64,000 nucleotides of DNA, from the NCBI GenBank assembly GCA_963821525.1, contig CAWGED010000019.1, positions 832,001 to 896,000 on the forward strand, given 5' to 3'. Source of the stretch: an uncultured Gemmatimonadales bacterium (GTDB taxonomy: Bacteria > Gemmatimonadota > Gemmatimonadetes > Gemmatimonadales > GWC2-71-9). The notes beneath the pieces are model-generated. The model saw nothing but the letters and a program-made list of their open reading frames with translations, was not told where the DNA came from and made no database searches. The translations under genes and the position numbers were made by a program. This document shows, one piece after another, positions 1-64,000 of this stretch (its first letter is position 1; each line of letters starts with the position of its first letter).

Positions 1-1827
1 ACTCTGCCATACCTCGGGGTCCCCCGGATATCTGCGCGCCGCCGTGTCGAGCGCCGCGAAGAGTCGGCGGTGCATGGTGAAGAACGTCGTGTCCTCGTCA
101 TTCAGCGCCAATTCAAGCGAGTCGGCAAGTAGGAGCAGGCTGTCCCGCGGGCTGAGACCCTGGTTCAGGGCTGCCGCCTTCAGACCGTACGCGCCTGCCA
201 ACTCGAAGCGCTTCCTGGTAGAAGGTGTCCAGCCAAGGACCAGGAACATGCGCCGGTAGGCCAAGGCAAACCCGCTGTCCAGCTCGGTGGCGCGGCTGTA
301 GTGCACCAGGGCCGAGTCCCACAGGCCATGGCGATACAGCTGCTCGCCTTGCAGATACTCCTTCAAGGCGGGAAGAGAAACCCCGCCGAAGGGAGTTTTC
401 CGAACGGCAGCGACCGCGCGATCACTCCCAAGCTGCCGCAGCACTGCGAGCGCGAGCGAGTCGGCACAGCGGTCAATTCCTGCCGTGTCTCCCCGGATCT
501 CGACCTCGACAGGCGGTGTGCCCGCTGACAGGTTCAGCAGCGCCGCTCTGAGGCGCACCGAGTCGCGCCCGCCCATGAGGACCGATCCGAAGACCACCAG
601 CCCAGCTCCCGTCGCCCGCCCCAGGGCCTCGGCGGAGGCTCGGTCGGATCGGCCACTCCAGTTCCGCACGAACCTGGTAGGCGGCACGGTTTGGAGGGCC
701 CCGGCTCCATCCAGACTGCGTGAGAGGTAGTCCACCAGCCCTTCCCGCCATGATTCGAGCGGCTCGCCTCGGACATCGAAAGGCGCGACAGCTAGAAGAT
801 TCGGATCAAGGTCCTTTGGCGGCCGGTGAACCAGGCGCCAGACCGAGGCCCCAATGGCGACTAGGGCAAGGGTGACCACGATCGGCCGCCATCGCTTCCT
901 CGGTTCAGCGGGTGGACGGAGGGGTGGGTGCGGCGCTGCCGCCTGCGCCGCCGGACTCAGTGCGGCCGCAAATGCGCCGACCGTTGGGAACCGATCGGCC
1001 GGTTGTTTAGCGAGCGCTCGGCGGATTGCCGCCTCGATCCCGCCCGACACTGTGGCCCGCACCGCCCGCAGCGGCGGCACCGGATCCAGCGCATGGCGGG
1101 CCCGCACCTCTTGAGGGTTCCTGCCCAGAAACGGCGGATGGCCCGCCAGCAGCTCATACAGCACACACCCCAGGCTGTACTGATCCGTCCGTCCATCCAA
1201 CTCGGCGTCCCCCGCTGCCTGCTCCGGGCTCATGTAGTCCGGAGTTCCGACCGCGAGACCCGTTTCCGTAAAGTCTGGTCCCGCCCGCTTGCTCCACCGC
1301 CCGCGCGATGCCGAAATCGGCCACGACCGCATGGCTGCCCGAGAGCAGGATGTTTTCCGGCTTGATGTCGCGATGAATCAGTCCATGCTGGTGGGCATAC
1401 TCCAGCGCGTCGGCTACCTCCCGCGTGATGCGGACCGCGTCTTCGAGCGAGAGCTGACGCTCCCGGTCCAGCCGATCTCGCAGCGACTCACCCTCCACGA
1501 ACGGCATGACGTAGAACAGAAACTCAGCGGCAGGGCGGCCGGCGGCTCGGCGGCTAGGCTCACCGAGCCGGAATCGTAGAGTGGCAGGATGTGGGGATGC
1601 TGTAGATTCGCTGTCAGCTGGATCTCGCGGAGGAACCGCTCACTGCCGAGTGCCGCGGCCAGCTCGGGTCGCAGCACCTTGATCGCGACCGGCCGAGCGT
1701 GCTTGAGATCCTGGGCAAGGTAGACCGTCGCCATCCCACCGCGACCGAGCTCGCGCTCAATCGTGTAGCGGCCGACGAAGGCAGACTGGAGTCTTTCGAG
1801 GACCTCCGGCAAGTCTCCTGATTTCAA
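1..1827 (-). CDS. Hanks-type Ser/Thr protein kinase with TM segment and C-terminal extension; frameshifted; runs off left edge
   Basis: GRGGMATVY and VAIK (1414-1827), HRDIKPEN and DFG (1154-1507), and MSPEQ...DQYSLG lie in different frames; breaks near 1540 and 1270; hydrophobic segment [15 protein letters not shown] near 840-885. Confidence 0.85.
1523..1559. repeat. Degenerate 8-bp tandem repeat (GCCGAGCC-type) inside the kinase gene
   Basis: Minus strand GCCTAGCC GCCGAGCC GCCG-GCC GCCCTGCC GCTGAG. Confidence 0.7.
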
Positions 1828-1860
1828 CGGGAATGCTGGAAAGCTACAGCCCTGCCAGCC

Positions 1861-3419
1861 TCAGCGCCGAATGACCACCCCCGGCCGCGCCCCGGTTGCC
1901 GCGCCGTTCTCGAACACAGGGATGCCATTCACCCACACCGCCACAATCCCGGTCGAGAGTTCGTGCGGCTTCTCCGTCGTCGCATTATCAATCACTGTGC
2001 TCGGGTCAAACAACACCATGTCGGCTGCGAGCCCCTGCGCGATACGACCACGATCGGTGAACCCCATGTGTTCGGCCGCGAGAGCAGTCGCCTTGTGAAC
2101 CGCTTCGGCCAGCGACAGGACGTTTCTCTCCCTCACGTACCGGCCGAGGATTCTAGGATAGGTGCCGAAGCCGCGCGGGTGCCCGCCGTCGAGCTCGCCG
2201 TCGGTGCAGAAATTAGTGTGCGGCCAGCGCATCAGCCGCTCGATGTCAGGCTCGGTCATGCTGGTGCCGATGACACTCTCGTTGACACTGCCGTGCTCCT
2301 TCTCCAACTGGTGAATTCGCCGCACCAGCTCGATCAGCGCCGTCACCGAATCGACGCCGAGCTCCTTCGCCGCATAGGCTACGGTTCGTCCTTGGAAGGC
2401 CGGCGTGGGTTCGTAGTGGTCGAGCAGCAATCCTTCCGGCGTTGACACCTGGGTCACCGCGAATTCGGCAGCCTTGCGATCCTCGTAGTCCCGGTCGGGG
2501 AACAGCACGGTCAGGGTGGAGTGCCAGTATGGGTAGGGATAGATGTCGGCACTGATTTTACCCCGGATGCGCGCGCCGCGTCCATGACGCCCACCAGGCT
2601 GTCCGCCTTTCCCCACAGGTCTCGCATCGCGAGCTTGATGTGCGACACCTGCACCGGCATGCCGGTTTCCCGCCCAATCGTGATCAATTCATCCAGAGCC
2701 TTCCAGAAGTATCGGTCCTCGCTCCGCATATGGCTGATGTACCGGCCTTTGTACCCCGCGGCCACTCGCGCCAGGGCGAGCACTTCTGAAGGAGCCGAGT
2801 AGATCCCGGGGTCGTATTCGAGACCGGTGGAGAGGCCGAGCGCTCCGGCGACCATTTCCTGCCGTAGGATGTAAGCCATCCGCCCCACTTCCTCGGCGGT
2901 CGCCTCGCGCTGGAAATTCGCGCCCATGACGATCTGCCGGATGGTATTGTGGCCGGCGTAGGACGCGACATTCACCGCGACCGGATTCTTCTCCAATCCA
3001 GTGAAGAAGTCGCGCAGCGGATAGACCTCGCCGCCGTCCTGCCCCACGACAACAGTGGTGATTCCCTGACTTACCGAGCCCAGCGCATCGGGATGCTCAC
3101 GCTCCCCTTTGTCGATCTCGCTGAATCCCTCGTCGGCGTGGCTGTGGGTGTCGATAAAACCGGGAGCGACGGCCAAGCCGTGGGCTTCGACGACTGGCTC
3201 TCCACTGTTCGGCTTGAGGTCACCCACCTCTTGGATCTTGCCGTCTCGAACCCGGACGCTTCCCCGGACTGGCTCCGAACCTGTTCCATCGTAGATCAGG
3301 GCATCTCGGATCAGGAATGCGGCTGGTGATTTGGGCGCGGCCTGGGCCGCAAGGCACAGCGGAAGGAGGCCAGCCACCATGATTCCGTGGCCGGCGGAGC
3401 GGAGCAGTTGTGATTTCAT
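1861..3419 (-). CDS. N-acyl-D-amino-acid deacylase (D-aminoacylase) family amidohydrolase with signal peptide; one frameshift near 2560
   Basis: PGFIDTHSH, GITTVVVGQDG, GLSTGLEY, SHIK in ORF 2511-3419; ADIYPY, HPRGFGTYPR, ADMVLFDP in ORF 1861-2616. Confidence 0.85.
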
Positions 3420-3499
3420 GCCTCAACGATACCGAGAAATTTGACGGGTGCGAAGGGCCGGGTACCTTCTTCGCACCCCCAATCGAACTGGAGAGGTTG

Positions 3500-4762
3500 A
3501 TGCGGCACCTTCACCGAGTCATGACGCTGTTTGCCGCGCTTTCGATCATACCCGCGCTGGCGTCGGCCCAGACCATCTTCGTCCATGCCGCCCGCATGCT
3601 GAATGTGCGGACCGGACAGATCGAGAGCCCCGCCACCGTGGTCATCTCGGGTGACCGCATCCAGGCCGTTCGCGCGGAGGCGCCGGCCGACGCCAAGGTG
3701 ATCGAGCTGGGAGACGTGACGCTTCTCCCCGGTCTCACCGACATGCACGTCCATCTGACCGGCGATCTCGAAGGAGATTGGGTTCATCGTGACGTCACCG
3801 AGACTGCGGTGGACGCGGCACTCCGCGGTGTCGTGAACGCCCGAAAGACGTTGCTCGCCGGTTTCACTACGGTCCGGAACGTCGGCGCCCCGGGTGGTTC
3901 GGACGTGAGCCTGATGCACGCCATCGACGAGGGATGGGTCATCGGCCCGCGCATCGTACCCGCTCGAAGCGCCATCGGGATTACCGGTGGTCACTGCGAT
4001 GTGACCGGCTACGCGCCAGGGATCGCGCAGCTGGGGCCGGAGGACGGGGTCGCGGACGGGATAGACCAGGCGCTCAAGGCCGTGCGCTACCAGATCAAGT
4101 ACGGCGCCAAGGTCATCAAGATCTGCGCGACGGCCGGCGTGCTTTCCTTCGAGGGGCCGGTCGGGGCACAGCAACTTTCAGAAGACGAGATGAGGGCCAT
4201 CGTGCAGGAGGCGGCCCGTCACGGTCTGAAGGTGGCCGCGCATGCCCACGGGACGGAGGGGATCCTGGCCGCGGTGCGAGCCGGGGTGGCCTCCATCGAA
4301 CACGGCTCCATGCTCAATGACGAGGCCATCGCCCTGATGAAGCAGCGCGGGACCTACCTCGTTCCCACCGCCTACCTGCTTACGGCGGTCGATCCTGCCA
4401 AGATGCCGCCTGCGATCAAGGCGAAAATGGAGCAGATCATTCCCCTGGCGCAGGAGAGCCACCGCAAGGCGATTCGCGCCGGCGTGAAAATCGCCTTCGG
4501 CACCGACGCCGCGGTCTATCCTCATGGTGACAACGCCAAGGAGTTCGCGGTCCTGGTGGGCTACGGCATGAAGCCAATCGACGCGATCCGGACCGCCACA
4601 CTCAACGCGGCCGATCTTCTTGGCGTCACCGACCGCGGCGAGATCGCCGCGGGGAAGCTGGCGGATCTGATCGCGGTACCTGGCAACCCGCTCAACGATG
4701 TGCACGTGCTGGAGCAGGTCCGCTTCGTGATGAAGGGTGGAGTCGTGGTGAAGCAGGAGTGA
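3500..4762 (+). CDS. Metal-dependent amidohydrolase (Xaa-Pro dipeptidase-like), secreted
   Basis: PGLTDMHVH, GFTTVRNVG, AAHAHG, SIEHG, FGTDA, GKLADL; ATG 3500 preceded by GGAGAGG; signal peptide ending ALASA-Q. Confidence 0.9.
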   Translation: MRHLHRVMTLFAALSIIPALASAQTIFVHAARMLNVRTGQIESPATVVISGDRIQAVRAEAPADAKVIELGDVTLLPGLTDMHVHLTGDLEGDWVHRDVTETAVDAALRGVVNARKTLLAGFTTVRNVGAPGGSDVSLMHAIDEGWVIGPRIVPARSAIGITGGHCDVTGYAPGIAQLGPEDGVADGIDQALKAVRYQIKYGAKVIKICATAGVLSFEGPVGAQQLSEDEMRAIVQEAARHGLKVAAHAHGTEGILAAVRAGVASIEHGSMLNDEAIALMKQRGTYLVPTAYLLTAVDPAKMPPAIKAKMEQIIPLAQESHRKAIRAGVKIAFGTDAAVYPHGDNAKEFAVLVGYGMKPIDAIRTATLNAADLLGVTDRGEIAAGKLADLIAVPGNPLNDVHVLEQVRFVMKGGVVVKQE

Positions 4763-4776
4763 ATCAGGGAGCAGTT

Positions 4777-4797
4777 CTCGGTACTCGGTACTCGGTA
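4777..4797. repeat. Heptamer tandem repeat (CTCGGTA)x3 between convergent genes
   Basis: ctcggta ctcggta ctcggta read directly. Confidence 0.85.
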
Positions 4798-4808
4798 TCT
4801 ACACACGA

Positions 4809-6290
4809 CTAAAGGATATATCTCCTCAAATCATCGTCATCGATGATCTTGGCCAGCTTCTGCCGCACCCGCTCGGCGTCGAACACGATGTGCTTCTCGG
4901 GATAGTTGGGCAGCTCGAACAGCACTTCATCCATCACTGTCGACATCACGGTGTGGAGCCGCCGGGCGCCGATGTTCTCCATCCGGTCGTTGGCCATGAA
5001 CGCGAGCCGCGCGATCTCCCGCACGCCGTCGTCCGTCAATTCGAGTGTCGCCCCTTCGGCGGCCACCAGCGCCTGGTATTGCCGAGTGAGCGCGTTCTCC
5101 GGCTCGGTCATGATCCGGACGAAATCTTCCTCGGTAAGCGGCTGGAGCTCCACCCGGATCGGGAATCTTCCTTGTAACTCGGGAATGAGATCCGACGGCT
5201 TGGAGACATGGAACGCCCCAGCCGCGATGAACAGGATGTGGTCGGTTCGCACGTATCCGTAGCGGGTCTGAATCGTCGAGCCCTCGACGATGGGGAGCAG
5301 ATCCCGCTGCACACCTTCGCGGGAGACGTCGGGCCCGGTCTGGGCCCGTTCACCTGCGATCTTGTCGATCTCGTCGATGAACAGGACACCGTGGTTCTCG
5401 ACCCGGTCGAGCGCCTCATTCACCACGTCGTCCATGTCAACCAGCTTCTTGAGCTCTTCGTCCGCCAGGATCCTGCGCGCCTCGGGAAGCCGCACGGTAC
5501 GCCGCTTCTTCCGCTTGGGCAGCATCTCCTGGAGCATCTCCATGAAGTTGATGTCCTGGCCTTCCATGCCCTGCGGCGGCTGCATCATCTCGAGCATGGG
5601 AAAGGCCTGCGGCGTCACATCTACCTCGACCTCACGGTCGTCGAGCTGCCCTTCCTTGAGCATCCGGCGCAGCTTCTCCCGAGAGCGCTGGTGCCGCTCC
5701 TCCTCCGGACTGGAGGGCTTCTCCTGTCGGGCCTGGCCGGCCGGGCCAACAACGAAGATGCCGGCGGATTCGGACCCTGCCGCTCCAGCCTTTCCCCCAG
5801 ATTCCACCTTGGCTGGCGGCGGCGGGAGGAGAATATCCAGCAGCCGTTCGTCTGCCCGCTGCTCGGCGATGGGGAAGACATCATCCTCCCGCTCGGTCCG
5901 CACCATGCTGATCGCGGCATCCACCAGATCGCGGATCATGGATTCCGCGTCCCGTCCCACGTAACCCACCTCGGTGAACTTCGAGGCTTCGACCTTGATG
6001 AACGGCGCGCCTGCGAGCCGAGCCAGCCGGCGCGCGATCTCGGTCTTCCCCACCCCGGTAGGGCCGATGAGGATGATGTTGTAGGGGGTGATCTCGTCCC
6101 GGATGGACTCCGGGGTCTGGGACCGGCGCCAGCGATTCCTGATGGCGATCGCGACTGCGCGCTTAGCGGCTTGCTGCCCCACAATGTAGCGATCCAACTC
6201 CGCCACAATCTGCGCCGGGGGCAACTCCTCGAGCCAGGGTGGCTGGGGAGGCGGTTCCTCGGCCTGGGGGATGGGGAGTACGTCGGTCAT
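4809..6290 (-). CDS. hslU: ATP-dependent protease ATPase subunit HslU
   Basis: GPTGVGKTEIARRLA, EASKFTEVGYVG, FIDEIDKI, GRFPIRVEL, NIGARRL, C-terminal DLRRYIL. Confidence 0.98.
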   Translation of the reverse strand: MTDVLPIPQAEEPPPQPPWLEELPPAQIVAELDRYIVGQQAAKRAVAIAIRNRWRRSQTPESIRDEITPYNIILIGPTGVGKTEIARRLARLAGAPFIKVEASKFTEVGYVGRDAESMIRDLVDAAISMVRTEREDDVFPIAEQRADERLLDILLPPPPAKVESGGKAGAAGSESAGIFVVGPAGQARQEKPSSPEEERHQRSREKLRRMLKEGQLDDREVEVDVTPQAFPMLEMMQPPQGMEGQDINFMEMLQEMLPKRKKRRTVRLPEARRILADEELKKLVDMDDVVNEALDRVENHGVLFIDEIDKIAGERAQTGPDVSREGVQRDLLPIVEGSTIQTRYGYVRTDHILFIAAGAFHVSKPSDLIPELQGRFPIRVELQPLTEEDFVRIMTEPENALTRQYQALVAAEGATLELTDDGVREIARLAFMANDRMENIGARRLHTVMSTVMDEVLFELPNYPEKHIVFDAERVRQKLAKIIDDDDLRRYIL

Positions 6291-6304
6291 GAGAGGTTCG
6301 ACAA

Positions 6305-6372
6305 CTGGCTATTAGCCCTAGGTTAGCATTGCTGCTGGCATGGGAAATCTAAAGCTAACAGCTAATAGCTAG
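6305..6372. repeat. Inverted heptamer-like repeat element (GCTATTA/TAATAGC)
   Basis: CTGGCTATTAGC...GTTAGC pairs with GCTAAC...GCTAATAGCTAG. Confidence 0.65.
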
Positions 6373-6377
6373 CGCTC

Positions 6378-6908
6378 CTACAATTCCAGAATCGTCAGGT
6401 TGCGATTGGTAAAAACACAAATATCGGCCGCGATCTCCAGCGACCGCTGCACCACGTCACGCGCTGAAAGCGTCGGATCGGGAGCCAGCGCTCGTGCTGC
6501 CGCCAAGGCATAGTTGCCCCCCGAGCCGATCGCCAGAATACCGTCATCAGGCTCGATCAATTCTCCCGCGCCACTCAGCAGAAAGGTGTGTTCCAGGTCC
6601 GCCACGATCAGGAGTGCCTCCAGCCTCCGCAGCACCCGATCGCCTCTCCAGTCCTTCGCGAGCTCGACCGAGGCGCGAGGCAAGTTGCCGGGGTAGCGAT
6701 CGAGCTTCTCCTCGAATTTCTCATACAGCGTGATCGCATCGGCCACCGATCCCGCGAATCCTGCCAGGACTTTCCCTCCCTTGAGGGCCCTGATCTTGTT
6801 GGCCTGCGCTTTGACGATGGTATCCCCGATGGACACCTGACCGTCTCCGCCCATGGCGACTTTGCCGCCCTTGCGGAGGGCGAGGATGGTGGTGGCGTGG
6901 TGCGTCAT
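6378..6908 (-). CDS. hslV: ATP-dependent protease peptidase subunit HslV
   Basis: [38 protein letters not shown]; the ATG at 6929 lies in the repeat array, so 6908 is preferred. Confidence 0.97.
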
Positions 6909-7081
6909 GAGTCTTGGGTCGTGGGTCATGAGTCTTGGGTCATAGAGTCGCGAATCTCTACTCCGTGTTCGGTTTACGGCTGTTCAGAGATCGGGATTGC
7001 GGCTCCTGACCGGTCTTTTGACCCACGACTCATGACCCACGACCCAAGACTCACGACCGTGACACTCTGACACCTGACACC
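6904..7081. repeat. Inverted heptamer tandem-repeat element with ~70-bp spacer
   Basis: Left arm gtcatga gtcttgg gtcgtgg gtcatga gtcttgg; right arm gacccac gactcat gacccac gacccaa gactcac, then gacacct x2. Confidence 0.85.
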
Positions 7082-8022
7082 TACGCTCTAGGATGCGCCT
7101 GCTGATACACCTGCTTCAGCCGCTCGACGCTGGTGTGGGTGTAGATCTGAGTCGTGCTCAGGCTCGAGTGACCCAGCAGCTCCTGCACCGCCCGAAGATC
7201 GGCCCCCGCATCCAGCAGATGCGTGGCGAAGGTGTGGCGCAGGGAGTGCACCCGCAAGCCATCGCCGCCGACGGTTTCAAACGCCCGATGGATCAGGCGC
7301 TGTACGCTGCGCGGAGTGAGCCGCCGTCCACCACGACCCACGAAAACCGCCTGCCGGTCGGCACCGGGGAGCCGCACCGGAGCCTGTCGCGCCTCAAGGT
7401 ACCTCCGGAGCGCACGACTCGCCCGATTCCCTACCGGGACGATGCGTTCCTTCCTCCCCTTGCCGCGCAGCTTCACCTGATCGCTCAACAGGTCAAGGTC
7501 ATCGAGATTGAGCCCGGTGAGCTCCGACAGGCGAGGCCCACTGGAGTAGAACAGCTCCAGCATGGCGAGGTCCCGCAAAGCGGCGAATTGATCATCGCTG
7601 GCTCGCGCCTCCATCGCCTCGAACAGCGTCTCGGTCCGTGAGCGGTCGAGATAGGTCGGGAGCTTCCGGCCCAGCTTCGGGGCCTTCGCCGCACGGAGCA
7701 GCGGGCTCTCGATACCATGCTCGCGCTGCAGGTACCGGTAGAAGGCGCGAACCGCAGATAGCGCTCTCGCGATGGACCGCTTGGCCAGGCCACGCCGCTG
7801 CAATTCTCCGAGGAAGCCACGCGCTCCCAACCGATCCACCTTCTCCCACCGGAATCGCGAGCCATACTCCTTCAGGCAGTATTGCTCGAAGGCCTCGAGA
7901 TCGCGCCCGTAGGCCCGTACCGTATTGGGCGACTGCTGGCGCTGCTTCTCGAGGTATTCGAGAAAGCTCCGAATCTGTTTGCGGCTCGGCGGCTCGGCGG
8001 CTCGGCGGCTCGGCAGGCTCAT
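7081..8022 (-). CDS. xerC: Tyrosine recombinase XerC
   Basis: SPNTVRAY, LRDLAMLELFYSSGPRLSEL, GKGRKER, HSLRHTFATHLL, LGHSSLSTTQIYTH; topA-trmFO-xerC-hslVU order; ATGA overlap with trmFO stop. Confidence 0.92.
   Translation of the reverse strand: MSLPSRRAAEPPSRKQIRSFLEYLEKQRQQSPNTVRAYGRDLEAFEQYCLKEYGSRFRWEKVDRLGARGFLGELQRRGLAKRSIARALSAVRAFYRYLQREHGIESPLLRAAKAPKLGRKLPTYLDRSRTETLFEAMEARASDDQFAALRDLAMLELFYSSGPRLSELTGLNLDDLDLLSDQVKLRGKGRKERIVPVGNRASRALRRYLEARQAPVRLPGADRQAVFVGRGGRRLTPRSVQRLIHRAFETVGGDGLRVHSLRHTFATHLLDAGADLRAVQELLGHSSLSTTQIYTHTSVERLKQVYQQAHPRA
7981..8020. repeat. 8-bp tandem repeat (GCGGCTCG)x4 plus one degenerate unit in the xerC 5' end
   Basis: gcggctcg x4 then gcaggctc; encodes [13 protein letters not shown]. 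Confidence 0.9.
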
Positions 8023-9327
8023 AGTTGAGATGACCACGTCTGGAAGTCTCGCCGTGCGCGTTCGACCAGGGCCTGCTTCCTCGCCTCTTTCCCATCCCGC
8101 CCCCCCTTCACCTTCTCGATGGGGTCGAGCAAGCCGAAATTCGCATTCATCGGCTGGAAGTGACGAGGATCTGCCTCTCGAAGGTAACGATAGAGGCCGC
8201 CCAGCATGGTGGTGACCGGCGGTACTGCGGATGGGAGACCGCGCAGGCGCCGCGCGAGATTGATCCCGGCGAGAAGACCGGTACCCAGTGATTCGGTGTA
8301 CCCCTCGACACCGGTGAACTGGCCCGCGAAGAAGAGCAGGTCATCATCCTTCGCGGTAAGCGCAGGACCCAGGGAGGCGGGACTGTTCACGTAGGCGTTC
8401 CGGTGAATGCTTCCGTAACGCAGGAACTCACCCTGCTCCAGTCCGGGAATCATCCGGAAGACCCGCTGCTGTTCCGGGATCCTCAGCCGAGTCTGGAATC
8501 CGACCAGATTCCACATCTGCCCTGCCCGGTCTTCGCGGCGCAACTGCACCACCGCGTACGGCTCCCGGCCATTCCGGGGATCGCGCAAGCCGACCGGCTT
8601 CATGGGCCCGAAGCGCAGTGTCTCCGGACCGCGCCGAGCCATCTCCTCGATGGGGAGGCAGCCCTCGAAATAGGGGACCTTGTCAAAGTCGTGGCCGCTG
8701 AACTGGTCCGCCGAGACCAGTTCCGAGAGGAACGACTGCGTAGGCGTCCCGGTCGAGCGGCGCGTTGAGGTAGTCGTCTCCCTCACCCTTCCCGTATCGG
8801 GATAGCGCGTAGAGGCGCTCGTGGTCGAGGGATTCGGCCGAGACGATCGGAGCGATGGCGTCGTAGAATGCCAACGCGGTGCCGCCGAGTCGCTGGCTGA
8901 TGCACTCCGCCAGCCGATCAGAGGTGAGGGGACCGGTCGCCACGATGCCGGGAGAGGGAAGGTCCGCGATTTCCCCACGGCGCACCGTCACCCGCGGATG
9001 CGCGGTCACCCGATGGTGCACTTCCTGAGAGAATTGGTCGCGATCTACCGCGAGCGCCGCCCCGGCCGGCACCCGGGCCAGGTCGGCGCACTGCAGTAGC
9101 AGGCTGCCCAAGTCGCGCAACTCGGCCTTGAGCAGACCGTGCGCGTTGGTGAGCTCGACCGATTTGAAGGAGTTGCTGCAGACCAGCTCGGCGAGACGAT
9201 CAGTCTGATGGGCCGCGGTCCGGACTACGGGCCGCATCTCGCACAACGTGACGTCGATGCCTCGTTCGGCCAGGGCCCACGCTGCTTCGCAGCCGGCGAG
9301 GCCTCCACCGACTACGGTCGCGTTCAC
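8019..9327 (-). CDS. trmFO: Folate/FAD-dependent tRNA U54 methyltransferase TrmFO; one +1 frameshift near 8740
   Basis: [26 protein letters not shown], then [35 protein letters not shown]; removing one base gives ...DAYQSFLSEL; GTGA overlap with topA stop. Confidence 0.93.
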
Positions 9328-11741
9328 GTCGCGGCGGCCTCCTCGGCGTCCATCACGACTACTCGGTGCCGGCACCGGAGGCAGGTCAGGGTTTCCCCCT
9401 CTGCCTTGCTGATCTTCTTCTCCATCCCGACCCAACCGCAGCTCGGACATGTCTCGGGTACCGGACGATTCCAGGTGGAGAAATCACAAGCCGGATACCG
9501 CACGCATCCCCAGAAGGATTTGCCCCGCTTGGTGCGCCGCTCCGCCAGATCCCCTTCGAGACATTTGGGGCACTTCATCCCCAATGGCATCGAGCGCGTG
9601 CCCTTGCACTCCGGATAGCGAGTGCAGGCGAGAAACTCGCCGAAGCGGCCGGTCTTGATCACCATCGGCGCGCCGCACAACTGGCACTTTTCGTCCGAAG
9701 GCCGGTCCGGTGTCTTCTGCTTCTTGAGCGACTTCACGTAGTCGCACGACTTCTTGTAGTTCTCGCAGGCGAAGTAGGGCCCAAAGCGTCCGGTGCGGAG
9801 CTCGACCCGGCTGCCGCACTTGGGACAGCGCTCGCGGGCCAGCTCTTCGGACTTGAGACCGTGTGCCTCCGCCACGATGGCGCTCAGGTTCACGGCATCC
9901 AGGGCTTTGGTAAACGGCCCATAGAAGTCCTGCAGCACCTGCTGCCAGCCCAACTCCCCTTCTTCAATCTTGTCCAGCTCCGTCTCCATCTCCGACGTGA
10001 ACTCGACGTTGAAGATCGAGGGGAAGCTTTCCACCATGATCCGCTCGACGGTCTCGCCCAGCTCGGTGGGCGAGAATCGCCGCTGCTCCAGGCGCACGTA
10101 TTCGCGCGCGGTTAGCGTGCTGATGATCTGCGCGTAGGTGGACGGGCGCCCGATGCCCAGGCGCTCGAGTTCCTTCACGAGGCTCGCTTCCGAGAAGCGC
10201 GGTGGCGGCTCGGTGAAATGCTGGTTGGGAGTGATCTGACGGACCTCAACCCGGTCGCCCACGGCGAGCGGCGGGATGGGTGGCAGATCGTCCATGGACT
10301 TCCCTTCCTCGGCCTCGCGACCCTCGAGATAGAGAGTGTGATAACCGTCGAAGACCAGCACCGATCCCGTCGCCCGCAATAGATAACGGCCCAGATCGAA
10401 GTCCACGACGGTGACATCGTACACCGCCGGGTTCATCTGAGAAGCTACGAACCGCTGCCAGATCAGCTGGTAGAGACGGAACTGGTCGGGTTCGAGGTAA
10501 GGCTGGACCTGCTCCGGCCGGCGGCTGACGTCGGTCGGACGAATCGCCTCGTGGGCGTCCTGAGTACGAGCGGCCTTCGAGGTATACGTGTTCGGCGATT
10601 CCGGGAGATACGGCTTGGCGTAGTTCTTTTCGATGAAGCCTCGTACCGCGGCGATCGCGGTGTCGGAGACTCGCACCGAGTCGGTCCGCATGTAGGTGAT
10701 GAGACCGACCGGTCCCTCCTCGCCCACATCGATGCCTTCGTAGAGGTCCTGCGCGGCCCGCATTGTCCGCCGGGAAGAGAAGCCCAGCTTCTTCGCCGCT
10801 TCCTGTTGTATAGTGCTGGTGGTAAACGGCGCGCCCGGCCGCTTACGACGCTGCTTCTTTTCGACTTTGGAGACGATGAACGGAAGCTTCTCCAGCTCCG
10901 CGACGATCTGCTTCGCATCCTTCTCGTTGGTCAGGTGCGGGTTGTGCCCATCAATCTTCTTCAGCTCCGCATCGAATTCCTGTCCATTCTTGGCGCACGC
11001 CGCCTCGATGGTCCAGTACTCCTGCGGCTTGAAGGCGCGAATCTCCCGCTCCCGCTCGACGATCAGGCGGAGAGCGACGGTCTGTACTCGCCCGGCGGAG
11101 AGACCGGTCTTGATGCTGTGCCAGAGGATGGGGCTGGCCTTGTAGCCCACCAGACGATCGAGAATCCGGCGTGCCTGCTGTGCCTTCACCTTGTCGTCGT
11201 CAATGACGCCAGGTTCGGCGACGGCCTTTTGGACCGCATCTTTGGTGATCTCGTGGAACAGGACCCGGTGGAGGGGTGCTTGGGTATCGAGCTGGTCGGC
11301 CACGTGCCATGCGATCGCCTCACCCTCGCGATCGGGGTCCGTCGCCAGGTATACGGCACGCGCCGTCTTGGCAGCGTGCTTCAGCTCGTTCAGGGTCTTG
11401 GTCTTTCCTTTAATAGTGACGTACTCGGGCTGGAACCCGTTGTCGACATCGACGCCGAGCTTCCGGGTAGGAAGGTCCCGCACATGCCCGATCGTAGCTT
11501 TGACATCGAACCCCCGGCCCAGGTACTTGCCGATGCTCTTGGCCTTGGTAGGGGATTCCACCACCACGAGCGCATCCCCCTTCCCTCCCACCGCACGGGT
11601 GGGTTCGGGCTTACGGGTGCGCTTCCGAGGCTTGGTGACCGCGGAGGGGAGTGCCTTACCGTTGCCTTCGGCGGCCGGCTTCGTCGCGGCTTTCTTCCGC
11701 GACGTGCGCCTGGCCGCAGTCTTGGTTTTCTGCGTTGCCAT
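9324..11741 (-). CDS. topA: DNA topoisomerase I with C-terminal zinc ribbons
   Basis: [49 protein letters not shown], repeated CxxC motifs. Confidence 0.98.
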
Positions 11742-11863
11742 GGCTCCTAAACTGACGACTTCGTTTCTCCGGAGGTACTACCCAGATCGCCCACAAGAAA
11801 ACGCGGGACCGGGGGGGTTGGCAAGGAGAGAATTTCTAATCCATTGTACTACATACACTTATT

Positions 11864-12382
11864 CTACCACCCTGCGCGGTCTTTCGCCAAAGCGACGATG
11901 TCATCCGCCAGCTGAGCCGCCGATTTGATGTCGGCTTTGATTTCGGCGTCGGCCTTGACGTAGTACGGTTCCCGCTCCTTGAGCAGGGTCCGCATCCGCT
12001 CCATCGGATCCTCGGTGGCCAAGAGAGGCCGGATTCCGGAGGCCTCCGCCCGCTTGGCAGCGGTAGCGACCATCGTCTTGAGGTAGATGATCAGGGAGGC
12101 GGCCTTGGTCGCTTCCAGTGCCCCAGGTTGGGAGATCCACCCTCCACCCGGGGAGATCACGGCCGGCGGTCCGCCCAGGGCATTCACCATGGCCTCCCGC
12201 TCCAGCTCCCGGAACTTGATCTCGCCATGTTCCGCGAAGATCCGGCTCACCGGCATCTGCATCTTCCGCACGATGATGCTGTCGCAGTCGACGAACGCAG
12301 CCCCGAGCCGTTCCGCAACCAGGCGTCCCACCGTGGTCTTGCCGGCCCCGGGCAAACCAACCAGAACGATGTGCTTCTTCAT
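11864..12382 (-). CDS. aroK: Shikimate kinase
   Basis: GLPGAGKTTVG, GEIKFRELE, GGG, RPLL; ATGA overlap with aroC. Confidence 0.95.
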   Translation of the reverse strand: MKKHIVLVGLPGAGKTTVGRLVAERLGAAFVDCDSIIVRKMQMPVSRIFAEHGEIKFRELEREAMVNALGGPPAVISPGGGWISQPGALEATKAASLIIYLKTMVATAAKRAEASGIRPLLATEDPMERMRTLLKEREPYYVKADAEIKADIKSAAQLADDIVALAKDRAGW

Positions 12383-13596
12383 GGCGACAATGCTCCCCAT
12401 CGTGCTGCCAGGTTCTGCAAATAGGCGGCGAAATTGCGTCGGATCTCCCCGAGAGAATCGCCGCCGAATTTTTCCAGAAACGCATCCGCCACTACCAGCG
12501 CGGTGAGCGCCTCCGCAATGACTCCCATCGCCGGCACCGCTGTGACGTCGGAGCGCTCGCTCTGCGCGTTGGCGGCCTTGCCCGTCGTCAGATCCACGGT
12601 CGGCAGCGGCGACATGAGGGTGGAGATCGGCTTCATGCCGACCCGGATCACCAGCGGCTCGCCCGTGGTGACGCCGCCCTCCAGCCCACCCGCGTTGTTG
12701 CTGCGCCTGCGATATCCTCCGCGAAGCGCGGGATCCGGCGCGTTGGTGCCGGGAACCGCATCCGCGTCGATCGGATCATGCACCTGAGAACCCGGGCGCC
12801 GGGCCGCTTCGAAGCCCATTCCAATCTCTACCGCCTTGACCGCCGGAATCGACATCAACGCGCCGGCGAGGCGCCCATCCAGCTTCCGGTCCCAGTGCAC
12901 GTGGCTTCCCAAGCCCACCGGGAGTCCCCGCACCACAACCTGCGCTTCACCCCCAAGAGTGTCGCCATCCTTCTTCGCCTGATCGATCCGGCGAATGATC
13001 TCGGCTTCGATCGTCCGATCCAGGACTCGGATCTCCGAATTGTCGGCCGCCGGATTGAGCGGGACCGGAAGCGACGCGACCGGGGGTACTTGAATACCAC
13101 CGAGCGACACGATGTGGCTCCCGATTTCCACTCCGAACTCTTCCAGCAGGCGGCGGGCGAGTGCGCCGGCGGCCACCCGAGCGGCGGTTTCGCGCGCGCT
13201 GGCCCGCTCCAGAATGTCGCGGGCGTCCTGCCGGTCGTACTTCAGTACTCCGACCAGGTCGGCGTGGCCGGGCCGCGGCCTCGTGAGGCGACGCCGTCTG
13301 ACATCGCCAGGCTCACCCTCGGCCGCCATCACTTCTTCCCAGTTCGCCCAGTCGCGGTTGTGGATCAGCATCGCGACTGGAGTGCCCAGCGTCTCTCCCG
13401 CCCGGACACCGCTCAGCCATTCGATGCGGTCCCGCTCGATCTTCATCCGGGCACCGCGGCCATATCCCATCATCCGGCGGGCCAGCTCCTGGTCAACCTG
13501 TTCGGCCACGACCGGCAGTCCGGCAGGGAGCCCTTCGACGATTGCTACAAGGGCTTTGCCGTGAGATTCACCGGCGGTGAGAAACCGCAACGCCAC
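12379..13596 (-). CDS. aroC: Chorismate synthase
   Basis: TAGESHG, RPGHADL, ERASARETA, NNAGGLEGG, MKPISTL, ERSD. Confidence 0.98.
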   Translation of the reverse strand: MALRFLTAGESHGKALVAIVEGLPAGLPVVAEQVDQELARRMMGYGRGARMKIERDRIEWLSGVRAGETLGTPVAMLIHNRDWANWEEVMAAEGEPGDVRRRRLTRPRPGHADLVGVLKYDRQDARDILERASARETAARVAAGALARRLLEEFGVEIGSHIVSLGGIQVPPVASLPVPLNPAADNSEIRVLDRTIEAEIIRRIDQAKKDGDTLGGEAQVVVRGLPVGLGSHVHWDRKLDGRLAGALMSIPAVKAVEIGMGFEAARRPGSQVHDPIDADAVPGTNAPDPALRGGYRRRSNNAGGLEGGVTTGEPLVIRVGMKPISTLMSPLPTVDLTTGKAANAQSERSDVTAVPAMGVIAEALTALVVADAFLEKFGGDSLGEIRRNFAAYLQNLAARWGALSP

Positions 13597-13617
13597 CTCG
13601 GTACCTCCCTATAGCAT

Positions 13618-13644
13618 GCGAGCCCGACACGACGTCGGGCTCGC
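13618..13644. terminator. Stem-loop between pilQ and aroC (terminator or processing hairpin)
   Basis: GCGAGCCCGAC-acgac-GTCGGGCTCGC; no strong U tract. Confidence 0.5.
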
Positions 13645-13679
13645 GTAGGTCCGGTCGCCCGGACGACACACCGCCAGGC

Positions 13680-15440
13680 TCAGCTCTGGCCGTCGTCGAT
13701 AATACGCGGCGTAATCAGAATAATCAGATCGCGGCGATGCTCCTCGTTGGAGGAGAACCCGAACAGCTTGCCCACGATCGGGAGATCGACCAGGAGCGGG
13801 ATGCCGGACCGAATCTGATTCACTTCGGTGACGGTCAGGCCGCCGATAACCGCCGTTTCGCCATCGGCCACCAGCAGCTGGTTTTCCGCGTTCTGCTTTC
13901 TGATGGTGAAGCCCAGGTCGGCGGCGGCCAGAGTCCGGATGTCCGACCGCTCGGCAACGACCTTCATCAGCACCTGGCGGTTGTTGGTCACGTGCGGGGT
14001 GACCTTCAACTTGATACCGGTCTCCTTGAAGTTAACCGTCGCCTTCGGCGGTCCCGCCGCGCCGCTGGCGCCCGAGCTTACGTCGACCACGCGAACCGGA
14101 ACGTCCTCACCGACGTTGATGAAGGCTTCGCGGTTGTCCAGCGTGGTGATGAGTGGCTCCGCCTGCACATCGGCCACTTCCACCCGCTGCAGCGCCTGCA
14201 CGAAGGTCGTGAGATCGAACCCGCCGATGGCAGTCCGCCAGACCACTTCGAGGGCCGGGCTCACGATGAGCGCGTCGGCATTGGCGATGCCTGCCACCGA
14301 CTCACCGCCGACCACGACTGTGTTCTTGTCGAAGGGATCGCCCGTCGCGGGGTCGGTCCGTTGCACCAGCTTGTTGAAGAATACGTCGCTGCCCCCCAGG
14401 TCGTAGCGCAGGCCGAGGCTCTGGACGTCGGTCCGGTCGACAAAGATCAGCTTCGACTGGATCGAGACCTGCGGGGTGCGGATATCGAGGTTCTTGACGA
14501 AATCCGCGACCTCGGCCACCCGGCTGCGGGTGTCGGTAACGATGAGCGAATTGGAGGTCGTGTCGGCCACTACCTTGCCGCGCTTGGTCAGGATGGCGCC
14601 GATGCTCCCGATGAGCGAGGAAGCGGTGACGTAGTTGACCTGGACCAGCCGGGTCTGCAACGGCTCGATCGAATCGAGCGCGGCTAGCGCGCTGGGCGAG
14701 TCGACCCGGATGATGCCGCCGGGCAACTCGATCGCCTGCAGTCCCTGAGTGGCCAGCACGGCGGAGAACGCCTCGGGCCAGGGCTGATTCTTGATTTCGG
14801 CCGAAACGGTTCCCTTGATATCCTTGCCGAGGACGATGGTCTTCCCGGAGAACGCGGCGAAACCGGCGACCACGTCCGAGATGTCGGCCTTGTCCCAGGT
14901 CACCGTAATCCGGGGCTGCTGCTCCGCATGGGCGGCCGTAACGACTGGCGCCGGCGGCGTGACCTCGGGCTCCGCTGCGGTCGGGCGGATATGCTCCGCC
15001 GGTGGCTTCAGCTCGGAGGGGGCGGTGCTGGACCAGGCGAGGAAGCTCCGGTCGGCGCCGAAGCTGATCCGGACGTCGTCACCATCCCGCTCAACGCGAT
15101 AGTCGCGCTGTTCGTCGAGATAGATCGCGACCCGGACAACGTCGGGGCGGAACTGGGAGTACCGAACGTCGGAGACGCCGGCGCGGTTGATTCCGTCGTA
15201 GGTGGCGCCCGAGGCCGACAGCGTCGCGCCGAGGACGTCGATCACCAGACGGTTAGGCTCGCGGAGGACGAAGTCCTTGACCTCCACGGCCCCGCGAATG
15301 TTGATCACGATCTCCGCACGACCCGGAGTCGGGACCACGCTTACGGCGGTCACCTGGCCGGTTGGCGGCGGAGCCGCACGGCCGGGCGTCGCTCCGACGA
15401 GCGCTGCCGTTGCGAGGGCGAATAGAAGCTTACTCGTCAT
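13680..15440 (-). CDS. pilQ: Type IV pilus secretin PilQ (AMIN-like N-terminus)
   Basis: Signal peptide, LDIRTPQVSI, GIKLKVTPHVT, DGETAVIGGL, IPLLVDLPIVGKLF, LIILITPRI. Confidence 0.95.
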   Translation of the reverse strand: MTSKLLFALATAALVGATPGRAAPPPTGQVTAVSVVPTPGRAEIVINIRGAVEVKDFVLREPNRLVIDVLGATLSASGATYDGINRAGVSDVRYSQFRPDVVRVAIYLDEQRDYRVERDGDDVRISFGADRSFLAWSSTAPSELKPPAEHIRPTAAEPEVTPPAPVVTAAHAEQQPRITVTWDKADISDVVAGFAAFSGKTIVLGKDIKGTVSAEIKNQPWPEAFSAVLATQGLQAIELPGGIIRVDSPSALAALDSIEPLQTRLVQVNYVTASSLIGSIGAILTKRGKVVADTTSNSLIVTDTRSRVAEVADFVKNLDIRTPQVSIQSKLIFVDRTDVQSLGLRYDLGGSDVFFNKLVQRTDPATGDPFDKNTVVVGGESVAGIANADALIVSPALEVVWRTAIGGFDLTTFVQALQRVEVADVQAEPLITTLDNREAFINVGEDVPVRVVDVSSGASGAAGPPKATVNFKETGIKLKVTPHVTNNRQVLMKVVAERSDIRTLAAADLGFTIRKQNAENQLLVADGETAVIGGLTVTEVNQIRSGIPLLVDLPIVGKLFGFSSNEEHRRDLIILITPRIIDDGQS

Positions 15441-16279
15441 GGGGTCTCTGCCTCCCGTTTGCGCATCGACAGCGTTTCCTGTCGCTCGAACCCGATGTCT
15501 TCCACCGTGAATACCACGTCCTGCTGCCGGATCTGTGCCACCTTGAGGCGGCCGACCTGGTCTCCTACCCGCAGCTTGTAGCGCTTACCCGAATTCTTGT
15601 CTCGCAGCACTGCGACGCTGTTACTGGAGCGGCGCAGGTCGAGATAGATGCCCAGCAGGATGAGGTCGGAAAACTCGGGGCCGACCTTGGCCGTCGAGAT
15701 CAGAGAGACGAAGGGATCGCGAGATCCACCCGCGTAAGTGAAGGTCTCCCGCTGCACCTCGGTTTCCCGGGTCCGCTGGAGCGAGTCACTCCGGACGGAA
15801 TCGGCCCCGGCCTGGCGCAGCGAATCCTGACGCGCCAGCTCCGCCTTCGTCTTCAGCGAGTCTTCCTTCGCCTGCTCGCGGGCCTTACGGGCCGAGTCGG
15901 CACGCTGCACCGCCAGCTGCTTTGGCGTGAGCTTCTCAGCCGCGGGTGCCTCGGTCGTCGGCGAGGGCGCAGTCGCCAGACCCGCCGGCGGCTTGCCGCA
16001 CGCGGTGAGGACTTCGGGACGGATCATGCCTTCGGGCGGCTGCACGGCGAGCTTCTTCTTGCCCGCCGCGGTCTTGCCCATGTCGGTAATGATTGAATCA
16101 GAGCACGCGGTGTAGCCGACTCGCGCGAGCGAATCCACCATCCGGGTGCTGTCGCGTTTGGCGCGGACCGCCGCCAGGTCAACGGCGGCATCGGCCTCAT
16201 CGTTCTTCGCGCCGCCGCCACACGCGGCCGCGAGGAGCACGAGGGCCAGGAGCGAGCGCCGCAGAGAATCAGGTGCCAC
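15437..16279 (-). CDS. pilP: PilP-like pilus assembly lipoprotein
   Basis: Lipobox LLAAAC, FTY...RDPF motif, LRVGDQVG; position between pilO and pilQ. Confidence 0.8.
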   Translation of the reverse strand: MAPDSLRRSLLALVLLAAACGGGAKNDEADAAVDLAAVRAKRDSTRMVDSLARVGYTACSDSIITDMGKTAAGKKKLAVQPPEGMIRPEVLTACGKPPAGLATAPSPTTEAPAAEKLTPKQLAVQRADSARKAREQAKEDSLKTKAELARQDSLRQAGADSVRSDSLQRTRETEVQRETFTYAGGSRDPFVSLISTAKVGPEFSDLILLGIYLDLRRSSNSVAVLRDKNSGKRYKLRVGDQVGRLKVAQIRQQDVVFTVEDIGFERQETLSMRKREAETP

Positions 16280-16901
16280 TGGCTTCTCCCTCCGAGCTCG
16301 CGGTTTTGACGAAGGTGCGGATCTGGAAACGGGCTTCGAGTAGCGATCCGGTGGAATCGCCGAGAACCTTGGCCTTAGCCACGTCGACGACCGACAGGGT
16401 CAAGTCGACCGGGACGATGATGCGCTGCAGGCTGGCCACGTCCGAGAGGAATTCGCCCAGCTGGTCGTAGCGGCCCATGATGGAGTACTGGTAGCGATAG
16501 GTCTCGAACGGCGCGGGACCCGGCTCCGTAGGCATCGGCAGGAACTGCGCAACCGTGACCCCGCGGATCTTGGCGCGGGTGGAGATCTCGTCCATCAGGT
16601 TGGCGACCTCGTTGCGGTCGGGGACCAGCCGACGCATGAGCTCGAGACTCGAGCGATACCCTTCCAACCGGCGGCGCAGATCGTCCACGCTTCCCTGCGC
16701 CAGGATCTTCTTGGCGCTGTCGGTGAGGGCGACGAGCGAGTCGATGGTCTTCTTCCGGGCGGCGATGGTGTCCTTCGCCTGCGTGATACCCGAAATGCCG
16801 AGCATCTCGAGGCCGGTGCCCGAATATCCCATGTACCCGAGCAGCAGGACCACGAGGATGATCAGGAGCGGCGTTGTGCGCTGGTTGCTGATAGCGGCCA
16901 T
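16269..16901 (-). CDS. pilO: Type IV pilus assembly protein PilO
   Basis: N-terminal TM and coiled coil, LVPDRNEV, GRYDQLGEFLSDVASLQRII. Confidence 0.9.
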   Translation of the reverse strand: MAAISNQRTTPLLIILVVLLLGYMGYSGTGLEMLGISGITQAKDTIAARKKTIDSLVALTDSAKKILAQGSVDDLRRRLEGYRSSLELMRRLVPDRNEVANLMDEISTRAKIRGVTVAQFLPMPTEPGPAPFETYRYQYSIMGRYDQLGEFLSDVASLQRIIVPVDLTLSVVDVAKAKVLGDSTGSLLEARFQIRTFVKTASSEGEASGT

Positions 16902-16903
16902 GC

Positions 16904-17584
16904 TTACCTCACCGACTGGCTGAGTGGCACGGTCCGGATATACGCCGAGTCCGCCTGCTTGAACTCGGCCTGGATCGTGAATTTGGTGACTGGGCGCTCC
17001 AGCTCGACCACGGTGGCGGCTTCGAGCGGCGTCACGTTCTGAAGCCAGGGCGAGGCCTCGAGCTGCCGGAGGAACCGGGTATACGCCTGGAGATCCATGG
17101 TGCGGCCTTCCATCCTGAACTGCATCGGCCGATCCGTCGTGTCCGCCGTATCGGCGACCGCCACCGCGCCCTGGACCGCAAGCAAGGTGAGCCAGGTGTA
17201 GGGCGGGAGTGACTTCGCGACCTCATCCATCACGTGGGGCCAGATGTAGCGGTTGCCATCCACCGAGCGGATGGTGTGGATCTGGGTCAGGAGCGAGTCG
17301 CGGATCTGCTCGGCGCGATGCTTCTGCTGCAGCAATCCCTCAAAACGCTTGTGCTCGTCCTGGACCTGCTCCAGCCGCGGCCCGAGGACAGCCAGCTCGC
17401 GCCGGGTCGAGCCGAAGCCCCAGATCAGGTACCCACCGACCACGACGCCGACCACAGTAGCGGCGAGCAGCATGGGATCCTTGACCCGGGTCCCCAGCGC
17501 CCTGAACCGCTCGACGAATTCCTTGCCACCGCCGCCGGCGCGCTTGCGCTTCTGTCCGGGACGGAGATTGACGGTGATCATCAT
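16904..17584 (-). CDS. pilN: Type IV pilus assembly protein PilN
   Basis: N-terminal ITVNLRP motif, TM, LPPYTWL, FLRQLEASP. Confidence 0.9.
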   Translation of the reverse strand: MMITVNLRPGQKRKRAGGGGKEFVERFRALGTRVKDPMLLAATVVGVVVGGYLIWGFGSTRRELAVLGPRLEQVQDEHKRFEGLLQQKHRAEQIRDSLLTQIHTIRSVDGNRYIWPHVMDEVAKSLPPYTWLTLLAVQGAVAVADTADTTDRPMQFRMEGRTMDLQAYTRFLRQLEASPWLQNVTPLEAATVVELERPVTKFTIQAEFKQADSAYIRTVPLSQSVR

Positions 17585-17606
17585 GGATGTGGCTCCGGGC
17601 CTCGGA

Positions 17607-18650
17607 TCACGCCGCGTTCCTGAGCGCCAGGCCAATCGGCAGCATCAGGAGCGGTGAGACCTCGTCGATGTTCATCGTTTCAAAGACCCCATCTGCCACC
17701 CGCAGCCGCTCGACCGGGCTAGCCAGCTCCACCGGAAGACGCAGCCGGTCCCCGAGCACCTTGTTCAGACCCGGAATCCGGCCACCGCCGCCGGTGAGCC
17801 AGAGCCGCCCGATGCCACTGGCCGACCGGCTGGCCGACTGGAGGAAGGCGGCGGCGCGCTCGATGCCGACAGCCAGCTCTTCGCCACGGGTCTCGAGGAA
17901 AGGATCCAGGATCTCACTCCGCTCGAAGCCCTGCAGCAGCTGATCCGCTTCCTCCGCGGACAGGCCGCGCTCCCGCTGAATGTCCTCCCGGAAGCGGCGG
18001 GTGCCGACCGGCAGGTCACGGGTAAGAACGGGAACCCCGTCCTCGAGGATGTTGATGTTGGTCATCTCGTGGCCGAGGTTCACCAGGCCGACCACACCCC
18101 GCATGGCATCGGGGTAGTTCACTTCGAAGGCGTTGTGCAGCGCAAAGGCGTCCACGTCGATGACCGCGGGGGTAAGCCCCGCCTCGGCCAGCAACGCCAC
18201 CTTGTTCTCGACTAGTTCACGCTTGGCAGCGACCAGAAGCACGGTCATCTGGAGACCCTCACCGGCGGGATCCAGGATCTGGAAGTCGAGCTCGACGTTC
18301 TCCATATCGAAGGGAACGTGCTGCTCCGCTTCCCAGCGGATCACCTCGCGAGCTTCAGCCTCGCGCATGCGATCCATCGCGATCTTCTTGATGATCACGT
18401 CGCGTCCACCCACCGCGATCACTACCTGCTTGGCTTTGATTCCTGCAGAAGCCATCAGGCCCTTGATCGCGTCGGCCACGATCCCGGGGTCCATGACCTC
18501 ACCCTCGACGATCGCATCGTCCACCACGCTGGTGTACGCCACCTTGGTGAGGACGGGATCGCCGGCGCCATGGGAAATGGCCACGAGCTTGATCAGCCCG
18601 GAACCAATATCCAGCGCAACGGTCGTCTTCTTTCTGCTGAAGAGGCCCAT
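17607..18650 (-). CDS. pilM: Type IV pilus assembly protein PilM
   Basis: ALDIGSGLIK, EAEQHVPF, DVDAFAL, LTGGG, IGLALR. Confidence 0.96.
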   Translation of the reverse strand: MGLFSRKKTTVALDIGSGLIKLVAISHGAGDPVLTKVAYTSVVDDAIVEGEVMDPGIVADAIKGLMASAGIKAKQVVIAVGGRDVIIKKIAMDRMREAEAREVIRWEAEQHVPFDMENVELDFQILDPAGEGLQMTVLLVAAKRELVENKVALLAEAGLTPAVIDVDAFALHNAFEVNYPDAMRGVVGLVNLGHEMTNINILEDGVPVLTRDLPVGTRRFREDIQRERGLSAEEADQLLQGFERSEILDPFLETRGEELAVGIERAAAFLQSASRSASGIGRLWLTGGGGRIPGLNKVLGDRLRLPVELASPVERLRVADGVFETMNIDEVSPLLMLPIGLALRNAA

Positions 18651-18687
18651 AGTTGCCCGGCGTGACTTGAGGTGGAAACGGTAGGCT

Positions 18688-18716
18688 ACGCTATTATGCG
18701 CGCCTGCTTTTGTCAA
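18688..18716 (-). promoter_or_regulatory. Putative sigma70 promoter of pilMNOPQ
   Basis: TTGACA-N17-TAGCGT. Confidence 0.55.
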
Positions 18717-18985
18717 GCTTCCAAAATGCTTTAAGTCTGTTATACCAAACTGTTAGTACGAGAGACTTTACGTACTCACTGATGAGACAGAGCTTGAAGC
18801 CATCTGTCGGACCGAGACCGTACAAACTCTGCAGAGCAGTTCTTCAAAGTTACACTGCTGTCACGACACTGCTGTAATCGGCATTTCTCGCTTCCCGCCA
18901 CCAGGTTTTGGAGTCCCTGTGCGAGGGCTCGTCGTGCCCACCGCGAGATGCCTTTGCAACTAGTCACACCCAGCGCGCTTGAGGG

Positions 18986-19000
18986 GCAACCCAAATGCCA
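18986..19000 (-). promoter_or_regulatory. Putative sigma54 -24/-12 promoter with no adjacent ORF, ~335 bp upstream of pilM
   Basis: TGGCATTTGGGTTGC (GG-N10-GC); one mismatch to the promoter at 19775-19789. Confidence 0.7.
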
Positions 19001-19210
19001 TGGGGGAGAAAGAATGCCGTAACCGACTGATAATGAAGGAGTTAGCGTTGTGATCCGGCGCACGATCCCCGGACCAAAAGTGCTAGATGCCTCTTGGAAA
19101 TTGCCGGAAGTGCCTTATCCCGAAGGAGTTGTGCAAGACCAAAATCAGGGCTCCAAACCCGGGAACAGCAGAGGAAATCACACCAACTCCCTGGTCACCT
19201 CGTAGCCTGA

Positions 19211-19241
19211 AAAGAAGAAGGCGGCGGATCGCTCCGCCGCC
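19211..19241 (-). terminator. Rho-independent terminator after pilin copy 1
   Basis: GGCGGCGGA-loop-TCCGCCGCC followed by TTCTTCTTTT on the minus strand. Confidence 0.85.
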
Positions 19242-19268
19242 CCCTCGTGTTGCCGGTGCCGCGCGACC

Positions 19269-19694
19269 TTACCAGCAGGCCGGGGCGCCTTCGTTGGTCA
19301 CCGCCGCATTCGGCGCATTCGCCAGCGGGCCGGTGAAGATGCCGCAGTTCGTCGGGGTACTGGTCACCGCCGGGTTCGTCATCGTGGCCTTCCAACCGGC
19401 CGCGTCAACGTAGGTCAGGGCCAGCACGTTGCCCTTGCTGGGCACGAACGAAACCTTGCCCGCGCCGCCGGTGCCGTTGGTCTGCGCCGTGCTGACCGTC
19501 GAGCCGGCGTAGTCGTTGTTATCCGAGAAGAACGCTTCCTGCGCCGTCACCAGGTTCCGCAGGTCCGACTTCATGGACGCCACGATCGCCTTCTGCTTGG
19601 TGTTGGCGAACTTCGGGATCGCGATGGCAGCCAGAATGCCGATGATCACCACCACGATCAACAGCTCGATGAGCGTAAAGCCTTTGCGGTTCAT
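19269..19694 (-). CDS. pilA: Type IVa major pilin, copy 1
   Basis: MNRKG|FTLIELLIVVVIIGILAAIAIPKF class III signal; C-terminal Cys pair. Confidence 0.93.
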   Translation of the reverse strand: MNRKGFTLIELLIVVVIIGILAAIAIPKFANTKQKAIVASMKSDLRNLVTAQEAFFSDNNDYAGSTVSTAQTNGTGGAGKVSFVPSKGNVLALTYVDAAGWKATMTNPAVTSTPTNCGIFTGPLANAPNAAVTNEGAPACW

Positions 19695-19774
19695 AAACTC
19701 CTCTCCTGTTTGCGTAAGGTAACCATCTGCCGTGGCCGCCGAGGCACCGGAGATTTTCGATCACCTTCGAGAAA

Positions 19775-19789
19775 GCAACCCCAATGCCA
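19775..19789 (-). promoter_or_regulatory. sigma54 promoter of pilin copy 1
   Basis: TGGCATTGGGGTTGC, ~80 bp upstream of the ATG. Confidence 0.8.
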
Positions 19790-19891
19790 ACCCTCCCTCA
19801 GAAACCTAAGTAATTTCAGAACAAAAACTTACGGACTCCGGCGCTCCCGCAGGCTCCCCGGCAAGCCACTCGAGATCTTGAAAATTGCCAG

Positions 19892-21012
19892 TTAGAACCG
19901 ACTCCAGCTTCGGCCCGAAAGGGGCCGAAGATGGGTGCTTCGATCCGCCGCACGCCTAATGGCACAGCGAGACAAGGCAACCGAACCGACCCCGGTAAGC
20001 CGTGCGGTGTCACTCGGGCTGTGCCGCAGGAGCACCAGTCCAGTGACCCGGGTGCCGGCTCCGGCAATCGTCAACCGCCCGGCCACAACCACCACCCCGT
20101 AGAAGTCGAACCCGTCGGCCAGCTCCAGATCACCATCCGCCAGCAACACACCCTGGCCTCGGCCCCCTTCGATCCGGCTTCCCGACGAGACGCTGATGAT
20201 GGGGAAGAATCCAAAGCAGCGGCTGGACGAATCGAGCGGTTCGCCGAGGTTGGTCGCGGCCAAAGGATCACACCCGCCAGTCGCGGGATCGAGCACAGGC
20301 CCTGGACCGCTCACCAGTCCGCCGAGCTGCTGGTTCGCCGCAGCGCGCAGCCTCGTGAAATTCCAGCTGCCGTAAGTCGAGAGCAAAGAATCGGACACAG
20401 TCGAGTCAACCACGAGGCCCGGGCTGCCTGTGAGACAGGTTCCTCCTGTGCAGCCGCTGGAGAAAACCGGGGTTCCCGAACTGTCAGTCACGGCAGCGAG
20501 CGGCAGAAGCGGAAGGAGGACAGACACTACCCCATCCCGGCGGGACATGATCCCCGCCATCCACACTCATGCCGCCCCCCAGTTCAAGCGGACCGCGAGC
20601 CACGATCGCCCCGCGGTCGGGAAATCCTGGTGGCTCGATCCGCATCCATCGCCCCACCGCGGCCCGCGCCAGGGGGTGACCACCGGCGTCGTTGACCTCA
20701 CCGAACCCGGTCTGCAGGTAGAGCAAGGCGCCGAGGTGCGTGATCGAGTCGGCGAGAAGCTGGCGGCTCGATGCTCCTCCTCCGGAAGCGACCGTGGCTC
20801 CCGGCTGGCAGGGTGTCCCATGACTCTGTCGGCCAGCTCTCGGCCGCGAGCTCGATTCCGCCCTCGGCGGCCGCGGTGGCCTGGGTTGCCGCGAGGGCCT
20901 GATCCGCTGAGCGACTCTCCAGGCGCGCAAGCATCAGTACCATCCCGGCGAGGAGTGTCAGCGCGGTGAGCACAATGAGAGTGAGGGGCAATGCCACCCC
21001 TCGCCGGTTCAT
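19892..21012 (-). CDS. PilX-like minor pilin; two frameshifts
   Basis: MNRRG|VALPLTLIVL (no Glu5, PilX-type) ...AAAEGG; continues in frames 20484-20930 and 19892-20566. Confidence 0.7.
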
Positions 21013-21026
21013 ACAGGCTCGGGATC

Positions 21027-21845
21027 TCATGGGCCGGCATTCCTGAAGGGGATCACGACCCTCGCCGTGTCTCTCAGCAACTGCGGCGCACCGAAGGATC
21101 CCGCAACGGCCCGCGCCGCCAACGCGCGAATCACCACCTCACCCGATCGAACCTCGAATGCCCGCCCGGCGAGCCCACCCGCCGAATCCCGGAAAGCGAA
21201 CGAGAGTCCGTTGCTATCGAGTGGGCCAAGAACCGGTTGAATGACCTCTCCAGCACTGACCGATCTCGCGCCGAGCCAGTAGTTGCCCTGCGATTGATAG
21301 AGCTTGATCTGCATGATCTCAAACACTCTGACCGGAAACAACGGGCCCACGGACGCGGCTGCGAGGGCCACAGAATCGAGCAAGGTGGAGAGACGCAGCG
21401 AGGAAGCTCCGCCGCAGGTTGATTGGCCGACGGCAGTCACCGGTCCGCTGACCCACTCTCGGCCCGGACCCGCAGCGACATAGAGCAGCAGACTGTCGCG
21501 GCCGGGCTGAGGACGACGAAAGGCGCCGTAGGTCTCACCGAGCAACTCCACCGACGTCGGGCCGATCCGGCAGGCAATTCCGCTTCCCCGGGTGGCTCGG
21601 TAGGTCACTGATTCGGCGGCGAAGGCGAGGAGGTCGAGGTTTCCGGAATCGGTGGAGACATCTCGCAGGTCCGTGGAGATGAAGGCCGCGGCGCTTCGCA
21701 GATTGGCCTGCAGGAGAACCCGCTGGGCCTGCAGGGAAGCGGTCCGCTGCTGCGCCACCAGGAGGCGGTAGACCAACCCGAGCACCAGGACGGTGAGCAG
21801 CAACGCCACCATGCTCTCGATAAGCGTGAAACCGGCATTGCTCAC
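21027..21845 (-). CDS. PilW-like minor pilin
   Basis: SNAG|FTLIESMVALLL; GTGA overlap with the upstream gene. Confidence 0.8.
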   Translation of the reverse strand: MSNAGFTLIESMVALLLTVLVLGLVYRLLVAQQRTASLQAQRVLLQANLRSAAAFISTDLRDVSTDSGNLDLLAFAAESVTYRATRGSGIACRIGPTSVELLGETYGAFRRPQPGRDSLLLYVAAGPGREWVSGPVTAVGQSTCGGASSLRLSTLLDSVALAAASVGPLFPVRVFEIMQIKLYQSQGNYWLGARSVSAGEVIQPVLGPLDSNGLSFAFRDSAGGLAGRAFEVRSGEVVIRALAARAVAGSFGAPQLLRDTARVVIPFRNAGP

Positions 21846-22207
21846 GCGCACGAAATCACCGTCCGGATCGTGTCCGCCCGGATACCTCGATGGGTTGGGC
21901 TGGTGATGATGACTTGAAGAGGGCGGGTGCCACCTGTGCCGGTGAGTGTCCATTGCTCGCCGAGCCCGCCAGCCAGAGGCCTGCCGCCGCCACTCAGCGC
22001 GGCACAACCACCAGGGACTGCGGCAGCGTTCCGAACCAGCTCGATTCTCTCCGAGGCGGCCAGTGTGACCCTCGACCGGTTTCTCGCTTCAATCAGCAGG
22101 CGGCTGGTGAGCGCCGTGGTAGTAACCGCGCCGAGCAGGCCCACGTCGAAGACAATGAGGGCAACGAGAACTTCTACGGTGCTGAATCCAGCGTGAGACC
22201 GACCCAT
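21842..22207 (-). CDS. PilV-like minor pilin
   Basis: HAG|FSTVEVLVALIVFDVGLLG. Confidence 0.78.
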   Translation of the reverse strand: MGRSHAGFSTVEVLVALIVFDVGLLGAVTTTALTSRLLIEARNRSRVTLAASERIELVRNAAAVPGGCAALSGGGRPLAGGLGEQWTLTGTGGTRPLQVIITSPTHRGIRADTIRTVISCA

Positions 22208-22301
22208 GGCAGCTCACCTCCGGCCGCGAGCATACTCCGCCGGTCAGAGAAGTCCGCCATCCAGAAGACGCGAGGAGGATCAATGCGACGCGAGGTGCGC
22301 C

Positions 22302-22335
22302 AAAAAAGAAGAGGCGGCGGATCGCTCCGCCGCCC
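22302..22335 (-). terminator. Rho-independent terminator after pilin copy 2
   Basis: Same hairpin as 19211-19241 with TCTTCTTTTTT tail. Confidence 0.85.
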
Positions 22336-22796
22336 CCTCGTGTTGCCGGTGCCGCGCGACCTTACCAGCAGGCCGGGGCGCCTTCGTTGGTCACCGCCGC
22401 ATTCGGCGCATTCGCCAGCGGGCCGGTGAAGATGCCGCAGTTCGTCGGGGTACTGGTCACCGCCGGGTTCGTCATCGTGGCCTTCCAGCCGGCCGCGTCA
22501 ACGTAGGTCAGCGTCAACACGTTCCCCTTGCTGGGCACGAACGAAACCTTGCCCGCGCCGCCGGTGCCGTTGGTCTGCGCCGTGCTGACCGTCGAGCCGG
22601 CGTAGTCGTTGTTATCCGAGAAGAACGCTTCCTGCGCCGTCACCATGTTCCGCAGGTCCGACTTCATGGACGCCACGATCGCCTTCTGCTTGGTGTTGGC
22701 GAACTTCGGGATCGCGATGGCAGCCAGAATGCCGATGATCACCACCACGATCAACAGCTCGATGAGCGTAAAGCCCTTCCGGTTCATAAACTCCTC
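22304..22796. repeat. ~490-bp direct repeat, copy 2 (pilin gene plus terminator)
   Basis: Near-identical to 19210-19703. Confidence 0.95.
22362..22787 (-). CDS. pilA: Type IVa major pilin, copy 2
   Basis: 141 aa; differs from copy 1 only at L48M and A92T. Confidence 0.93.
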   Translation of the reverse strand: MNRKGFTLIELLIVVVIIGILAAIAIPKFANTKQKAIVASMKSDLRNMVTAQEAFFSDNNDYAGSTVSTAQTNGTGGAGKVSFVPSKGNVLTLTYVDAAGWKATMTNPAVTSTPTNCGIFTGPLANAPNAAVTNEGAPACW

Positions 22797-22861
22797 CGAG
22801 TTATTACGGGGCGCCCAACGCGCTGGCCGCTGTGGTAGGGAGACTTCAGCCAGTTAACAAG

Positions 22862-22876
22862 GCAATGGGCATACCA
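22862..22876 (-). promoter_or_regulatory. sigma54 promoter of pilin copy 2, with IHF-like site at 22906-22918
   Basis: TGGTATGCCCATTGC (GG-N10-GC); GATCAAGAACTTG resembles WATCAANNNNTTR. Confidence 0.75.
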
Positions 22877-22938
22877 GCCTGGCTCATTGGGGGCAACTTG
22901 CTACCGATCAAGAACTTGAGACCGGTATCGTCAACTTG

Positions 22939-24579
22939 TCAGTTTTGGGGGCCGGTTTGGGGTGGTGGAAATTGCACGAAGGCGGCCGTTAAGCTGTCAA
23001 TAACCGACTGAATTCGAGCCGCATCGGGGTCTCTTCTGAGGGTCTTCTGATCGGCCTCGGAACGCGCCTCAGCGACCTTCCCCAAGTCGAGATAACAGAG
23101 CACCAGCTTGCTCCGGACTTTCCACTGTTCCGGGGCGAGACTCAGTGACTTCAGATACAGCGGTATGGCCGGTCCACACTGGCGGTTCCGCACGTACAGG
23201 TCGCCGTAATCACTGAAGAGATTGGGGTCCGCTTGGTAAAGCCGCAGGGCAATGCGGTATTCCAGGTTCGCCTGCTCCAGGTCTCCCGATCCAACCAGAA
23301 TGCTCCCATAGGCCCAGTGAGCCTTGTAGCTGAGCGGGGCATCGAGGACGGTCCGTCGAAACAGGGTGTCGTTGTCTCGCCAGACCAGCTGCCGGGTTGA
23401 ACTCCGCCAGAGACCGAGTCCCAGAAGAATCCCCAGCGCGGCCAACACCACCCGGCGCTCTCCCAACGGGGCCGCGACGAACTTGGGAATGGCCGCCGCA
23501 ATCCCACCCCCAAGAGCCAACGCCGCACCGACACTCGGCAGGAACAAGGCACGCTCTGCGAGCAGGATTCCAGTGGGGACCGCCAGGTTGCTGACCGGGA
23601 ACAGCGCGATGCCGGTCCAGCAGAGCCCGAAGCACACGGCTGGTGCCCGCCGTCGAGAGAAGACCGCAAGGCCCACCATCCCGCACAGCAGGAGAGCGCC
23701 GATCAACTGGGGCAGGCCGAATGTCGTGGCGAGATCGAGCTCCTGCGGCATGTAGTCGGCCTGGAGGTGCCAGGGGAAGAGCAGCAACCGGAGCCATTGC
23801 GGGACCACCGCGAGCATGGTGAGCGCGCGATCTCCCAGGCCAACCCCTCGTATCGAGGTGTTCGCGAGGTCCCCGGCCAGACCGCCCAGCACCGCGGTTC
23901 GCGCCGCCAGGAACAGTGCCGCCACGGCGACCAGCGCGGCCAGGAGAGCTCTACCCCGGGCCGGTCGCGGCCGCTCCAGCACAGTGTATTCAGCTGCCAC
24001 CAGCAGTCCGGGCAGCACGACGCCGTGCTCCTTGGTGAAGCACATGACGAGATAGAGCGCGGCGAGACCCGCAATCGTGATCCACGACAGCTCCCCCGAC
24101 CTCCGAGCAGCCACGTACCACGCGGTCGCGACAACCGCAAGCAACCCCACCACGAGCTCGGGTTGTCCGACCGTATTGGCGACGGCCTCGACATGGACCG
24201 GCTGAACCGAGAAGAGCGCGGCAGTGAGCCAGGCAGCCGGGAGCGGGAGGATCAGTTTGGCGAGGCGAAAGATTGCTATGACAACGGCGAGGTAGAGCAG
24301 CACGTTGGCTGCATGAAAGGCCCACGGGGCGCCGCCTCCCAGGGCCCACTCCAACTTGAACAACACGATGGTGACGGGGCGGTAGAGTGCGGCTCCAACC
24401 TCGGGTGGCCAGTACGGTTCCGCGAAGGATTGCCAGAGACCAACCAGGGTGTGGACTCGGAAGTTGTCTACGACGATGGCGCGATCGTCGAAGACGAAGC
24501 CGTTGCCCAGGCCGCTAGCCGAGGCGGCGAGGGCGATGGCCAGCAGGGAGAGAATAAGCCAGAGATCGCGGCGGGTCAT
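22939..24579 (-). CDS. TMTC-like GT-C membrane glycosyltransferase with C-terminal TPRs
   Basis: GFVFDDRAIV, LYRPVT, HVEAV, KEHG, LFPWHLQADY, LAERALFLPS, many TM segments, C-terminal TPR-like helices. Confidence 0.8.
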   Translation of the reverse strand: MTRRDLWLILSLLAIALAASASGLGNGFVFDDRAIVVDNFRVHTLVGLWQSFAEPYWPPEVGAALYRPVTIVLFKLEWALGGGAPWAFHAANVLLYLAVVIAIFRLAKLILPLPAAWLTAALFSVQPVHVEAVANTVGQPELVVGLLAVVATAWYVAARRSGELSWITIAGLAALYLVMCFTKEHGVVLPGLLVAAEYTVLERPRPARGRALLAALVAVAALFLAARTAVLGGLAGDLANTSIRGVGLGDRALTMLAVVPQWLRLLLFPWHLQADYMPQELDLATTFGLPQLIGALLLCGMVGLAVFSRRRAPAVCFGLCWTGIALFPVSNLAVPTGILLAERALFLPSVGAALALGGGIAAAIPKFVAAPLGERRVVLAALGILLGLGLWRSSTRQLVWRDNDTLFRRTVLDAPLSYKAHWAYGSILVGSGDLEQANLEYRIALRLYQADPNLFSDYGDLYVRNRQCGPAIPLYLKSLSLAPEQWKVRSKLVLCYLDLGKVAEARSEADQKTLRRDPDAARIQSVIDSLTAAFVQFPPPQTGPQN

Positions 24580-24604
24580 GACCGGGTGCTTGCCCGGGAG
24601 CCGG

Positions 24605-25975
24605 TCAGGTGGGCTGCTCCTCGTAGCGGCTCAGCTTGCGGTACAGAGTCGAAGGATCGATGCCCAGCACTTCTGCCGCGCGAGTCTTGTTCCCGCCCTC
24701 GGACTGGAGCACGTACATGATGTAGGCCCGCTCGATCACCTCAAGAGTGGGATTGTCGTACGACCGCTCCGAGACCAGCGGTTCCTTCTTCCGCTTGGTG
24801 ATGCGCTCCGGAAGCGCGGCGGGCTCTATCACGTTGCCCTTGCTGATGACCCAGGCATGCTCCAGTGCATTTTCCAGCTCGCGGACATTGCCGGGCCATT
24901 CGTAGACCATGACCGCATCGAGGGTGTCCGCCGAGAGCGCCTTGGGCTCGGTCTGCTGCTCCGAGGCGAGGTGCTGCAGGAACGATTCGATCAGCAGCAG
25001 GATGTCTTCCCGCCGCTCCCGCAACGGAGGCAGGTTGATGGCGATCACGTTGAGCCGATAAAAGAGATCCGAACGGAAGGTGGCCTTCCGCATCTCCTCT
25101 TCGAGGTCCCGGTTGGTCGCTGCCATGATGCGAACATCCACCGGAATAGCCTCGGTGGCTCCCACCGGAATCGCTTCCCGTTCCTGCAATACCCGGAGCA
25201 ACTTGATCTGCAGTGAGGGTGGCATCTCCCCGACCTCATCGAGGAAGAAGCTCCCGCCGCGGGCAGCCGCGAAGAGTCCCTGCTTATCGCGCACGGCTCC
25301 GGTAAACGAACCCTTCACATGCCCGAACAGCTCGCTCTCGAGCAGGTTTTCCGGCAGCGCGCCGCAGTTGATCGAGAGACAGGGTCCATCGGTCCGGTTG
25401 GAGAGGCTGTGGATGTAGCGGGCGAGGACTTCCTTACCGGTCCCGCTCTCTCCCGTGAGCAGGACTGTCGAGTCGGTAGGAGCGACCTGCTCGGCGAGTT
25501 TGAGGACTTCGTTGAACCGCTTGGATTTTCCGATCGGCCGGACGACGCCGGTCCGGTCCCGGCGGCGGATTTCCTGCTTCAGGTGCTTGTTCTCGACCCG
25601 TACCGCGCGGTAATCACAGGCCCGGCGCAAGATGGCGACCAGTTCATCGTTAGCGAACGGCTTCTGGATGTAGTAGAAGGCCCCCTGGTTGACGGCCTGA
25701 ATCGCCGTCTGCAGCGACGCCTGGGCCGTCATCAGGATGACCGGAGTCATCGGGTCCTGCTCCCTGACCGCGCTCAAGATGTCGATGCCGGTCACCTGCG
25801 GCATCCGCACATCGGACAGGACGATGTCGTAGGCGCCGGCGCGAATCTGATCCAGGCCGGCCTTTCCACCCTGCGCGGTGAGGACCTCGAAGCCCTCTTT
25901 CTTGAGCAGGATCCGCAGCGTATCGAGGATGCCCGACTCGTCGTCGATGACCAACACCGATGGTTTCTGACTCAT
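24605..25975 (-). CDS. pilR: sigma54-dependent response regulator (PilR/NtrC family)
   Basis: Receiver domain, GESGTGKE, ESELFGHVKGSFTGA, WPGNVRELEN, Fis-type HTH; pilin context. Confidence 0.88.
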   Translation of the reverse strand: MSQKPSVLVIDDESGILDTLRILLKKEGFEVLTAQGGKAGLDQIRAGAYDIVLSDVRMPQVTGIDILSAVREQDPMTPVILMTAQASLQTAIQAVNQGAFYYIQKPFANDELVAILRRACDYRAVRVENKHLKQEIRRRDRTGVVRPIGKSKRFNEVLKLAEQVAPTDSTVLLTGESGTGKEVLARYIHSLSNRTDGPCLSINCGALPENLLESELFGHVKGSFTGAVRDKQGLFAAARGGSFFLDEVGEMPPSLQIKLLRVLQEREAIPVGATEAIPVDVRIMAATNRDLEEEMRKATFRSDLFYRLNVIAINLPPLRERREDILLLIESFLQHLASEQQTEPKALSADTLDAVMVYEWPGNVRELENALEHAWVISKGNVIEPAALPERITKRKKEPLVSERSYDNPTLEVIERAYIMYVLQSEGGNKTRAAEVLGIDPSTLYRKLSRYEEQPT

Positions 25976-27627
25976 TCAATGACCTCCGACGCACGACGAG
26001 CGGGGAAATAGATGGTGAATTTGGTGCCCTTCCCTGGCGCGGAGTCAACCAGGGCCACGCCGCGATGCGCCTCAACGGCACGCTGCACTATCGCGAGACC
26101 AAGGCCGCTACCGCCTGAACGTCCCGTGACGAACGGCTCAAAGAGACGCTCTCGCAACTCTTCGGGAATGCCGGGGCCGGTGTCCCGCACTTCGAGCCGC
26201 AGCGGGTGCTCGATGTTGTTGCCGAGCGGGAGATCTCCCACCTTGGCCGGACCAGTGGTGACGGTGACGACCGCCGGGCCCTTGGCCGCCTGCGCAGCAT
26301 TCAGCACCAGATTGACCACCACGCGATACAGCAGGTCCTCATCTCCCTCCAGCACGGTCCGCTGGCCCTGCACTCGAATCTCGGTGTCCGCCTTGCAGTC
26401 GGGGTGCTCGCGGACCATACGCACCGCCGCGGTCACCACCGCCTGCAGGTCCACCGGCGCGAACTTGGTTGCCCGAACCCGAGCGAAGTCCAGGAACTCG
26501 TTCAGCAGGCGGCTGAGCCGGTCACTCTCCCGGACGATAAGCTGCGCAAGATAGCGGTCGTCCTCGTCCGCCTGGGCGGTCCGCGCCAGCTGTTCCACCG
26601 AACTGCGGATCGAGGCGAGCGGGTTGCGGATTTCATGGGCCAGCGACGCGCTCAGCGCCGCCACCGCCTCGAGCCGCTCGGCGCGCAGATTCAGCTCCTG
26701 AATCCGCTTCAGGTCGGAGATGTCGGTGAAAATAGCGGTGACCGACGGACGCCCGTCTGCGTCCCGATCGAAGGTCGTGGTACTCAGACCGATCGGGAAC
26801 ACCCGTCCATCGTCATGCTGCACCGTCCCTTCGCTACGGCTCACCTTCCGTCCATGACGAATCGCAGAAACCATAGCTGCCCACATTTCCGGCGAGCGAT
26901 GCTTCAGCGTGTCCAGGATCGGGTGTCCGGTCATTCGTGGTCCATCGAGCTGGAGCAGCCGCTCGCCCATCGGGTTCAGGAAGGCGAGCCGGCCCGAGCC
27001 ATCGATGGTGAGTACGCCCGACCGGATGTTCTGAAGGATGTCATCGGCTTGGAGTCGCGCCCGGCGCAACTCGGTCTGCAGCGATTCCCGCTCCGCCCCG
27101 GCCTGGCGAAGTCGGGTAGCCAACAGGGCCACAACTGCGTAGGACCCCAGAATGATGACTATCTGGCCCCAGAAGCCCAGCCCCGGGCGCACCGGGTGTC
27201 CCCAGTATACGTCGGCAAAGTAGAACAACGCCGCCGTGAGCGCGACCAGGAATCCGCGCCCGAAGGAGAACAGGAGCGCGTAGCTGGAAGTGACCAGGAT
27301 GTAGAGCGCCGGGAAGGCGCTATTGGGGCCGCCCGTCAGATGGACCAGGAGCGTCACCAGCGCAACGTCCACCAAGGCCTGGCAGAAGAGAAAGACATTT
27401 CCCGGATGGCGTCGCCGCACCCAAACAGCCCAGTACCCGTACGCCGTCACCACCAGGCCCAGACTGACTGTGGTGCTGATGATGAAGGCCCGGGAGGGAT
27501 CGGAGGTCCAGATCAGCGCCGCGCCGGCGAGGTTGCCGACGGCCAGCATCAACCTCCCCGCGAAGATCCACGAGAGGAGGGTACGCTGACTTGGAAGTGC
27601 GGGGGCCGTGGCCGGCGAATGCGCCAT
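25972..27627 (-). CDS. pilS: Membrane sensor histidine kinase PilS (TM-PAS-HisKA-HATPase)
   Basis: TM bundle with TGG..S.F..LY, AHEIRNPL, DTGPG, GSGLGL. Confidence 0.88.
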   Translation of the reverse strand: MAHSPATAPALPSQRTLLSWIFAGRLMLAVGNLAGAALIWTSDPSRAFIISTTVSLGLVVTAYGYWAVWVRRRHPGNVFLFCQALVDVALVTLLVHLTGGPNSAFPALYILVTSSYALLFSFGRGFLVALTAALFYFADVYWGHPVRPGLGFWGQIVIILGSYAVVALLATRLRQAGAERESLQTELRRARLQADDILQNIRSGVLTIDGSGRLAFLNPMGERLLQLDGPRMTGHPILDTLKHRSPEMWAAMVSAIRHGRKVSRSEGTVQHDDGRVFPIGLSTTTFDRDADGRPSVTAIFTDISDLKRIQELNLRAERLEAVAALSASLAHEIRNPLASIRSSVEQLARTAQADEDDRYLAQLIVRESDRLSRLLNEFLDFARVRATKFAPVDLQAVVTAAVRMVREHPDCKADTEIRVQGQRTVLEGDEDLLYRVVVNLVLNAAQAAKGPAVVTVTTGPAKVGDLPLGNNIEHPLRLEVRDTGPGIPEELRERLFEPFVTGRSGGSGLGLAIVQRAVEAHRGVALVDSAPGKGTKFTIYFPARRASEVIE

Positions 27628-27642
27628 GCCGGAAGTCTAGTC

Positions 27643-27741
27643 GGTGATGGGTGGTGGGTTGTAGGTGGTGGGGAGTATCGACCGTAGACCCGGCGTCATT
27701 TACCGACCATCTACCACCCACCACCCACCACCCACCACCTT
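27643..27741. repeat. Inverted heptamer tandem-repeat element (GGTGGTG/ACCACCC)
   Basis: ggtgatg ggtggtg ggttgta ggtggtg ... accatct accaccc accaccc accaccc accacct. Confidence 0.85.
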
Positions 27742-27746
27742 TCAGC

Positions 27747-28724
27747 ATGCCTTGGACCGTGTATATCCTGCGCTGCCGCGATCGATCACTTTACACCGGC
27801 GCCACCAACGATCTGGGGAGACGGCTCGAGCGACACCGGAACGGTCGCGGTGCGGCATACACTCGCGGAAGGGCACCGCTCGAACTGGTGTACCAGGAGG
27901 TCGTGGCCGATCGCGGTGCCGCCCTGCGCAGGGAATGGTCCCTAAAGCAACTCTCTCGTGTCGAGAAGGAACAGTTGATCATGGGTCGCGGCAACATCCC
28001 CACTCAATCAGAATTCCGCGGATTCGGTCCCTCCCTGATGGGTTTCTTCGGTCGGCTCAAGCGGAACAACAACCGGGAATGGTTTCTGGCCAATCGCCCG
28101 GTTTACGAGCTCCACGTGAAAACGCCGTTGCAGGCACTGATCGAGGAGATGGACGTTCGGTTCGCCCGCTTCGCGCCTGAGTTTGTGGGTGATCCACGAC
28201 TCTCGATGTTCCGGATCCATCGCGACGTCCGGTTTTCCAAGGACAAGTCGCCCTACAAGACTCACGCGGCATGCTGGTTTTTTCACCGGGACGCGGGAAA
28301 GGGCGTTGGCTCGGAAGCCCATGGCGGTGCCGGGTTCTACCTGCACCTGGCTCAGGAAGGGAGCTTTCTCGGAGCGGGGATCTGGATGCCGCCTCGTCCC
28401 GCATTGCAGAAGCTGCGCGACGCGATCGCCAACGATCAGCGCGGCTTTGAGCGGACGATGCTAGCCCCCACGATGAAGCGGAGATTCGGCACTCTGGATG
28501 AGGAGTCGGTACTCAAGCGGCTGCCACGCGGGTTCGAGCCGGATCATCCCGCGTCTCGCTGGCTGCGCTTTCAGTCGTTCACGATGGGGCGCAGCATCCC
28601 GCGAACCCAGGTGCTGAGCCGGCAACTACCGAAGACGCTGGAGGGAGACTACCGGAGACTGCTGCCATTTGTGCGGTGGCTGAATGGGGCGATGGGGTAT
28701 GGGGCTCTGGAGCGGAGAATGTGA
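27747..28724 (+). CDS. GIY-YIG nuclease (UPF0213-like) fused to a DUF2461-like domain
   Basis: VYILRC..SLYTG..NDL.RRL..H..G.GA.YT, then NNNREWF and FRIHRDVRFSKDKSPYK. Confidence 0.82.
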   Translation: MPWTVYILRCRDRSLYTGATNDLGRRLERHRNGRGAAYTRGRAPLELVYQEVVADRGAALRREWSLKQLSRVEKEQLIMGRGNIPTQSEFRGFGPSLMGFFGRLKRNNNREWFLANRPVYELHVKTPLQALIEEMDVRFARFAPEFVGDPRLSMFRIHRDVRFSKDKSPYKTHAACWFFHRDAGKGVGSEAHGGAGFYLHLAQEGSFLGAGIWMPPRPALQKLRDAIANDQRGFERTMLAPTMKRRFGTLDEESVLKRLPRGFEPDHPASRWLRFQSFTMGRSIPRTQVLSRQLPKTLEGDYRRLLPFVRWLNGAMGYGALERRM

Positions 28725-28857
28725 GGTGGGAGTAGGGAATAGGTTGTTAGGGGGGTAGGGGTGAGTAGCCGACAAATCGAGCACTAGAATGAGTACGTAG
28801 TCAAATCCTCGCCCTATTCCCGACTCCCTATTCCCTACTCCCTACCTCACTCCACCT
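28725..28857. repeat. Inverted heptamer tandem-repeat element (GGGAGTA/CCCTACT)
   Basis: gggagta gggaata ... ccctatt cccgact ccctatt ccctact ccctacc. Confidence 0.85.
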
Positions 28858-29411
28858 CAAGCCCACTTCACCCGATACCGGCACACCGCCCCGCCCCGCG
28901 CCCGGCACTCCTCCTCGACCACCGTCACGTCACGCGCTCCACACATCTCGAGGGCGCGGCGATACCAGCCTATCACAGTCAGACAATCGGGACCGCTGAA
29001 CGTCTCCGCGTCGTAGGTGGTCAGCACCCCCTCCCGCTCGCCTGCCTGTTTGTACTCCCGCCGTCCGGTCTCGTAATACATCCGGTAGATCGCGGGCGCC
29101 TTGGCGAGGAACGCATGAGGGTTGCCCTCGACCAGGAACGCGTGGTGCAGGGTTGCCAGATTCTGGTCGGCAGAAGCTTCACCGAGGCGGAGGAAGTACG
29201 ACTCGTCGCCGCCTCCAAAGACGGTCACTATCGCGTCGTCGAGGCGCTTGCCGAGTTCAAAGGGATACCACCCCAGGATCAGAATCCGTTCCAGCTCCTT
29301 GCGATCCGGCGCCGCAACGTAAGCCAGGACCTTTTCCAGTCCCGCCGAGCCGAAGTGTTGCTCGATGAAGCCGAGGCGAGCCTTCAGGACAGCTCCCTTG
29401 ATCTGTTGCAT
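28857..29411 (-). CDS. DUF2378/TIGR02265-like protein with V4R-like C-terminus
   Basis: IKGAVL..R..F, GWYPF, YYETG, ECRARGGAVCRYRVKW. Confidence 0.65.
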   Translation of the reverse strand: MQQIKGAVLKARLGFIEQHFGSAGLEKVLAYVAAPDRKELERILILGWYPFELGKRLDDAIVTVFGGGDESYFLRLGEASADQNLATLHHAFLVEGNPHAFLAKAPAIYRMYYETGRREYKQAGEREGVLTTYDAETFSGPDCLTVIGWYRRALEMCGARDVTVVEEECRARGGAVCRYRVKWA

Positions 29412-29498
29412 GAGTCTGAGAGGCTGGAGATTGCCGGATGTCTGCGGTGGCCGCGGCTGAGTATACATTGCTGCAGGCATTTTCGCCGAGCGATACCC

Positions 29499-30026
29499 TT
29501 GTCTGACGACTCGCCCGAACACGTACGGCTCGACAAGTGGCTTTGGGCCGCGCGGTTCTTCAAAACCCGCGGCCTCGCGGCTCAGGCGATCGATGGCGGG
29601 AAGATTCAGGTCAATGGGGAGCGAGCGAAGCGCGCCAAACCGCTCCGCCTGGGCGATGAGCTGCGGATTCGGCAGGGCCCCTACCAACACATTGTCGTGG
29701 TCCGCGGACTCTCCGAGCACCGAGGGCCGGCCAGCGTTGCCACGCAGCTCTACGAGGAGACCGCGGAAAGCCTCGCGGCCCGGCAACAGATGGCGGCCCA
29801 GATCAAGACCATGGACTCAGCCCTGCGAGGTGATGGTGAACGGCCTACGAAGCGCGACCGGCGGGAAATCGAGAGATTTCGCCGCCGGGAGGATTGTCTA
29901 GGAAACAATTGTCTGGTCGGGCTTACGCGTGGCGCTCCCGTTCGAGCAGCGTGCGCTTCCGGTCTTCTCCCCACCGATACCCACCCATTCCGCCGTCGCT
30001 CCGAACCACACGATGACATGGGATGA
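29499..30026 (+). CDS. hslR: Ribosome-associated heat shock protein Hsp15 (S4 domain); true end probably near 29900
   Basis: VRLDKWLWAARFFKTR, RGPASVA..LYEET, RPTKRDRR; TTG start. Confidence 0.9.
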   Translation: MSDDSPEHVRLDKWLWAARFFKTRGLAAQAIDGGKIQVNGERAKRAKPLRLGDELRIRQGPYQHIVVVRGLSEHRGPASVATQLYEETAESLAARQQMAAQIKTMDSALRGDGERPTKRDRREIERFRRREDCLGNNCLVGLTRGAPVRAACASGLLPTDTHPFRRRSEPHDDMG

Positions 30027-30984
30027 GCACCGCGAGATGATTCGCAGCGCACGCGCTTGCGACCGCCCGAACCGCACTCGGCCGCCCGATGCTCTGCGCC
30101 ACCTCGGTGTAGGTCCGGGTTTCTCCCTGTGGAATCCGGGTCAAGGCACGCCAGACCCGGGCCTGAAAGGCAGTCCCTTGAATGTCCAACGGTAACTCGG
30201 GATCCGCTCCGGCTCCGTCGATGACCTTGGCCACCCGGCGAGAGATGGTCTCGAGCTCGGCATCGTCCCGATTCAAGATTGCCCCGGGGAATTCGGCGCG
30301 AAGGTCCCGCTCCAATTCGGCTCCCGAGGAGCCGAGCTTGACCGCGCAAACGCCGCGCTGGGTTGCCCCGACTAAGGCCGTACCCAAGGTTGTCGAAATG
30401 AGGCTATACCGGATCTCGGTACCAGTTGCCCCAAGGCGGTACGCCGCCGGCGTCATGCCGAGACGGTCGCCTGCCCGCTCATAAAGCCGGCTGCTGGATC
30501 CAAATCCGGCTACAAAAGTCGCTGCACTCACTGTCCGTTCCTTTCGCAATGCCCGTTTCAACGTTCTGAATCTCAGCGCCTCGGCATATGCACGGGGCGA
30601 GACACCCGTCACTCGCTTGAAGGTCCGCCGAAGCGCGAACGGGCTGGTTCGGCAGGCGGTCGCGAGACGATTCAGCGGCATCGCCTCGGCGCCGTTGTCG
30701 CCCAGGACCTCGCAGACCCGGCGAACCAGCTCGAGATCACGCCTCCGCTGAGGAGCCACTGCCTCGCCGCACCGACGGCAGGGCCGGAATCCCTCCGACT
30801 CTGCTCCGGCGGGATCCGGGTAGAACCTGACATTCCGACGAGCAGGCCGGCGGGAGGGACACGACGGCCGGCAGTAGATACCGGTGGACCGCACGGCATA
30901 AACAAAGGCTCCGTCGGCACGACGGTCACGCGTCAGCACGGCGCGCCAGGCTTTGTCGGTATCGAGCATGGGGGTCATCATCAT
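29923..30984 (-). CDS. ada: Bifunctional Ada regulator / O6-methylguanine-DNA methyltransferase
   Basis: STGIYCRPSC, FRPCRRC, AraC-type HTH, GTAFQ, IPCHRV. Confidence 0.95.
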   Translation of the reverse strand: MMMTPMLDTDKAWRAVLTRDRRADGAFVYAVRSTGIYCRPSCPSRRPARRNVRFYPDPAGAESEGFRPCRRCGEAVAPQRRRDLELVRRVCEVLGDNGAEAMPLNRLATACRTSPFALRRTFKRVTGVSPRAYAEALRFRTLKRALRKERTVSAATFVAGFGSSSRLYERAGDRLGMTPAAYRLGATGTEIRYSLISTTLGTALVGATQRGVCAVKLGSSGAELERDLRAEFPGAILNRDDAELETISRRVAKVIDGAGADPELPLDIQGTAFQARVWRALTRIPQGETRTYTEVAQSIGRPSAVRAVASACAANHLAVLIPCHRVVRSDGGMGGYRWGEDRKRTLLERERHA

Positions 30985-31061
30985 TCTCCCGGGTTGCAAA
31001 ATGGCGACTTGGCTCCGGGAGGGCCATCCGTTTCTGGCGGGCAAAGTGGAGGCGGCGGGCG

Positions 31062-31931
31062 CTACATGCCGCGAAACTGGCCTACGTAATCCTCGGCAAA
31101 ACGATCAAAGTTGGCCGCTGGGGTCCCGGTTAGCGTGGCAATGTCCCGGCTGACCTGAGCCATTTTCCCCTGGGCCAGATACTCGTACAGAGCGACGAGA
31201 TCCTTGGCCAGCCACTCGGGCACCTCATTAGCGAGCAGGGCGCTGATTACTTTGGCCGGCGGCTGATCCACGTACAACACCTGCTGGCGCAGCACGGACC
31301 CGATCCGGTCGGCCACGTCGTGCAGCGACAACGCCTCAGGACCCGTCAGTTCGTATGCCTTCCCCTCGTGGCCCTTTCCGGCAAGAACTGCCACGGCGGC
31401 TCGCGCCACATCCCGCGCATCCACCATCGCCGAGCGGCCTCGCTTCATACAGGCGAAGAATGCGCCTTGACTGCGAATGGTCGGACCAAAACCGAGAGTG
31501 TTTTGCATGAAGAAGGCGGACCGCAGATGGGTCCAGGCCAGACCCGAGCGCTCGAGCTGTTCTTCGATTTCCCGGTGCCGCCGGAACATGGCGACTGGAG
31601 AGTCGGCCGCAGCACCCAGCACCGAAAGCTTCACGACATGCTTCACCCCAGCTCGTCGGGCCGCATCCACCACCGCCTCCTGCATCTCTACCATGCGGTT
31701 GTCGACCGGGCTGATCAGGAGTACATGGCTGATATCACGAATCGCGTTGTTGACGGAGACCGGCCTCCCGAGATCTCCGGGGATGACTTCAACGCCCGAG
31801 AGCCGAAGCTTCCCGGCCCGAGTCGGGTCTCTGGTCAAGGCGCGAACCTTGACTCCGCGGCTCACCAGCTCCCGCACTGCCGGGAGACCCACATTGCCGG
31901 TGGCTCCCGTAACCAGGATGTGAGTCTCCAT
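31062..31931 (-). CDS. NmrA-like atypical SDR oxidoreductase
   Basis: ILVTGATGNVG, HVVKLS, FFMQN, VDARDVA, YELTGPE. Confidence 0.9.
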   Translation of the reverse strand: METHILVTGATGNVGLPAVRELVSRGVKVRALTRDPTRAGKLRLSGVEVIPGDLGRPVSVNNAIRDISHVLLISPVDNRMVEMQEAVVDAARRAGVKHVVKLSVLGAAADSPVAMFRRHREIEEQLERSGLAWTHLRSAFFMQNTLGFGPTIRSQGAFFACMKRGRSAMVDARDVARAAVAVLAGKGHEGKAYELTGPEALSLHDVADRIGSVLRQQVLYVDQPPAKVISALLANEVPEWLAKDLVALYEYLAQGKMAQVSRDIATLTGTPAANFDRFAEDYVGQFRGM

Positions 31932-31944
31932 CGGCCTCCCCTGT

Positions 31945-32574
31945 TCAGCCAGCGACTCGCTCGGCACCCTCCAGCCATTCCGCGGCCCGCTCAACCTCGC
32001 CCCGAGCGAACTCGTGTCCAGCGTCCCACCAGTTGAGCGTAACGTTTGCCCCGCCACTGCGGAACAACTCGGCGAGGCGCTCGGCGTTGGCCAGGGGAAC
32101 CAGGGGATCGAATCTACCTTCGGAGAGCAGGACCCGGGTTCCACTGAGCTCAGGTCGTTGCTCCGGCTCGAGGGGAACCATCGCCCGGAACAACACGGCT
32201 CCTTTGAGCAGACCGGGACGGAGAAGCAGCAGGCTCGCCGCGATATTCGCTCCGTTGGAGAAGCCGACGGCGGTGATGGCATCCGAGTCGAGGCGGTAGC
32301 GAACCACAGCTTCCTCAACGAACGTGGCGAGTTCTCCAGTCCTCGCAATCAGGTCCGGTATATCGAACACACCTTCCGCCAGACGACGAAAGAAGCGCGG
32401 CATGCCCCGCTCCAGCACCCGCCCGCGCGGGCTGAGCACCGCGGCGCCCGGAGCGAGTGCCGAGGCCAATGGGAGCATCGAGTCCTCGTTGCCGCCAGTT
32501 CCATGCAGCAGGAGGAGAGTGCGCGAGTCTCCCGGAGCACCCGGCACGAATCGGTGCGCGAAGGTCTCGATCAT
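31945..32574 (-). CDS. Phospholipase/carboxylesterase (MhqD-like)
   Basis: LLLHGTGGNE, RFFRR, GFSNGANIA, D..VP, GH. Confidence 0.9.
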   Translation of the reverse strand: MIETFAHRFVPGAPGDSRTLLLLHGTGGNEDSMLPLASALAPGAAVLSPRGRVLERGMPRFFRRLAEGVFDIPDLIARTGELATFVEEAVVRYRLDSDAITAVGFSNGANIAASLLLLRPGLLKGAVLFRAMVPLEPEQRPELSGTRVLLSEGRFDPLVPLANAERLAELFRSGGANVTLNWWDAGHEFARGEVERAAEWLEGAERVAG

Positions 32575-33536
32575 GATGCCGCCGGGACCCCACGCTGGGG
32601 AAGTGCGAGTGGAGGCAGGATTGCCTCGAGATTCGGCCGGTTGCGCTCGTACTGCGGCGGCAGTTTGAGAGCTTCACCCAGGGACTCGACTGGCTCGTCG
32701 ATCAGGAACCCGGGGCCGTCGGTGGCAACTTCGAACAGCACACCGCCCGGCTCCCTGAAGTAGATCGAGCGAAAATATTGCCGGTCAATCACCGGGGTCG
32801 CAGGCACACCACGCCGCAGCAGAATCTCCCGCAATCCCAATTGCTCGTCCTCGCCGGTCGCCCGCCAGGCAATGTGATGCACCGATCCGACTCCGTTCAC
32901 CGCATGACTGGCATCCGGTTCGATCCTCAGGTCGACGATGGCTCCAGGACCCCCGGCCCCGGCCTCGAACCGATGGCGATTGTCCTCTGCGCCGAGCGGG
33001 CGGAAGCCAAGTGCCTCGGTGAGCAAGTCCGCAGTCGGATCCGCACTCGTGAGCGTGAGGGTGGCAGAGTGAATGCCGCGAATCGCGTATTGCGCGGGGA
33101 CTATCGAATCGGACCAGACCCCGGTGGAAGGCGCACGGTTCGACGCGATGAGCTCGAGCCGGAGTCCGTCCGGGTCTATCAACCCGATGGCCTGCTCTCC
33201 GAAACGGGCCGGAACTTCGAGCACCTGAAGCTTGTGCTGGGCCAGGCGGTCCCGCCAGAAGTCGAGCGCTCCGGCCGGTATCGTCAAGGAGACGACGCCC
33301 ACTTCTCCGCTGCCCATCCGGCCGCGGAAGGCGCCCGCCCAGGGGAAGAAGGTCATCAAACTCCCGGGCTGACCGATCTCGTCGCCGAAGTAGAAGTGGT
33401 AGGTGCCGGGATCGTCGAAATTCACCGTCCGCTTCACCAGCCGCAGCCCGAGGAACCCCGCGTAGAAATCGAGATTGCGCTGGGGATCTCCCGCGATCGC
33501 GGTGATGTGGTGAATGCCCTGTGCAGCGTGAGCCAT
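32571..33536 (-). CDS. Ring-cleaving dioxygenase, VOC family (MhqO/MhqE-like)
   Basis: GIHHITA, VKRTVNFDDPGTYH, VHHIAW, DRQYFRSIYFREPGG.LFE.ATD. Confidence 0.93.
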   Translation of the reverse strand: MAHAAQGIHHITAIAGDPQRNLDFYAGFLGLRLVKRTVNFDDPGTYHFYFGDEIGQPGSLMTFFPWAGAFRGRMGSGEVGVVSLTIPAGALDFWRDRLAQHKLQVLEVPARFGEQAIGLIDPDGLRLELIASNRAPSTGVWSDSIVPAQYAIRGIHSATLTLTSADPTADLLTEALGFRPLGAEDNRHRFEAGAGGPGAIVDLRIEPDASHAVNGVGSVHHIAWRATGEDEQLGLREILLRRGVPATPVIDRQYFRSIYFREPGGVLFEVATDGPGFLIDEPVESLGEALKLPPQYERNRPNLEAILPPLALPQRGVPAAS

Positions 33537-33564
33537 ATGTCCTCCTGAAACCATGTTGACGTCC

Positions 33565-34026
33565 TTAGTCGCTGCCGGCCACGGCGCGCCCCAGCTTGCG
33601 GCATAGCCGGCCCAACTCGACTTGCTCTTCCCGGGTGAGGTGCCGGAGCACCTGGGTGATGCGGGTGGCATGACCGGGGAACGCCCGGGAAATGATCTGC
33701 CGCCCGGTGGGGGTCAGCTCCACCCGGTGGGCCCTGCGGTCATCCGGATCGGCTAACCGACGCACCCAGCCGTGCCGCTCAAGGTTGTCCACGACCGTCG
33801 TGAGGTTACTGCCGCTCACCAGGAGTTTCTCACAGAGTCGGGCCTGGGCCATCGGCCCCTTGTGATGCAGGGCCTCGAGCACGCCGAACTGAGTCTCCGT
33901 GAGCCGGTGCTCCTTGAGCAGCGCCGGATTGAGTCGAGCCCCGATAGCGTTCACGGCGCGACGCAGCTTTACGAACGTATCTAGGGCCCGGGCCGTTCCG
34001 GGCGACGGTGCCGTCGGCATATTCAT
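33565..34026 (-). CDS. MarR-family regulator (MhqR-like)
   Basis: LTETQFGVLEALHHKGP, SGSNLTTVVDNLE, DRR..VELT..G. Confidence 0.92.
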   Translation of the reverse strand: MNMPTAPSPGTARALDTFVKLRRAVNAIGARLNPALLKEHRLTETQFGVLEALHHKGPMAQARLCEKLLVSGSNLTTVVDNLERHGWVRRLADPDDRRAHRVELTPTGRQIISRAFPGHATRITQVLRHLTREEQVELGRLCRKLGRAVAGSD

Positions 34027-34035
34027 CCATATCGG

Positions 34036-34078
34036 ATAGTTCGATGTCGAATATAATGGGGAGGGGACCGCCAAGCAA
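34036..34078 (-). promoter_or_regulatory. sigma70 promoter with overlapping palindromic MarR-type operator
   Basis: TTGCTT-N17-TATATT (34078-34050); TTCGA-tg-TCGAA at 34040-34051. Confidence 0.7.
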
Positions 34079-34085
34079 CAACGCT

Positions 34086-34763
34086 TCAGAATCGCGGTTC
34101 ATCAGCCAGGGCGAGGAGGGTTGGGGCGTCGAGTCGGTGCCCACCGGCGAAGGAGCGTTGCCGGCAGCGGATACCGTGCCGCTCGAGATCCTTCAGCTGC
34201 GCGGCGTGCAGATCAGGAGACACCAACACGTCGTCCTGGCCCCGCACCAGGGTCACACTTCGGTCGCGCCAGCTAGAGTCTCCCAGACGGGCGAGAACAT
34301 CCTCAGGAAACAGGCTTCCCCAGAGGATCAGATCCCGAGCCGCCCGTTTGCCCCGTTCAACCCAGCGTGCCGCCGTCGCCCCACCTTGAGAGAAGCCGAG
34401 CACTCGGACGTCCGCGGGAAGACCCACGAGCCGCTCTTCCACGTGCCCGACCAGGTGGTCCAGGTAGCCGACATAGTCCGCGATCTCGGTGTCACGATCC
34501 TCCCGCGTCATCCAGGTGGCACCGACCTTGTGACTGTGCCGTCCCTGGGAGTTGGTGTCGAGATAGAAACGGGAGAGCGCTTCGGGTGCCACGATCAGGC
34601 GGCGGCCATTGTCCAGTGGGGCGGCGTCGTGCAGGAGCGCACGAGCGAGCTGTGAATACCCGTGCAGCACGATCCACACTTGGGAGACTGACTGCCAGGG
34701 ACCAAGACTGTAGAATCGCGCGGTACGCTGCACCGGCAGGTGATGCTGCTGGAGTTCGCTCAT
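34086..34763 (-). CDS. Alpha/beta-hydrolase esterase
   Basis: LHGYSQ, PEALSRFY, GATWMTREDR, GFSQGGA, D...GGH. Confidence 0.88.
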   Translation of the reverse strand: MSELQQHHLPVQRTARFYSLGPWQSVSQVWIVLHGYSQLARALLHDAAPLDNGRRLIVAPEALSRFYLDTNSQGRHSHKVGATWMTREDRDTEIADYVGYLDHLVGHVEERLVGLPADVRVLGFSQGGATAARWVERGKRAARDLILWGSLFPEDVLARLGDSSWRDRSVTLVRGQDDVLVSPDLHAAQLKDLERHGIRCRQRSFAGGHRLDAPTLLALADEPRF

Positions 34764-35206
34764 AGACCGACGAGCGCGGTCAGCACCCCGGTGTCGGCGA
34801 TGCCGACGTGACGCTTCGTCTCCTGCCCATTCCGAAAGACCAGAAATGCCGGAATCCCCCGGATGTTGAAGCGTTGGGCAATACCGGGATTCTGGTCGGT
34901 GTCGACCTTGAGGACCAGCAGCTCGCCGGCGTGCTCGCCCGCAACGGCGTCAACGTGAGGAGCGGAGACCTTGCAGGGACCGCACCAGTCGGCGTGGAAA
35001 TCCACCAGAACGGGAACCGATGCGGTCTTGATCGTCTGATCGAAGTCCTCCTCGGTCGCGGTAAGAGGACGGTCCAGCCTGAGCGGGCGACCGCAATTGG
35101 CACACTTGGGCCCGCTGGACAGCCGATTGAGATCGACCCGGTTGAGCGTCGTGCAGAAGGGACAGCGAACCGTTACCGGTCGGGGAGTCTGCGCTGGCTG
35201 GTCCAT
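34760..35206 (-). CDS. trxC: Thioredoxin 2 with N-terminal zinc finger
   Basis: CPFC...NR...CANC, WCGPC, IRGIP. Confidence 0.9.
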   Translation of the reverse strand: MDQPAQTPRPVTVRCPFCTTLNRVDLNRLSSGPKCANCGRPLRLDRPLTATEEDFDQTIKTASVPVLVDFHADWCGPCKVSAPHVDAVAGEHAGELLVLKVDTDQNPGIAQRFNIRGIPAFLVFRNGQETKRHVGIADTGVLTALVGL

Positions 35207-35253
35207 GAATTCGCTGCCCTAGGTCCGAATCATGTGGGACCCGGAAGGGGCGC

Positions 35254-37422
<2,169 letters not shown>

Positions 37423-37426
37423 GCGG

Positions 37427-39595
<2,169 letters not shown>

Positions 39596-39728
39596 TGAAG
39601 GAGTTGCGGGAATGCGGCACGCCGATTCTCAGAGGACAGGGCTTAAAGGATACCGATGGCCGGACAGTGCCGCTAGCTGCCTTCCCGAGCCTGGCGGAAA
39701 CGCGCTGGGCACGAAGGCGACCCGACTG

Positions 39729-42518
39729 TCAACCGGCGACGCGGGCCTTTTTCGAAGCGGAGTGCCAGCGGTGAGGACCGGAAAGCCGCGGCCCCGGCTC
39801 GGCTAGCAGCCGGTCGATCCCGGCAGGCGGCAGCGGCGCCGCGAAGAAGTAGCCCTGCCCCATCTCGCATCCCAACTCGATGAGCGCTTCACACTGCTCG
39901 ACGCTTTCGACGCCCTCCGCCACGGTCTTCAGCTTGAGCGTCTCCCCCAGCCCGATGATGGCCCGCGCGAGCGCCGACTTGTCCAAGCCAGCGCCGACGT
40001 CCTCGACGAACGGCCGGGCGATCTTGATCATGTCGATGGGGAAGCGCTGCAGATAGCCCAGCGAGGAATAGCCGGTCCCGAAGTCGTCGATCGCGAGTTG
40101 CACACCGAGCCCCTTGAGCTCCCGCAGCCGGGCCAGCACCTGGCCGGTCTGCTGCATCAGCACGCTCTCGGTGATTTCCAGTACCACGGCATCCGGCTCC
40201 ACCCGGGTATCGGCCAGCGCCTGGCGGGTCTCGTTGACGATATCGAGCTCGTGAAGCTGACGGCCTGAGACGTTCACCGCGATGGTCAGAGACAGCTCGG
40301 GATACATGGCGCGCCACAGCTCCGCCTGACGGCAGGCCTCGCGCAAGACCCAGCGACCCAGCCGCACGATGAGTCCGGTTTCTTCGGCGAGCGGTACGAA
40401 ATGCTGGGGCAAGAGGTGCCCGAACTGGGGATGTTCCCAGCGCAGCAGCGCCTCGACGCCGTGAACCTTGCCGCTTCTGAGGTTGAAGATCGGCTGGTAG
40501 ACCAGGGTTAGCTCTTCCTTCTCGATCGCGCTGCGGAGCGCGGCTTCCATCTCGAGCCGCTGCTTGAGGTCGTGATACATCTGCGACTGGTAGGTCTCGC
40601 AGCGCCCCTTGCCCTTCCGCTTGGCGGTGTACATCGCCATGTCAGCATTGCGGAGCAGGTCGTCCGCGGTTTCGTCGTCGCTGGCCGACGCGATGCCGAT
40701 GCTGGCGCTCACGCTCACTTCGTTGCCGCTCAGACTGAAGGGGCGGGCCATCGCCTCCACCAGCCGGCCGACAAGGAACCCGGGGCCTTCGGGCGCGCCG
40801 CCGTCCTCCAGCAGGATCGCGAATTCGTCGCCGCCCAGCCGCGCTACCGTGTCGGCCGCCCGAACGCACGCTTGAAGCCGCTCGGAGGCGGCGACGAGAA
40901 GCCGGTCGCCCTCCCCGTGTCCGAGGCTGTCGTTGACCTTCTTGAAATCATCCAGGTCGAGGAACAGCACGCTGATCGCATTGCGCTGCCGCATGCGCAG
41001 CTGCAGTGCGTGACTCACTCGGTCGCGGAAGAGCGCGCGGTTGGCCAGGCCGGTCAGGGGGTCGTGGAACGCCTGGTGCATCAGCTCCTTCTCGAGCCGC
41101 TTGCGTTCGCTCACGTCCCGGGTGTTGAGCACGACCCCGCGAACGGTCGGATCCTCGAGCAGGTTGGTCGCGATGGTCTCCGCATTCAACAACGAACCGT
41201 CGGGCTGCCGGAACCGCCATTCGACCGGCTGGGTGACGCCCGGGTTGGTAACCGCATCGCTCAGGAAGGTACGCGCCCGTTCCTGGTCATCAGGGTGCAG
41301 CAGGTCGATGACGGTGCGGCCCATGAGCGGCCCCGCATCGTAGCGCAGCACCCGGGTCACGGAGGGACTGACGAACTTGATGCTGAGGTCCGGCTTGATG
41401 ACCATGATCACGTCGGACGAGTGCTGCACCAGGGAACGGAAGCGGGCCTCGTTCTGCCGCGCGGCGTTCTCCGCGAGCAGGCGTACGTTCTGCCGGACCG
41501 CCATCAGCTGGCGCCCCACCACCAGGACCGTCATCAGCACGGCACCGACGGCGATGCCGCTGATCGGATCGCTCCACGGTTCGAGCGCAGCGGTGAGCAG
41601 CAGGCCGTAGGTGGACGCGACCGCGAGGTAGGGCAGCGGAGTGATCGGCTGAACCCGCGGGCGATGCGCCGCCATGGTCGAGCTGCGCGGAACCGGACTT
41701 CGCCAATAGAGCTCGCCGCTCGAGATGAGCATCAGGTAGAGCAGCAGGTACACCGCGTCGGTCCAGGCCGCGCTCCGTTCGCCGGTCTGGAGCAGCACCA
41801 GGTCGAAGGTCAGATCCGCCACGATTCCGACGGTGATGCCGATGACCAGGAGGTGGAAGGCGAGGCGATTCCCGTCGAGCGGGCCGCGCAGCATCACCGT
41901 CGCGATGCCGAGCAGCAACAGCAGATTGGCCAGCGGGTAGGCGAACGCAAGGACGGTGAGGACGATTCCGTTTCCAGCCGTAGCACCCGCCGCGGTGGTG
42001 GGCCGGATCGTGTAGTACCAGATGACGACCGCTCCGCCGACCAGCACCATGGCGGCGTCCAGCACAAACTTCCAGCGCTCCACCCGAATGCGCCGCGCGA
42101 GCGGGAACGAGAGCAGCGCGGCCAGCATCAGGAACGAATCGGAGAGATAGAACGCGTCGGCCCAGCTGACCGGAGGGTTCTCGCCGAGCGCGGTGAGGTA
42201 GTAGACCGAGATGCTGTTGCCGATGAGGACGGTCAGCGCTCCCAGCGCGAGCAGTCTCAGCGCCTGTCGCACCGACGGGTCGAGATCCTGATTGCGGGAG
42301 GCTACCACGTTCAGAATCATCACCGTCAGATTGAGCGGCATGAACGCGACGTTGCCCAACAGATCCCGCAGCTCGGTGGATCCCCACCCCGCCCGCTCGA
42401 ACACCAGGTAGAACAGCATGTAGACGGCTGCCAGACCGGTAAGCGTGCCGACCGGAAGCCGTGAGGCTTTCCGGCTCAGATTGCTAAGCACACCGACGTT
42501 CCCGTCGACTTTAGACAA
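39729..42518 (-). CDS. Membrane-bound PAS-GGDEF-EAL protein
   Basis: Multi-TM N-terminus, PAS (LLHPDD), DPLTGLANR, RAAD..RLGGDEF, EALLRW, DDFGTGYSSL; start uncertain. Confidence 0.93.
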   Translation of the reverse strand: MSKVDGNVGVLSNLSRKASRLPVGTLTGLAAVYMLFYLVFERAGWGSTELRDLLGNVAFMPLNLTVMILNVVASRNQDLDPSVRQALRLLALGALTVLIGNSISVYYLTALGENPPVSWADAFYLSDSFLMLAALLSFPLARRIRVERWKFVLDAAMVLVGGAVVIWYYTIRPTTAAGATAGNGIVLTVLAFAYPLANLLLLLGIATVMLRGPLDGNRLAFHLLVIGITVGIVADLTFDLVLLQTGERSAAWTDAVYLLLYLMLISSGELYWRSPVPRSSTMAAHRPRVQPITPLPYLAVASTYGLLLTAALEPWSDPISGIAVGAVLMTVLVVGRQLMAVRQNVRLLAENAARQNEARFRSLVQHSSDVIMVIKPDLSIKFVSPSVTRVLRYDAGPLMGRTVIDLLHPDDQERARTFLSDAVTNPGVTQPVEWRFRQPDGSLLNAETIATNLLEDPTVRGVVLNTRDVSERKRLEKELMHQAFHDPLTGLANRALFRDRVSHALQLRMRQRNAISVLFLDLDDFKKVNDSLGHGEGDRLLVAASERLQACVRAADTVARLGGDEFAILLEDGGAPEGPGFLVGRLVEAMARPFSLSGNEVSVSASIGIASASDDETADDLLRNADMAMYTAKRKGKGRCETYQSQMYHDLKQRLEMEAALRSAIEKEELTLVYQPIFNLRSGKVHGVEALLRWEHPQFGHLLPQHFVPLAEETGLIVRLGRWVLREACRQAELWRAMYPELSLTIAVNVSGRQLHELDIVNETRQALADTRVEPDAVVLEITESVLMQQTGQVLARLRELKGLGVQLAIDDFGTGYSSLGYLQRFPIDMIKIARPFVEDVGAGLDKSALARAIIGLGETLKLKTVAEGVESVEQCEALIELGCEMGQGYFFAAPLPPAGIDRLLAEPGPRLSGPHRWHSASKKARVAG

Positions 42519-42605
42519 GCCGTCTCCGCAGAGTATAACTCGTTGTCAGATAATAAGATCCGAGATCTGCCGCTGACAGACAGACCTCACCGTAGGCGGT
42601 TTTAA

Positions 42606-42621
42606 AGCAAGGCTGGTGCCG
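42606..42621 (-). promoter_or_regulatory. Putative sigma54 promoter of the GGDEF-EAL gene
   Basis: CGGCACCAGCCTTGCT (GG-N10-GC). Confidence 0.6.
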
Positions 42622-42917
42622 GGATCGACAGATTGCCGGTCCCACGTCAAGAAATCGATCAGTGGGCTGACGAAAAGTTGCTCGGTCCTCTCACCGCAGC
42701 GGCGATGATCGACCTGGACCGTTGTGGCTCATCGACATGCGGGCGCCGAAACTTCAGGGACAGACGTCGAAGAATTGCACGGTTCGGGGGCGACGCTTCG
42801 CTTGCCTCCACCAAGTGTGGAGGATCAAGTCGAGAGCCCCATTTTGTCGACGCGGATAAACGACAACAGATCGTACTCGAAAGTACTGCCGCAGGGAAGG
42901 CTCTTTGAACTGCGGGC

Positions 42918-45130
42918 TCAAGTCTTGGGGTTTCCCTCCGCCGGTGTCGCACGCTGCCGCACCGCGGCGAGGGCCAGCACGATCGATTCCTGGGAGGCGA
43001 GCAGCTCCCGCACCACCTCACCTGACGGCCGTGGCTGCCGTCTGGGTCGATCGGTCTGCTCGAGAAAGGGCCAGAGCGGAACCCGGATGCTTTCCGGGAG
43101 GACACTTTCCAGGTATTCCAGCGCGGTTCCTCGCAAATACGGCTCGTCGGTGAGCAGCGCACGGTACGCCAGGCGAAGAGGAGCGGCCGGCCTCACGAGG
43201 GCGAGCAGGGTGAAGACATGCTCGAGGCTTCGGTTGGCGCGATCCCGGACGATGTCGGCCTCCGTGGGCGACCACAGCTCGTCGTCGGCATCGAGCAGAC
43301 GGCGGCCTTCCCAGACCCCCCGCTCCACTGTGAGCTCTCGGTGGATCGCGTTCATGACCTGGTCCTCCTTCACCCGGATGCCGGGCATCCGTTCCATCAT
43401 TCGGGCGAGCGCTCCCCCGGCACGATACCGTACTTCGAAGCGCCGGTCTCCCAGCGCACCCAGGAGTGCCTCGAAAGACTGGTCGGTGAAGCAGTCTGCC
43501 AGTACTGCGACCAGTCTGCGCCGCACCGCGAAATCTTCATCGGGATCGAGCAGCCGCCGGGTCAGGAGATCCAGGTTCTCGGAAGCGACTCTTCGCAGTG
43601 CCGCGACGGCATCGGAAGCCACCGCATCCCAGGCCAGGAGATCAATCACTCCGCCAACCTGGTCGCGAGCGAGCGGCGGGCCTCGAAGTCTCGACCGCAC
43701 CGCGGCGACATCCTGAGCGGGCGAGGGGTGTGGCTTCTCCTTATCCTGTTCCGGAGCCGCGGAGCCAGCTTCGTGGCAGTGTCGGGATACTCGCCGGATT
43801 TACCCTCAACGAGGTCAGATCGATCGCGCCAACGGTCTGGAACATCGCGGCCGCGACTTCTTCCGGCCCCAACTGGTCTTCCCTGGCTCGGAGGCTCCGT
43901 TCGAGCGCGCCGAGATATCCCCGTTGCATCCGGCGGGCGATCGCAAGGGTGCCCAGGGCAAGCGCGAGCGTTGCGACCGAGCAGGAGCGGTCGCGACCTG
44001 GAGCGGCGCCGCGAGAATCGCGAGCTGGGCCAATCCCGCCCCGGCGATGTCTCCCAATCGAGCGCCGCCGACATCCACTACCGGCTTTGCGGCTCGTCGC
44101 TCCAGAGCGGAGACCGGGGAGTAAAGCAGCTCCTGGGCCGATCGGAAAACCGAATTGCGGAGCACTGTTTCGACAGCCACGCGCCACTGCCACGGAGGGA
44201 AAGCCGGGTGCCACCAGAGGCTACCAGCGAGCCGAGGGCCACTCCACCGGGCAGCAGCATGCGTGCTCCGAGCGACACCCAGCCGATTGAATATCCAGCC
44301 GGAGCACCGACACCTGCAGCAGGACGGTGAGCAGCGAGGTCACGGTATAGAACACGCGCGAAGAGCCGGAGCAAGCCAGGCCCGTCGGTCATCGTGGACG
44401 CCTGCAGCTTGAAGACGTAGTCCAGCACTCCTTCCGCCGCCGCGGCGAGTGCAACGAGGTAGAAGAGCAGGCGGAGGTATGAGGAGTGGCGCAGCGCTTC
44501 GATGGCCGACGAGGTCGTATCACCCGCCTCAGCGTAATGGGGCCGGCTGGCCGAAGCTGCGGGCGAGGGGCAGTACCAGGATCGCCAGCACCCAGCTGGA
44601 GCAGCGCAAGAACCGGTAAGCATGGAGCTGGCGGAGAACGCGGTCCCCATCGCGCTCCGTCAGGAGGCCGCCCAGGAGCCCGCCAGCCGAGGCCCCGGCA
44701 GTAATCAGGCCCACTGCCCGCCGGGCGGAGCGAGGGTCGAACGATTCATTGACCAGGGCCCAGAATGCCGAGACCAGGAGGGCGCCAAGGCGGTGACGTG
44801 GAGATAGACCAGGAATGCCGCCGGCCGGAGAGACACGAAGCTCAACAGCCACTCGCACGGACGAGCAGGATCGCGACTCCGGCGAAGAGCCGGGGCACCA
44901 GCGTCGCGGGACCCTGCTGGGCCAGCCGTCGTGCCAGCCACAGGGTGACGAAGCAGCGACGAGACCGCGGCGGTCACCACCATCCGCGGCAACAGCGTGA
45001 CGCCAAAGCTGGTGATGAAGAGGGCGTCGCGCGTGGCCTTGGCGGCCAGTTGGAATGCGATCGCCACGGTGCTTGCGAGGACCGTGGCGCGGATGAACCC
45101 GGGCTGATCGCCCGTATTGCGCGCGCTCAA
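42918..45130 (-). CDS. NTT/TLC-family transporter fused to HEAT-like repeats; multiple frameshifts
   Basis: KATRDALFITSFG..LP.M; FWALVNESFDPRSARR; LDYVFK; RNSVFRSAQELLYSP...AKPVVD...RLGD; RRFEVRYRAG and LRGTALEYL in the C-terminal part; TTGA overlap with the upstream stop. Confidence 0.75.
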
Positions 45131-47679
45131 AAGGCGAAACCGGCCTGGACGTAGAGGGCGGTTGTTCGTCCCCGGCGGCCACGGCGGCACTCACTGTGTA
45201 GTCGCGGGCAATGGGCGCCAGCCAGATGCCGCCGCCGAAGGAGCTATGCCAGACATCGGAGTTCTCGCCCTCGAGGAAAACCCGGCCCACGTCAGCCAAA
45301 CCGAACACTCCGAAATCGGTCGGCAGGACGATGGTGGCGCGGCCCAGGCCCAACCGCAACTCTGCGTTGCCGTAGGCCGAGGCATCGCCGGCATAGCGGT
45401 TGTCGCGGCCGAGACGGACGGTCCCGGCGTCTCCGATGTATGCCGCTTCGAAGTAGGGATACGGGCCCCAGATTTTCTTCCCACCCGCCCTGAAGGCAAA
45501 GGTGGGGTGTAGCGGCAATTTCGGACTCAGGAACGTCGTGGCCTCCGCCGCGACATCGCCGAAGTCCTCTTCGACATCCCACCACGCCGGGAACACCCGT
45601 CCGGTGACCTCGACCGTCCAGCCCCGAGTGGCGGCGTGCAGCCGGTTCCGGCTGTCGAATCGGAACGCTACTCCGGCCCCGACTTCACCAAAATTCCCCG
45701 AGCCATATGGATTGACCGTGGCGAGGAAACGATCGGTACGGTTGTCGGTGCTCGCATACTTGAAATACGGTCCGAACGCGATATTCCCGTGTTGGGTCAA
45801 GGGGAACAGGAAGAGGGGCGACACCGTGTACGCGTCCTGAGTCACCCGGTAGAACTCGGCGCTTCCTGGATCATCGATTTCGTTGCCGAAGCCGTGGAAG
45901 TTCAGCACGTCTATGCCCGACGCCCGGGCCAGAAGCAGAAATCCGGCCCGTGAGTTCTCCCGATGGAACTCGCCTCGGTAGTCCACCCGATAGGAGAGTG
46001 GACCTGTGGCGAATCCCGCCCTGATCCGCTGCCGACTGGCAAAGGGAAGTTTGCGGAAGCCATACCGAGTGTAGGTGAGACCGGCGCCGAAGAAGAAGCC
46101 CAGGTCGGGGCCGTAAGAACCCCATATATGAACCTGCGAGCGATGCCCCCAGTCCCGGGGAGGGAGCTGACCCGCCGGGCGGGGCGGCAGCACGTATGGC
46201 TTGCGATCGATCTCCTCGCTTTTTCCCAGAGTGTGTTCCGGCGCCGCAGGATCATCGTAAAACCGATTGCTTCCGCTGGCCGCGGAATCGACCAGCACAT
46301 CGTCACCTTCATCCGCGAGGATTCTCAGGGTGGGGCCGCCACCGCTCCCGGATACCATCGCGCTGTCATCGCCATTTCGCAGAGTGACCCGGATGTCCTT
46401 CGTCTCATTTGCGAGGAACTTTCGGCGAAACCAGGGCAGACCCGGGCGTTTCGCGGGAACCTATGGTGAGCTCGAGGCCTGACTCATCACGGGTCGCGAT
46501 AGCCACATCGCTGCTGTCGGTCGCGGTGACGTCGACTTCGCCCGCCAGCATTTGATAGTACTTCCGCGCTTCCTTGGGCAGGCCGTTTCTGCGTTGGATG
46601 ATCCATTCGGTCAGGCGGCTCCCGATGAGCTGCAAATGCTCCGGAGGGAGGGCGGCCACCGCGTCCTGAATCACGCTATCGCTGAGGGCAGCCGTCAATC
46701 GGCTGACGACGGCCTCCCAGTCCGACCAGGAAAGGCCGATGAGCAGCCGACGATCCAGGTCGCGCCCGTTCCAGGCGGCGCCGACCGGATTGGAGTAGGC
46801 GCCCTTGAAGTCGGTGAGCTGAGGGGCGCTCTGCCGCGCGATCCACAGCAGGAATCCGTCGTACTTGGCGAAGGCCTGATCCCGGTCGAGGGGAATGGGG
46901 ACCCACCGTCGAGGAACTGAGTCTCCGAAGTAGGCCCAGCGCCATTGATCGCGGTGCCGGTCCCAGTCGCCGATCAGAACATCGAACAGCCTGGCCGTAA
47001 GGAAGGCGGGTCCGTCCACCTGATCATCCGAGGATCGTTCGAGCCGGGCAAAAAGGGTGTCGGTGAGGACGATCTCGGTGGCTCCGCCCCAGTGCGCCGC
47101 GGGACCCGACCCACCGACCCGATCTTCGAGGGTGCCCATGAGTCCGGCAAAGTCGGAGCGGAACTCCCCCATGCGCTCGACATCGGGCAGGACGACGATC
47201 GCCGGATCGGCGTGGAGAATGCCGGCGGCCTTGAGCAGCCGGCCCACGACCAGGGGCGCCGTCGGCAGGGCCGAGCTGGTTTGATCCCGCGCCACACCCG
47301 CCGCAACGGTCTGCCGGAATTCCTCCGGGAGAGCACCCGAGGGATCCTTGTCGATTGAGCGGAAAAAGAACTGTCGCCCGTCGGTGGCCTGCAGACGAAG
47401 GGTCTTGCTCTGCTGGCCTCCGGTTCCGGACACGGCGCGTACTCCTCCCGCGAAGGTATCCATGTCCAGCACTGGAACCGTTATCGGAGTGGTCCACACC
47501 TCGCGATACTCGCTGCCCAACAGGAACCGATGGAACCAACCGGCGCCATACTGTTTGCCGGCAGCCTGAAGAGTCGTCTCGGGCTGAGGCTCGGGAACCT
47601 GCTGTGCGAGGAGGGACCCAACCGGGAGTGTGGCACTCAGGACGAGGGTTACCGCCGCGACTCCCCGCCGGATCCTCAT
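45127..47679 (-). CDS. Outer-membrane protein: signal peptide, atypical kinase-like domain, Omp85/TamA-like barrel; two frameshifts (near 46435 and 45165)
   Basis: MRIRRG...SLLA-QQ; GGQQSKTL; LFDVLIGDWDRHRDQW; PLDRDQAF; barrel motifs VRLGR..RYAGD and DVGRV; restored C-terminus LYVQAGFAF-stop. Confidence 0.75.
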
Positions 47680-49090
47680 GCCAATCCTGCCGTCTTCAGC
47701 CGGTACGCACGACCGACCAGTACGGCCAGCACCAACCAGCAAAGCGCCAGCACCAGGTTCACCTTGGCGAACTGCGATGTAGCCGAACCGAAGCTGACTG
47801 GTCCCCACGAAGACCAGGAGGGCGGACAGGACATCTCCCGACCGGACGAAGAAGGAATCGATGACCTGTTTCGCCTTGTACTTCTGTTCCCGGCTGGTGG
47901 GGAGGAAGAGTACGTTGCGCACCGTGTTCTGCAGCGAATAGTCGTTCGCGTTTTCGGCGATCTTCACCGAGCGAACCACGGAGAGAACCGGAAAGAGAGC
48001 GATCGCCGGATAGCCGACCATGGCGATGATTGGCGCGACGAGGACTGCCACCTGAACTCCGAAATACTTGAAAATGCCGGGACACTACGAACAGTTGGAG
48101 CAGGATGCCGACGCTGTTGACGACGAAATAGAACTGGGAGTAGAACGCCCCGATGAACTCCGCCTCCGAGAGTCCACCGGTAGCCCCCTTGGCAACGGCG
48201 GCCTTGGCCGCGGCGGTCAACGGTGCTCGAGAGGATATACTCCCCAGTGGTGTTGACCCAGTTGAGCACCAGAATCATCAGCGCGATCAGCAGGAGATAG
48301 CGATCCCCGAAGACCAGCCGGAAGGTGCCGGGCCGAGGCGGCAACCCGCTGCGGGAGAGCGTTACCGCCTTCTTCTCTCCCCTGGTGACGACTTCGTACT
48401 CACCAGTCGCCGCGGGTACCGTCGCCGTAGTGAACCGGTCTGGAATCCCGGCCTCCGCGTGCCGCCGCTCTCGCGCATCCACGCGATTGCTCAGGACCGC
48501 GGCGATCGCCAGCAGAGCAGCGGCGACCAGCAGCAGCTGCGGCACTCCCACCAAGCGGAATGAGCCGGTTGGTCAGGAGACTTCCAACCACGGCACCCAG
48601 CGATGCCCCGAAGGCGACAATCGGAAACAGCCGCTCGCCCTGATCCTTGGTATACAGGTCGTTAGCAAAGGACCAGAACTGCGCCACGATCATCAGGTTG
48701 AAGATGCCGACCCAGAGAAAGAACGGGAACGCCAACCGGCACGCGAGCATGGGCCAGAGCCCAGAACCCCACGAGGCACACGATGAAGAAGCCGGTGACC
48801 ACATTGAGCAGGCGCCGGCGCGGAAGTCGGTCGGCCAGGGCGCCATACGCGGGAACCAGCACGAGAAGGAGCAAGGCCTGTCCCGCAGCGACGTAGCTCT
48901 TGACCACGGCCCCTTCGTGCGAGAGGATGAGCGCCTCCCGAACCGGCTTGAGGATGTAGTAGGCGCACAGCAGGAGAAGCACATTGAGCGCGAGAAGGAG
49001 GGCCGTTACTCCCTCCCCCGCTCGAACATCGGTGAACAACCGAAGCGCTCGATCCAGCGGCGCGGCTTGATCCACGGTGGACGTAGTCAC
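47676..49090 (-). CDS. NTT/TLC-family (ATP/ADP translocase-like) transporter; about five frameshifts
   Basis: AYYILKPVREAL, AQFWSFANDLY...GERLFP, DYSLQNTVR..LFLPTSREQKYKAK..IDSFFVR.GD. Confidence 0.82.
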
Positions 49091-50502
49091 CCGATGCTCA
49101 CCGTGACGAAGCGAAGTTTGCTGTCCCGAAGGACCTGGAGAACCACCGTGTCTCCCGAATTCAGCGCCGAAAGGCTTTGCCGCAGATCCGCGACGGTGGC
49201 CACGGCGGTTCCGTTCAAAGCATAGATCACATCGCCTGGCTGCAGTCCGCCCTGCCCGGCGGTGGCGTCCGGGGTGAGAGCCGCGACGACCACTCCGCTT
49301 GGTTGCCGCAGCCCCGGGATTTGAGCCGCCAGTTCCTTGGTCATGTCGAGCCCCAGCACACCCAGCCTCGGCACGAGGTTTTTCTCGGGCGTCACCAGAC
49401 TGCCCAGGCGAGCTGCGTTGTCCTGTCGCTCGATCACCGGCACCCGAATGGTCTGGTGCTGGAGGCCTCGCCGCACATCGAGCGCCACCGATTGCCCCAG
49501 GGGCTGGCGATAAAGCGTCACGTCAAACTGCCGCCCGTTCTCAACCACCTTTCCGTTCACCGATAAGACGACATCGCCGGTCTGAAGGCCGGCCTTGGCA
49601 GCGGGACCGCCTGGATACACATCGCCGATGACCACGCCCCAGTTCTGGGGGAGACGAAGGGCCGTCGCCATGGCGGGCGTTATCGTCTGGGCGAAGACCC
49701 CGATGTCGCCCCGGCGGACTCGGCCGTATTGCCGCAGCTGGTCAACCACGTGGCGGACGATGTTGCTGGGGGCGGCAAAGCCGATCCCTTCGCTGCCGCC
49801 CGACTGGCTGAGAATGAGGGTGTTGATGCCAGTCACCGCTCCATCGGTGGTCACCAGAGGCCCTCCGCTGTTGCCCGGATTGATCGGGGTGTCGGTCTGG
49901 ATATAGACCATCCGATCGTCTTCCCGAAGCTGCCGGCCCACCGCACTCACGACCCCCATCGTCACCGTGCTGGCCAGCCCGAGCGGACTGCCCAATGCGA
50001 GGACCAATTCGCCAGGCTCGAGCGAATCGGAATCAGCGAGGCGAGCGACGGGCAGTCCGGTGGCTGGAACCTTGAGAACGGCGAGGTCCGTCTCGCGATC
50101 GATTCCCACCAGCTCGCCCTGGAGCTCGCGAGCGGGACCGGCCACGAGCGATCTCCCCGGAGCGTCGGGTGCGGCCGGAGTGGCCAGCGCGACTGTGAAG
50201 CGGCGCCCGCCCTCGACCACGTGTGCATTGGTGACGATGTAACCGTCCGGGCTGAGGATGACGCCAGAGCCGGTCTGTTGCTGGTTGCCCAGAAAAGCCG
50301 TGCCGCTCTTCTCGCCTAGCGGACCCCAGGCGGCGACTCGAACCTGAACCACGGCGGGTTGTACCTGGGAGGCGACCTTTGCGAGATCCCGACTCAGGGC
50401 TCGCAGATCTTGCTGGGCTGGGAGCGCGTTGGGCCACGCAAGTAACGCCAGCAGGGCAGCGAGCCTCGCCAGCGCAGAGAGGTGCAGGTCAGCGCGCCCC
50501 AC
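49087..50502 (-). CDS. HtrA/DegP-family serine protease with two PDZ domains
   Basis: Signal peptide, GSGVI, TNAHVV, DLAVLK, IQTD..INPGNSGG. Confidence 0.93.
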   Translation of the reverse strand: MGRADLHLSALARLAALLALLAWPNALPAQQDLRALSRDLAKVASQVQPAVVQVRVAAWGPLGEKSGTAFLGNQQQTGSGVILSPDGYIVTNAHVVEGGRRFTVALATPAAPDAPGRSLVAGPARELQGELVGIDRETDLAVLKVPATGLPVARLADSDSLEPGELVLALGSPLGLASTVTMGVVSAVGRQLREDDRMVYIQTDTPINPGNSGGPLVTTDGAVTGINTLILSQSGGSEGIGFAAPSNIVRHVVDQLRQYGRVRRGDIGVFAQTITPAMATALRLPQNWGVVIGDVYPGGPAAKAGLQTGDVVLSVNGKVVENGRQFDVTLYRQPLGQSVALDVRRGLQHQTIRVPVIERQDNAARLGSLVTPEKNLVPRLGVLGLDMTKELAAQIPGLRQPSGVVVAALTPDATAGQGGLQPGDVIYALNGTAVATVADLRQSLSALNSGDTVVLQVLRDSKLRFVTVSIG

Positions 50503-52157
50503 TGGCCTGCTCGACCGCGTCCGGTTCAGAAGTGAGGGCCGGCATCAGGCGCATATCACACTCGACACACTCTTCGCTGAAGGCATTGAGCGGCCGATGC
50601 CTTTCCCACCAGTGTGCCGCCCGCTCTTCATCCCAGACTGCTCCGGGTACTGCAGCCTGGAGCCGCGCGGCCAGCTCTCTCGCCGACTGTGGACGGTCCT
50701 CGGGACGCTTCGCCAGACAGGAGAGGATCACCTCGTCGAAGGCTGCGGGCAGCTCGATCTCGGTCCGCCGGGAAGGTGGTATTGGCGGCTCGTTCGCGTG
50801 CTTCAGCATCATGGCCACGGCTGACGGCGCGTCGAAAACCAGTTTACCCGTCACCAGCCAATAGGCCACGCAGCCCAGGGCGTAAATATCCGCCCGGTGG
50901 TCCACCGGAGTCCCCAGAACAGTCTCCGGTGCGATGTAGGCGGGAGTACCGGCCGTCGCGTTGGGTGCAGTCAGCATCGACTGGCCAGGGTCCGCGTTCT
51001 CGGCCTTCACCAGACCAAAGTCCAGCACTTTACGAAATCAACTTCGAGACCGAGACGACAGGTGAAGATGTTTCCACGCCTTAATGTCGCGGTGGACCAG
51101 CCCATTCACGTGAGCCTCTTCGAGCGACGCGCACGCCTGGGTCAGCAGATACACTGCCCGTTCGGCCGACACCGGACCGAAGGTCTGCACCAGCCTCTCG
51201 AGGTCCAGGCCATCGAGCAATTCCATCACCAGAAAGAAGGTGCCGTCCTCCGACACCCCGAAGTCGTACAGGCTTATCGTGTGCGGCGACTTCAGGGAGG
51301 CGGTGGCCTGTGCCTCGCGCCGGAATCGCTCGAGAATCAGCCGAGCGCCAGCCGCACTGGTGCCACCCAGCACTTCCTGGCGGATGAGCTTGATCGCTGC
51401 CGGACGGGCGAGGGTATGATGCGTGGCTCGATACACCTCGCCCATGCCACCCTTGCCCAACACCTCCTCAAGGCGGTAGCTCCCCAACTCACGCGCACGA
51501 TTGACCTGCTGGCCCAGGCGCCGGATCACCTTGACGGGGACCACCGCGATGGCCGCCGCGATGTAGTTGGGGAGGAAGGCCCAGAGGTAATTGAACAGGG
51601 TCGCGTTCACTTCCTGTCCGCGCAGGGTCGAAATCCAGAGCGCGAGCGGCCCCATGCTGGCCGCCAACAAACCAGTGAAGAGTGTCTTCCGCACCGTATT
51701 GGGCACGATCGAGGGATAGACAACGATTCCCACGATGATCCAGGAGGGGCTCGGCTGGGTGACATGGGGCTCCCACTGCTCAATCAAGCCCACGAGCAGT
51801 GACGTAAGCACCAGGTAGCCCGAACCCAGGTCGAGCAGTAGCTGCTGTCTGAAGCCCTTAACACGGCCCAGGTAGGCCATGAGCAGGGAAGCGGCCAGGC
51901 CGATTCCCGCAGATGAGGTTCCCCGGCATCGGCCAGACCGGGTAGTAGAGCATCGTCACTCCGAGGATCCGGGCGACGACGTTGTTCATGAACAGGGCGA
52001 ACGCCCACAGCGCCGCGAAAGGCGAGAGCTGGCCGCCCAGACCCGTTGGCAGGTCTGGTACAAGACATCGTTAGGCAGGCTGCGCTCAGCCCCACTCGCG
52101 GACATGGCCTGGAGCGGGGGTGGAGGGACGGCGTTGAATAGTCCGGGGTGCGGCCAT
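50489..52157 (-). CDS. Ser/Thr kinase with N-terminal multi-TM domain; frameshifted; start approximate
   Basis: ELGSYRL, GKGGMGEVY, AAIK, HRDIK (break near 51060), LDFGLVK, GTPAYIAPE, DIYALG. Confidence 0.85.
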
Positions 52158-52235
52158 GATAACCCTGGAAACGGACGAAGTGGCTTCCTGAACGTAGCCT
52201 TTCCGGGGCCATGATGTAACCGCCTCCCAGGGACC

Positions 52236-52270
52236 AACAAAACGCCCCCGGTGGGATCTCCGGGGGCGTT
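52236..52270 (-). terminator. Rho-independent terminator
   Basis: AACGCCCCCGG...CCGGGGGCGTT with TTTTGTT tail on the minus strand. Confidence 0.8.
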
Positions 52271-52295
52271 GCCAATCCCTTAGCGGGGGACGCAG

Positions 52296-52967
52296 CTAGT
52301 GAGCGCCCGTCGTATCCACGGTAAGCGAGAACCCGTTCTTGTCCGCCTGAAGCCGTACGACCGCGCGCCCGTCCTTGCCATTTACCAGCAGGAAGGCGCC
52401 GTTGCTGTCGGCCTTCAGGTGAAGCAGCTCGCCCTTATCGCCCTTGGCACTCACGCGAATGGGACCGGTGAAATCGGCGTCGGCCGAGAACGGGTCTCCC
52501 TTGTGGAGCTGAGCCACGACCTTGCTTCCGGCGAGAACGGGGCGCTCGAGCCCCGAAGGCTGGAACACGATCGACCCGACCTCCTGCCACCCGCTTTCAC
52601 CTTTCGCGGCGCAGCGGAAACCATCCTCGAACTCGAAGTCATCACCGCCGACCGGCACCAGCTGACACGCCTTCAGCTGCGACAGGTCCGCATCCGAATC
52701 GAGGGCTACGGTAAACGTGAAGTGAGCGAGATCCTGGTCGGCGGGGCGGCGAATCGACATGTGGTTGACGGTCCCCAACCGCTGCCCTTCCAGGACGAAG
52801 GGGATGTCCGCCTGCAGCTCGGCGGTCGCGACATGGAGCGGCCGGGTTACCCGGGTTAGCGCTGCCTTCATTGTACTCTTGGCATCTTCGACGACGGTGA
52901 CGAGCAGCATGCCGACCAGAAAGACGCCGAGGGCGCCGAGGCCGATTTTGGTCCACAGGGTGCGCAT
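52296..52967 (-). CDS. Hypothetical membrane-anchored protein
   Basis: ATG with GGAGG RBS, N-terminal hydrophobic helix, intact 223-aa ORF followed by a terminator. Confidence 0.75.
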   Translation of the reverse strand: MRTLWTKIGLGALGVFLVGMLLVTVVEDAKSTMKAALTRVTRPLHVATAELQADIPFVLEGQRLGTVNHMSIRRPADQDLAHFTFTVALDSDADLSQLKACQLVPVGGDDFEFEDGFRCAAKGESGWQEVGSIVFQPSGLERPVLAGSKVVAQLHKGDPFSADADFTGPIRVSAKGDKGELLHLKADSNGAFLLVNGKDGRAVVRLQADKNGFSLTVDTTGAH

Positions 52968-53085
52968 GGGAGACCTCCGGGAAGTGACCGACGGGGCAAT
53001 GGTGCCCGTACGACCCCGGTCACCGAGCGGTTTCAGAATGGGACATGGCTAGACCAGCCCCGGAGGAGGAGGCTTGGAGGAAAGC

Positions 53086-53115
53086 CAACGGGCGGGGGAT
53101 ATCCCCCGCCCGTTG
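53086..53115. terminator. Perfect 30-bp palindrome downstream of pilC (probable terminator)
   Basis: CAACGGGCGGGGGAT|ATCCCCCGCCCGTTG. Confidence 0.7.
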
Positions 53116-53138
53116 ACGATTCCTGTGGGATCCGGCGG

Positions 53139-54344
53139 TTACTGGACCGCGTTCACCATGTCGAAGATCGGGAGGTACATCGCGACCACCATGCCGCCCA
53201 CGATGACGCCGAGGACGACGATCATGATCGGCTCCATAAGGGAGAGCAGCGCACTGACTGCGACGTCAACCTCGTCATCGTAGAAGTCGGCGATCTTGGA
53301 GAGCATCTCGTCCAGGCCGCCGGTCTGTTCGCCGACCGCGATCATCGAGATCACCATCGGCGGGAAGACCTTGGACTTCTCGAGCGGGGCGGCAATCGTC
53401 TCACCGCCGGCGATCGACTGCCGGGAGGCCATTACTGCGTCATGGATGACCCGGTTGCCGGCCGTCTTGGCCGTGATCTCGAGTCCGTCCAGGATGCTCA
53501 CGCCGGAGCTGATCAGGGTGCCCAGCGTCCGGGTGAAGCGGGACACGGCCGACTTCCGCAGCATGTCGCCGAGGACCGGAGCGTTGAGCAGCATCTGGTC
53601 GATCCGCTTCTTGCCGTCGTCGGTGGCGTAGTAGCGCCGGATGCCGAAAATCGCCAACCCGATCACGGCGATAATCACCCACCAGTAATTGATGAGCAGC
53701 TGGGACGCACCGATCACGATACGGGTCGGGAGCGGCAATTCCAGGTTGACCGAGGCGAACATCGCCTGGAAGGTCGGGATCACGAAGATGAGCAGCACGG
53801 CCACGGCCACCGCGGCTACGGTGAAGATCACGCCGGGGTAGACCATCGCGCCCTTCACCTTGCGCATCAGGGCGTCGTTCTTTTCCAGGAACGTCGCCAG
53901 ACGGAGCAGAATGGTGTCCAGGATACCGCCCGCCTCACCGGCCGCGACCATGTTGACGTAGAGGTCGGTGAAGGCCTTGGGATGCTTGGAGAAGGCATCG
54001 GCCAGGGTGTGCCCGCTCTCCACGTCGTACACCACCTGCCGGGTGACTTCGGCGAGGGCGGGGTTCTCGGTCTGCTTGGCGAGGATGTCCAGCGATTGGA
54101 CCAGCGGCAGACCGGCGTTGATCATGGTCGCGAACTGCCGGGTGAAGATCACGATGTCCCGGGTCGCGACGCCCTTCCGCTTGAGGCTGAAGCTGATCTG
54201 CTTCGGCTGCTCGCGGATGTTCACCATCATCATCTTCTGCTGCTTGATGTGCTTCACTACGTCGTCTTTCGACGCCACATCGAGCTGGCCCTTTAGGATC
54301 TGGCCATTGGCAGGGTTTCGCGCGGTGTACTCGTAGACTGGCAT
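53139..54344 (-). CDS. pilC: Type IV pilus platform protein PilC
   Basis: FTRQFATMINAGLPL, AGEAGGILD, VKGAMVYP, GEQTGGLD, MYLPIF. Confidence 0.97.
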   Translation of the reverse strand: MPVYEYTARNPANGQILKGQLDVASKDDVVKHIKQQKMMMVNIREQPKQISFSLKRKGVATRDIVIFTRQFATMINAGLPLVQSLDILAKQTENPALAEVTRQVVYDVESGHTLADAFSKHPKAFTDLYVNMVAAGEAGGILDTILLRLATFLEKNDALMRKVKGAMVYPGVIFTVAAVAVAVLLIFVIPTFQAMFASVNLELPLPTRIVIGASQLLINYWWVIIAVIGLAIFGIRRYYATDDGKKRIDQMLLNAPVLGDMLRKSAVSRFTRTLGTLISSGVSILDGLEITAKTAGNRVIHDAVMASRQSIAGGETIAAPLEKSKVFPPMVISMIAVGEQTGGLDEMLSKIADFYDDEVDVAVSALLSLMEPIMIVVLGVIVGGMVVAMYLPIFDMVNAVQ

Positions 54345-54362
54345 GAGGCAGCCCCCCCTGAG

Positions 54363-55490
54363 TTAGCGCCGGCCGGCCGGCTTGGCGGACTTCTCCACAG
54401 TCCCCATCTCCTGCTCCTCGATCGGCGTCTCGCCGCACATCCGGAGGAGCTCGTTCGGATCACTCGAGGCCCGGAGACATTCCTCGAGGGTTACTTCCCG
54501 GCTGGTGTGCAGCTGGAAGAGCGAATCGTTCATCGTCTGCATGCCGTGCTTCTTGCCCGACTGAAGTGCGGAGTAGATCTGGTGGACTTTGTCATCGCGG
54601 ATCAGTGCCCGGATGGCGGGGGTGCAGACCATGATTTCGGCGGCCATGGCGCGTCCCCTGCCCTTCGCTTTCTGCAGCAGGGTCTGGGTCACGACGCCTT
54701 CCAGCACGAAGGCCAGCTGGGCCCGGACCTGCTGTTGCTGGTTCGAAGGGAACACGTCGATGATGCGGTTGATGGACTCCGCCGCCGAGTTGGTGTGCAG
54801 CGTCGCCAGAGCCAGGTGGCCGGTCTCGGCGATGGTGAGCGTGGCGGCGATCGTTTCCAGGTCGCGCATTTCGCCCACGAGCAGCACGTCGGGATCTTCG
54901 CGAAGAGCGTACTTCAGCGCGTTGGCGAAACTCTTGGTGTCGGTGCCCACTTCGCGCTGATTGATGATGCAGCTCTGGTGACGGTGGATGAACTCGATCG
55001 GGTCTTCGACCGTGATGATGTGACCCTTCCGCTCCTTGTTGATCTTGTCGAGAATCGCCGCGAGCGTGGTTGATTTCCCCGAGCCGGTCGGCCCGGTTAC
55101 CAGGATCAGCCCGCGCGGCTTCTCCGCCAGCTTGGAGAGGATCGGGGGAAGGCCCAAGTCCTGGAAGGTCCGCACATTGAAGGGAATCATGCGGATCACC
55201 ATGGCCACACAACCGCGCTGCTTGAAGACGTTGCCGCGGAATCGGGCAAGGTTCTGGATGCCGAAAGAAAAGTCCAGCTCGTCCTCGGTCTCGAATCGCT
55301 TTTTCTGATTTTCGGTGAGGACCGAGTAGGCGAGCGAGAGGGTATCCTTCGGGGTCAGCACGTCGGGCGGCGCGGCGTTGGTCATGTCTCCGTCGACCCG
55401 AATTTTGGCCCGCTCGCCGGCAGTAACGTGGAGGTCCGAGGCCTCCTTCTCGATCATCTCCTCGAGCAGCGCGCGCAGATTGATCGTCAT
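54363..55490 (-). CDS. pilT: Type IV pilus retraction ATPase PilT
   Basis: ASDLH, GPTGSGKSTT, EDPIE, LREDPD, GHL...TLH, AIRALIR, GMQT. Confidence 0.97.
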   Translation of the reverse strand: MTINLRALLEEMIEKEASDLHVTAGERAKIRVDGDMTNAAPPDVLTPKDTLSLAYSVLTENQKKRFETEDELDFSFGIQNLARFRGNVFKQRGCVAMVIRMIPFNVRTFQDLGLPPILSKLAEKPRGLILVTGPTGSGKSTTLAAILDKINKERKGHIITVEDPIEFIHRHQSCIINQREVGTDTKSFANALKYALREDPDVLLVGEMRDLETIAATLTIAETGHLALATLHTNSAAESINRIIDVFPSNQQQQVRAQLAFVLEGVVTQTLLQKAKGRGRAMAAEIMVCTPAIRALIRDDKVHQIYSALQSGKKHGMQTMNDSLFQLHTSREVTLEECLRASSDPNELLRMCGETPIEEQEMGTVEKSAKPAGRR

Positions 55491-57199
55491 CCAGCCGTCT
55501 CCTTGATGACCTCTTCGAGCGTGGACACGCCTCTCTCAATCTTCTTGATTCCGTCCATCCGCAGGGTCAGCATGCCCTCGGCCACCGCCTGATCCCTGAG
55601 CTCCGCCACCGAGGCCCCTCGCAGAATGCCACGCCTGAGGTCGGGTGAGAGAGCCATGACCTCATAAAGGCCCGCTCGCCCCTTATAGCCCGTGCCATTG
55701 CATGTGTCACACCCAGAGCCCTTCTGGAAGGGCAAGTTCCGGACCTTCTCTATATCCTCGTCCAGGGACTTGAGTTCCACATCGGTATAGGTGTGCGGCC
55801 CCTTGCAGTCCTTGCAGATACGCCGTATCAGCCGCTGGGCCACGACCAGGTTGACGGCACTGGCCACATTGAACGCCTCGATCCCCATGTCGATCATGCG
55901 GGTGATCGTGCTGGGTGCGTCATTGGTATGCAAAGTGGAGAGCACCAGGTGCCCCGTGAGTGCGGCTTTGATCGCGATGCCGCCGGTCTCCAGGTCCCGG
56001 ATCTCCCCGATCATGATGATGTTGGGATCCTGTCGCAGGAACGCCTTCAGCGCCGCCGCGAAGGTGAGCCCGATCTCGTTGCGGACCAGGACCTGATTGA
56101 TCCCCATCAGGTTGTACTCGACCGGGTCCTCCGCCGTCATGATGTTGGTCTCGATGGTATTGACCCGGGACAACGCGGAGTAAAGCGTCGTCGTCTTTCC
56201 CGAGCCGGTCGGCCCCGTGACCAGTACCATGCCGTACGGATTCAGAATCGCCTTCATCAAGTCCGCCTCGGCCTTGGGCTCGAAGCCGAACTTGCTGAGA
56301 TCGAGAGTCAGGTTCCCCTTGTCGAGAATTCGCATCACGATCTTCTCGCCGAAGAGCACCGGCAGAGTGGATACCCGGAAGTCGATCACCCGGTTGCCCA
56401 TTTTCAGCTTGAGGCGGCCGTCCTGCGGCACCCGCCGCTCCGCGATATTCAGCTGGGAGAGAATCTTGACGCGCGAGGTGAGCGCGGCCTTCATCTTCAC
56501 CGGTGGCTTCATCACTTCGAGCAGCGCGCCGTCGATGCGGTAACGCACCCGGATTTCGTGCTCGAACGGCTCGATGTGAATGTCCGACGCACCCCGCTTG
56601 ACCGCGTCGGTCAGAATGCCGTTGATCAGCTTAACGACCGGCGCGTCGTTGATCTGCGCCTGGGTCGCGGCCTCCTCCTCTGCGTCCTCCACCACCTCGA
56701 CATCCGTATCACCCATGTTCTCCATGTCCTTCAGCAGCGTCTGCAGCTGCTGATCGGAGGACTCGTAATGCTTTTCCAGGAGATTGCGCAGGGTGTACTC
56801 GCCGGCGATGACCGGGAACAGGTCGTACCGGGTAATGAACTTCAGGTCGTCGAGCACCCCGGTGTTGGTGGGGTCCGCCATGGCGACGGTCAGGGTGCGT
56901 CCTTCGCGCTTGAGCGGGAGCAGGATGTGTTTCAGCGCGAAGTCCCCGGGGACCATCTTGAGGATCCTCGGATCCACCTCGAACCGGGACAGGTCCACCG
57001 CCGGCATCCGATACTGGCGGGCCAGGACCTTGGTGACCTCCAGCTCCTGCACCAGTCCCAGTTTGACCAGAACGTAGCCCAACCGGTGTCCGGTGGACTT
57101 TTGCTCGCTCAGGGCCGCCGAGAGTTGCTCACGTGTGATGAGCCCTTCGCGGATGAGTATGTCACCCAGCCGATCGTTGCTGGCCGCAGCTGTCGCCAT
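55487..57199 (-). CDS. pilB: Type IV pilus extension ATPase PilB
   Basis: N-terminal RLG..L motif, ASDIH, PQDG, GPTGSGKTTT, LRQDP, CxxC...CxxC, GYKGR. Confidence 0.97.
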   Translation of the reverse strand: MATAAASNDRLGDILIREGLITREQLSAALSEQKSTGHRLGYVLVKLGLVQELEVTKVLARQYRMPAVDLSRFEVDPRILKMVPGDFALKHILLPLKREGRTLTVAMADPTNTGVLDDLKFITRYDLFPVIAGEYTLRNLLEKHYESSDQQLQTLLKDMENMGDTDVEVVEDAEEEAATQAQINDAPVVKLINGILTDAVKRGASDIHIEPFEHEIRVRYRIDGALLEVMKPPVKMKAALTSRVKILSQLNIAERRVPQDGRLKLKMGNRVIDFRVSTLPVLFGEKIVMRILDKGNLTLDLSKFGFEPKAEADLMKAILNPYGMVLVTGPTGSGKTTTLYSALSRVNTIETNIMTAEDPVEYNLMGINQVLVRNEIGLTFAAALKAFLRQDPNIIMIGEIRDLETGGIAIKAALTGHLVLSTLHTNDAPSTITRMIDMGIEAFNVASAVNLVVAQRLIRRICKDCKGPHTYTDVELKSLDEDIEKVRNLPFQKGSGCDTCNGTGYKGRAGLYEVMALSPDLRRGILRGASVAELRDQAVAEGMLTLRMDGIKKIERGVSTLEEVIKETAG

Positions 57200-57252
57200 C
57201 TCGCCAAGATTCGGATTGTGAGGAATGACAACGGTTTAGGGCACTTCCTCCT

Positions 57253-57280
57253 AAGCTAGATAGAGGGGTGGGGGTGTCAA
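57253..57280 (-). promoter_or_regulatory. Putative sigma70 promoter of pilBTC
   Basis: TTGACA-N16-TAGCTT. Confidence 0.6.
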
Positions 57281-57323
57281 GTCGTGAGCCGCACCGGAAT
57301 GACTTTGCCGGCTGGCAGAATTT

Positions 57324-57932
57324 CTACTGGACTGCCAAGGATTCTCGCACTTTGGCCAGGGTGGCGGGTCCGATTCCTCCTACCTTGAGCAGTTCGTCCA
57401 CGTTGCCAAAGGACCCGTGCCGGGTGCGATAGGCCACGATCCGACCGGCCATGTACGGGCCGATTCCGGCGAGGCGCTCGAAGGCCGCGGAGTCTGCCGC
57501 ATTGATGTTGAGAGTCGCGCGGTGAACCGAGGGTTCGACCGTTGGTCGTCCGGAAAACACGACATGAGGGGAGAGACCTGCCAGGAGACCCGGACCGACT
57601 CCCGGCACTCGATCGAGTCCTTGAAGACTCCCGAAGGGCCCACGGGCATCGCGATCGGCTTTGATGGTTTTGGCCAGGGTGCGTCCCACTCGAGGTAACC
57701 TGGCGATGTCATCCACCGAGGCCTTATCCAGATCGATCATCTCTCCGGGAGCGAGCGGCCGGTCCAGACTCATTGATCGCTCGCGCTGAGCCGCGAGCGG
57801 CTGACTGGAATCCGGAGGAAGAAGGACCAGGCCACCAGGTGCGGTATCGGGACGATTCCACCAGACCCGAATGCCCTGCCCCACGAGGGCAAGCCCCAGC
57901 AGGAGGAGGATGGCGCGACGCTCCGGGCCCAT
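57324..57932 (-). CDS. comEA: ComEA-family helix-hairpin-helix DNA-binding protein (two HhH pairs)
   Basis: N-terminal TM; LPRVG/VPGVGP and LNINAA..LAGIGP/VGGIGP. Confidence 0.85.
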   Translation of the reverse strand: MGPERRAILLLLGLALVGQGIRVWWNRPDTAPGGLVLLPPDSSQPLAAQRERSMSLDRPLAPGEMIDLDKASVDDIARLPRVGRTLAKTIKADRDARGPFGSLQGLDRVPGVGPGLLAGLSPHVVFSGRPTVEPSVHRATLNINAADSAAFERLAGIGPYMAGRIVAYRTRHGSFGNVDELLKVGGIGPATLAKVRESLAVQ

Positions 57933-57989
57933 GGCCCATGGTAGCGCTGAAGTCGCGAGAAGGGCTTACCGGGAAAATGCGGGTATGGG

Positions 57990-58925
57990 TTACTTCTCTG
58001 CTTTCCTTACCAAGGCCATCCCCACGTCGCCCACGACCTGAAGAGATTGGGCGCTGACCTTATCGAGAGTGTCTGCGGGAGTGTGCCAGTAGAGGCGCCC
58101 CACGCTGTCGGGATAAGCGAAATCGACGACGTCGATGGCTCGGATGCCCACCTTCTGCAGCTCCACGTGATCGTCGATCAGTGTCGGCCCGAGGCCGGGA
58201 GAGTAGACGAAGACGCTGCCGTGCCCGATTTCCCTCGCCGTATTCCAGACCAGCTCTACGACTTCCGGGGCGGCGAGCAGCGACTGTCCCTCGGGCAGCA
58301 GCTTGAGATCCTTGTCGGCCACGAGGTCGAAGAGCACGGCGTAGAGTGGGAGCTGGCCGGGCTCCAGGTGCCGGGCGTAATAGCGCGACCCGATGAGAAC
58401 GTCGTCCTTCTCCTTCTCAAAATCGCCGTAGTCCTCCCCATCCACAAACAGCAGGTCTATGCCAACGCCTTTGGGTGGGGACTTTTTGAGGACGTCCGCC
58501 ATTCCCATCAGCACGGCGGTGCCGGAGGCGCCATCGTTGGCTCCGGGAACCGGCGTGTGGGGACCGTTGTACTTCGGGTTGTCGGAGCGTGGCCTGGTGT
58601 CCCAGTGGGCCAGGAAGAGGAGCCGATCGCGGGAGCCGGGATTGAACCGCGCGATGAGATTGGTGAGCGGCAGCGTGTCACCTTTCTGGGTGACGTGCTT
58701 CCAGCTCTGCACGACTACTGTGTCGGCACGCTGGCGCAGCAGCGAATCCATCCAGGCAGCCTGTGCCTCGTGCGCCGGAGTCCCCGGAATTCGGTAGCCG
58801 AAACCGACCTGCCGCTGCAGGTAGGTGAAGGCGGTAGCGCCGTCGAACTCGTGGAGAGGAATGTCTGCCTTTGGCGAGCAGGCGAAGAAGCCGAGGGCGA
58901 GGAGTTGGAGGTGGCGAATGGTCAT
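57990..58925 (-). CDS. M28-family lipoprotein, glutaminyl cyclase-like
   Basis: Lipobox FFAC, AHWDTRP, GANDGASG, DGEDYG, DDH, WHT..D. Confidence 0.82.
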   Translation of the reverse strand: MTIRHLQLLALGFFACSPKADIPLHEFDGATAFTYLQRQVGFGYRIPGTPAHEAQAAWMDSLLRQRADTVVVQSWKHVTQKGDTLPLTNLIARFNPGSRDRLLFLAHWDTRPRSDNPKYNGPHTPVPGANDGASGTAVLMGMADVLKKSPPKGVGIDLLFVDGEDYGDFEKEKDDVLIGSRYYARHLEPGQLPLYAVLFDLVADKDLKLLPEGQSLLAAPEVVELVWNTAREIGHGSVFVYSPGLGPTLIDDHVELQKVGIRAIDVVDFAYPDSVGRLYWHTPADTLDKVSAQSLQVVGDVGMALVRKAEK

Positions 58926-58941
58926 GGGGTAGGTGGACGTT

Positions 58942-59040
58942 GTCGGTGGTCAATGGTCGATGGTCAATGGCCGACAGTCAATAGAGGTCATTCGTGAGTC
59001 TTGAGGCTCATCGACCATTGACCCTCGACCATCGGCTGTC
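58942..59040. repeat. Inverted heptamer tandem-repeat element (TGGTCRA/TYGACCA)
   Basis: tggtcaa tggtcga tggtcaa tggccga cagtcaa ... tcgacca ttgaccc tcgacca. Confidence 0.85.
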
Positions 59041-59052
59041 GCCTCTAGAAGG

Positions 59053-62000
59053 CTACCGGTAATCTCCCGCAAACAACGACAACTGCACCGAGGCCGTGAT
59101 GATGATTTGGGAGAACTTCCGGTTGATGTGCCGCGCCTCGTTGACCGAATAGGAGAACTGCAGTCCCGCCGACAGCGTCTGCATGACATCGGTATCGACA
59201 CCGGCCCGGAGCTCCTGCCGCCGGGTATCCGATGTGACCTCGCATTCTGACACACTCGGCCGATCGAGGCAGGTGATCGCCTTGGACCAGAGTGCAGTGA
59301 GCGAGGAGCGCGCGACCTTCTTCTGCCGGTTGATCCGGAACGGGAGGGGGAAGGAATAGTTCAGGCTGCCGTTGATGTCATCCTGGTTCAGGCGGTTGAG
59401 GTTTCCGTTGTTCTCCGATTCCTGGTCCAACATGTTGTACGCGACCGTGAGGGCCACACCATTGGTAAACCCGACCTGGAGATCGGGCGTGACCGAAGAG
59501 GACTTGGTGGAGCTCACCGTCGGTTCGGCGCCGATGGCGCCCGGGGAGGTGGTTGTCCCTTCCCTCACCCGGAACGCCGTGCCCAAGCCGAGCAGGGAAA
59601 ACGGTCCGTTCCGCAGCGTGCGAGTCCACCGGACGTTGCCACTGGGCCACTCTCGCTGCAGGCTCTCGGTGTTGAGATAGCGGCCGACGATCTGCTGGAA
59701 GCGGTTCGACCGAATTCGGGAGTAGGTGAGTTGCGCACTGATCCCGAATGGCAGGTCCGCACCGCCGCTGAATGACGTGGTGCGCGTCTCGGTGGCGGCG
59801 ATCGCCTTCTCACCCTCCTGGTTGAGGAAGTCCTCCAACCCGCCGAGCGCCAGCATGTACGACAGACCGGGATCAAAGGTCGCGAGATCGTAGGTCGAGG
59901 TGTGCCCCAGGCGGTCGCTCAAATCGAAGGGGCGAGCCCGGCGGGCCAGCCGGCCTATCGACGTACTATCTCCGAAGATCCCCGCCAGGATTCCGCCCAG
60001 ATCAAATCCGACTCCAATCTCGTTCTGCCGGCCGTTGTTCAGCGTCTGGGGGAGAATGAAGGCGCCCGCGGTGTCATCGATTTCCCGGACCGGATCGCGG
60101 CTGGTCAGGCTGCGGGAGAGCACGAAGGTGCTGCCGCTGATCAGGCGGGGCCGCAGCCAGGACGTGACCCTCGGAGTAAGCCCGAACGTCGTGGTGAGGG
60201 TTCGGTCGCGCTCGACTCCAACATCGATGCCCAGGAACTGCTTCCTCGAGTCGCCGACCAGTCGCCCGAGCGAGGTCGAATCGGGATAGTCACGAAGATC
60301 CCGGGTGCTGGCGAGGTCTCCCGAGAGCCGGAGCATTCCGAGCGGCTGCCAGGTCATTCCGGCGGAGTTGCGCCAGAGGTCGGTGAGCGACTGGAGCACC
60401 GGAAGCAGCGAGTCCGAGGCCCGTTCCACCGGCACTCCAAACGAGGTGAGTTGCGACTCGTTCTTGAGCAACCCGCTGGATAGGCGCACCGAGGTCGGTG
60501 CCAGGTTCACGAAGGGCCGGCGCAGCCCCTCTCCGCCCTGGCTGTTCTTGAGGAACCCGGGCAGATGGTCCACCAGACCTCCGAGATTGAGACCGAACCC
60601 GCCTCGTCCAGGAATCAGCGCATAGACCGCATTGTACGCCTGGGCGTTGGAGCTGGCGGAGGAAAGCTCGGTCTGGCTCCGGCCGTCGGTGAGGGCGGCG
60701 TTGAGGGACAGCGGGTCGAAGAACCCTCGCACCCACCACGAACGGCCGCGTGTCGCTCGCCGCAGTGAGACGGTCCAGGCGAGCGTCCAGCTCTCCGGCT
60801 TCCGGAGGTTGGTGAGGTCGGAGCCCCGGATGTCGGTACCGGTCAGCAGCTCCGGGTTGGTACCGCTCCGGACATACGACACACCAAACGGCATCGAGAT
60901 GCCGAGTGAGGTGGGAAGGAACCGCTCGAGTCGCAGCGAGCTTGCCGCGGTGAGGACACCGGTCGTGCGGTAACTCGGATCCTGACCCAGTTGCTGGAAG
61001 AATCCGTCCTGCCAGACGTACCCAAGACTGAAGTCGCCAACGTCGGACGCCGTGAGGTGCGCATCGAGCGCCATCGCAGTACCGAGGTTCGATACCGGCT
61101 CCACCAGTCGAATGTCGTCGATCCAGACTTCCGCACTGTCGGTGCTGGCGTTGGACGCCACTCTGAGAATTCCGGCGGCAAGCTCCTGGACAGCGGCAAG
61201 GTTCGGTGGACTCACATCGGGATCACCGACGTGAACCAGGTAGCCGTTGTTGTTGCAAAGCACGTACGCGGTGGAAATCGTATCGCCGCCGCAGGCGACG
61301 CGAGTCGCGCTATCGGCTGGAAGGCCCTGGAGCCGTCGCGACTCGATCTGCGCCCGCATATCGCGGAAGACCTCCAGATTGACGGCGATCTCCGGCAACC
61401 ATGTCGTAGTGGATGAGCGGGTCCGGTATTCATAGAAGTTCCGGCTGTCGCTACCCATGCGGATGTAGGCCTCGTAATCGCCTTCGAGCCAGCCATCGCC
61501 CGAACCGCGGGCCCACACTCTGAGCTCCCGATAGCCCAGCACGTTCTGGGGGCCGCTGGGAAACCGGAAGTACGCCTCGGCGCGCTGCCCCTGGGTGAAC
61601 CGGCTGGCCACGATCCGGAGCGAGCGCTCGTTGATCTGCCGCCCAAACTCGTCAACTGCGCCGCCCTTGCTGGAAGTGGATCCGCTGACACCCGGCGGCG
61701 AGACGTAGCCCAGCTCGCTGTTCTCGGTGGAGATGGTAGAGGCAACGACCTCTCCAATCGGTGCCCCGGTCGCCCCCTGGATGCTTGCGATAGGCGATTC
61801 GGCCCGGCGGACCCAGGGAGCACCCAGGAACCGCATGCGGCCGAGCGCGAAGCGGGCGACGATATCCGAGCCCCCCTGGTCGGGATCGGCTACTACGGTC
61901 AACCGCAGGTGCTGAATCAACCTGATGTTGGGTGTGCCCAGCTCGAACTCCGGCCGCCGGAGCGGAATTCGGTAGAGCTTCCATCCCGCGATCGAATCGG

Positions 62001-64000
62001 CGGCGAAAACCCCGTTCCGCACGAAGTACTTGGGATCGGTGACGTCCACCACCCAGCGGAAAACGTTCTCGGCGGTGCCAGTGGCGTTGAGGAAGTTGTC
62101 GTTGTTCAAGTCTTCCGTGTCGAGCAACCCATTGCCATTGGTACAGCGGGCGCCCAGGTCGCCCCAGCGGTAAACCGGGACGGTGCTGCTCAGCACCCGC
62201 TGGCAGAGGGCCGGGTTGAGGACCGGCCCCGAGGGCGAAAAGATCGTGTCCGGCCGGTCGGAGAGGATCCCGATGTCATCCACTTCGGCGTTGAAGATGC
62301 CGGTCGGCTCGCGCTCGGTATTGAGCAGGTTCAATCCGTCGTATCTCCTTCCCGTGAAGGTTGAGTCGACATGGACACTATCGGGCGCCAACGCGAGCGC
62401 GTCCTCATTCACGCTGCCCAGATCGACTACGATCTGGACGTGGGCGGAATCCGCCGTCCGGGGATTGCCCTCGAACACCCAGAACTCGAGAAACTCGTTC
62501 TTGGAGAGGTCGACGCCGGTGCTGCTCAAGGCGGAAACCATTGAACGCCAGCGCGGACGGTTGGGCCGAGCCGGCAGTGACCAGAGCGAGTGATTGTTCT
62601 GCTGGACGATGCCGCCCGCCGTATCGGCATGCAGGGTGGTATAGAGCACCGTCTCCAGCTGATCCGCGGAACCAGCCACCTGGATGCTGGGATCAATGTC
62701 CTTGGCACGCAGCTCCACGACGCCGCCGGTGCCGTTGGGGATCAGATTCTGCCAGGTCATCTGGACAGCATCGGCGCTGTCGAACGAGGCGCCAACCACC
62801 TGCGTCACGCCATCGGCGAACTGCGGCTTGCTGGAGAACTCCCACAAGTTCTCCCGGAGTGAGACCGGCACTCCGTTGTCGCCCTCGAACTCCTCCAGGT
62901 AAGCCTGTCCTGACCGGTTGGGATCCGGCCGCGTCACGGCGAACTCGGCGTTGACGTCCAGCCGAGAAGGCGCGACGGCGGGACTCGAGGTGAGCTTGTT
63001 GAAGAAGCGGGTTACCGCGTCCGGCTTGAAGCGCAGGTCGGTGCTGATCCCGCCCACCATGTTCGCGCTGGCCTCGAAGCCCAGCTGAGGACGATTGAAG
63101 GCGGATTGCTCCACCTGGTAGATGCCGATCAGGTTGATCCCGCCGGTCTGACCGAGAGAGTAGCGACTGGCCACACCGTAGATCGAAGTCGGAGCAATGG
63201 CGAATATGCCGCGCTCCTCGAATCGGGCGGTTACCTGGGTGGTTCCCGCGGTCCCAAACAGCCCGTCGGGATCGAGGAAGGTGATCTGGCCAACGTCGTA
63301 GGAGATGTTGTAGTCCACTCCCCGCTCGAGCACCCGGCCGTTCACAATGAGCTGCTCGCTCCCGTCGCGGATCTGCAGCGCGTTGAGGTCAAGCGTGCTC
63401 CGGTCTCCGGTGCTGCTGGCGTTGTACTGCAGGCGCAGGACGAACTTTGCCGGAGGCCCCTCCTGAAACAGCAGGTAGATCGGCGTCTTATAGAGGGAGT
63501 CCGACACCTCGGACAGGTTGAGCTTGGTACTGTCGGCGAAGGGAATCAGCGTGGGGAAGATGATGTACGCTTCCCTCACCGTCTGGTCGGCCGCCGCGTC
63601 CCGGACTCGGGGGAACAGCCGGTCCTGAAGATTGAAGAGGGTCGGATCGCTGGAGGTCGAGAGGCCCAGTTGGGAGAGGTAGGTCGGCTGCGCACCCGGC
63701 TTGAGAGGCCGCTCCGACTGGTTAAGCGTGATGGTCAGCTTGAGCGAGGTCAGGATCCAGGTCGGTGCCAGCCACCCGGTAGACCTGCCGCATCTCGTGC
63801 CGGAACGTCGGCTTGGTCGCGTCCACCTTCGGCTCGACGATGAGCCGAAGGGTATCCCGGGCCGCTCCGCCCGGAGGCGGGGGATTGTCCCGGGCCGGGA
63901 AGGTGCCGACCTGCCCCGCCGGCGTCGTGTAGCTGACGGCCAGATAGTCGTTGCGGTCCAGCCGGGTGCCCAGCGCAAACCAAAGCCCCGAGCCATCCAG
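59053..64000 (-). CDS. sprA: Large outer-membrane protein, SprA/Sov (T9SS translocon)-like; 5' part beyond the window; frameshift near 63770
   Basis: L.RGVDY.I.Y..G, YLEEFEG, VDLG.VNED, DTEDLN, GWKLYRIPL, EVWIDDIRL, long beta-rich C-terminus; >1550 aa in frame. Confidence 0.75.
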   Translation of the reverse strand, partial: WMARGFGLRWAPGWTATTIWPSATRRRRGRSAPSRPGTIPRLRAERPGIPFGSSSSRRWTRPSRRSGTRCGRSTGWLAPTWILTSLKLTITLNQSERPLKPGAQPTYLSQLGLSTSSDPTLFNLQDRLFPRVRDAAADQTVREAYIIFPTLIPFADSTKLNLSEVSDSLYKTPIYLLFQEGPPAKFVLRLQYNASSTGDRSTLDLNALQIRDGSEQLIVNGRVLERGVDYNISYDVGQITFLDPDGLFGTAGTTQVTARFEERGIFAIAPTSIYGVASRYSLGQTGGINLIGIYQVEQSAFNRPQLGFEASANMVGGISTDLRFKPDAVTRFFNKLTSSPAVAPSRLDVNAEFAVTRPDPNRSGQAYLEEFEGDNGVPVSLRENLWEFSSKPQFADGVTQVVGASFDSADAVQMTWQNLIPNGTGGVVELRAKDIDPSIQVAGSADQLETVLYTTLHADTAGGIVQQNNHSLWSLPARPNRPRWRSMVSALSSTGVDLSKNEFLEFWVFEGNPRTADSAHVQIVVDLGSVNEDALALAPDSVHVDSTFTGRRYDGLNLLNTEREPTGIFNAEVDDIGILSDRPDTIFSPSGPVLNPALCQRVLSSTVPVYRWGDLGARCTNGNGLLDTEDLNNDNFLNATGTAENVFRWVVDVTDPKYFVRNGVFAADSIAGWKLYRIPLRRPEFELGTPNIRLIQHLRLTVVADPDQGGSDIVARFALGRMRFLGAPWVRRAESPIASIQGATGAPIGEVVASTISTENSELGYVSPPGVSGSTSSKGGAVDEFGRQINERSLRIVASRFTQGQRAEAYFRFPSGPQNVLGYRELRVWARGSGDGWLEGDYEAYIRMGSDSRNFYEYRTRSSTTTWLPEIAVNLEVFRDMRAQIESRRLQGLPADSATRVACGGDTISTAYVLCNNNGYLVHVGDPDVSPPNLAAVQELAAGILRVASNASTDSAEVWIDDIRLVEPVSNLGTAMALDAHLTASDVGDFSLGYVWQDGFFQQLGQDPSYRTTGVLTAASSLRLERFLPTSLGISMPFGVSYVRSGTNPELLTGTDIRGSDLTNLRKPESWTLAWTVSLRRATRGRSWWVRGFFDPLSLNAALTDGRSQTELSSASSNAQAYNAVYALIPGRGGFGLNLGGLVDHLPGFLKNSQGGEGLRRPFVNLAPTSVRLSSGLLKNESQLTSFGVPVERASDSLLPVLQSLTDLWRNSAGMTWQPLGMLRLSGDLASTRDLRDYPDSTSLGRLVGDSRKQFLGIDVGVERDRTLTTTFGLTPRVTSWLRPRLISGSTFVLSRSLTSRDPVREIDDTAGAFILPQTLNNGRQNEIGVGFDLGGILAGIFGDSTSIGRLARRARPFDLSDRLGHTSTYDLATFDPGLSYMLALGGLEDFLNQEGEKAIAATETRTTSFSGGADLPFGISAQLTYSRIRSNRFQQIVGRYLNTESLQREWPSGNVRWTRTLRNGPFSLLGLGTAFRVREGTTTSPGAIGAEPTVSSTKSSSVTPDLQVGFTNGVALTVAYNMLDQESENNGNLNRLNQDDINGSLNYSFPLPFRINRQKKVARSSLTALWSKAITCLDRPSVSECEVTSDTRRQELRAGVDTDVMQTLSAGLQFSYSVNEARHINRKFSQIIITASVQLSLFAGDYR

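Follow-up and report, generated by a model that had tools for sequence, protein, structure and literature searches.

The window analysed here is a stretch of 64,000 nucleotides from an uncultured Gemmatimonadales bacterium. Its minus strand carries, at positions 42918-52157, a five-gene operon that encodes a membrane Ser/Thr kinase, an HtrA protease, an NTT-like carrier (NTT1), an exported fusion of an atypical kinase (KINA) with an Omp85 barrel, and a fusion of a second NTT carrier domain (NTT2) with HEAT repeats. The operon runs from an ATG at 52157 to a stop at 42918. The original prediction described five genes abutting through start/stop overlaps, and all four overlaps can be read directly from the window: a 14-nt overlap GTG...TGA at 50489-50502, GTGA at 49087-49090, ATGA at 47676-47679, and TTGA at 45127-45130. 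The same-genus genome G001 has the five genes as intact single open reading frames (ORFs) of 554, 471, 469, 847, and 732 aa, with overlaps in the window's pattern (14 nt, TTGA, ATGA, TTGA). There, NTT2 and its HEAT repeats are encoded by one ORF, and therefore the count of five genes is correct. The features of the locus are as follows.

52241..52270, minus strand: terminator-like hairpin with an 11-pair stem, a consensus match only
50489..52157, minus strand: membrane Hanks-type Ser/Thr kinase, Pkinase matches on both fragments, frameshifted in the assembly
49087..50502, minus strand: HtrA/DegP-like protease, Trypsin_2 1.8e-32, PDZ_2 in two stretches, intact
47676..49090, minus strand: NTT1, single-domain NTT/TLC-family carrier, TLC match in the G001 orthologue, frameshifted in the assembly
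45127..47679, minus strand: KINA-Omp85, exported kinase-Omp85 fusion, two frameshifts in the assembly
46543..47583, minus strand: atypical kinase domain of PI4K-II/CotH/CtkA/HipA fold, boundaries approximate, FRSxDK and DWDRHxDQW...DRD motifs
45127..46145, minus strand: Omp85-type beta-barrel, boundaries approximate, TamA barrel 4n74 matched with Z 26.1, rmsd 2.7, 291 residues aligned
42918..45130, minus strand: NTT-HEAT fusion (NTT2 carrier domain, HEAT repeats at the C-terminus), the gene hit hardest by frameshifts in the assembly

The hairpin would close the upstream gene and separate the operon from the pil genes; the scan gave 6 sites of this kind against 7.0 expected, which places the promoter/terminator scan at chance level.

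The Hanks kinase has about five N-terminal hydrophobic segments by hydropathy and a C-terminal kinase domain. Its G001 orthologue (554 aa, Pkinase 4.5e-42) contains the Gly loop, Lys, HRD, DFG, and APE, so that all catalytic motifs are present. HtrA has a signal-like N-terminus, a trypsin domain, and two PDZ domains, and its G001 orthologue contains the His, Asp, and Ser motifs. The clusters of G011, G120, G105, G143, G158, and G056 gave no HtrA match, and HtrA is an optional rather than a core member of the cluster.

State of the assembly

The interval 42918-52157 contains 33 non-triplet indels private to the window, defined as positions where it differs from G003 and also from G001 or G004. 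Seventeen of them fall in the 44-46 kb bin, while the neighbouring bin at 40-42 kb has none, a concentration that could mean that the operon is truly decaying in this strain even though it is intact in relatives. This reading, which is compatible with the others considered below, is improbable in our judgement. The indels are mostly of one kind (26/33 are +1), and comparable clusters occur elsewhere in the same assembly (window 18.8-19.9 kb) and in that of G003 (window-equivalent 10-14 kb). By hand count, 24 of the 40 listed substitutions relative to close strains are transversions. Close strains not known to be the source sample are represented by short-read contigs of three DNA runs, and these contigs lack the indels: at the 12 indel sites listed (of 53) they differ from the window. 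The 33 private indels therefore look like assembly errors, and pseudogenisation without intact relatives, which would have counted against the original prediction, is not what the G001 ORFs show. Pfam searches with the window's frameshifted fragments gave only sub-threshold TLC matches for the carriers and no match for the exported protein, making intact relatives necessary for these proteins. The RNA run X19 was set aside as expression evidence, as it offered a small share and contigs only.

Both carriers are NTT-type proteins

NTT1 matches Pfam TLC with 35.1 bits in G001 (469 aa) and 45.8 bits in G011 (cut-off 21), while the NTT-HEAT protein scores 20.2 bits in G001, just below the cut-off, and 25.6 bits in G011. 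In profile searches of the PDB the sole significant transporter matches are AtNTT1 (9j3j) and Chlamydia NTT1 (9j3n), at 1.4e-8 and 6e-13 for NTT1 and at 4.9e-18 and 5.3e-16 for NTT-HEAT; a single carrier sequence used without a profile found no NTT match in the PDB. A crude hydropathy scan gave 11 hydrophobic segments in NTT1 and 10 in NTT2, in a family with ~12 transmembrane helices. The TLC match and the identity of the closest solved transporters thus bear out the predicted NTT/TLC assignment of both proteins. The HEAT fusion is likewise confirmed, with HEAT_2 matches (4.2e-5 in G001) on one polypeptide with the NTT domain; relatives with an intact gene encode it as a single ORF of 732-757 aa.

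Compared with the NTT/TLC ATP:ADP antiporters (PF03219, TIGR00769), the carriers are of the same family by profile and partly keep the basic motifs of TM1 and TM11, but their host is free-living and TIGR00769 scores just 33 bits against a cut-off of 387. The NTT-HEAT protein resembles the fusions surveyed by Major, Embley and Williams (2017, PMC5381601), all uncharacterised at that time, in that an NTT domain is followed by HEAT repeats and the host is a free-living bacterium. Unlike those fusions, the operon in the window has no cNBD, fused or adjacent. The main text of that survey does not link NTT-HEAT proteins to exported kinases or Omp85 barrels.

The carriers differ from canonical AtNTT1-type exchangers in being encoded with an exported kinase and in the residues at three exchange sites. 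The positions of AtNTT1 K155, E245, and K527 are occupied by Ala68, Gly128, and Asp418 in NTT1, in a numbering that depends on one inferred offset of 84. By motif analogy NTT2 also has Gly-Asp in the corresponding motif, and Arg-x-x-Gly-Asp occurs in 49/49 motif matches across 80 metagenome loci. In AtNTT1, according to passages of PMC3306366, the K527E variant no longer binds ATP and the K155E variant binds neither ADP nor ATP, and a passage of PMC2606016 describes K527 as conserved throughout ATP/ADP exchangers. Therefore, of the proposal that the transporters export ATP or recycle ADP, the NTT family assignment stands and ATP as the substrate is weakened, because three exchange residues are replaced in NTT1.

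These replacements favour another cargo, such as NAD, another nucleotide, a nucleotide sugar, or a substrate or product of the kinase, with the phosphoryl donor coming from elsewhere, for example polyphosphate or leaked ATP. NAD or purine nucleotides are the cargo of NTT homologues that lie outside the canonical clade, one of which showed no transport when tested (PMC5381601). Kinase-barrel genes without carriers adjoin DUF4956, CYTH-PPK1 fusions, PPK1, CotH, or a phosphate-selective porin, and a set of CotH, polyphosphate polymerase, and DUF4956 beside pel loci is described in text from 10.1101/768473. However, one helical turn away from the K155 site there is a Lys64 that hardly varies, and the basic residues of TM1 and TM11 are retained; because of these residues an anionic nucleotide site probably remains in the carriers. 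DUF4956 was also not found in the window's genome, which is 81% complete. On balance we regard a different cargo as rather unlikely.

The exported protein combines an atypical kinase with an Omp85 barrel

KINA-Omp85 consists of a signal-like N-terminus, an atypical kinase domain, a beta-rich linker, and an Omp85 barrel with a terminal Phe. Its G001 orthologue (847 aa) matches NF047779 Omp85 at 1.9e-16; Pfam gave no match for the kinase domain of this intact protein. The structure model has a pLDDT of 94. Its kinase domain matches the CotH, CtkA, HipA, PI4K type II, and Fam20 group with VIA Z scores of 10.8-15.0, including PI4KIIa (Z 15.0, rmsd 4.2, 251 residues aligned), CotH (14.8, 4.0, 251), and CtkA (13.5, 4.6, 216); the four matches down to Z 11.8 have rmsd 4.0-4.6 over 215-251 residues. 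BamA, TamA, and Sam50 are the top Foldseek matches of the barrel. Other searches were less informative: the kinase profile found only CtkA in the PDB (E 0.12), and the ESM Atlas returned unnamed clusters, with CotH and HipA as low-score leads.

In the KINA alignment K108, D262, and D264 are each present in 132/132 rows and D237 in 131/132, while the position for the Mg-binding catalytic-loop Asn is Gln in 122/132, with all residue roles assigned by motif rather than by superposition. A crude scan found a signal-like N-terminus in 114/132 rows and a C-terminal aromatic residue in 120/132. KINA thus shares its fold, the beta3 Lys, the DRH loop, and the D-x-D metal site with the CotH, CtkA, HipA, PI4K type II, and Fam20 kinases, but is fused to an outer-membrane barrel and mostly has Gln for the catalytic-loop Asn. 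The original prediction had a secreted outer-membrane protein with kinase-like motifs; the model gives it a kinase fold and an Omp85 barrel. In the model, the middle protein of the operon is an exported protein whose Omp85 barrel bears an atypical kinase domain, with the motif-assigned catalytic Lys and Asp residues conserved and phosphotransfer as the predicted activity.

As in the comparison with the Omp85 'Metallo' subfamily (Heinz and Lithgow 2014, PMC4104836), the kinase-plus-barrel core also occurs in the 1176-aa Ulvibacter protein and in Bacteroidota PF00149-Omp85 proteins. In contrast to that subfamily, the window's KINA-Omp85 and its genus orthologues have no PF00149 domain by Pfam; in relatives this metallophosphoesterase is a separate upstream gene or is fused. 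The word 'kinase' does not occur in PMC4104836, and the kinase domain was therefore not recognised there.

A second kinase family occurs with a separate barrel

Other carrier loci encode KINB, whose model is of the same fold class as KINA (CtkA Z 13.3, rmsd 3.9, 226 residues aligned). A profile comparison of the two gave no significant match (probability 9%), and KINB is a second exported atypical kinase family, non-orthologous to KINA, with a separate Omp85. This barrel has just a short N-terminal extension, as in the Omp85 'noNterm' subfamily (PMC4104836). KINB and its Omp85 are predicted to bind, with a score of 0.81 compared with 0.00 for the best control; in a benchmark that carries over roughly to the present alignments, this mark was reached by 116/157 solved pairs and 2/215 mismatched pairs. 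At least 96% of the contacts are shared between runs, and the partner pLDDT is at least 87. Among the barrel segments contacted are 318-322 and 377-385, which we take to be periplasmic turns from the topology of BamA.

Carriers and exported kinases are linked across genomes

Of the genomes sampled, 24 have a close NTT1 orthologue (at least 52% identity). In 14 of these KINA lies within 6 kb, a count that takes in G083 and a fragment in G149, and four more (G012, G134, G170, and G078) have KINB and Omp85 beside a carrier. An NTT-HEAT orthologue (E<=1e-100) is present in 21/151 genomes, and all 21 encode KINA or KINB compared with 35/130 of the others, although these are related genomes and not independent. 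A carrier was matched in every one of the 16 genomes with KINB. For these searches protein and alignment queries were used, as searching genomes with Pfam TLC did not recover the genome of the window itself; the scan of genome contigs gave just 5 loci. In carrier-anchored metagenome loci an exported atypical kinase lies within 9 kb in 28/80, or in 14/23 when one flank is at least 6 kb, and 22 of the 28 kinases are KINB with a separate Omp85. Twelve of the 28 are within 200 nt of the carrier, compared with ~1.4% by chance. The remaining 52 loci have no kinase, many being on short contigs; with both flanks at least 6 kb, 5/9 lack one. No third kinase type was seen among 32 neighbours scanned beside kinase-less carriers.

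The partners also occur apart. The kinase-barrel has no carrier match in 22/48 Gemmatimonadota and 30/31 Bacteroidota genomes, which weakens a need for the carriers and led us to reject a strict requirement. Conversely, of the 72 genomes in which a carrier was matched, 38 encode neither KINA nor KINB. Tight linkage in all relatives was also rejected: 15 loci in other genomes of the family or order, and both paralogues in the window's own genome, have no carrier match in the flanks retrieved. The KINA link is mostly found in one clade, and so represents only a few independent events. The operon could then be a unit of co-regulation for envelope stress, comprising HtrA, Hanks kinases, and an outer-membrane protein, in which the carriers do not serve the exported kinase. 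Carrier and kinase are each often found without the other, and in G012, G017, G020, G134, and G170 KINA is on a different contig from the carriers. However, KINB is present in four of these five, and in three it lies beside a carrier; moreover, clustering persists despite changes of gene order, strand, and kinase family, which leaves co-regulation alone very doubtful. We show that carriers of this lineage repeatedly adjoin an exported atypical kinase and an Omp85 barrel, with the kinase from either family. The neighbourhood survey thus upholds the predicted NTT-OMP linkage, with KINA near carriers in relatives and a recurrence with KINB and Omp85, and coupling of carrier and exported kinase is well supported.

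A possible envelope phosphorylation module

The operon suggests a periplasmic supply of nucleotide for phosphorylation in that compartment. We tentatively propose, at slightly less than even confidence, an envelope phosphorylation module in which the carriers exchange nucleotide across the inner membrane for the exported kinase; that they export ATP is a nearly balanced question, leaning slightly against. The Omp85 barrel would anchor the kinase at the periplasmic face of the outer membrane, and the carriers would swap cytoplasmic NTP, most likely ATP, for spent diphosphate through a non-canonical binding site. The kinase may then phosphorylate an envelope target, its fold being compatible with protein, lipid, or glycan. 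The phosphorylation could be reversed by a metallophosphoesterase, which is absent here but adjoins or is fused to the module in relatives, and the Hanks kinase and HEAT domain might gate the carriers from the cytoplasmic side.

Transport could instead be directed inward for salvage or sensing, with the barrel and a kinase or phosphatase handling extracellular nucleotides, the carriers importing them, and NTT-HEAT and the Hanks kinase acting as a transporter-receptor. Characterised bacterial NTTs are nucleotide importers (PMC5381601), an exported 5'-nucleotidase follows the carrier at locus L163, other NTT-HEAT genes adjoin cNMP-binding and PAS/histidine-kinase genes, and Bacteroidota kinase-barrel genes adjoin adenylate/guanylate cyclases and HD-PycTM genes. 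However, hydrolases are what salvage would call for, instead of a kinase whose catalytic residues are conserved. Kinases of two different families have been recruited to the carriers, and the gradient from cytoplasm to periplasm would be expected to drive an antiporter's ATP outward. We therefore consider import unlikely, and retain supply of the exported kinase as the preferred reading.

Several free-living lineages may, by extension, operate a regulated periplasmic phosphorylation cycle, in which a re-wired NTT pair exports ATP, Omp85 scaffolds a fused or bound kinase, a metallophosphoesterase reverses its action, and lineages without carriers use polyphosphate; we offer this as a conjecture held with less than even confidence. 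Eukaryotes have a comparable arrangement in the secretory pathway, where Fam20 kinases are fed by organellar ATP carriers. Both combine a non-cytosolic kinase, a nucleotide carrier, and a phosphatase, but the likeness is an analogy only, given the different carrier family and the bacterial envelope.

We found no published description of the module in the literature. The text passages of a 2026 oral-microbiome kinase preprint (10.64898/2026.09.18.752743) contain nothing on the kinase family, which its supplements could list. The module is new as a combination, whereas its parts all belong to known families or are variants of their members. How ATP crosses the Gram-negative inner membrane is an open question: a passage of a 2020 review calls the route unknown, with no ATP/ADP translocase known to be encoded (PMC7432876). 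Here the module supplies candidates for both the carriers and the consumer, with genes that are intact in relatives. If the proposed module is real, free-living NTTs would have a role outside energy parasitism, kinase scaffolding would be added to the functions of Omp85, and phosphorylation chemistry in the periplasm would be implied. Should the cargo be something other than ATP, the Lys-to-Asp switch in the carriers would still mark a new NTT specificity class.

A five-gene operon broken in the window and intact in relatives

Three-frame translation resolves five minus-strand genes, encoding in order a membrane Hanks-type Ser/Thr kinase, HtrA, an NTT/TLC-family carrier (NTT1), an exported kinase-barrel fusion (KINA-Omp85) and a carrier with a HEAT region (NTT-HEAT, or NTT2).

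42918..52157, minus strand: the operon, with four of the five genes broken by frameshifts
52296..52967, minus strand: 223-aa protein between pilC and the operon, with a hydrophobic N terminus, 81-94% identity across the genus and no match in Pfam
18832..19891: 14 window-specific indels, where genes may also be falsely broken

The original prediction had counted the carrier-HEAT gene among the five, and NTT2 and the HEAT region indeed form a single ORF; the four start/stop overlaps that it described were recovered exactly and recur in a genome of the same genus (G001). Intact relatives of the frameshifted operon also exist, with all five whole genes present in G001 (554, 471, 469, 847 and 732 aa). 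The complete order is retained in G001, G003 and G004, while G011 has the same order without HtrA, for which several related clusters gave no match. The window's own genome is 81% complete. Counting indels where the window differs from G003 and also from G001 and/or G004, the operon locus has 33 non-triplet indels, 26 of them +1. Another cluster lies at 18.8-19.9 kb, and G003 has its own cluster elsewhere. For close strains, three DNA runs gave short-read contigs that mismatch the window at 12 of 12 listed indel sites, out of 53 in all. We read the operon indels as assembly errors. True decay of the operon in the window's strain is improbable, and is kept in consideration because indels are denser here than in adjacent genes.

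An exported kinase domain fused to an Omp85 barrel

The KINA-Omp85 protein has no match in Pfam, and its C terminus matches the NCBIfam Omp85 model. In an AlphaFold2 model (132 aligned sequences, mean pLDDT 94), residues 509-847 resemble TamA/BamA barrels (4n74, Z 26.1, rmsd 2.7, 291 aligned), and residues ~30-376 resemble PI4KIIa (Z 15.0, rmsd 4.2, 251 aligned), CotH (Z 14.8, rmsd 4.0, 251 aligned), CtkA (Z 13.5, rmsd 4.6, 216 aligned), HipA (Z 11.8) and Fam20C (Z 10.8). Lys108, Asp262 and Asp264 are each conserved in 132/132 rows, Asp237 in 131/132 and His239 in 122/132; 122/132 rows have Gln where the catalytic loop would carry Asn. A crude scan found a signal-like N terminus in 114/132 rows. 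The family has 2814 representatives at E<=1e-10. In Bacteroidota these proteins frequently carry an N-terminal PF00149 domain and so correspond to the Omp85 subfamily that Heinz and Lithgow named 'Metallo', in whose paper the word 'kinase' was not found (PMC4104836). Many Gemmatimonadota encode the phosphoesterase separately, in a gene immediately upstream of the fusion; the window's operon has none.

The kinase and barrel are joined by a beta-rich linker (residues 378-482 of the G001 protein, P0002; window ~46250-46550), in which 77/132 rows carry the motif GGxGxD, which we take to resemble the RTX calcium-binding repeat. The window's own genome encodes two more paralogues (L041, G000:C4:55097-56278; L042, G000:C19:656838-657890), neither with a carrier match close by. 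Their catalytic loops are degenerate (NWDPVPQD and DRDRSPEH, versus DWDRHRDQ), and they may be pseudokinases.

NTT-family carriers with replaced ATP/ADP-exchange residues

Both transporters belong to the NTT/TLC family, as originally proposed: NTT1 exceeds the Pfam cut-off, and for both profiles the only significant matches among solved transporters are AtNTT1, the plastid ATP/ADP exchanger, and Chlamydia NTT1. In the profile alignment to 9j3j, AtNTT1 numbering was assigned with a single inferred offset of 84, which finds Lys, Glu and Lys at K155, E245 and K527; NTT1 has Ala68, Gly128 and Asp418 at these sites. Asp418 is invariant (18/18 rows), Arg-x-x-Gly-Asp occurs in 49/49 motif matches among the best 80 of at least 571 metagenome carrier loci, and NTT2 has the same Gly-Asp, placed by motif analogy. 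The K527E mutation abolishes ATP binding and K155E that of both ADP and ATP (PMC3306366), and K527 is kept in all ATP/ADP exchangers (PMC2606016). Because residues needed for binding and exchange are replaced, these sequences indicate that the carriers are not canonical ATP/ADP exchangers. Substitutions at such sites have been interpreted as altered specificity (PMC4776705). A cargo other than ATP/ADP is an unlikely but serious alternative. Nucleotide transport remains plausible because TM1 and TM11 keep basic residues and Lys64, at a distance of one turn from the K155 site, is nearly invariant. According to Major et al., NTT-HEAT fusions and the NTTs of free-living bacteria are uncharacterised; their main text reports no kinase or barrel neighbours (PMC5381601).

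The central loop of NTT1 has a conserved Thr-rich motif, TT-x-x-x-PAATG (residues 220-230 of the G001 carrier, P0003; window ~48380-48440), a candidate phosphorylation site. Among the best 80 of at least 571 loci it occurs in 17/80, and in 8/9 with a membrane Hanks kinase N-terminal domain.

Linkage of carriers and exported kinases

Among 151 Gemmatimonadota genomes, including the unpublished G083, KINA is matched in 48, NTT1 in 72 and an NTT-HEAT orthologue (E<=1e-100) in 21. The predicted linkage is conserved: KINA lies <=6 kb from a close NTT1 orthologue in 14/24 genomes, in at least three gene orders (counting G083, by coordinates only, and a fragment in G149); the tally of 23/41 relatives includes the unpublished G018. 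KINB, a second exported atypical kinase family, occurs in 16/151 genomes, all with a carrier match. KINA or KINB is present in 21/21 genomes with the NTT-HEAT orthologue versus 35/130 others, and in 26/30 at the looser E<=1e-40, counts that are no test statistics because kin are not independent. That the genes are co-regulated only, the carriers not serving the kinase, is a rather remote reading of this linkage. Against the carriers serving the kinase, 22/48 KINA genomes have no NTT1 match, and 38/72 carrier genomes have neither KINA nor KINB.

A metagenome search with the NTT1 alignment approached the linkage from the carrier side. Within 9 kb of the carrier, the best 80 of at least 571 loci have KINB in 22, KINA in 6, a Hanks kinase in 17, an NTT2 match in 13 and HtrA in 3, with 12/28 kinases <=200 nt from the carrier. 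The kinase rate is 14/23 for loci with one flank >=6 kb and 4/9 for those with both; chance expectation from the own genome is ~1.4%. In an NTT1 tree (101 rows), the window's carrier is represented by its orthologue, which falls in a clade (SH-aLRT 100) where 20/21 rows have KINA or its phosphoesterase, five of them the phosphoesterase alone with the contig ending there. KINB-linked rows are dispersed over the remaining tree (24 rows, 18 changes). KINB with Omp85 may thus be the older partner, KINA-Omp85 having taken over a few times, an order that we infer from a midpoint-rooted tree. In place of kinases, some NTT1 subclades adjoin SDF-binding-protein fusions, MltF-like genes or a 5'-nucleotidase.

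Other neighbours were seen at the following loci.

L052 (G120), L053 (G150), L069 (G078): two to three tandem membrane Hanks kinases upstream of carriers
L058:3521-6946, L059:13101-16508, L060:2240-5647, L067:3807-7355: molybdopterin oxidoreductase-class V aminotransferase fusions (1136-1183 aa) adjoining NTT-HEAT in four genomes
L109, L112, L113, L123, L129, L131, L152: dicarboxylate-symporter/solute-binding-protein fusions and MltF-like genes, instead of kinases, in one NTT1 subclade

KINB and a separate Omp85

KINB is a 570-aa exported protein beside a separate Omp85 gene, flanked by carriers and Hanks kinases in G012, G134, G170 and G078, three of these clusters also having HtrA; in G138 it lies close to a more distant NTT-HEAT. 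Lys167, Asp298, Asn303 and Asp323 are invariant. Its model (pLDDT 89) matches CtkA (Z 13.3, rmsd 3.9, 226 aligned), PI4KIIa and Fam20, with an FN3-like C-terminal domain; profile comparison with KINA was not significant (probability 9%). Complex prediction for KINB and its own Omp85, with the G134 proteins rather than the window's, scored 0.81 versus 0.00 for the best control, a value reached by 116/157 solved pairs and 2/215 mismatched ones, counts only approximate for our own alignments. Contacts agree >=96% between runs, with partner pLDDT >=87. On the barrel side the predicted interface is formed by the N-terminal segment and by residues 318-322 and 377-385; by BamA topology these last two stretches would be periplasmic turns. 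Because the two are predicted to bind each other through this interface, the split pair seems to rebuild the kinase-barrel fusion.

A possible role for the module

How ATP reaches the periplasm has been described as unknown (PMC7432876). Building on the family membership, folds, residues and linkage described here, we favour over its rivals a tentative model of location, cargo, direction, substrate and regulation, which could well prove wrong: the carriers would deliver nucleoside triphosphate to a periplasmic kinase anchored by its barrel and take away the spent diphosphate, and the Hanks kinase and HEAT domain would control this. In a ciliate endosymbiont, it has been suggested, speculatively, that an NTT runs ATP/ADP exchange outward (PMC7969357). 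The opposite direction, inward nucleotide salvage or sensing, is unlikely. A literature search, with thin coverage of subscription papers, found no description of the module.

Kinase-barrel proteins without carriers

Results from 81 Bacteroidota genomes also weigh against the model: KINA was matched in 31 and the carrier profile in 2, and the one genome with both has them on separate contigs. Carrier-less kinase-barrel genes (63 and 57 neighbours scanned) adjoin DUF4956, CYTH-PPK1, SdiA-type propellers, HD-PycTM, cyclases, CotH or a phosphate porin, recalling the CotH-polyphosphate polymerase-DUF4956 set next to pel loci (10.1101/768473). Individual loci were as follows.

L033:5822-9121, L035:10668-13922, L065:18487-19899: CYTH-PPK1 fusions directly downstream of kinase-Omp85 (CYTH match seen for L065)
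L028, L035, L037, L038: DUF4956 genes near kinase-Omp85
L180, L183, L184, L187, L188, L189, L195: Bacteroidota neighbourhoods with PycTM membrane genes (mostly HD-fused) and SdiA-type propellers, several loci also having adenylate/guanylate cyclases
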